29,683 bases of DNA from contig JAIBDK010000001.1 in the NCBI GenBank assembly GCA_024679435.1, positions 1 to 29,683 of the forward strand, in the 5' to 3' direction. The notes under the pieces were generated by a model that was not told where the DNA came from, searched no databases, and saw only the letters and a program-made list of their open reading frames with translations. Positions 1 through 29,683 of the stretch are shown here, one piece after another. Within the stretch, counting starts at the first letter, position 1. Each line of letters begins with the position of its first letter. The position numbers and the translations under genes were made by a program. Source of the stretch: Gammaproteobacteria bacterium. Its GTDB lineage: Bacteria; Pseudomonadota; Gammaproteobacteria; Arenicellales; Poriferihabitantaceae.

Positions 1-1
1 A

Positions 2-88
2 ATGGCCAAAACACTTAACCAAACCCGATTGGAACTGCTGAACGCACAGTCAATTCAACCTGAGCCATTTCCTGACCTCAACCCGTAA
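2..88 (+). CDS. Probable 3' end of an upstream gene truncated by the window edge (…AKTLNQTRLELLNAQSIQPEPFPDLNP*)
   Basis: Frame open from position 2 to TAA at 86-88, ending 42 nt before the next start; no recognisable domain. Confidence 0.35.
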   Translation: MAKTLNQTRLELLNAQSIQPEPFPDLNP

Positions 89-130
89 ACCAGATCATAG
101 ATAATGTAATATCTTCAAAGGAGCCAAAAA

Positions 131-1858
131 ATGAACAAGAGCCGCACATCCGCTATTTTTAGACGTATGCTGAGTATATTTATTACTGGCGTGACTTTTC
201 TGGGCATGGGGTATGCGGTTCCTGTTAGTGCTCAGGACAAGCCTAAACTCGTTTTACAGATCACCGTGGATCAGTTGCGGGGTGATTTGCCAACCAGATT
301 TTATGACAGGTTGGGTGAGGGAGGCTTTAAATACCTCTGGGAACAGGGGCTTGTGTATGAAAATGCACATCATGCCCACGCGAATACGGAAACCATCGTA
401 GGGCATGTAACTCTCGCCACGGGTACCTATCCTTCTATACATGGAATGACCGGCAATATCTGGTTTGATCGTGAGACCGGCTTCACCACTTATAATATTG
501 AGGATCCAGACTATAATTTACTGACTGAAGGTGCTGATGTAGACGCGAGTTCAGAGATTGACCCAACTCAAAGAGCGGCTCGCAGTGAAGGCAGGTCGCC
601 GGCGTCTATATTGACAACCACTTTTGCTGATGAGCTTCGGAGTTCAAATGGAGGGCAGTCCAAAGTATTCGGCGTATCAATAAAAGATCGGGGGGCGATA
701 TCGCTTGCGGGCCATGCCGGAAAGGCGTTTTGGTTTTCCAAAGCAACCAGCCAGTTTGTTACCAGCAACTATTATTATGATGCTTATCCGCAATGGGTTG
801 TTGATTTCAACAGTCGGGAATTACCTCAACGCTATGCCGATACCAGTTGGGCTTTGTCCCAGGATCCTTCAACCTACTATTTCTATGATACCGATGATCG
901 GCCCTGGGAAGTGGACCTGGGTGGTTTTGGTCGAACCTTTCCCCATCAATATGGAGCGGGGGAGGGGAAATACTACACGACGATGCTGACTGCCAGCCCG
1001 GCTGGAGACGAGCTAACACTGGACTTCGCCAAAGCCGTCGTAAATGCAGAACAACTGGGGCAGGATGACGTAACGGATTACCTGAGTGTCTCCTTTTCAT
1101 CGACCGACTACGTCGGCCATCTGTTTGGCGCATCCAGTCTGGAGGCTGAGGACAATATTCTGCGCCTGGATAAAACGCTAGCGGAACTTTTTCATTTTAT
1201 TGACGAAAAAGTAGGAGTCGATAATACCCTGATCGTTTTGTCTGCCGATCACGGGGGCCCTGATTCGCCGGGCTATCTTAATTCCCTGAATATTCCTGCT
1301 GCCTATGTGGACCCGGGTTCCTGGGAAACCGATGCGGCAATTCAGCGAATCAAGAGTGAATTTGGAATCAGTGGGAAAATTATGGAAACCTATAATCACC
1401 CCTATGTGTTTTTCAGTGAGGAAGTTATTAAAAATGATTCCATTGATTTCGAGGCTCTGGAACAGGCCGTTGCCCGGGAATTATCGGTGTTTCCGGGAAT
1501 ATCCATAGCCATAGGGAGCACGTTGCTGCGTCGGGGTAACGTACCAGACACTGATCTGCACGATGCCGTATTGAAGAACTTTCACCCGAAGCGGTCTGGC
1601 GATATTTATGTTGTATTTGAGCCGAATATGTTCATCAATGATTTTGATGGACTTACGGTTGCTTCAACCCATGGGTCGCCCTGGCCTTACGATACCTGGG
1701 TCCCCGTGGTTTTTGCGGGTGCCGGCATTGCGTCTGATCGGGTGATGAGAAAAATTTATACTACAGATGTCGCTCGCACGTTATCTGCGTATATGGGTGT
1801 TAAGCCACCATCTGGGTCTGTTGGTGAGGTGCTTGAGGAGGTGTTTCAGGATGATTAA
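131..1858 (+). CDS. Alkaline phosphatase superfamily protein, PafA/nucleotide pyrophosphatase-like, secreted
   Basis: Signal peptide; metal-ligand and catalytic motifs VDQLRGD, HAHANTETIVGH (Thr nucleophile position), DYVGH, SADHG, THGSPWPYD; SD AAGGAG at 118-123. Confidence 0.88.
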   Translation: MNKSRTSAIFRRMLSIFITGVTFLGMGYAVPVSAQDKPKLVLQITVDQLRGDLPTRFYDRLGEGGFKYLWEQGLVYENAHHAHANTETIVGHVTLATGTYPSIHGMTGNIWFDRETGFTTYNIEDPDYNLLTEGADVDASSEIDPTQRAARSEGRSPASILTTTFADELRSSNGGQSKVFGVSIKDRGAISLAGHAGKAFWFSKATSQFVTSNYYYDAYPQWVVDFNSRELPQRYADTSWALSQDPSTYYFYDTDDRPWEVDLGGFGRTFPHQYGAGEGKYYTTMLTASPAGDELTLDFAKAVVNAEQLGQDDVTDYLSVSFSSTDYVGHLFGASSLEAEDNILRLDKTLAELFHFIDEKVGVDNTLIVLSADHGGPDSPGYLNSLNIPAAYVDPGSWETDAAIQRIKSEFGISGKIMETYNHPYVFFSEEVIKNDSIDFEALEQAVARELSVFPGISIAIGSTLLRRGNVPDTDLHDAVLKNFHPKRSGDIYVVFEPNMFINDFDGLTVASTHGSPWPYDTWVPVVFAGAGIASDRVMRKIYTTDVARTLSAYMGVKPPSGSVGEVLEEVFQDD

Positions 1859-1863
1859 AACGG

Positions 1864-1896
1864 TGCACTGCCCGAGCAATCTGTTCGGGCAGTGCA
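1864..1896. terminator. Hairpin, likely a bidirectional terminator between convergent genes
   Basis: Perfect 12-bp inverted repeat TGCACTGCCCGA (1864-1875) / TCGGGCAGTGCA (1885-1896) with 9-nt loop, between stops at 1858 (+) and 1927 (-). Confidence 0.75.
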
Positions 1897-1926
1897 GATA
1901 CTGATTTTTAAAGTTGTATTCGATTT

Positions 1927-2337
1927 TTACTCAACCGATAGGTTGGTGGCATCGATTGCTGAAGAGCAACGTGGCGTGAGGCTTGCCTTGTTGTCAAGTA
2001 AACACTGAGCCAGACGTCCTTCGCCTGCCTGAACGTCTGCGCATTGTGCCTGAACGTCGTCGGCACATTCATGAACCAGATAGGAAAGCGCGCTGACAAA
2101 TCTTTCTAGCTGAGCGGATGCGTCATATAGTGCATATTCGCATTGGCCGGACAACTTGTCGCCATGAGCATAAAGACATGCGAGTCCACGTCCCTCCCCT
2201 GGTGTTACCTGAGCACAGTACTGGGTAAGTTCTGCTTCACAGCCGGTGACAACAGTTTTAACAAGATCGTCTGCCTGGATTGAAAACGTGGTTCCCAGAA
2301 TCAGAGTGCTTAAAATAGCAGTTACAAAGTTTTTCAT
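1927..2337 (-). CDS. Secreted protein with two cysteine-rich repeats (GLG1/Cys-rich repeat-like)
   Basis: Signal peptide, then two copies of C-x7-C-x2-V-x2-GEGR-x3-CL-x7-L-x3-C. Confidence 0.75.
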   Translation of the reverse strand: MKNFVTAILSTLILGTTFSIQADDLVKTVVTGCEAELTQYCAQVTPGEGRGLACLYAHGDKLSGQCEYALYDASAQLERFVSALSYLVHECADDVQAQCADVQAGEGRLAQCLLDNKASLTPRCSSAIDATNLSVE

Positions 2338-2533
2338 GAATAATCTCTAAAATTGATATAAAGGTTCAGGTCAATGCAAATTGCAAGACCTGACGAGTTT
2401 GAACCACTGATTTTGCTCGAAAATTTGTCTGTTACAAACCCAGTCGGATTGCTTGGTTCAACAGCAGGTTTTTAACATATCTGGACATAATAATCGCTTA
2501 ATTTCCGATTAATCTTACTTATTTATTCGTCTT

Positions 2534-2815
2534 TCACGGGTCGTCTGAAGGCCATTCTGAAAAGGGGAACGGTTTTTCGTTTTGATTGAAAGTGACAAAC
2601 TGAAGAATCTGAAAAATGTATCTGTTTATGCTTTTGCTCAGAGTGCTCAGATTGGAATTGGTTTCACAGGTTACAAGTTTAAATCCGAACTGGACTATTA
2701 CAAGAGTTGTCAAAACGAGTTTTGTAACGCTATAAATTGCAGCAAAAAGGATTACAAATAAAAGTCGGATTGCAGTTTCCCTGCGCGATGCGTTGTCGAT
2801 TGTGCTTATGCTCAT
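2534..2815 (-). CDS. DUF4389-like small membrane protein
   Basis: Hydrophobic hairpin followed by QF…N..L…YI.QI..F.TFN..EKPFPFSEWP, typical of DUF4389. Confidence 0.75.
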   Translation of the reverse strand: MSISTIDNASRRETAIRLLFVILFAAIYSVTKLVLTTLVIVQFGFKLVTCETNSNLSTLSKSINRYIFQILQFVTFNQNEKPFPFSEWPSDDP

Positions 2816-2994
2816 ATGGAAGGGTGTTTCTTAAGTTTAATATGTAAAGAATATGGGGGCGACAATATGCAAAATAAACCGAAAATGCGTGTTCGAACTC
2901 GCTTTTCCAGTTCTGCCTCCGCAAAATAAGTGCCGGACTTGAATTGATCTCATGAGGAAATGTGAAGGATCCTGGGCTTTGAGTTCGGCGCTGG

Positions 2995-4128
2995 CTAAAG
3001 TAACAACTTTTCCAGAATTTTCTCATAGACTTGAGATAGCAGATTTAGATCTTGCGTGGAGATCTGTTCGTTGATCTGATGAATGGTTGCGTTAACAGGG
3101 CCAAGCTCAACTACCTGGGTTCCAGTGGGAGCGATAAATCTTCCGTCAGAGGTTCCACCGCTGGTGGATAGCTTTGGTGATACACCGGCAACCTCAAGAA
3201 TAGAACCTTCCACGGCTTTGACCAGGTCTCCGGTTTTGGTTTCGTAGGGCAGGCCCGGGTCGCCCCAGTCAATCTCAAATTCCAGGCGTTTGTTGTTCAA
3301 AATTGCTTCCACTTCTGAAATAAGGTTCGCGGCGGTGGTTTCCGGCGAATAGCGAAAATTGAATTTGATATCTACATGACCCGGAATGACATTAGTTGCG
3401 CCGGTCCCGCCATTGATGTTGGAAATCTGGAAACTGGTAGGCTGGAAATTTTCATTACCCTGATCCCATTGTTTGATTGTCAGGGCGTTGAGTGCGGGTA
3501 GTGCGATATGCAAAGGGTTGTTTGCCAAATGGGGATAGGCAATATGGCCCTGTTTACCTGTGATCTTAAGCGTGCCGTTGAGCGATCCCCTGCGACCAAT
3601 TTTTGCCATGTCGCCCAATATCTCAACACTGGTCGGTTCACCGACGATGCACATGTCGATTTTTTGATCGCGTTTCGCCAGTTCCGCCATAACTTCGCGG
3701 GTTCCCCAGCGCGCGATACCTTCTTCATCGCTGGTTATCAGCAGACCGATAGAGCCGCGGTGTTGCGGATGCATTCCAACAAAACGCTCGCAAGCCGTCA
3801 CAAAACAAGCGATGCTACCCTTCATGTCCGCAGCGCCTCGGCCGTGGAGCATGCCATCGTGAATTTCACCGTCAAATGGCGCGTACCGCCATTGTTCAAG
3901 GGGCCCGGTGGGAACGACGTCGGTATGCCCCGCGAACACCAGAATTGGCGCTTTGTCCCCCCGGGTCGCCCATAAATTGGAAACTTCTGCAAAATCCATG
4001 TGTTCACAACTAAATCCGATAGCATTAAGTCGAGAAGTCAACATTGCCTGACAGCCGTTGTCATTAGGTGTCACAGAATCCTGTCGGATCAGGTCCCGGG
4101 CGAGGGCAACGGTTGGGGATAGCGGCAT
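2995..4128 (-). CDS. dapE: Succinyl-diaminopimelate desuccinylase
   Basis: M20 motifs FAGHTDVVPTG, GRGAADMKG, SDEEG, VGEPT, GRRGSL, GHIAYPH, GGTSDGRFIA, TIHQINE. Confidence 0.96.
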   Translation of the reverse strand: MPLSPTVALARDLIRQDSVTPNDNGCQAMLTSRLNAIGFSCEHMDFAEVSNLWATRGDKAPILVFAGHTDVVPTGPLEQWRYAPFDGEIHDGMLHGRGAADMKGSIACFVTACERFVGMHPQHRGSIGLLITSDEEGIARWGTREVMAELAKRDQKIDMCIVGEPTSVEILGDMAKIGRRGSLNGTLKITGKQGHIAYPHLANNPLHIALPALNALTIKQWDQGNENFQPTSFQISNINGGTGATNVIPGHVDIKFNFRYSPETTAANLISEVEAILNNKRLEFEIDWGDPGLPYETKTGDLVKAVEGSILEVAGVSPKLSTSGGTSDGRFIAPTGTQVVELGPVNATIHQINEQISTQDLNLLSQVYEKILEKLLL

Positions 4129-4206
4129 TTGGTGTTTTTGTCGTATGATTATAAGGAGGCTATTTTAACTACAAAACAAAACCTAAAACTATGAGAAAAT
4201 GCGGGC

Positions 4207-4968
4207 ATGCATAAATGGTTTAAAACCGCGTTGGGTCAATCTATTGTTGATGCCGAGGTGGCGAAATGTGATCAGTTGATACCAACAGGTTATTATGCGA
4301 ACGGCCTGCAGGTTGGTTTGCCTGACTGGGACTTTCTCGATAGCAGTGGTGTGGTGACTCGATACCTGACAGATTTCAATCTGGATGCCAAGAGTCGTCC
4401 AAAAAGCGGTCATTTTGTGGTGTCGCACAGTGATGCGCTGCCGTTTCCAGAGCGATCTCAGGATCTAATAGTACTTCCGCATACTCTGGATTTCTGCGAC
4501 CGTCCTCATGATGTGCTTAGACAAGTAGATCAGATACTCGAGCCGGAAGGATGTCTTGCTATAGTGGGATTTAATGCGGTGAGTTTATACGGCGCTCTCA
4601 AGCTATTCAGAAACAGGCACAATCCACCCTGGTCAGGTCATTATTACTCGGTTCGCCGAGTGCAGGACTGGCTATCTCTTCTTAACTATGATCTGGTTGG
4701 CGCCGGAATGATGGCTTATCAGCCACCTATCCAGTCAAAGAAGTGGCGACAGCGGATATCTTTCATGGAAAATGCTGGAGATCGTTGGTGGCCCGGCCTT
4801 GGGGGAGTTTATGTGATTGCGGGAAGAAAGCGTGTAACAGCGATGACTCCAAGACCAAAAAAATCCAGGAGTTGGCAACGTTTAATCCACGGGATGTCTC
4901 AGCCAGCCTCCCAGCGAGCAGCCAGAATGGGTATTAAACTGGTTTCTAAAAGTCAGACCGACTATTAG
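4207..4968 (+). CDS. YafS-like class I SAM-dependent methyltransferase
   Basis: ALPFPERSQDLIVLPHTLDF..PH.VLR.VD.IL.PEG.L.IVGFN motif; conserved position upstream of rnhA. Confidence 0.82.
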   Translation: MHKWFKTALGQSIVDAEVAKCDQLIPTGYYANGLQVGLPDWDFLDSSGVVTRYLTDFNLDAKSRPKSGHFVVSHSDALPFPERSQDLIVLPHTLDFCDRPHDVLRQVDQILEPEGCLAIVGFNAVSLYGALKLFRNRHNPPWSGHYYSVRRVQDWLSLLNYDLVGAGMMAYQPPIQSKKWRQRISFMENAGDRWWPGLGGVYVIAGRKRVTAMTPRPKKSRSWQRLIHGMSQPASQRAARMGIKLVSKSQTDY

Positions 4969-4984
4969 TATCGACATTAATTAA

Positions 4985-5434
4985 GTGAATAGAATAACGA
5001 TTTACACCGACGGTGCGTGCCGCGGTAATCCTGGCCCCGGCGGCTGGGGAGTCATACTGCGCCATAAAAGTACTGAAAAGGAAGTATATGGTGGCGAAAA
5101 AGATACCACTAATAATCGAATGGAACTTGTTGCTACCATTGAGGCGTTGAAGATGCTGAAAACGCGATGCGATGTTGATTTGTATACAGACTCAACCTAC
5201 GTAAAAAATGGAATCCAGCAATGGCTCGCGAACTGGAAAAAAAATAACTGGAGAACTGCTTCAAGGAAGCCGGTGAAAAATCAGGATTTATGGGAAGCGC
5301 TTGATCAACAAAGTCAACGTCATAATGTAAGCTGGCACTGGGTTAAGGGTCATGCTGGCGATCCCGGCAACGAAAGAGCCGATGAACTCGCCAATTTAGG
5401 TATTGATAATCTGGTTTGGCTGGATGAGTTTTAA
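4985..5434 (+). CDS. rnhA: Ribonuclease HI
   Basis: [46 protein letters not shown]; GTG start. Confidence 0.97.
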
Positions 5435-5459
5435 CCTTAAGAAATCGCGAGATTAGACA

Positions 5460-6170
5460 ATGCGACAAATTGTTCTGGATACAGAAACCACCGGTCTTGA
5501 GCCCAGTTTGGGGCACCGGGTTATTGAAATCGGTGCTGTGGAGGTGGTTAACAGACGCTTAACCGGAAATAACTTTCATCAATATATCAATCCTCAAAGA
5601 GAAATCGATGAGGCGGCAATTGAAGTTCATGGTATTACCCTGGAGTCGTTGCAGGATAAGCCGCTTTTTGATGATATTGCGCTTCAACTACTCGAATTCC
5701 TCAAGGGTGCTGAACTGATCATTCATAATGCCAAATTTGATGTTGGGTTCTTGAACCATGAATTTTATGAGGCCGGATACAATGAAAAAGTTATTGATGA
5801 CAATTGCACCGTCCTTGATACTCTGGTAATGGCACGGCATAAGCATCCTGGTCAGAAAAACAGTCTGGATGCGCTTTGTAAACGTTATTTTGTAGATAAT
5901 ACTCAACGTACATTGCACGGCGCACTTCTTGATGCCGAAATTCTTGCCGATGTTTATTTGCAAATGACTGGCGGCCAGATTTCACTCCTGGGTGAATCGG
6001 AAGATATAATTAATCAGGGGGGCGAACCGGAAAGGTTATTACTTGATACCGCAGACACGAGCAATATAAAGGTTATTCGTGCCAGCGATGGCGAAAAGGA
6101 GCAACATAGGAAGTGGTTGGAATTGTTGCGTAAAGAGTCGAAGTCGGAAGTGGTCTGGGACAAAATTTAG
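5460..6170 (+). CDS. dnaQ: DNA polymerase III epsilon subunit
   Basis: DEDDh motifs VLDTETTG, IIHNAKFD, NSLDALC, HGALLDAEILADVY..MTGGQ. Confidence 0.97.
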   Translation: MRQIVLDTETTGLEPSLGHRVIEIGAVEVVNRRLTGNNFHQYINPQREIDEAAIEVHGITLESLQDKPLFDDIALQLLEFLKGAELIIHNAKFDVGFLNHEFYEAGYNEKVIDDNCTVLDTLVMARHKHPGQKNSLDALCKRYFVDNTQRTLHGALLDAEILADVYLQMTGGQISLLGESEDIINQGGEPERLLLDTADTSNIKVIRASDGEKEQHRKWLELLRKESKSEVVWDKI

Positions 6171-6277
6171 TCTTTTCCGAACTCCGGAATCAGGTAGTTA
6201 TCTTTTTAAAAACGGCTCGGTTGTTATCAGAACCTTACCGAATAAAGTGAGAGTATCAGTCTGGGACAAACTTTAAA

Positions 6278-6577
6278 TTAAGGCAACACTTTTTTATAGG
6301 GTTTTACCTCGACCGTTTCATAAACACCCGCAGCCACGTAAGGATCGGCGTCGGCCCAGGATTTTGCCTCTTCCAGACTTTGAAATTCGGCAATGATAAG
6401 ACTGCCACTAAAACCCGCAGCACCTGGATCTTCGCTGTCAATTGAAGGGTTCGGACCTGCAACCAGTAATCGCCCCTGTTCTACCAGGGCTTTAAGTCGT
6501 TCAACATGGGCTGGGCGGGTACTGAGACGGGCTTCCAGAGTATCTTCGGCGTCCTGAGCGTAAATGGTATAGTACAT
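6278..6577 (-). CDS. yciI: YciI family protein
   Basis: RPAH..RL..L…[37 protein letters not shown]. Confidence 0.93.
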
Positions 6578-6609
6578 TAGTTGTTTTCCTGTTTTCGGCA
6601 GAGGGGTAT

Positions 6610-7173
6610 TTACGGGTCTTCCTTTAGTTCTATGTGCTTGGATAAATAGAACATCTGCAGGATAGCAAATGCCATGGTCAATCCAAACATCCAGAAAACC
6701 TTGAAATTGACCCAGGTTTCGGTTCGAATTTCCGGAGCGGCTTCCGGTTGATAGTAAAAAGCGATATACAGATTGAGCCCCCCTAAAACCAGAAAAAACA
6801 GGGCCCAGGCCCAGTTCAGGGTTCTCCAGACGGGATTCGGCAGGGCAATTTGTTTTCCCATTACAAACTCCAGAGCAGAGCTTTTAGCAAACAACAGCAT
6901 TCCTATTATGACCCCCGAAAATAACCAGTTGACGATGGTGGGCTTCCATTTGATAAACACATCATCCTTAAGAAGGATGGTAAGCCCACCAAAAACAGAA
7001 ATTATTACCAGTGTCAGGATATGGGTGGTCTCAAATCGTCGATTCTTGGCCCAGAATATTCCGACCTGAATAAAAGTTGCGATAATCGCCGCCGCAGTCG
7101 CGGTAAAAATGTCGTAAAATTTGAAGGCGCCGAAAAATACGATCAGCGGGAACATGTCAAACAGCAGTTTCAT
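6610..7173 (-). CDS. yciB: Inner membrane-spanning protein YciB (intracellular septation protein A)
   Basis: [43 protein letters not shown]; next to yciI. Confidence 0.94.
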
Positions 7174-7277
7174 TGCAATGGTCTTCCAGGGCTAGGTTTG
7201 CGGTGTTAAGCGAAGGATGCGAGTATACGAACTAGATCACAGACAGGCAAATAGATGTCTGCAAGAGGAAAGGTAAA

Positions 7278-7913
7278 ATAGACAAGAAAAAATACATAGT
7301 CGTAGAAGGACCCATCGGTGTTGGAAAGACAACCCTGGCAAGGCGGATTGCGGCCTCGTACGGAGGTTCATTGTTACTTGAGCAGCCAGCGGAAAATCCG
7401 TTTCTGGAACGATTTTATAAATCTCCCGAGCAGTTTGCCTTACAAACACAATTGTTTTTTCTCTTTCAACGTGTCAAGCAGCTTAAGGAGCTTCGTCAGG
7501 GAGACCTGTTTACGCCTATCAGGATATCGGATTTTATGCTCGAAAAGGATCCGTTGTTTGCCCGACTGACTCTGGATGATGACGAGCTTCATCTTTATGA
7601 GCAGATATACCAGCATCTGGCAACCGAAGTGCCTGCGCCGGATTTGGTAATTTACCTTCAGGCTCCCACAGAGGTTTTGGTCAGCAGAATTCGCAAGCGC
7701 GGAGTGCTGTTTGAGAGAAATATGGAAAGAATCTATCTTGAGCAGTTGTCAGATGCTTACACCCGTTATTTTCTTGGTTATAACGAATCGCCCCTGTTGA
7801 TGGTAAACGCCGAGAATCTCAATTTTCTGGATAACGATGAACATTTCTCGCTCCTGCTTGAAGAGGTTGATCGAATCTCTTCAGGTCGTCACTATTTCAA
7901 TCCGGTTTTCTAG
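7278..7913 (+). CDS. Deoxynucleoside kinase (dGK/dAK family); true start uncertain
   Basis: The frame is open upstream of the tracked TTG (7371) and encodes IDKKKYIVVEGPIGVGKTTLARR (P-loop). Downstream: E..ENPFL..FY, FALQTQLFFLFQR, PDLVIYLQAP, RIRKRG..FE. No ATG/GTG/TTG in frame between TAG 7233-7235 and 7371; ATA at 7278 used as provisional start. Confidence 0.88.
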   Translation: MDKKKYIVVEGPIGVGKTTLARRIAASYGGSLLLEQPAENPFLERFYKSPEQFALQTQLFFLFQRVKQLKELRQGDLFTPIRISDFMLEKDPLFARLTLDDDELHLYEQIYQHLATEVPAPDLVIYLQAPTEVLVSRIRKRGVLFERNMERIYLEQLSDAYTRYFLGYNESPLLMVNAENLNFLDNDEHFSLLLEEVDRISSGRHYFNPVF

Positions 7914-7927
7914 GAAACTTCAAGCGT

Positions 7928-8320
7928 ATGTCGACAGACCCTCAACCTGAACGATTACCCTCATTACGCACCATTGCCATGCCGGCGGATGCCAATCCTA
8001 GTGGGGATATTTTTGGTGGATGGATTATGTCGCAGATGGATTTAGCCGGAGCCATATATGCAAGCTATGCGGTAAAAGGTCGGTTGGTTACTGTTGCCGT
8101 TGAATCCATGACGTTTCACAAACCGGTGTTAATTGGAGATCAGGTAAGTTGCTACTGCCGGACAACACGGATAGGGCGAACCTCTATTTCTATTCATATT
8201 GAAACCTGGGTGCGGAGAAAACATTCTAACGAAGAGAATTCAAAAGTTACCGAAGCCACTTATACCTATGTATCAATAAATGAGAGCCGGCATCCAATAC
8301 CTATTGAGCTGATAAAGTGA
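7928..8320 (+). CDS. yciA: Acyl-CoA thioesterase, YciA/hotdog family
   Basis: LRTIAMPADANPSGDIFGGWIMSQMDLAG, VTVAV..MTF.KPV.IGD, GRTSI. Confidence 0.88.
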   Translation: MSTDPQPERLPSLRTIAMPADANPSGDIFGGWIMSQMDLAGAIYASYAVKGRLVTVAVESMTFHKPVLIGDQVSCYCRTTRIGRTSISIHIETWVRRKHSNEENSKVTEATYTYVSINESRHPIPIELIK

Positions 8321-8339
8321 CGTTAAGTATCTATTTAAT

Positions 8340-9143
8340 ATGATTTCCATAAAGATTTTTGACAATATTCCATTTGTCTGGGTTTTAGTATGTTTGCAGC
8401 TTTTGGTTTTGATGTCAGCAGAATTTGGTTTTGTTCTCGGTCGAAGAACTCGAACTCGAATTTTGGATTCCGAAAGCATTCGTATTGGACCTAGCGTTAC
8501 CGCAACGCTGGCTCTGCTGGGCTTTATGTTAGCGTTCACATTCAGTTCCGTCGTTGGAAATATGGCTGAACGGAGGCAGTTGGTTCTTGAGGAAGCCAAC
8601 GTGATTGGAACGGCCTATTTGCGTGCTGATCTCCTTAACGCACAGGACCGAGAACAGATAAAAAAGCGGCTTTATGACTATCTGTCCCTTAGAGTCGAAC
8701 TTGTTCAAAACTACGAGGATGCCAGCATACCAGAGATAATTTTGGAATTAGAAAATATTCAACATGAGCTTTGGCAGGTTTCGGTCGAAAGTGCACGCAA
8801 GAATCCAACGCCGGTAGAGTCACTTTTTCTTCAATCACTTAATGAAGTAATTGACTTACACCAGATGCGTATTGCAGCAGTTTTTTATCACAGAATGCCA
8901 ACAATTTTGTGGGTTAGTCTTTTAGGGCTTGCGATATTAGCCATGGTGATTGGTGGATATGATGCAGGCTTGATTGGAGGCAAAAGATCGGCAATCGCGA
9001 CGTTGACTTTTTCACTGGCATTTTCCCTGATTCTTAGTCTCATTGTTGCTTTGGACAGACCCGGAAGTTTAATTTCAATGGTTACACAAAATGCGCTGAT
9101 TGATACTCAGTTACAAATCGAACGGAGTCTTAAACAACCGTAA
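8340..9143 (+). CDS. DUF4239 / bestrophin-like membrane protein
   Basis: LLGFMLAFTFS…RR.LVLEEANVIGTAYLRADLL, LNEVIDLH..R, C-terminal LI..LDRP; several TM segments. Confidence 0.7.
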   Translation: MISIKIFDNIPFVWVLVCLQLLVLMSAEFGFVLGRRTRTRILDSESIRIGPSVTATLALLGFMLAFTFSSVVGNMAERRQLVLEEANVIGTAYLRADLLNAQDREQIKKRLYDYLSLRVELVQNYEDASIPEIILELENIQHELWQVSVESARKNPTPVESLFLQSLNEVIDLHQMRIAAVFYHRMPTILWVSLLGLAILAMVIGGYDAGLIGGKRSAIATLTFSLAFSLILSLIVALDRPGSLISMVTQNALIDTQLQIERSLKQP

Positions 9144-9681
9144 ATTTAATCAGTAACTTGTATGGCAATAACGGAGGACGGATACATTTCTCGATATCTA
9201 ATAGACCGCTCTCATTAACGGACTGATGACGTGTTAACTTTAACGGTTGTCTACTGGTTATTGCTGATTGAATAGAACAGATGGGAGCTTGATCTAAATC
9301 AGATGCCGGCTCGGCAGATTAAGCGCGGTTGACGGGGCATCAGTAAACTCGCGTACCGGAGAGGGGTATGCGTCGGTTCAAATCAACTAGATAAGCACAA
9401 CGATTCTGGAGCATTCATGCAGCAGTAACTTAAAGAAACTATTGTATGCTAGTGGTAGCAGGTCAAAAGTAAACTTCTCAATACCATGTTGAATTTCCCT
9501 TCTAACCTATGGAACCAAAGTTTAGATAAGATATGTCGCTGGCAATAACTGGTTAGCGGTGGTAGATTGACAGGGCAGGTATTCTTAGAAAAAGTATGTA
9601 TTAATAGATTGAGCAACAGAAAATTTCAATCAATCAAGTAGTGCGATACCAATTTATTATGCGCAAATAATCGGAAAACTC

Positions 9682-10374
9682 ATGAGTTCCAAAATATCTC
9701 AACCAGCGATTGTTGTGCTGCAAATCATTATCTTAATGATTCCTTTTAATATCTCTCTGGCTGATTCTAGTTCTAATTCTGGTTTCGTGGAATCCGGATT
9801 TTTAAAGGATTATTCGAGCCTGTCAGTCGATCCTGAACGATCTGATGTTAGCTTGTACATCGCCCCAGGTGCGAGTTTGGACGCTTATGATAAGGTCTTT
9901 CTAACTGATGTGGTGCTTTTTCTTCACCCGGAATCAGAGTATCAGGGGATCAGTGTTAGAAAAATTTCTGCGATTACTCAGAAATTTGAAGATTATGTTA
10001 AAAATAATCTTAAAACCCAAAGAGAGCTTGTGTCAGAAATTATTCCAGGCGATAAAACTGTGATTGTTCGTCTTGCAATTTCGAATGTCTATGCGAAGAG
10101 GCCAGCACGTAAACTGGTTTCTTATACTCCGATTGGTGTCGTGGGTACTGGAGCTAAGAAAGCGGCAGGGAAGGATTACGTTCTTTCCACCGCTGCTTTT
10201 GAAGGTGAATTGCTTGATGGCGAGACAGGGGAGGTTATTGCGGCTTTGGTTGCGACACAACTTGGTGAAACCCTTAGTAAAGCCAAAACTGGGGAACGCA
10301 AATGGGCCGATATCCTTGAGTATCTGCAAAACTATGCAGATACTTTGTCTAATCGGTTTGATTCTACCGAGTAG
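9682..10374 (+). CDS. DUF3313-like exported protein
   Basis: Signal peptide, SGFLKDYSSL motif, VRLAISNV, FEGELLDGETGEVIAA. Confidence 0.72.
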   Translation: MSSKISQPAIVVLQIIILMIPFNISLADSSSNSGFVESGFLKDYSSLSVDPERSDVSLYIAPGASLDAYDKVFLTDVVLFLHPESEYQGISVRKISAITQKFEDYVKNNLKTQRELVSEIIPGDKTVIVRLAISNVYAKRPARKLVSYTPIGVVGTGAKKAAGKDYVLSTAAFEGELLDGETGEVIAALVATQLGETLSKAKTGERKWADILEYLQNYADTLSNRFDSTE

Positions 10375-10562
10375 ATAAAACAATGCCTTTCCAACAGAAG
10401 AGTTGCATTGCTTGGCTTTCTACAGCCGAATATTAAACACCAAAATGATTTTAGGCTTGTTTTATTGAGCTATATATACAGATTAAAGGGCGTGTTCTCG
10501 AAGGTAGTATCGTTCACCGTGTTTCCTTTCTGAATAATATAGAACACAAAAGCAAATCAACT

Positions 10563-10603
10563 AAAAAAGGGTGCTGACCAGTTTGCTTGTCAGCACCTTT
10601 TTT
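10563..10603. terminator. Intrinsic terminator, bidirectional (serves the beta-barrel gene on the minus strand)
   Basis: A6-G-GGTGCTGAC / GTCAGCACC-T6: 9-bp stem, 10-nt loop, U-tracts on both strands, 30 nt past the stop at 10634. Confidence 0.85.
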
Positions 10604-10633
10604 ACGAAATTAAATCTAGTTAATTTTACTTAC

Positions 10634-11365
10634 TTAGAAATACCACTTAAATTGAACGCCGGGTCCACTAAAGTTGAAGTCGTCAATTGGAGTACCGTCA
10701 TCAAAATCCCATTCAAGATGGCGATAAGCAACGGTTAAATCACCCCATCCATATCGATAGCCAACGCCGAATATTCCCTGCCAGGTTAGATCTGAATCAC
10801 CAGCGCCTACATCCAAGTGGTAGGGGAGATACCATTTTTCGTCAATTAATCGTTGTCCACGTATCCCGACAATTGCATCAAAGGTATCGCCGTTGGCCTC
10901 AACAATGGCACCGGGTCCTACCGCCTTAATTTTATTCTCAAGGTCGAGGTAGCGGGTACCGAATATGAAATCAACTCGTCCATTTTCAGTATCAGAGAGA
11001 CTACGACCGCCAATAAAATTGAACACCAAGCTGGTAACCTCAACATCTACTCCGGCACCGGTTGGCAATGTGGCTCCTGTATCCTGGGAAGAACTTGTAT
11101 AAATTAGATCTCCAAGTATCGACCATTTAGACTTGCGTGCTTCCAGATTACCCATCAATGTTAGGTCCAGATTGTCAAGTATGTCACTAAAACTTACGTC
11201 AATGTCAGTACCATTACCCAGCGTACCCTGGATTCCCGCACCCCATAGGTTTAAAGCACCGGAAACCTGCCACTCTTCACCAGACTGAGCAGAAGCAGAC
11301 GTGTTTAGTAAAAGAGTCGACAGCAAGAATGAAGATACAACCGCGAATTGTTTAATATTTTTCAT
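10634..11365 (-). CDS. Small outer-membrane beta-barrel protein of unknown function
   Basis: Signal peptide, alternating amphipathic strands, aromatic C-terminus (QFKWYF); LWGAGI.G…DVSFSDILDNLD motif. Confidence 0.72.
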   Translation of the reverse strand: MKNIKQFAVVSSFLLSTLLLNTSASAQSGEEWQVSGALNLWGAGIQGTLGNGTDIDVSFSDILDNLDLTLMGNLEARKSKWSILGDLIYTSSSQDTGATLPTGAGVDVEVTSLVFNFIGGRSLSDTENGRVDFIFGTRYLDLENKIKAVGPGAIVEANGDTFDAIVGIRGQRLIDEKWYLPYHLDVGAGDSDLTWQGIFGVGYRYGWGDLTVAYRHLEWDFDDGTPIDDFNFSGPGVQFKWYF

Positions 11366-11503
11366 ATCAATAGATTTATCACTTGAGTATTAACTTGTTT
11401 TATGGGAAAGCTTAAAATAGATATCGAAGGATCTAATTAATTTCATGGGATTCTTAGATGCAAAACAAAGGCTTTCAGTACACAACATTGGGGATAAGCT
11501 GGA

Positions 11504-13174
11504 TTACATCTCCGGTGTTTTCATCATGAACAAGAATTCTTCCACCGCAGCTTGGGTTTCTGGTCTTAAATTATCAATTCCAGCATAGGGCATTCCGAGT
11601 GCGGGTGGAGTATCAGGGTATTTGGCTTTACGTTTAAAATGACGTTGCACCATTCGAACAAATTTGGCTCCACCCCAGGCACAAATTTCTGTAGATACAG
11701 GCCATTCTTCCCTAGTATCCCGAAAGATGTCATAAAAATCAGCCAGAATTGCATTTTCCATACCAGATGATAAATCAAGTTTGTACTGTTCTTTTACCAC
11801 AGCTTCAAGTGTGTTGATGTTGTAAAGGAAAACGTGATCACGCCGACTGTAAGTATCTCCGTTAAGTAGAAGGGAGGTTTGGTCTATGCCATCGATGATG
11901 CGATCGGTAGGTATTTTATCCATACCGTTTCCAAGTCGGGCGATAGTGGTAAATAGATCCGTAACGTGAACAATGTCTCCTGCCACGCTATCTGCTTCAA
12001 TCATATTTGGCCAGCGAACAAACGCATCTACTCGAACACCACCTTCTTTAGTGGAGCCTTTACCGCCCTGAAAAACCATAGGAGTGTATCCCGAACCCGG
12101 TGAGTATTTAGTGAAATGCCCATTGTCCCCCATAATAACTACCAAGGTATTATCTGCGATGCCGAGTGTGTCCATTTCCGTCATCAGCTCTCCGATCCAC
12201 TGGTCAACCAACTTCATCTTTTCTACATAATTACCGCCGTTAGGGGTGGTGTATTCGTCGGTAGTGGTGCGCGGGCCGGTAAGTGGATACAGAGGCCAGT
12301 ATTGTAAGAAAAATGGGTTCTCAGCTTTGGCTAGCTTGCGCAATTGTTCCATAGTCTGGTTTTGATAGCGCACATTCATTTCATGGTATTTGGCTTCCGT
12401 CCATCGCTCACCAGGCGCCATGTGGACTTCCTTCACGTTTTCGTTGCGTATACCTTCCACTCCGGTGGCCATGGCTGAAGCATCTGTCCGGAGCCATCCG
12501 TCCATGGTGTAGCGACCGTCATAGTTGTTGTCGCCTATACCAATACTGATTTCTTCATCTGCTGCATCATCATGATAAATAGTAAGTTGTCCTTGTTGAT
12601 GAATGGGGAACGCAGCAAAATCAAAACCCTGCATGTTAGGCCATGCTTCTCTGATATCACCCATGTGCCATTTACCGACGTGAGCAGTGTTGTATCCGCT
12701 ATCGGAAAGAATCTCCGCCAGCGTTACTTCACTTTCAGCTAGCCCAAATCCTGAAATGTCGACAGCCGTGTTGCCCATGCCATTTCGATGAGGCTGGCGG
12801 CCTGTCATAAACGCCACTCGTGTAGGCGTGCAAGAAGGTTCGGTATACATACGAGCCAGACGCATGCCCTCTCGAGCAAACTCATTGATATTTGGAGTCT
12901 TGTAACCACGGATAGCGTTTAAGGTTTCGCTACCGAGATCACCGAACCCGACATCATCGATAAGTATATAAAAAATATTTGGAGACTTTCCTCCGTTTTT
13001 CTGTCGAAAACTAGCTAGTTGATTATCGAGCGCTTTATCCTCGATTGCCCAGCGTTCGCTGTTTTGCTTTTCTGTAACATAATATTCAGCATCGTGAGCA
13101 ATATCGGCGGCCATGATTTGAGTGGCTAAAATTGCAATGCAAAACCCGGATACAATTTTAACTGTTAGGCGCAT
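11504..13174 (-). CDS. Cys-type (formylglycine-dependent) sulfatase, secreted
   Basis: PNIFYILIDDVGFGD, signature CTPTR..FMTGR, GY.TAHVGKWHMG, MGDNG, GGKGST.EGGVRV, IIDGIDQ. Confidence 0.93.
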   Translation of the reverse strand: MRLTVKIVSGFCIAILATQIMAADIAHDAEYYVTEKQNSERWAIEDKALDNQLASFRQKNGGKSPNIFYILIDDVGFGDLGSETLNAIRGYKTPNINEFAREGMRLARMYTEPSCTPTRVAFMTGRQPHRNGMGNTAVDISGFGLAESEVTLAEILSDSGYNTAHVGKWHMGDIREAWPNMQGFDFAAFPIHQQGQLTIYHDDAADEEISIGIGDNNYDGRYTMDGWLRTDASAMATGVEGIRNENVKEVHMAPGERWTEAKYHEMNVRYQNQTMEQLRKLAKAENPFFLQYWPLYPLTGPRTTTDEYTTPNGGNYVEKMKLVDQWIGELMTEMDTLGIADNTLVVIMGDNGHFTKYSPGSGYTPMVFQGGKGSTKEGGVRVDAFVRWPNMIEADSVAGDIVHVTDLFTTIARLGNGMDKIPTDRIIDGIDQTSLLLNGDTYSRRDHVFLYNINTLEAVVKEQYKLDLSSGMENAILADFYDIFRDTREEWPVSTEICAWGGAKFVRMVQRHFKRKAKYPDTPPALGMPYAGIDNLRPETQAAVEEFLFMMKTPEM

Positions 13175-13316
13175 TTTCTGTCTCTACTAGTTGAAAAAAC
13201 GGAGTGTACTCTATAGTTTGTTCGTAATCTAGTGCATGGAATGTAGATTGTTTGAAACACCGATTTAATGATAAATAAATACCGTTTTTTAGAATCATTT
13301 CTCTTCACCTTGATAT

Positions 13317-14624
13317 TCAAAATGGATGATCGATGCTCATTACAAAAATACGGTCTTCGTCCGATGTGGCCAGTTCAGCCCTGACAATAAGATGATTTGC
13401 AAAAGCCCGAATCCCGATACCACCAGACCATTTCATGTCTTCATGTAATTCTGAAAGATCGAAATCGTCTGCTACCCGTCCCGCTTCAACAAATCCTGCA
13501 AGTTGCAGCCAGTCGAGTTTGACCCCTAACTTTATGAGTAGTGGCCAATCAGCAATTTTATTTTGATTCGGGATGTATCGATACTCTCCTGAGTAATAAA
13601 CGGCGGATCGGCTATTGAATCTCCCTTCAGGATAGCCGCGAAGCCGTCCAATGCCTCCTAATGATGCGCCCGCATACGGTGGTGGTTTACCTGATGTCCC
13701 GGAAGGGTTTGCGTCCCAGGAAGGAGTGTCTATCCACCACGCGTTAAAAGCGAGTACGCGCTGTCTGGCTTTGTTCGTTTCTCCCAAAGAAAAGTACTTT
13801 GACAGATCAAATTCAACGGTAGTCCAGGAATCTGAGCTGTCCAGCCCTCCCCAATCATGGGAAACACTGAACTCTTGTCGACTTCCTTTAGAGGGGTTTT
13901 CTTTGAAATCTGTGTTATCGTACTCGAATGCCAGCTTCATATAAGTTGTGACCAAATCACTTTCCCCTATTTCACTTTTGGTGTCCTGATTCCGATAGAT
14001 AGCGTTAAGGTTTAGTGAAGTTAGACCCGATGAAGCCGGATTCCATTTTCCGGGCTTGCGGCCTCCCTCGATAATTAGACCATCTCTTAAAACCACGTCT
14101 ATCTCTGTTTGGTCCTGTCCATCTCCAAAAGGAAGAAGGTAACTGAATCCGATATCAAAACCACCGTCGGATCCTTCGCTTCGCAAAAAGTTTTCTGAAT
14201 CTGAATCATTGCTGCCAGCCGTCTCCTTTGGGAAAGCAGGGTTTCCATCGACATAAACATCTATTTCATTGAAATCTCCAGCGGCCAATCGCGCATCAAA
14301 AAATAATCGTTTAGATCGGGAAGTTCTAAGATTTTCAACTCCGAGCAAGGCAAAACGTGTTCCGGAGTCAGCAGCAATTGCGGTCGCCCAAAAGCGCGAT
14401 TGAGGTTGAAATAGGCCTCTGCCAGCATAAGTGGCCCCAATTGCAGTACCTATCGTGTCGTTGTAGAACGCAAATGGTAGCAGCAGTCGATCGGGCTGTG
14501 CTGATGTTTCATTTTCGTTTCGCAGTATCTCCTGACCGTGTGTTGAGAAGTTAACGGCGCTTAACAGAACTATTGCTGTAACTTTAATTAAGCAATTTTT
14601 AAAGTTGAGTTGAGGCAAACACAT
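13317..14624 (-). CDS. Omp85/BamA-TamA-like outer-membrane barrel with no obvious POTRA domain
   Basis: Signal peptide; L6-like LGG.GRLRGYPEGRF (the VRGY motif); C-terminal GFVEAGRV…GIGIRA…IDHPF; only a short N-terminal segment precedes the barrel. Confidence 0.72.
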   Translation of the reverse strand: MCLPQLNFKNCLIKVTAIVLLSAVNFSTHGQEILRNENETSAQPDRLLLPFAFYNDTIGTAIGATYAGRGLFQPQSRFWATAIAADSGTRFALLGVENLRTSRSKRLFFDARLAAGDFNEIDVYVDGNPAFPKETAGSNDSDSENFLRSEGSDGGFDIGFSYLLPFGDGQDQTEIDVVLRDGLIIEGGRKPGKWNPASSGLTSLNLNAIYRNQDTKSEIGESDLVTTYMKLAFEYDNTDFKENPSKGSRQEFSVSHDWGGLDSSDSWTTVEFDLSKYFSLGETNKARQRVLAFNAWWIDTPSWDANPSGTSGKPPPYAGASLGGIGRLRGYPEGRFNSRSAVYYSGEYRYIPNQNKIADWPLLIKLGVKLDWLQLAGFVEAGRVADDFDLSELHEDMKWSGGIGIRAFANHLIVRAELATSDEDRIFVMSIDHPF

Positions 14625-15235
14625 CTGGTAATTAATATTGATCCGATAACGTCTGACTCATCTTTGATTAGTGACATCAATGACTGGACTTAAGTTTGGC
14701 ATTAAAAGGCAGAGCATGCGTGGGTTTAGGCTCTTTGGCAAGAGAGACAGGTAAATAATGTCGGCATAAGGTGAGGTGCTGATGTGGCGTAGCGTAGTCG
14801 CGTTGTAATTCTGCCTTGATGGATGTTGAGACACAAAAGCATGGCAATAATCAAACGAATAGTGCGATATCATGATCTTAAAAATTTAAATTTAGTGAAC
14901 TGCGAGATTCACTTCGTCAAGCCGAGAAGTACATCCAATAGCTAATAGAGACCCGAGAACAACGACTATTAAAGGTCCTTTTAGTTTGAGCTTTTGATTT
15001 AATTAGCTGGAATAATCAGCTTTGGCTTTAACCCAAATTTTCCCTCAAGGGATCAATTTGTTTGTTCTCATAAGCTTGAAGTTATAGTCGACAAAAAAAA
15101 TACCATTTTTCGAAATTCGTATTTATACCTAAGACCCTGATTGCCTGCTGTTATAATTTTAGTAGACCAGTCTTATGGTTTTACATATTTGGATGATTCT
15201 TCCAAGATTTATAATATTATGCACCGGCGCGGAAA

Positions 15236-16597
15236 ATGTATGTATTAGTTAGCAAAGTTAGGATTTGGGTGAGCCTGTTCTTGTTTGGTGCGATAGCGGG
15301 TTGCGCAACCCCCAGTCATATCAACAATGACCCAATTTCAGAATCAAAATCGGTTGATCAAGCGTTGGTTTTGACTGGTCAGGTGGGACAGAAATCAGAT
15401 GAAATCCTCGTTTTTCTTGCCTTTTCTGGTGGAGGCACCCGAGCGGCAGCATTTTCATATGGTGTCCTACAGAAATTACGCGATACCACATATACCAGTG
15501 ATGGAAAGGAGATTCGTTTGCTGGACGAAGTAGACGTGATCAGTTCTGTTTCCGGCGGAAGCTTTACCTCAGCCTATTTTGGTTTGTTTGGTGATCGGGT
15601 TTTTGAGGATTACGAAGATGTTTTTTTGAGACGTAACGTACAGAAAACACTTCTTGGTAGCGTTTTTAACCCCTTGAACTGGCTGAGGGCTCTTTTTACC
15701 GGCTTAAACCGAACTGAGAGGGCCGTTGATTTTTATAATCGAACAATCTTTGAAAATGGAACGTTCGCTGATATCCATAATCGAGATGGACCGCGAATTG
15801 AAATCAATGCTACCGATCTAAGTATCGGTGAGCGTTTTGCGTTCAATCAGGAGCAATTCAACATGCTGTGTTCAGATCTTGGGTCATTTAGCGTGGCTCG
15901 TGCTGTTGCAGCATCTTCTGCGGTACCTGTTGTTTTTAAGCCTGTGGTTTTGGAAAATCATGATGGTTGCAGTTATTCAGATTCACCTCATCTTGCAGCA
16001 GCCCGCCGTTATGCGGAAGAAAATCCGAGATTTACTTCTTTGCTCGAGAGTTTTGACTCATATCGGGATAAAGAGTCACGTCGCTTTGTTCATCTCATTG
16101 ATGGTGGTATTACGGATAACTTAGGTGTCAGAACGCTATACAATCGACTGGAAACAGCCGGCATTACTGTGGGGACAGACATTGAAATTGCAGGCAAACC
16201 AAAATATCTTGTTGCGATAGTGGTGAATGCGAATACGGACCCTCAAAACCCAATGGACATCACTAAAAAGCCTCCATCTAACTTAGAAGTAATGAGTGCC
16301 GTTACCAGCACACAAATTCAACGCTTTAGTTCTGAATCATTGTCTTTGTTAGAAGACAGTATGGAGTATTGGGCTAACGAGTTCTCGACCCCTGAAAGGC
16401 CGGTTACTCCTTTCCTGATTTCATTGAATTTTCAAGACCTGCCAAGCGAAAACTTGAAAATTTTGTTTAATAATATGGCAACCAGCTTTTCACTGCCTGA
16501 TAATGAGGTTGATAGTCTTATTACAGCCGGTAATCAGCTTTTGGAACAATCTTCAGAATTTCAAGCATTTGTTGATGCCATTGATTCAGAGTTATGA
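15236..16597 (+). CDS. Patatin-like phospholipase/esterase, predicted lipoprotein
   Basis: Lipobox IAGC; oxyanion loop LAFSGGGTRAAA; nucleophile elbow ISSVSGGS; catalytic HLIDGG. Confidence 0.88.
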   Translation: MYVLVSKVRIWVSLFLFGAIAGCATPSHINNDPISESKSVDQALVLTGQVGQKSDEILVFLAFSGGGTRAAAFSYGVLQKLRDTTYTSDGKEIRLLDEVDVISSVSGGSFTSAYFGLFGDRVFEDYEDVFLRRNVQKTLLGSVFNPLNWLRALFTGLNRTERAVDFYNRTIFENGTFADIHNRDGPRIEINATDLSIGERFAFNQEQFNMLCSDLGSFSVARAVAASSAVPVVFKPVVLENHDGCSYSDSPHLAAARRYAEENPRFTSLLESFDSYRDKESRRFVHLIDGGITDNLGVRTLYNRLETAGITVGTDIEIAGKPKYLVAIVVNANTDPQNPMDITKKPPSNLEVMSAVTSTQIQRFSSESLSLLEDSMEYWANEFSTPERPVTPFLISLNFQDLPSENLKILFNNMATSFSLPDNEVDSLITAGNQLLEQSSEFQAFVDAIDSEL

Positions 16598-16616
16598 AAG
16601 AAGGTGGAGACTGATT

Positions 16617-17414
16617 TTAAGGTGCGGGCAAGCTATTACCGGTTGCCTGTTCAGCAGAGATGTTATTGTGTATATGGATATCACGTTGGGGGAACGGTAT
16701 TTTAATGCCGAGATCGGAAAACTTCAGATAGACTGCTTTATACAAGTCGCTCAGTACTACTAATCGATCCCGCACATTCCTTACGAAACATCGCAGTTCG
16801 AACTGAATACAACTGTCAGCGAAGCCTATAAACAATACAATTGGTTGAGGTTCCGATCCATCGGATATAATTCTTTCATCTTTTGTCGCAATTTCGAGAA
16901 GGGTGAGCTCTATTAATTTAATATCTGACCCATAGGCGACACCAACATTCAACGTTATGCGCCCAGTTGACTTTGACAATGTCCAATTGGTCACCGGAGT
17001 TTTAACCAAGTCTGAGTTAGGCACAATGACCTCCGTCCTATCCCAGGTTTGAATTACTGTTGACCGTATGTTGATTTGTTTAATAAATCCCGTTGAGGAT
17101 TCTGTGGAGATCCAGTCTCCAATACGCAGACTGCGTTCAGTTAAGATAACGATTCCCGCCATTATATTTCGAACCGAGTCCTGCAGACCGAAGCCGATTC
17201 CAACGGAAAGAGCGCTGGCGATTAGGGTTAAGTTGGTGAAATCTATACCAAGATATTCGAAGGCGACGGCAATGCCGATTAGTATAATGAATACTTTTGA
17301 GACTCGGCTGATAACGTAAAGATGGGAGTGATTGAAGTTATCATGTGCTCGCTCCACCCGAACCCAAAAAATTTTTGAAAGCTGAACCGCCACCCAGGTG
17401 ATAAAAAGAATCAA
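16617..17414 (-). CDS. Small-conductance mechanosensitive channel (MscS family); N-terminus probably extends upstream
   Basis: SALSVGIGFGLQD.V.N..AG..IL.ER..RIGDWI, I.IRST.I.TWD…IVPNS, VGVAYGSD, IPFPQRDIH. Confidence 0.9.
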   Translation of the reverse strand: MILFITWVAVQLSKIFWVRVERAHDNFNHSHLYVISRVSKVFIILIGIAVAFEYLGIDFTNLTLIASALSVGIGFGLQDSVRNIMAGIVILTERSLRIGDWISTESSTGFIKQINIRSTVIQTWDRTEVIVPNSDLVKTPVTNWTLSKSTGRITLNVGVAYGSDIKLIELTLLEIATKDERIISDGSEPQPIVLFIGFADSCIQFELRCFVRNVRDRLVVLSDLYKAVYLKFSDLGIKIPFPQRDIHIHNNISAEQATGNSLPAP

Positions 17415-17715
17415 TATTGTTCGGATAACCGTTAGATGCGTGATGGTAATACTTTCATACTGAAAGATGATGCTGTTTTACCCAGTTATCCATTATTCGT
17501 AGTACTCATTGACGGTGCTAAATCTTAAGATAGCAAATTGTAGGCGAATATTTCTCAATAGTTCAATTTTAAGGCTATATTGCCGATGTTGCCAAATTCA
17601 AGTGATCTATCGCTATTTGGCAGGCAGGAGAATATTATTGCTCAACTTTTGAGCCGAAATTGCTATGTTTGTTTATGCGTTTTTACATATAACCCGCGCG
17701 GTCTCACCCCCCCCC

Positions 17716-17768
17716 AAAAAAAAGCGCCCGCAGCTCAGCTGGATAGAGTGCCTGGCTTTTGCGGGCGC
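17716..17768 (-). terminator. Candidate intrinsic terminator formed by the antisense of the tRNA relic
   Basis: Minus strand reads GCGCCCGCA…TGCGGGCGC (9-bp GC-rich stem, with extra AGC/GCT and CAG/CTG pairs possible inside) directly followed by T8; lies downstream of the minus-strand metY unit. Confidence 0.5.
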
Positions 17769-17800
17769 GGTGGTAAGCAGTTCGACACCTACCTGAGCAG
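17724..17800 (+). pseudogene. tRNA pseudogene with a tRNA-Arg(ACG)-like 5' half
   Basis: GCGCCCG-CA-GCTC-AGCTGGATA-GAGT-G-CCTGG-CT matches acceptor 5' strand, D-arm and anticodon 5' strand of proteobacterial tRNA-Arg. Variable-loop-like CGGTG and T-loop GTTCGAC follow, but anticodon and acceptor stems cannot pair and there is no CCA. Confidence 0.72.
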
Positions 17801-18087
17801 ATTTTGGCATCTCCCCACTTTGGCGTAATATGTGTTGTCGCAATGGGCGCAAGACAGATCGGGCCTTTCCTGTTCCTTTTCGGTGCGAACCCTCAAAATA
17901 TGATTTTGTTTCGGCGTTAATTCGCGACATTCCCGCAAACAATATTTCACTCCCACTCTTGGGTGGTTCAAACATTTGATTACACGCTTCGCAAGAAATG
18001 AAAGTGTCACGAAGGGATGATCTCCGAGACCTGCAGTCCAAGCAGAAATTATGTGCGCCGTGTTATTTTCAGCTTAAATGAATCAGG

Positions 18088-19374
18088 TCATTTTCTGGAT
18101 TTCTCCAACGCCTGATCAATATCCCAGATAATGTCGTTTATCGATTCGATGCCTACCGAAATTCGAATCATGTCGGGGCTAATGCCTGCTGCAATTTGTT
18201 CTTGCTCGTTTAACTGACGGTGGGTTGTGGATCCCGGATGTATCACCAGTGTTTTTGCGTCACCAATATTGGCGAGGTGACTGAGAAACTGAACGCTTTC
18301 TATAAACTTCGCACCGGCGGACTGGCCGCCTTTGATGCCAAAGGTGAAAACCGAACCGCCACCTTTGGGCATGTATTTTTTGCCTAGATCATAATATTTA
18401 TTGTCAGGATCTCCGGCGTACTTTACCCACGAAACTGAAGCATGATTCTTGAGGTGTTCGACCAGCTTTTCAGTATTGGAGACGTGACGTTCCATTCTGA
18501 CTGGCAAGGTCTCGAGTCCTTGGAGCATCATGAATGAGTTGAACGGGCTGATTGCCGGCCCCAGTGTTCGCATGGTCTCGCAGCGGGCTTTCATGGTAAA
18601 GGCGAAATCGCCAAAAGTTTCCCAGAATTTGACGCCGTGATAACCCTCGGAAGGATTGATCATATCTGGAAAGTTTCCATTACCCCAGTCAAACTTGCCA
18701 GACTCCACCACGATTCCACCCATGGATGTGCCGTGTCCGCAGATGAATTTAGTTGCAGAATGCACCACAAGATCTGCGCCGTGCCTGATTGGCTGGCACA
18801 AAAATGGTGACGCAATGGTGTTGTCAATTACCAGGGGAATGCCGTGTTCATGGGCAATTTTTCCGATTGATTCAATATCTAATACGTTGTTGTTGGGATT
18901 GCCGACGGTTTCACCGTACAGTGCGCGAGTTTTGGTGGTTATTGCTCTTCGATAGTTCTCAGGATCGTCCGGATCAACAAAAATTGTCTTGATCCCCATC
19001 CGTTTAAAACTCATCGCAAACTGGGTTACCGTGCCGCCGTATAGTGTGCTTGCAGAGACCAGTTCGTCGCCTTCCTGAAGGATGGTTAACAATGCTGTCA
19101 TCTGTGCAGCCATCCCTGTACTGGCTGCTACCGCGGCCCGACCGCCTTCCAGCGCAGCCATCCGTTCCTCGAACATGGCCGTTGTGGGATTCATTAGTCG
19201 GGTATAAACATTACCGAATGTTTGCAGATTGAACAAACTCGCTGCGTGATCGGTATCATCGAAAACATAGGATGCCGTCTGGTAAATCGGTGTGGCCCTG
19301 GCGCCGGTTGCCGGATCAGGCTGGGTACCTGCGTGCAAACACAGGGTTTCAAAATCAAATTCGTGATCACTCAT
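18088..19374 (-). CDS. metY: O-acetylhomoserine aminocarboxypropyltransferase (OAH sulfhydrylase), PLP-dependent
   Basis: FETLCLHAG..PDPATGARATPIYQTASY, YTRLMNPT, VHSATKFICGHG (PLP Lys), HLANIGDAKTLVIHP.STTHRQL. Confidence 0.92.
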   Translation of the reverse strand: MSDHEFDFETLCLHAGTQPDPATGARATPIYQTASYVFDDTDHAASLFNLQTFGNVYTRLMNPTTAMFEERMAALEGGRAAVAASTGMAAQMTALLTILQEGDELVSASTLYGGTVTQFAMSFKRMGIKTIFVDPDDPENYRRAITTKTRALYGETVGNPNNNVLDIESIGKIAHEHGIPLVIDNTIASPFLCQPIRHGADLVVHSATKFICGHGTSMGGIVVESGKFDWGNGNFPDMINPSEGYHGVKFWETFGDFAFTMKARCETMRTLGPAISPFNSFMMLQGLETLPVRMERHVSNTEKLVEHLKNHASVSWVKYAGDPDNKYYDLGKKYMPKGGGSVFTFGIKGGQSAGAKFIESVQFLSHLANIGDAKTLVIHPGSTTHRQLNEQEQIAAGISPDMIRISVGIESINDIIWDIDQALEKSRK

Positions 19375-19395
19375 TACAAAACTCCCGGGTAAAGT

Positions 19396-19866
19396 TTAGT
19401 TTGCTATTGTTTTTAATCGGCTGGAAGAGATGATTTTGGTGTCTACTCCCATAAAGTTGAGGCCACCAAAAATACGGCCATGTTCAATTTTGACACAACG
19501 GTCATCAACATAATCCAGGCCGGCCTGTTTCGCGATTGTTTTGGCTTCTTCGTTTTGAATTCCCAGTTGCAGCCACAATACTCTTGCGCCAATTTTTACC
19601 GCCTGTCTGGCATATTGCGGTGTGGTTTCAGCACGCTGAAAAAGGTCAACAATATCTACTTTGTCGGGTATCGACTCCAGATCCGGATAGCAGGGTTCGC
19701 CCAGGATTTCGTCATAGTTTGGGTTCACCGGAATAACCCGATATCCATGATCTACCATATATTTGGCGGCAAAATAACTTGGCCTGTGCCATTTTGCTGA
19801 AAGGCCCACTATAGCGATGGTTTTATTGTCCATCAGTATTCTGCGTATATCGTTGGTGTCAGACAT
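19396..19866 (-). CDS. CoA-binding protein (YccU-like)
   Basis: TIAIVGLS.K..RPSY…YM…GY.VIPVNP, IPDKVDIVDLF, WLQLGI, DRCVKIEH. Start moved to ATG 19866 because the tracked 69-aa extension overlaps the divergent gene. Confidence 0.9.
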   Translation of the reverse strand: MSDTNDIRRILMDNKTIAIVGLSAKWHRPSYFAAKYMVDHGYRVIPVNPNYDEILGEPCYPDLESIPDKVDIVDLFQRAETTPQYARQAVKIGARVLWLQLGIQNEEAKTIAKQAGLDYVDDRCVKIEHGRIFGGLNFMGVDTKIISSSRLKTIAN

Positions 19867-19931
19867 ATTGTTGTTTGGAAGCTCTTGGATGAGGAACAGT
19901 TTATGGTGTAATCTAATCCATACCGCAAAAT

Positions 19932-19943
19932 TTGACCAGTCAA
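19932..19943. promoter_or_regulatory. Palindrome TTGAC-CA-GTCAA, putative operator in the divergent promoter region
   Basis: 5-bp dyad in the 93-bp gap between divergent starts 19866 and 19960. Confidence 0.4.
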
Positions 19944-19959
19944 TCATTATCTGAAAATC

Positions 19960-21600
19960 ATGAAAGAATCTTATAACCCTTTTCGTTCGGGGCTCGACAA
20001 GTGTGCAGCCAATTATGCGCCCCTCACACCGTTGTCTTTTTTGCCAAGGGTTGCAAGAACATATCCAGACCAAGTTGCCGTAATAGATGGAAATAGCAGC
20101 AAAACCTGGAATGAAATTTATCAGCGGTGCCGCAAGTTAGCGTCTGCGTTAATAAACAGCTCAATTGGCAAGGATCAGACGGTCTCCATTCTGGCACCAA
20201 ATTCTTTAGTTTGTTACGAAGCCCATTTTGGTGTGCCAATGGCGGGGTCGGTTTTGAATGCTATCAATACCCGTCTGGACGCTAAAACCGTTGCCTATAT
20301 TATTGACCATGGTCGAACAGAATTGTTGCTGGTTGATGCTGAGTATTTGAACCTTGCCCGAGATGCGTTGGCACTGGCTAAGCGATCTCCGACGGTGATA
20401 GAGATTGAAGTGCCCGGATTTAGCTGTAGTGACGGAGCCTACAGGTATGAAGAGTTTTTGGAAAGTGGTGACAAGAATGAGGCTTATGTCATGCCTGAAG
20501 ATGAGTGGGATGCGATTTCTCTCAACTATACATCGGGCACGACCGGAAACCCCAAAGGGGTGGTGTATCATCATCGTGGTGCCTATCTTAATGCCATGAG
20601 TAACGCAGTAGGTTGGGAAATGCCCCACCACCCGGTTTATTTGTGGACATTGCCTATGTTCCATTGTAATGGCTGGTGTTTCCCCTGGACATTGGCGGCG
20701 GTTGCTGGAACCAGTATCTGTTTGCGCGAGGTGAATTCAAGTACTATATTCGCTGCCATAGCCGATCATAAAGTCACACATTTTTGTGGAGCACCGATTA
20801 TTATGAGTATGGTGATAAATGCGCCCAAAGATGCGCTTAGAGACTTTGATCACAATGTAAATATGATGACGGCTGCGGCACCACCACCCGCTTCCGTGCT
20901 GGAAGCGATGGAAGAGCGGGGGTTCAGAGTCACTCATGTTTATGGTCTAACCGAAACATATGGACCAGCGGTTATCTGCGCCTGGAAGCCCGAATGGAAT
21001 AGTCTGGATGCGCAACAAAAAGCGGATAAAAACTCCCGTCAGGGTGTGCCTTATCATGTTCTGGAAGGGCTTGACATCATGGTGCCTGAAACGATGACGA
21101 GTGTTGAAGATAACGGGACACAGATGGGAGAGGCTATGTTTCAGGGGAATATCGTTATGAAAGGCTATCTGGATAATCCCGATGCTACTGCGGAAGCATT
21201 TGCCGCCGGCTGGTTTCATTCAGGAGATTTGGGCGTGATGCATGGTGACGGTTATATTCAACTTAAGGATCGGTCCAAGGATATAATTATCTCTGGTGGT
21301 GAGAATATTTCTTCAATAGAGGTCGAGAATTGCCTGTACTCGCATCCCTCCATTTTAGAAGCGGCGGTGGTTGCCCGGCCTGATCAGAAATGGGGCGAAA
21401 CGCCTTGTGCGTTTGTTGGCCTGACTGCGGGTGCTTCTTTGACCCAGCAGCAAGTTATTGACTATTGTCGGGATAATTTGGCTCACTATAAGGCGCCTAA
21501 AATGGTGGTTTTTCAGGAACTACCGAAGACATCAACGGGCAAAATACAGAAGTTCAAACTTCGAGAGCAAGCTCGGGAACTGGCCGAATCCGGAAAATGA
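19960..21600 (+). CDS. Acyl-CoA synthetase (AMP-forming, ANL superfamily)
   Basis: YTSGTTGNPKG, YGLTETYGP, FHSGDLG, DRSKDIIISGGENISS, LPKTSTGKIQK. Confidence 0.94.
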   Translation: MKESYNPFRSGLDKCAANYAPLTPLSFLPRVARTYPDQVAVIDGNSSKTWNEIYQRCRKLASALINSSIGKDQTVSILAPNSLVCYEAHFGVPMAGSVLNAINTRLDAKTVAYIIDHGRTELLLVDAEYLNLARDALALAKRSPTVIEIEVPGFSCSDGAYRYEEFLESGDKNEAYVMPEDEWDAISLNYTSGTTGNPKGVVYHHRGAYLNAMSNAVGWEMPHHPVYLWTLPMFHCNGWCFPWTLAAVAGTSICLREVNSSTIFAAIADHKVTHFCGAPIIMSMVINAPKDALRDFDHNVNMMTAAAPPPASVLEAMEERGFRVTHVYGLTETYGPAVICAWKPEWNSLDAQQKADKNSRQGVPYHVLEGLDIMVPETMTSVEDNGTQMGEAMFQGNIVMKGYLDNPDATAEAFAAGWFHSGDLGVMHGDGYIQLKDRSKDIIISGGENISSIEVENCLYSHPSILEAAVVARPDQKWGETPCAFVGLTAGASLTQQQVIDYCRDNLAHYKAPKMVVFQELPKTSTGKIQKFKLREQARELAESGK

Positions 21601-21800
21601 AGCTGCGTCCAAACCTCAACCGCATTTCTGCAAAATAAAGCAGTTAAAATAGTGATGAATGCAGATGTTTACGACTCGCCATTGCTGAAAATGATCGTGT
21701 TACAGAAGAATACTACTTTGTTATTTACCCGTCACAGAACAGATTTTGATGGATACTTAATTTCGCTCATGTGCACCATTACGGTCAAGTTTGATTATCG

Positions 21801-22691
21801 ATGAAGGAAAAAAGCTTTTCGGGCAGCGGAGCTCTGTTTGCGCTGATTGCCGCTGCCGGTTTGGGGGCTGTGACTACCCAGGCCAAAATTGTTTATGCGG
21901 ATGGTGGTAATGCCTTAACAATGATGTTGTGGCGCTTTGTCATTTCAACAGTTGTCATCGGAGTGATAGTGTTAGCAAGGAAACAGCAATTTGGTATCGA
22001 TCAGCAGCACAAAAGGCCAGCGTTCATGCTGGGGTTGATATGGTCTGGCTCTATGATTTGTTATCTGATGTCGGTCGAAACAATTTCCGTCAGTTTGGCC
22101 GTTCTTATTTTGTACTCCTATCCGCTGCTGGTGATGCTGGCATCTCTGGCCACGGGCAAGATGCGACTTACCTATAGCGTGATTGGTGCATTTACGCTGG
22201 CCTTTATCGGAATTGGCTTGATGCTGGGTGGAGGAGATATTCGAATTCACCCTCTGGGTATCGGGTTGGCTGTTCTTGCGGCCAGCGGGGCTGCCTATAC
22301 GTTCCTTAAAGGAAGTCAGGTTGCACCCCATCTTGATCCCCTGGTGCTGACATTCTGGATAAATTTGGTGGGTGTGTTTATGATTCTTCCTTTGGTCCTC
22401 GGGCAGTTTTCTATGCCTCGAAGTGTATTGGGTCTGTGGTGTCTCGGAGGCGCAACATTATGTTATGTTGTGGCTATCGTTGCTCAATTTGGAGCGCTTG
22501 CGAGAATGGCTGCGGCAAAGGCCGCCTTCATTTTTAACTTTGAACCGGTTGTTTCTATTTTACTTGCTGTTTTAATATTGTCTGAATCACTCTCCGGAAT
22601 TCAGTGGACCGGTGCCGCGGTCGTGGTTTCTGTGCTGTTTCTATTTGGGTTTCTCGATAACGCATCTTCTAAAAGAAGCGATACGATTTAA
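21801..22691 (+). CDS. EamA/DMT family transporter
   Basis: About 10 TM helices in two repeats; LILYSYPLLV and FNFEPVVSILLAVLILSESL motifs. Confidence 0.88.
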   Translation: MKEKSFSGSGALFALIAAAGLGAVTTQAKIVYADGGNALTMMLWRFVISTVVIGVIVLARKQQFGIDQQHKRPAFMLGLIWSGSMICYLMSVETISVSLAVLILYSYPLLVMLASLATGKMRLTYSVIGAFTLAFIGIGLMLGGGDIRIHPLGIGLAVLAASGAAYTFLKGSQVAPHLDPLVLTFWINLVGVFMILPLVLGQFSMPRSVLGLWCLGGATLCYVVAIVAQFGALARMAAAKAAFIFNFEPVVSILLAVLILSESLSGIQWTGAAVVVSVLFLFGFLDNASSKRSDTI

Positions 22692-22693
22692 TT

Positions 22694-23983
22694 TTGCCCA
22701 ATAATAAAGACGTACGAAATACGATGTTGGCTCCGCCAAATTCAGCTGACTCAAGCCAGTTTCTAATGGATTGCTGGTATGCGGGTATAGACAGTGTAAA
22801 AGGGCAGGTAGCGACCGACCGAGCGCTGCAAAACAAGGCTATTCCGAAAATTGATAGGGTGCTTGCGGTGGGCAAGGCGGCTTCGTCGATGTGTATGGGG
22901 CTTCTTCCTCATGTTGATGCGCACACCCAGTTTTTGCTAGTGACCAAATATGGTCATGTCGATAACGCTATCAAAGAAGAGTGTCAATTCCGAGGCGGCA
23001 ATTTTGAAATACTTGAATCCGCTCATCCAGTGCCGGATTGCAACAGTCTTCTAGCGGGCACTCGGGCATTGGAATTTGTTAAAAGTGCGGGTCCGAATGA
23101 GGCAATGGTGGTGCTTGTTTCCGGAGGCGCATCTTCTCTTGTGGAAGCGTTGCCGACTTCGATTGATCTGGATGATCTGGTTTTTATGACCGAGATTTTA
23201 CTGAACAGGGGCTACGATATTACCCAGATTAACGCCATAAGGACGCGTATTTCAAAGGTGAAAGGGGGGAAACTGCTGGAAAGATTCAGTGGAAAATCGG
23301 TTTTTGTATTAGCGATTTCGGATGTTCCGGCGAATGATGTGAGTATTATTGGTTCAGGGATTGGCTGTTATCGGCATACCAGAAGTATTGGGGGAAACGC
23401 AGGTTTTGAAGTTCCTGTCGAGGTGAAAGAGTTTTTTTCCAGGCCGGGGGTTTCAACAGATACCCAAGACTTTTTGCAGACTTTTAGTTTTAGTAGCGAA
23501 ATTATAGCTTGCAATGAAACTGCCAGAAATGCAGTTTCTGAATTTGCTGAAAATGCCGGTGTGGATATTATTTGCAATGAAGAATCACTGCATCAAGACG
23601 TTAATTCTGCGGCGCGAATGATTGGTGATTGTCTAATTAATGGCCCAAAAGGAATGTATATCTGGGGTGGAGAACCCACCGTCATATTACCTGATGATCC
23701 GGGTTGTGGTGGTCGGAATCAACATCTGGCATTGGCGGTTGCTGAAGTAATAGACGGGCTTAATAATATTGTTATTATTGCGGCAGGAACAGATGGGTCG
23801 GACGGCCCGACAAGCGCTGCAGGGGGGTTGATTGATGGAAATACTTTCTCCAGCTTTGCGGGTGCGAGGACTGCCCTGATGAAAGCTGATTCGGGTACCT
23901 GGCTTGAAAAAGCGGGGGCTTTGTTTAGTTCTGGTCCCACGGGAACAAATGTTATGGATCTGGTTATAGGAATAAAAAATTAA
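22694..23983 (+). CDS. Glycerate kinase type 2 (DUF4147 + MOFRL; TtuD-like)
   Basis: AVGKAA, ESAHPVPD, LVSGGASSL, AISDV, WGGEPTV, GGRNQ, GTDGSDG, TGTNVMDL; the start may be ATG 22724. Confidence 0.9.
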   Translation: MPNNKDVRNTMLAPPNSADSSQFLMDCWYAGIDSVKGQVATDRALQNKAIPKIDRVLAVGKAASSMCMGLLPHVDAHTQFLLVTKYGHVDNAIKEECQFRGGNFEILESAHPVPDCNSLLAGTRALEFVKSAGPNEAMVVLVSGGASSLVEALPTSIDLDDLVFMTEILLNRGYDITQINAIRTRISKVKGGKLLERFSGKSVFVLAISDVPANDVSIIGSGIGCYRHTRSIGGNAGFEVPVEVKEFFSRPGVSTDTQDFLQTFSFSSEIIACNETARNAVSEFAENAGVDIICNEESLHQDVNSAARMIGDCLINGPKGMYIWGGEPTVILPDDPGCGGRNQHLALAVAEVIDGLNNIVIIAAGTDGSDGPTSAAGGLIDGNTFSSFAGARTALMKADSGTWLEKAGALFSSGPTGTNVMDLVIGIKN

Positions 23984-24021
23984 TCGAATCCTCGTGAAAT
24001 CGTAACAGAGAGCACATAAAA

Positions 24022-25056
24022 ATGAGAGCATCTAAAGTCGTTCATATTATTGGTTGTCACGCCGAAGGTGAAGTTGGGAATGTGCTAGTAGGGGGTGTTT
24101 CACCCCCTCCCGGTGATACGATCTGGGACCAGTCACGTTTTATTGCAACCGACAATACCCTTCGTAATTTTGTCTTGAATGAACCTCGGGGCGGTGTCTA
24201 TGGGCACGTCAATTTTCTGGTTCCAGCTAAACATCCGGATGCTGATACGGGATGGATCATTATGGAGCCGGAAGACACGCCGCCGATGTCCGGTTCGAAC
24301 TCGATGTGTGTTGCTACTGTGCTGGTAGATACCGGAATGGTGGAAATGAAAGAACCCTACACGGATATCACCATTGAGGCCCCCGCAGGGCTGGTTAAAG
24401 CCAGAGTAGAATGCCGTGATGGCAAAGCATTCAAAGTTACGACTACCAATGTCGCCTCATTTGCCGATCAACTGGATGTCTTTCTTGAAGTTGAAGGCAT
24501 CGGGACTTTAAAAGTGGATACGGCCTACGGCGGCGACAGCTTTGTTGTTGTTAACCCCGAAGATGTTGGCCTCGATATCGTCCCGGATCAGGCCGCTGAT
24601 CTGGTTGATCTAGGTCGTAAGATTACACTGGCCGCCAATCAACAGCTGGGTTTTTCTCATCCACAAAACCCTGAATGGTCGCATATTTCCTTTACGCAGT
24701 TTGCCAAACCGATATATCAGGCGGAGGATACTGCAGTGAGTAAGAATGCGGTGGTGGTTCAGCCCGGAAAACTTGACCGTTCCCCCTGTGGAACGGGTTG
24801 TTCTGCGCGGTTGGCAGTTCTTCACGCTAAAGGCCAGTTAAAAATCGGCGATAGAATGATTGGGCGTTCCATTATTGATTCCCGATTTGATTGCAGAATT
24901 GAAGAGCAGGCAATAGTGGGAGAAAAGCCTGCAATTATTCCCAGCATCACCGGTCGGGCATGGATTACCGGTACTTTCCAGTATACACTTGATCCTGATG
25001 ATCCCTGGCCAGGCGGGTACAAGTTATCCGATACCTGGCCCACAGTACTTAAATAG
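24022..25056 (+). CDS. Proline racemase superfamily protein with Ser90/Cys256 catalytic pair
   Basis: [45 protein letters not shown]. Confidence 0.93.
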
Positions 25057-25062
25057 GCTTTT

Positions 25063-25713
25063 ATGAAAACTTTTGTTGTGAAGCAAAAGCCTCCTGATTT
25101 AAAACGTTTTGATGAGAGGCTGGCAGCCGCTTACAGTCGGACTGATAATAAGGAGAAACAATACGATGACTGGGCATCGACCTACGATTCGGACCTTGTT
25201 GATGATCTGGGCTATGTAGCATATAAGAATGCCGGAGATGTTTTTATGGAAGTAGCCCCGGATAGACACGCCCGTGTTCTTGATGTGGCCTGCGGTACCG
25301 GTTTGGCGGGCCAATATCTAAAAGATAATGGTTATGAAAATATTCATGGTGCCGATTTGTCTGCGGAAATGATGGCTATCGCTGACAAGCGGCAGATTTA
25401 TTTGTCAACCTGGCAGCATGATTTTACTAAACCGATTAAGCCTGATCAGTTGTATGACGCGTTATTGTGTGTGGGCATGTTTGCCTATGCGGTTCCTAAA
25501 ATTTCGGATATGCATAACGTTGTCAATTGTGTGAAGTCCGGTTCGATTTGTGTCATTACTGTGAATGGTGCCGCCTGGAAGGATCTCGACCTGGAATTAC
25601 AGGTTTATCAGGAAGCTGAGCGGAGTGGATTTGCTATTGAGCAAATTAAAGCCTCAGGCTATATCGAGAAAGAGGGCATTGATTGCAGGGTATTGGTGAT
25701 TCGGCGTGCGTAA
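25063..25713 (+). CDS. Class I SAM-dependent methyltransferase
   Basis: YDDWASTYDSDL…GY, motif I VLDVACGTG, GADLSAEM, YDALLCVG. Confidence 0.87.
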   Translation: MKTFVVKQKPPDLKRFDERLAAAYSRTDNKEKQYDDWASTYDSDLVDDLGYVAYKNAGDVFMEVAPDRHARVLDVACGTGLAGQYLKDNGYENIHGADLSAEMMAIADKRQIYLSTWQHDFTKPIKPDQLYDALLCVGMFAYAVPKISDMHNVVNCVKSGSICVITVNGAAWKDLDLELQVYQEAERSGFAIEQIKASGYIEKEGIDCRVLVIRRA

Positions 25714-25750
25714 TAGCCTCAATATTTTTAAAAACTAACGGTAAACAGTC

Positions 25751-26350
25751 ATGAAAATTATAGTTGTCGGAGGAAGCGGATCTGTAGGGCGACCCGCAGT
25801 AAGCGCGCTCTCAGGGAGACATGAAGTTATTTCGGTAGGGCGGACCAGCGGCGATATCCAGATAGATGTTGAAGATGTGGAAAGTATTAGATCGATGTAT
25901 CAGCAAACTGGGCCCGTAGATGCGGTTATCGTAGCGATTGGCCACGGACATTTCGGTCCTGTGGAGAAAATGACGGGAGCGCTATGGATGAAAGGCATTA
26001 ATCACAAGGCACTTCCCCAGGTAAATATAGTTCTTGAAGGCATTGCGCATATGAATGATGGAGGCTCATTTACCATGACTAGTGGTGTGTTGAATCGAGA
26101 TCCTATAGGAGGAGGTGCCTGTGCTGCCTCGGCTAACGGTGCCATCGACAGTTTTGTTTTAGGTGCTGCGGTGGATATGCCCAGAGGGATACGAATAAAT
26201 TGTGTTAGTCCCGGTTTATTGCAGAATTCAGTCGAACGTTACGACGGATTATTTCCTGGGCACGAGCCTGTTTCAGATGAAAGAGTCGGATTGGCTTATT
26301 GCAAGAGTGTAGAAGGTGTTGTCAATGGTCAGCTAATAATTATAGAGTGA
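25751..26350 (+). CDS. Short (199-aa) short-chain dehydrogenase/reductase
   Basis: Rossmann VVGGSGSVG, GSFTMTSG, RGIRINCVSPG, VEGVVNGQ; no canonical YxxxK. Confidence 0.85.
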   Translation: MKIIVVGGSGSVGRPAVSALSGRHEVISVGRTSGDIQIDVEDVESIRSMYQQTGPVDAVIVAIGHGHFGPVEKMTGALWMKGINHKALPQVNIVLEGIAHMNDGGSFTMTSGVLNRDPIGGGACAASANGAIDSFVLGAAVDMPRGIRINCVSPGLLQNSVERYDGLFPGHEPVSDERVGLAYCKSVEGVVNGQLIIIE

Positions 26351-26448
26351 TTTGAAACGATTCTTGTGTTTCCCCACGCTCAGAGAAGTTCCGAAAAATC
26401 GAGACGATTCTATAACAACGGGCAGCGCATCTGCGGTGTCGTAAACGT

Positions 26449-26829
26449 TTACAAAAGTCCCTCTTCTTCCAGTACTTTTCTAGCAGTGCGGAAGCATTCC
26501 AGAGACATTGGAACACCACAATAAATGCCGACTACGTGACAAATAGCCCGAATCTGTTCTTTGGTGACACCGTTTCTGATTGCTCCACGGCAATGTATTT
26601 CCCATTCGTGCATTCGACCAAGTGCTCCGATCATTGTCAGGTTCATCATTGATCGGGTTTTAGGATCAATGCAGTCATCTCCCCATCCAAATCCCCAGCA
26701 CCATTCGGTCATCATTTCCTGAAACGGTCGAGTAAAATCGTCCGCCGCTGCCAGGTTTTTTTCAACATATTCAGCGCCAAGTGTGTCTTTACGCTGGGCC
26801 AGGCCCAGCTCAAATCTTTTTCTGTCCAT
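26449..26829 (-). CDS. Carboxymuconolactone decarboxylase (CMD/PcaC-like) family protein
   Basis: RF..GL..RK.TLG…V, FQEMMTEWCWG..W, KTRSM.NL….ALGR..E..IH.RGAIRNG.TKEQI, IYCGVP. Confidence 0.9.
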   Translation of the reverse strand: MDRKRFELGLAQRKDTLGAEYVEKNLAAADDFTRPFQEMMTEWCWGFGWGDDCIDPKTRSMMNLTMIGALGRMHEWEIHCRGAIRNGVTKEQIRAICHVVGIYCGVPMSLECFRTARKVLEEEGLL

Positions 26830-27068
26830 TATTGCCCTCGGTTTAAATTAAATATTAAGTTTGACTTATGGTACATAGGATTTCAGGTTCAGTCGAGTTG
26901 TTGTGATCGATCGGGCGCGATAGACTGATGTCAAACAGTCCTCGATATAAAATTTGTGGATGGTTCATCGGGACATGGCAGGTTCCCCTGAGGGTTTGAT
27001 AAATTTGTCAGAAATCCGTCAGTCTAAGGATTTGCCAATAACAAGTTATAAACCAAGCGTAAATGTGT

Positions 27069-27482
27069 TTACTGTCGAACGGCCTGCAGAACGGCATTGT
27101 CTTTCTCGTCCATCAGCGTCAAGGTCTCATCTTTCAAACGGATGCTTGCAGTCGATTCAAGTGCCTTGAAAAGCAGTGCTTCATATTCCATAGCATCTTC
27201 AGAACACATTTTTCTAGTGGCAGCAGCCTGTTTAATATCGATTTTATTATTATTCAGACTGAAACCGGCAACCAGTTGGTTGCAGCCGGCTTTGGCTCCT
27301 ATTCGATTATCTTCGGAAAAGGACAGGTGTGAGTCTATGCTGGCGGGTATCAGGCGATCATCAATTTTTCGTATGGCCCAGTCCCCATATATCCCACCTG
27401 GCTCGCCAGCGAAGACAAGGGCAGATAAAACTAAGCAAAATAAAGATATCACTGCCGGGGTTAGTTGGTGCAGAAATGTCAT
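27069..27482 (-). CDS. META-domain (HslJ-like) exported protein
   Basis: Signal peptide; L.FSED.RIGAKAGCNQL…F, AATRKMC, E..LFKAL, TLTLMD. Start moved to ATG 27482 to avoid overlap with the upstream gene. Confidence 0.85.
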   Translation of the reverse strand: MTFLHQLTPAVISLFCLVLSALVFAGEPGGIYGDWAIRKIDDRLIPASIDSHLSFSEDNRIGAKAGCNQLVAGFSLNNNKIDIKQAAATRKMCSEDAMEYEALLFKALESTASIRLKDETLTLMDEKDNAVLQAVRQ

Positions 27483-27502
27483 AGGATTTGAGTCTTGCTT
27501 GA

Positions 27503-28633
27503 TTATAAAATTTGTTCGATATACTTTTCTTTGGCGAGTCGCCATAACACCACTGCAAAAGCCGTTAACGGAATTGCGAGTATCATCCCCAGTATTCCAT
27601 TTAATGCTGCACCCCAGAAAAATATTCCAACGATGATAGCCAGAGGGCTCAACCCGGTAGCGTCCCCCATAATTCTTGGAGTAAGAAAATAGCTTTCAAT
27701 GAGTTGTACCAGGCAAAATACAGCGATTATAAACGCAAGCATGGTCATGCCACCCCCGTCCTGAAACCAGGCCATGGGTAGGCACACACTTAGTCCAATC
27801 ATGCTTCCTAGATAAGGGACTATGTTTAGAAATCCCAACATTAGTCCAAGAATGGCCCCATATTTTAGTCCGGCAAGACTAAATCCGATAGCAAACAGAA
27901 TTCCCTGAAGCAGTGCGATTAGGATTTGGCCTCGAAAAAACACCACTACCAGATTAAAAAACTCCCGGACAAGATAGATAATATCTGATGCGGTATCCGG
28001 TTTTAGGAAAGGTAAGTGCTCTTCTTTTAATGATTCAGGCCTTAGTCGAGGCATTATTAGAAAGAATACAAGGTACACTGGGACAATGACCCAACCGAAT
28101 AAAGATACTATTGCGGATACGATACCAGAACCTGCAGATGCCAGGCTGTCAACGAAATAATTGACGATTGCAGCCATGGGGCCGCCTGGTGTTTTCAAGG
28201 TTTCACTCAACTTGGTGCCCAGATCACTATTTGAAAAAAACTGGTCAAGCTTTGGACGGTTGGCCTGAAACCAGGTTACGACTTTAGACCAGATTACGGG
28301 CAGTTGATCCGTCAGTTCCGAAAACTGGGTAAAAATTAGTGCGCCGAAAAACATGACAATTAATGTCAGAGGTATAAGAATAGACAGAAAAACGAGAACT
28401 AATGCAATTGGTGCAGGGGTTCTGGATTTCAACCACCCATACCAGGGATCCAGCACCATGGCAAAGACAGCAGCCACGGCCAGTGGCAGGAATACGCTGT
28501 TAAAAGCTTTGAAAAACAGTGCAACATAAATGACAAAAAATACCGACGCGGTAATCACAATGGCTGCGGCCACTGTGGTTATTCCAGCTGCTACAATGCT
28601 TTGCTGCCTTCGGCTTAAATCAATATTTATCAT
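27503..28633 (-). CDS. AI-2E family transporter (PerM/TqsA-like)
   Basis: FLPLAVA.VFAM.LDP, FFRGQILIA, GFLNIVPYLG, QLIESYFLTPRIMG..GLSPL. Confidence 0.9.
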   Translation of the reverse strand: MINIDLSRRQQSIVAAGITTVAAAIVITASVFFVIYVALFFKAFNSVFLPLAVAAVFAMVLDPWYGWLKSRTPAPIALVLVFLSILIPLTLIVMFFGALIFTQFSELTDQLPVIWSKVVTWFQANRPKLDQFFSNSDLGTKLSETLKTPGGPMAAIVNYFVDSLASAGSGIVSAIVSLFGWVIVPVYLVFFLIMPRLRPESLKEEHLPFLKPDTASDIIYLVREFFNLVVVFFRGQILIALLQGILFAIGFSLAGLKYGAILGLMLGFLNIVPYLGSMIGLSVCLPMAWFQDGGGMTMLAFIIAVFCLVQLIESYFLTPRIMGDATGLSPLAIIVGIFFWGAALNGILGMILAIPLTAFAVVLWRLAKEKYIEQIL

Positions 28634-28666
28634 CTGGTTTTTGTACTAGGGTGTGGGAACATTCGT

Positions 28667-29548
28667 TTAGCTTTCGGCGTTATCCGCTTGCGAGTTGTTT
28701 GAGAGGTCGTTTCCGTTATTGCTCGCATTTTTCTGATCGGCAGCTTCCCGGCTTTTTCGGGTTAAAGCGCTGAAAATCGAAGCGATTGCAATGATAAGGG
28801 TGAGTCCGAGTCCGACAGCTAATCCAATAAGGCCAAATACTAATGGTCTGTACCAATTTGAGCTCGCGACAATAAAAGGTTTCTGAACGATTTGGGTGGT
28901 ATCGATAAACAGATCTGTAGAATTGAGAAGCTTATGGACTGTCAGCTCCTTTTTGATATTCGCGACACGGTCGTAACTGCTGTCCTGAGCCTGTTGCAGT
29001 GCGAGCAGGGACACAGGGTCATCGGTGAATTTAAGTTTACGCGCGATTTCTTCCAGTCTCCGCGTTTGTGTTTCCAGAGATTGCTGAATGTCTTTTACCC
29101 GTTGGCGTTGAACCGCTTGTAACCTTTCAAGCCGCCCATTCTGAAAATCAATTTCCTTTTGGACAAGATTTGCCAGATATTTTTCGGTGGCGAATTCACC
29201 ACTTGCGAATCCGGTTACTTTCACGACGTCTTTTTCTATAACAGAGGTGATGAGAAGCGATTTGGGATAGTGCTCATACATGTCCCTTGCGTATTGACGT
29301 AATCTGGCCCGAACCTGAGTCTCATTAGCCAGCAAAACCGGTTCCGGGTTGTTAGATGTTGCAAAAGTCCCCATTTTGAAAACAACGGTTCCGATATTCT
29401 GTTCCCCAGTAATATTTTGAGCGGCGATACCGATTCCTACGCAAATAATCGGTATTGTTATGAGCAGAAACTTGACCCGATTTAATGCATCGAACACTGT
29501 TGGAGTCGCACTGGTAACGCTTTCTTCGGCTTTTTTAATAAAACTCAT
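28667..29548 (-). CDS. Wzz/polysaccharide co-polymerase-like protein (two TMs flanking a coiled-coil domain)
   Basis: N-terminal TM (FLLITIPIICVGIG), heptad-rich middle (LERLQAVQRQRVKDIQQSLE…), Pro then Gly-rich C-terminal TM (RPLVFGLIGLAVGLG). Confidence 0.5.
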   Translation of the reverse strand: MSFIKKAEESVTSATPTVFDALNRVKFLLITIPIICVGIGIAAQNITGEQNIGTVVFKMGTFATSNNPEPVLLANETQVRARLRQYARDMYEHYPKSLLITSVIEKDVVKVTGFASGEFATEKYLANLVQKEIDFQNGRLERLQAVQRQRVKDIQQSLETQTRRLEEIARKLKFTDDPVSLLALQQAQDSSYDRVANIKKELTVHKLLNSTDLFIDTTQIVQKPFIVASSNWYRPLVFGLIGLAVGLGLTLIIAIASIFSALTRKSREAADQKNASNNGNDLSNNSQADNAES

Positions 29549-29638
29549 AGTAATTACCGGGATGAGACGGGTTGATTGACTCTGCTCTTTTCTTTAGGCA
29601 TCTGAATGACAGACTTTCTTACCTTGTGTTCTATCGAT

Positions 29639-29683
29639 TTAATTCAGTTCATTGGTCAAATTCTTTATAGCATCGTCATAATT
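29639..29683 (-). CDS. Probable 3' end of a gene truncated by the window edge (…NYDDAIKNLTNELN*)
   Basis: Only minus frame open from the edge to TAA 29641-29639; no domain recognisable. Confidence 0.3.
   Translation of the reverse strand, partial: NYDDAIKNLTNELN

Follow-up and report, generated by a model that had tools for sequence, protein, structure and literature searches.

Bacterial tRNA pseudogenes and relics arise from gene turnover, when the function passes to a duplicate or relocated copy and the original gene decays. Partial tRNA sequences are also found as fragments at the attL and attR borders of integrative elements. Template switching provides a third point of comparison; it can create a perfect stem in a single event, and was described by Monttinen and Loytynoja (2022) for functional rRNA and RNA genes in which the stems are retained (PMC8794818). 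The element described here, which lies between a metY-type gene and an MscS-family gene in a marine MAG, has features in common with each of these, and with Rho-independent terminators. We conclude that it is probably a dead remnant of the lineage's tRNA-Arg(ACG) gene, and that the hairpin it now forms is incidental.

The element and its intact counterpart

The window, by which we mean the whole stretch of DNA that was analysed, is the entire contig C148 (29.7 kb) of a MAG that comprises 491 contigs and is 73% complete. Its minus strand carries a metY-type O-acetylhomoserine sulfhydrylase gene (18088–19374; TIGR01326 640.6 bits against a cutoff of 495.1, with Pfam Cys_Met_Meta_PP) and an MscS-family channel gene (16617–17414; Pfam MS_channel domains), the latter divergent from the old tRNA gene. 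In the spacer between them a C9 tract (17707–17715, +) and an A8 tract (17716–17723, +), both read from the sequence, make up the old tRNA leader (17707–17723), which in the minus-strand reading gives U8 and G9 past a hairpin. Directly after A8 comes a tRNA-like stretch of 77 nt (17724–17800); this layout, first proposed in a sequence-only reading of the DNA, matches the sequence. Upstream of the tracts, 17660–17706 (+) corresponds to the former promoter and the start of the leader, with a −10-like hexamer, TATAAC, at 17688–17693 (+) and a GC-rich discriminator, CCGCGCGG, directly after it at 17694–17701 (+).

Three parts can be distinguished from 17724 onwards. The first (17724–17757, +) is a preserved tRNA-Arg(ACG) 5′ half, comprising the acceptor 5′ strand, the D arm, the 5′ strand of the anticodon stem and positions 32–33, with a T8>C change at 17731. 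The second is a patch, TTTGCGGGCGC (17758–17768, +), which takes the place of the anticodon and the 3′ stem strand of the anticodon arm; its bases 17760–17768 are the reverse complement of 17724–17732. The third (17769–17803, +) is a diverged remainder, equivalent to the variable loop, T arm, 3′ acceptor strand and discriminator, in which TTCGA is kept, the T arm has three extra bases and CCA is missing. GGTGGT and TTCGA stand at tRNA spacing in this part, offset by 3 nt.

A repeat search finds the inverted-repeat arms, 17724–17732 and 17760–17768, to be 9 nt long, 27 nt apart and 100% complementary, so that the perfect complement claimed earlier, including the C at position 8, is indeed there. 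A generic 9-bp inverted repeat is seen in 14% of dinucleotide shuffles of the 673-nt spacer; what is not random in this one is its exact complementarity to tRNA positions 1–9.

Comparison with a relative indicates what the element once was. The ENA contig L030 encodes an MscS protein 87% identical to that of the window, and ARAGORN recognizes an intact tRNA-Arg(ACG) there, in the equivalent position and divergent from MscS. Homology detected by blastn (78.7%) runs from 17757 leftward into MscS and ends in the anticodon loop. Past the tRNA 5′ end, on the MscS strand, the L030 flank reads TTT, G6 and then TGAGACCGCGCGG, and the window has T8, G9 and the same 13-mer. Identity to L030 is 43/47 in the upstream block (17660–17706), 32/34 in the 5′ half (17724–17757) and 3/8 in the patch (17758–17768), against 66% for ordinary, neutral spacer. 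The correspondence is one of positional orthology with common flanks, and takes in the L030 tRNA-Arg(ACG), its leader, the upstream block and the divergent MscS gene. Since the homology stops in the anticodon loop at 17757, these alignments strongly support the view that the element is a broken orthologue of tRNA-Arg(ACG), and the origin from a tRNA-Arg gene put forward in the sequence-only reading is upheld. The relic carries further damage. In the corresponding position of L030 and of the same-genus genome G001 the −10 and discriminator read TATAAT and then CCGCGC; in the window the −10 ends in C instead of T, and the invariant U8 is also mutated, both changes being expected once the gene had stopped working.

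The 5′ half remains very close to tRNA-Arg. Its 34 nt (17724–17757) match the tRNA-Arg(ACG) of relatives at 32–33 of 34 positions, and one or two mismatches separate it from their tRNA-Arg(ACG) and (TCG) genes. The comparison with the genome's own intact tRNA-Arg, suggested earlier as a check, gives 94% over 31 bases to the tRNA-Arg(TCG) of the MAG. Position 8 (17731) is C in the element and T in the tRNA-Arg of every relative compared. The claim that the whole stretch stays in tRNA register is borne out for the 3′ part as well, although weakly: against the 3′ half of the L030 tRNA-Arg(ACG), 17769–17803 gives 19/35 identities in an ungapped comparison at one collinear offset with a 3-nt shift, and at least 19/35 is reached by 72 of 20000 shuffles and 36 of 20000 genomic 35-mers (p ∼0.002–0.004). 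In a MAFFT alignment the figure is 23/35.

The element nevertheless fails as a tRNA on every canonical criterion examined, namely recognition by a tRNA finder or covariance model, acceptor stem, CCA, anticodon arm and U8. ARAGORN finds no tRNA genes in the whole window, and the Rfam tRNA model (RF00005) has no hit at the gathering threshold, and none at E ≤ 10 on 501 nt or on 101 nt. In the acceptor stem, read from the sequence, positions 1–7 can pair with the in-register 3′ strand at 2/7, and CCA is absent, in agreement with the decayed acceptor strand noted earlier; the tRNAs called by ARAGORN in the MAG end in CCA, save for one dubious tRNA-Ala call. The anticodon arm has its 3′ stem strand supplanted by the patch. 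A DNA search of 40 relatives gave matches solely to true tRNA-Arg genes, and the spacer itself is not conserved. A tRNA split by a group I intron, with its 3′ exon further on, was considered and rejected; Rfam gives no intron family match, and the window contains no 3′ half.

Other assemblies contain the same structure. Logan contigs of four runs from four studies were aligned on 17300–18200. One of 1222 nt (X1) covers 17300–18200 with the same junction, and one of 251 nt (X5) covers 17519–17777, through the patch; on a 3562-nt ENA contig the order is likewise metY, spacer (669 nt), MscS, patatin. No joints are seen among the run contigs aligned to 17300–18200, and their dangling end sequences are absent from the MAG. 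An exact search with a 23-mer across the junction (two R positions) found no match in genome or metagenome contig collections, from which records of this genome may be missing, and exact look-ups of the patatin protein and of a 73-aa ORF from the spacer yielded no further contigs. Depth on 17724–17758 is hundreds-fold over the flanks, as a result of the tRNA-Arg genes of other organisms in the samples.

These contigs define several haplotypes. Over 901 nt X1 differs from the window by three substitutions, at 17695, 17697 and 17761, all of which fall in the old promoter or the stem, a placement that looks like relaxed constraint. X1 has five bases fewer at 17716, leaving C9A3, and X5 eight bases fewer at 17713, leaving about C6A3; the leader beside the intact gene of L030 is C6A3 (T3 G6 on the other strand). 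Since T3 is found in X1, in X5 and beside the intact gene of L030, it is the older state, and the other carriers of the broken gene lack the U-run. Of the C9A8 tract, singled out for inspection in the sequence-only reading, the A8 is not stable, and it is seen in the window contig only. The jump from A3 to A8 in 17707–17723 is unusual for slippage, and run lengths differ between same-species assemblies.

The locus is a synteny break. The MscS–patatin pair is conserved in relatives (61–87% identity) with varying upstream neighbours, and the CoA-binding and AMP-binding genes that precede metY are found again in G002 and G005; synteny downstream of metY is absent in G001, G002 and G005. A search for related loci with the MscS protein found none in metagenome contigs and one unrelated alphaproteobacterial locus in genome contigs. 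A second arrangement, known from metagenomes, is seen in the JGI contig L027, which encodes an identical metY protein; it is identical to the window from metY to 17814 and shows no relation to it beyond that point, placing an allele boundary at 17813/17814 (no strand). The 73-aa open frame lies between metY and the relic (17792–18010, −), with its stop codon inside the relic. In a search of 5.8 billion proteins its sole homologue is the 78-aa version from the other allele, it has no Pfam or NCBIfam match, and it is probably not a gene. The 78-aa variant of the L027 allele is also encoded by an ENA contig; both contigs end ∼30–90 nt from the allele boundary, and a contig on the MscS side, from this same sample, begins ∼269 nt upstream of MscS and does not quite reach the relic.

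The divergent tail of this alternative metY-downstream allele is an 85-nt motif (L027:2823–2907) starting TGTATTAGATGCAAACC, which recurs with 76% identity at C59:3075–3159 (L028), 39 nt upstream of a class I/II aminotransferase gene. It has no Rfam match, no copy in the MAG beyond C59 and none in 40 relatives. Matches of its 17-mers in viral contigs proved to be chance, inside a phage gene. The tail was also considered as a reverse-complemented tRNA, for which a MAFFT alignment was suggestive, yet not above the ∼49% baseline of unrelated sequences.

Origin of the patch and the unequal halves

The patch (11–12 bases) stands where L030 has nine, those of the anticodon and the 3′ strand of the anticodon stem. 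Its 9-base block is the exact reverse complement of tRNA bases 1–9, in their present or ancestral form, and the copy extends no further on either side. We infer that a template-switch event, which the sequence-only reading had named as an example, is the most likely source: it is a reasonable mechanism for a 9-base reverse-complement patch, although a copy of the tRNA's own 3′ acceptor strand could supply 7/9 of the bases. The two extra bases argue for the reverse-complement copy, which they would favour by ∼16 to 1.

The order of events around the switch can be read in two ways. X1 has A at 17761, which makes its arm the exact complement of the ancestral 5′ end (T8); the arm of the window complements the present 5′ end (C8) just as exactly. 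The switch may have occurred on the T8 background, followed by T8>C and then by a compensating A>G in the window lineage, or T8>C may have come first, followed by the switch and then by G>A in X1. Neither history is the more parsimonious.

When a tRNA loses constraint it does so over its whole length, yet divergence from L030 is unequal, with the 5′ half 94% conserved and the 3′ part ∼55–65%. The difference is beyond simple decay after one inactivating event, and either a further event or a 3′ part of outside origin has to be assumed. There are three possible explanations: the 3′ part may have come from elsewhere by recombination in the anticodon loop, it may have been scrambled in the same event, or the 5′ half may have been refreshed by gene conversion.

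The element could alternatively be a recombination scar, in which site-specific or illegitimate recombination broke the gene within its anticodon loop and joined a foreign or paralogous tRNA-like 3′ half to it; in a variant of this idea it is the attL-like junction of an integrative element, most of which was later lost. Such an origin, which we consider unlikely, would agree with the sharp boundary of L030 homology at U33/anticodon and with a 3′ part that is in tRNA register yet far more diverged than the 5′ half. The T stem would pair at 4/5 positions; in one pair both bases differ from L030 (T-A for G·T), which could hint at descent from another functional tRNA. The synteny break, at which the metY adjacency is unique to the species and the second allele diverges at 17813, also fits, as do two orphan tRNA 3′ halves in the MAG that start at the anticodon loop. 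However, the 29.7-kb contig has no integrase, transposase or phage gene, the window contains no displaced tRNA-Arg 3′ half or other second tRNA-Arg fragment, and the 3′ part is absent from the viral contigs searched and from the rest of the MAG. The exact complementarity of the patch to bases 1–9 would, moreover, be left unexplained.

The two orphan pieces, on C447 (∼2340–2395, −; L035) and C462 (∼780–835, +; L036), are ∼50 nt long and read as a CAT-anticodon tRNA that lacks its 5′ half, running from the anticodon loop CTCATAA through CCA. They look like orphan tRNA 3′ fragments. ARAGORN does not call them, their match in Rfam is just a weak one to the tmRNA 3′ end (E = 0.059), and no integrase is found in the scanned ORFs that neighbour them.

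The minus-strand hairpin

On the minus strand the two arms form a terminator-like hairpin (17716–17768, −) with a 9-bp GC-rich stem and a 27-nt loop; the stem is followed in the window sequence by T8 and then G9, just as the sequence-only reading described. Hairpin and U-run together have a predicted energy of −24.5 kcal/mol (z = −3.4). They lie 320 nt past the metY stop and ∼130 nt ahead of the best MscS promoter-like site (17595–17566, −; TTGGCA, 18-nt spacer, TAAAAT, 10/12 matches). An 8-bp perfect inverted repeat, TGCCAAAT / ATTTGGCA (17590–17597 / 17615–17622), lies over the −35 of this promoter-like site; its core, ATTTGGCAACATC, is conserved in L030 and it may be an operator. A look for RNA runs containing the stretch found none listed.

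The sequence-only reading offered exaptation as an intrinsic terminator as one possibility. In a fuller form of this idea, the new stem and the expanded U-run would have been selected as a Rho-independent terminator that shields the MscS promoter from metY read-through. We find this doubtful. In addition to the GC-rich stem, the U8 that directly follows it and the predicted stability, the idea draws on position, since the hairpin stands just where a terminator could serve a purpose, between metY and the best promoter-like site for MscS, and no other terminator-like site is called in the metY–MscS spacer. It draws also on the X1 substitution at 17761, which is wobble-compatible on the minus strand only: in the minus-strand RNA a G·U pair is kept (−23.3 kcal/mol in X1 compared with −24.7), whereas on the plus strand a C·A mismatch results (−19.8 compared with −26.5). 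The G·U pair would fit a minus-strand structure under selection, as a single hint from one site, and a path from T-A through C·A to C-G at 17731/17761 would amount to a compensatory change. The other order of the two point changes, however, is equally parsimonious and needs no selection.

The hairpin departs from a selected terminator in further respects. A U-run of at least five after the stem, kept among carriers, would be expected; U8 is private to one assembly, and X1 and X5, which carry the broken gene too, have U3, as does L030. With 27 nt, the loop is far beyond the range of about 3–8 nt typical of terminators, which is also the range that the terminator scan accepts, and because of this loop the element is not called in the consensus scan. 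Consensus terminators in the window number 23, against 19.7 ± 5.0 expected, and so show no enrichment, and the small ORF that would end 20 nt before the stem is without homologues. These comparisons do not support the proposed exaptation. The predicted hairpin may terminate some transcription in the window strain, but the hairpin and U8 are better regarded as an incidental, strain-specific by-product than as a conserved, selected terminator.

A terminator caught at birth would be a different matter, and is a rather improbable one. The template switch would have made the hairpin, the stem would have been repaired at 17731/17761 along the path T-A to C·A to C-G, with G·U as the intermediate on the minus-strand RNA, and expansion of A3 to A8 in one strain would have completed a working Rho-independent terminator between metY and MscS. 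If this were true, the population would hold the U3 (pre-terminator) and U8 (terminator) stages side by side.

We think it very unlikely that the element acts on the plus strand as a tRNA-derived small RNA or tRNA mimic, with a conserved promoter driving a functional hairpin RNA in which an acceptor-like stem closes the D arm. The identities to L030 in the upstream block (43/47) and the 5′ half (32/34) are far above the 66% of neutral spacer and the predicted plus-strand hairpin is stable (−26.5 kcal/mol), but recent inactivation explains the high similarity equally well. The −10 lacks its critical last T, the within-species changes cluster in the discriminator and the stem, and the X1 change weakens the plus-strand stem by ∼7 kcal/mol. 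The scan places no terminator downstream on the plus strand, and no tRNA model or other Rfam family scores the element; the mimic suggested earlier is unsupported.

That the hairpin junction is an assembly artefact, a fold-back or chimeric join made from metagenome reads, is hardly credible, for although the MAG is fragmented, tRNA 5′ halves are common to many metagenome organisms (whence the depth on 17724–17758) and homopolymer lengths vary between assemblies, the independent X1 and X5 contigs from different studies cross the junction with the same patch, the ENA contig agrees in gene order and in the length of the spacer, and the aligned run contigs show no joints, which disposes of the chimeric join that the sequence-only reading had named as its own refutation.

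The working tRNA-Arg(ACG) and known systems

By established decoding rules CGT and CGC need an ACG (inosine) tRNA, and these two codons make up 36% of the Arg codons in long ORFs. The tRNA-Arg(ACG) anticodon-arm pattern is present in exactly one copy in each of 15/15 family relatives searched (G001–G015), and there is none in the MAG (73% complete), where 24 tRNAs are called and the Arg species are tRNA-Arg(TCG) and (CCT) only. The broken allele is present in several independent samples. Because the gene is single-copy in 15/15 relatives, and because codon usage leads one to expect a working copy, we infer that this copy is probably in the unassembled 27% of the MAG. Single-copy status in the relatives and the lack of an intact copy in the MAG nevertheless count against the dead-remnant reading, which assumes a second copy. 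That the strains have really lost the one tRNA-Arg(ACG) of the family, and decode CGU and CGC in another way, is less likely even than the terminator caught at birth. At the site syntenic with the tRNA-Arg of G001, a P-II-like gene on MAG contig C426, no tRNA is found within 510 nt upstream. The tRNA-Arg(ACG) gene seems to move often in the family; its neighbours are a P-II-like gene in G001, MipA and MscS in L030, and tRNA-Ser in G002, G005 and G011.

If the element is a dead remnant, its history could be as follows. The ancestral tRNA-Arg(ACG) would have been divergent from MscS, as it still is in intact form in L030, and the copy in the window's species is kept up to U33 only. A short template switch during replication would have put a reverse-complement copy of bases 1–9 from the anticodon onward. 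The remaining 3′ half would then have diverged heavily, gaining three T-arm bases and losing acceptor pairing and CCA, and the −10 box and U8 are mutated as well, as expected after the gene stopped working. Pairing of the patch with the old acceptor strand gives the 9-bp hairpin, and with growth of the A3 leader run to A8 in one strain the minus strand reads as stem and U8 between metY and the MscS promoter. The working tRNA-Arg(ACG) would lie elsewhere, in the unassembled part of the genome.

Read in this way, the locus would be a clean, dated example of bacterial tRNA gene death, in which the intact orthologue, the common upstream block and several within-species haplotypes are all available. 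It would also illustrate, with a concrete example from bacteria, how a short reverse-complement patch can give a perfect stem in one step, and so provide raw material for terminators or small RNAs. For annotation, it is a warning that half-tRNA matches at MAG synteny breaks can be real pseudogenes and are not necessarily assembly errors. It raises the question of where the species keeps its working tRNA-Arg(ACG), of which each family relative searched has a single copy.

The element shares with Rho-independent terminators a GC-rich stem with an immediate U-run, downstream of a same-strand gene and ahead of the next promoter. It differs in its loop, which is partly structured and has 27 nt in place of 3–8 nt, and in having U8 in one haplotype and U3 in the others. 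With attL and attR tRNA fragments it has in common a break in the anticodon loop, a synteny boundary and alternative arrangements at the strain level. In contrast to those borders, the conserved part is the 5′ half of the host gene, the gene is not regenerated, and there is no integrase, direct repeat of the 3′ part or element.

The likeness to tRNA relics is closer. The element is the positional orthologue of a relative's intact gene and keeps part of that gene, while the cloverleaf, anticodon arm, acceptor pairing and CCA are gone and the promoter is decaying. It is unusual among such relics in that its halves are very unequally diverged, its replacement copy is unseen, and a reverse-complement patch at the break makes a new hairpin. 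Unlike the template-switch cases described previously (PMC8794818), the putative event here destroys a tRNA; like template-switch hairpin mutations, it has a short stretch swapped en bloc for a nearby reverse complement, and the new stem is perfect.
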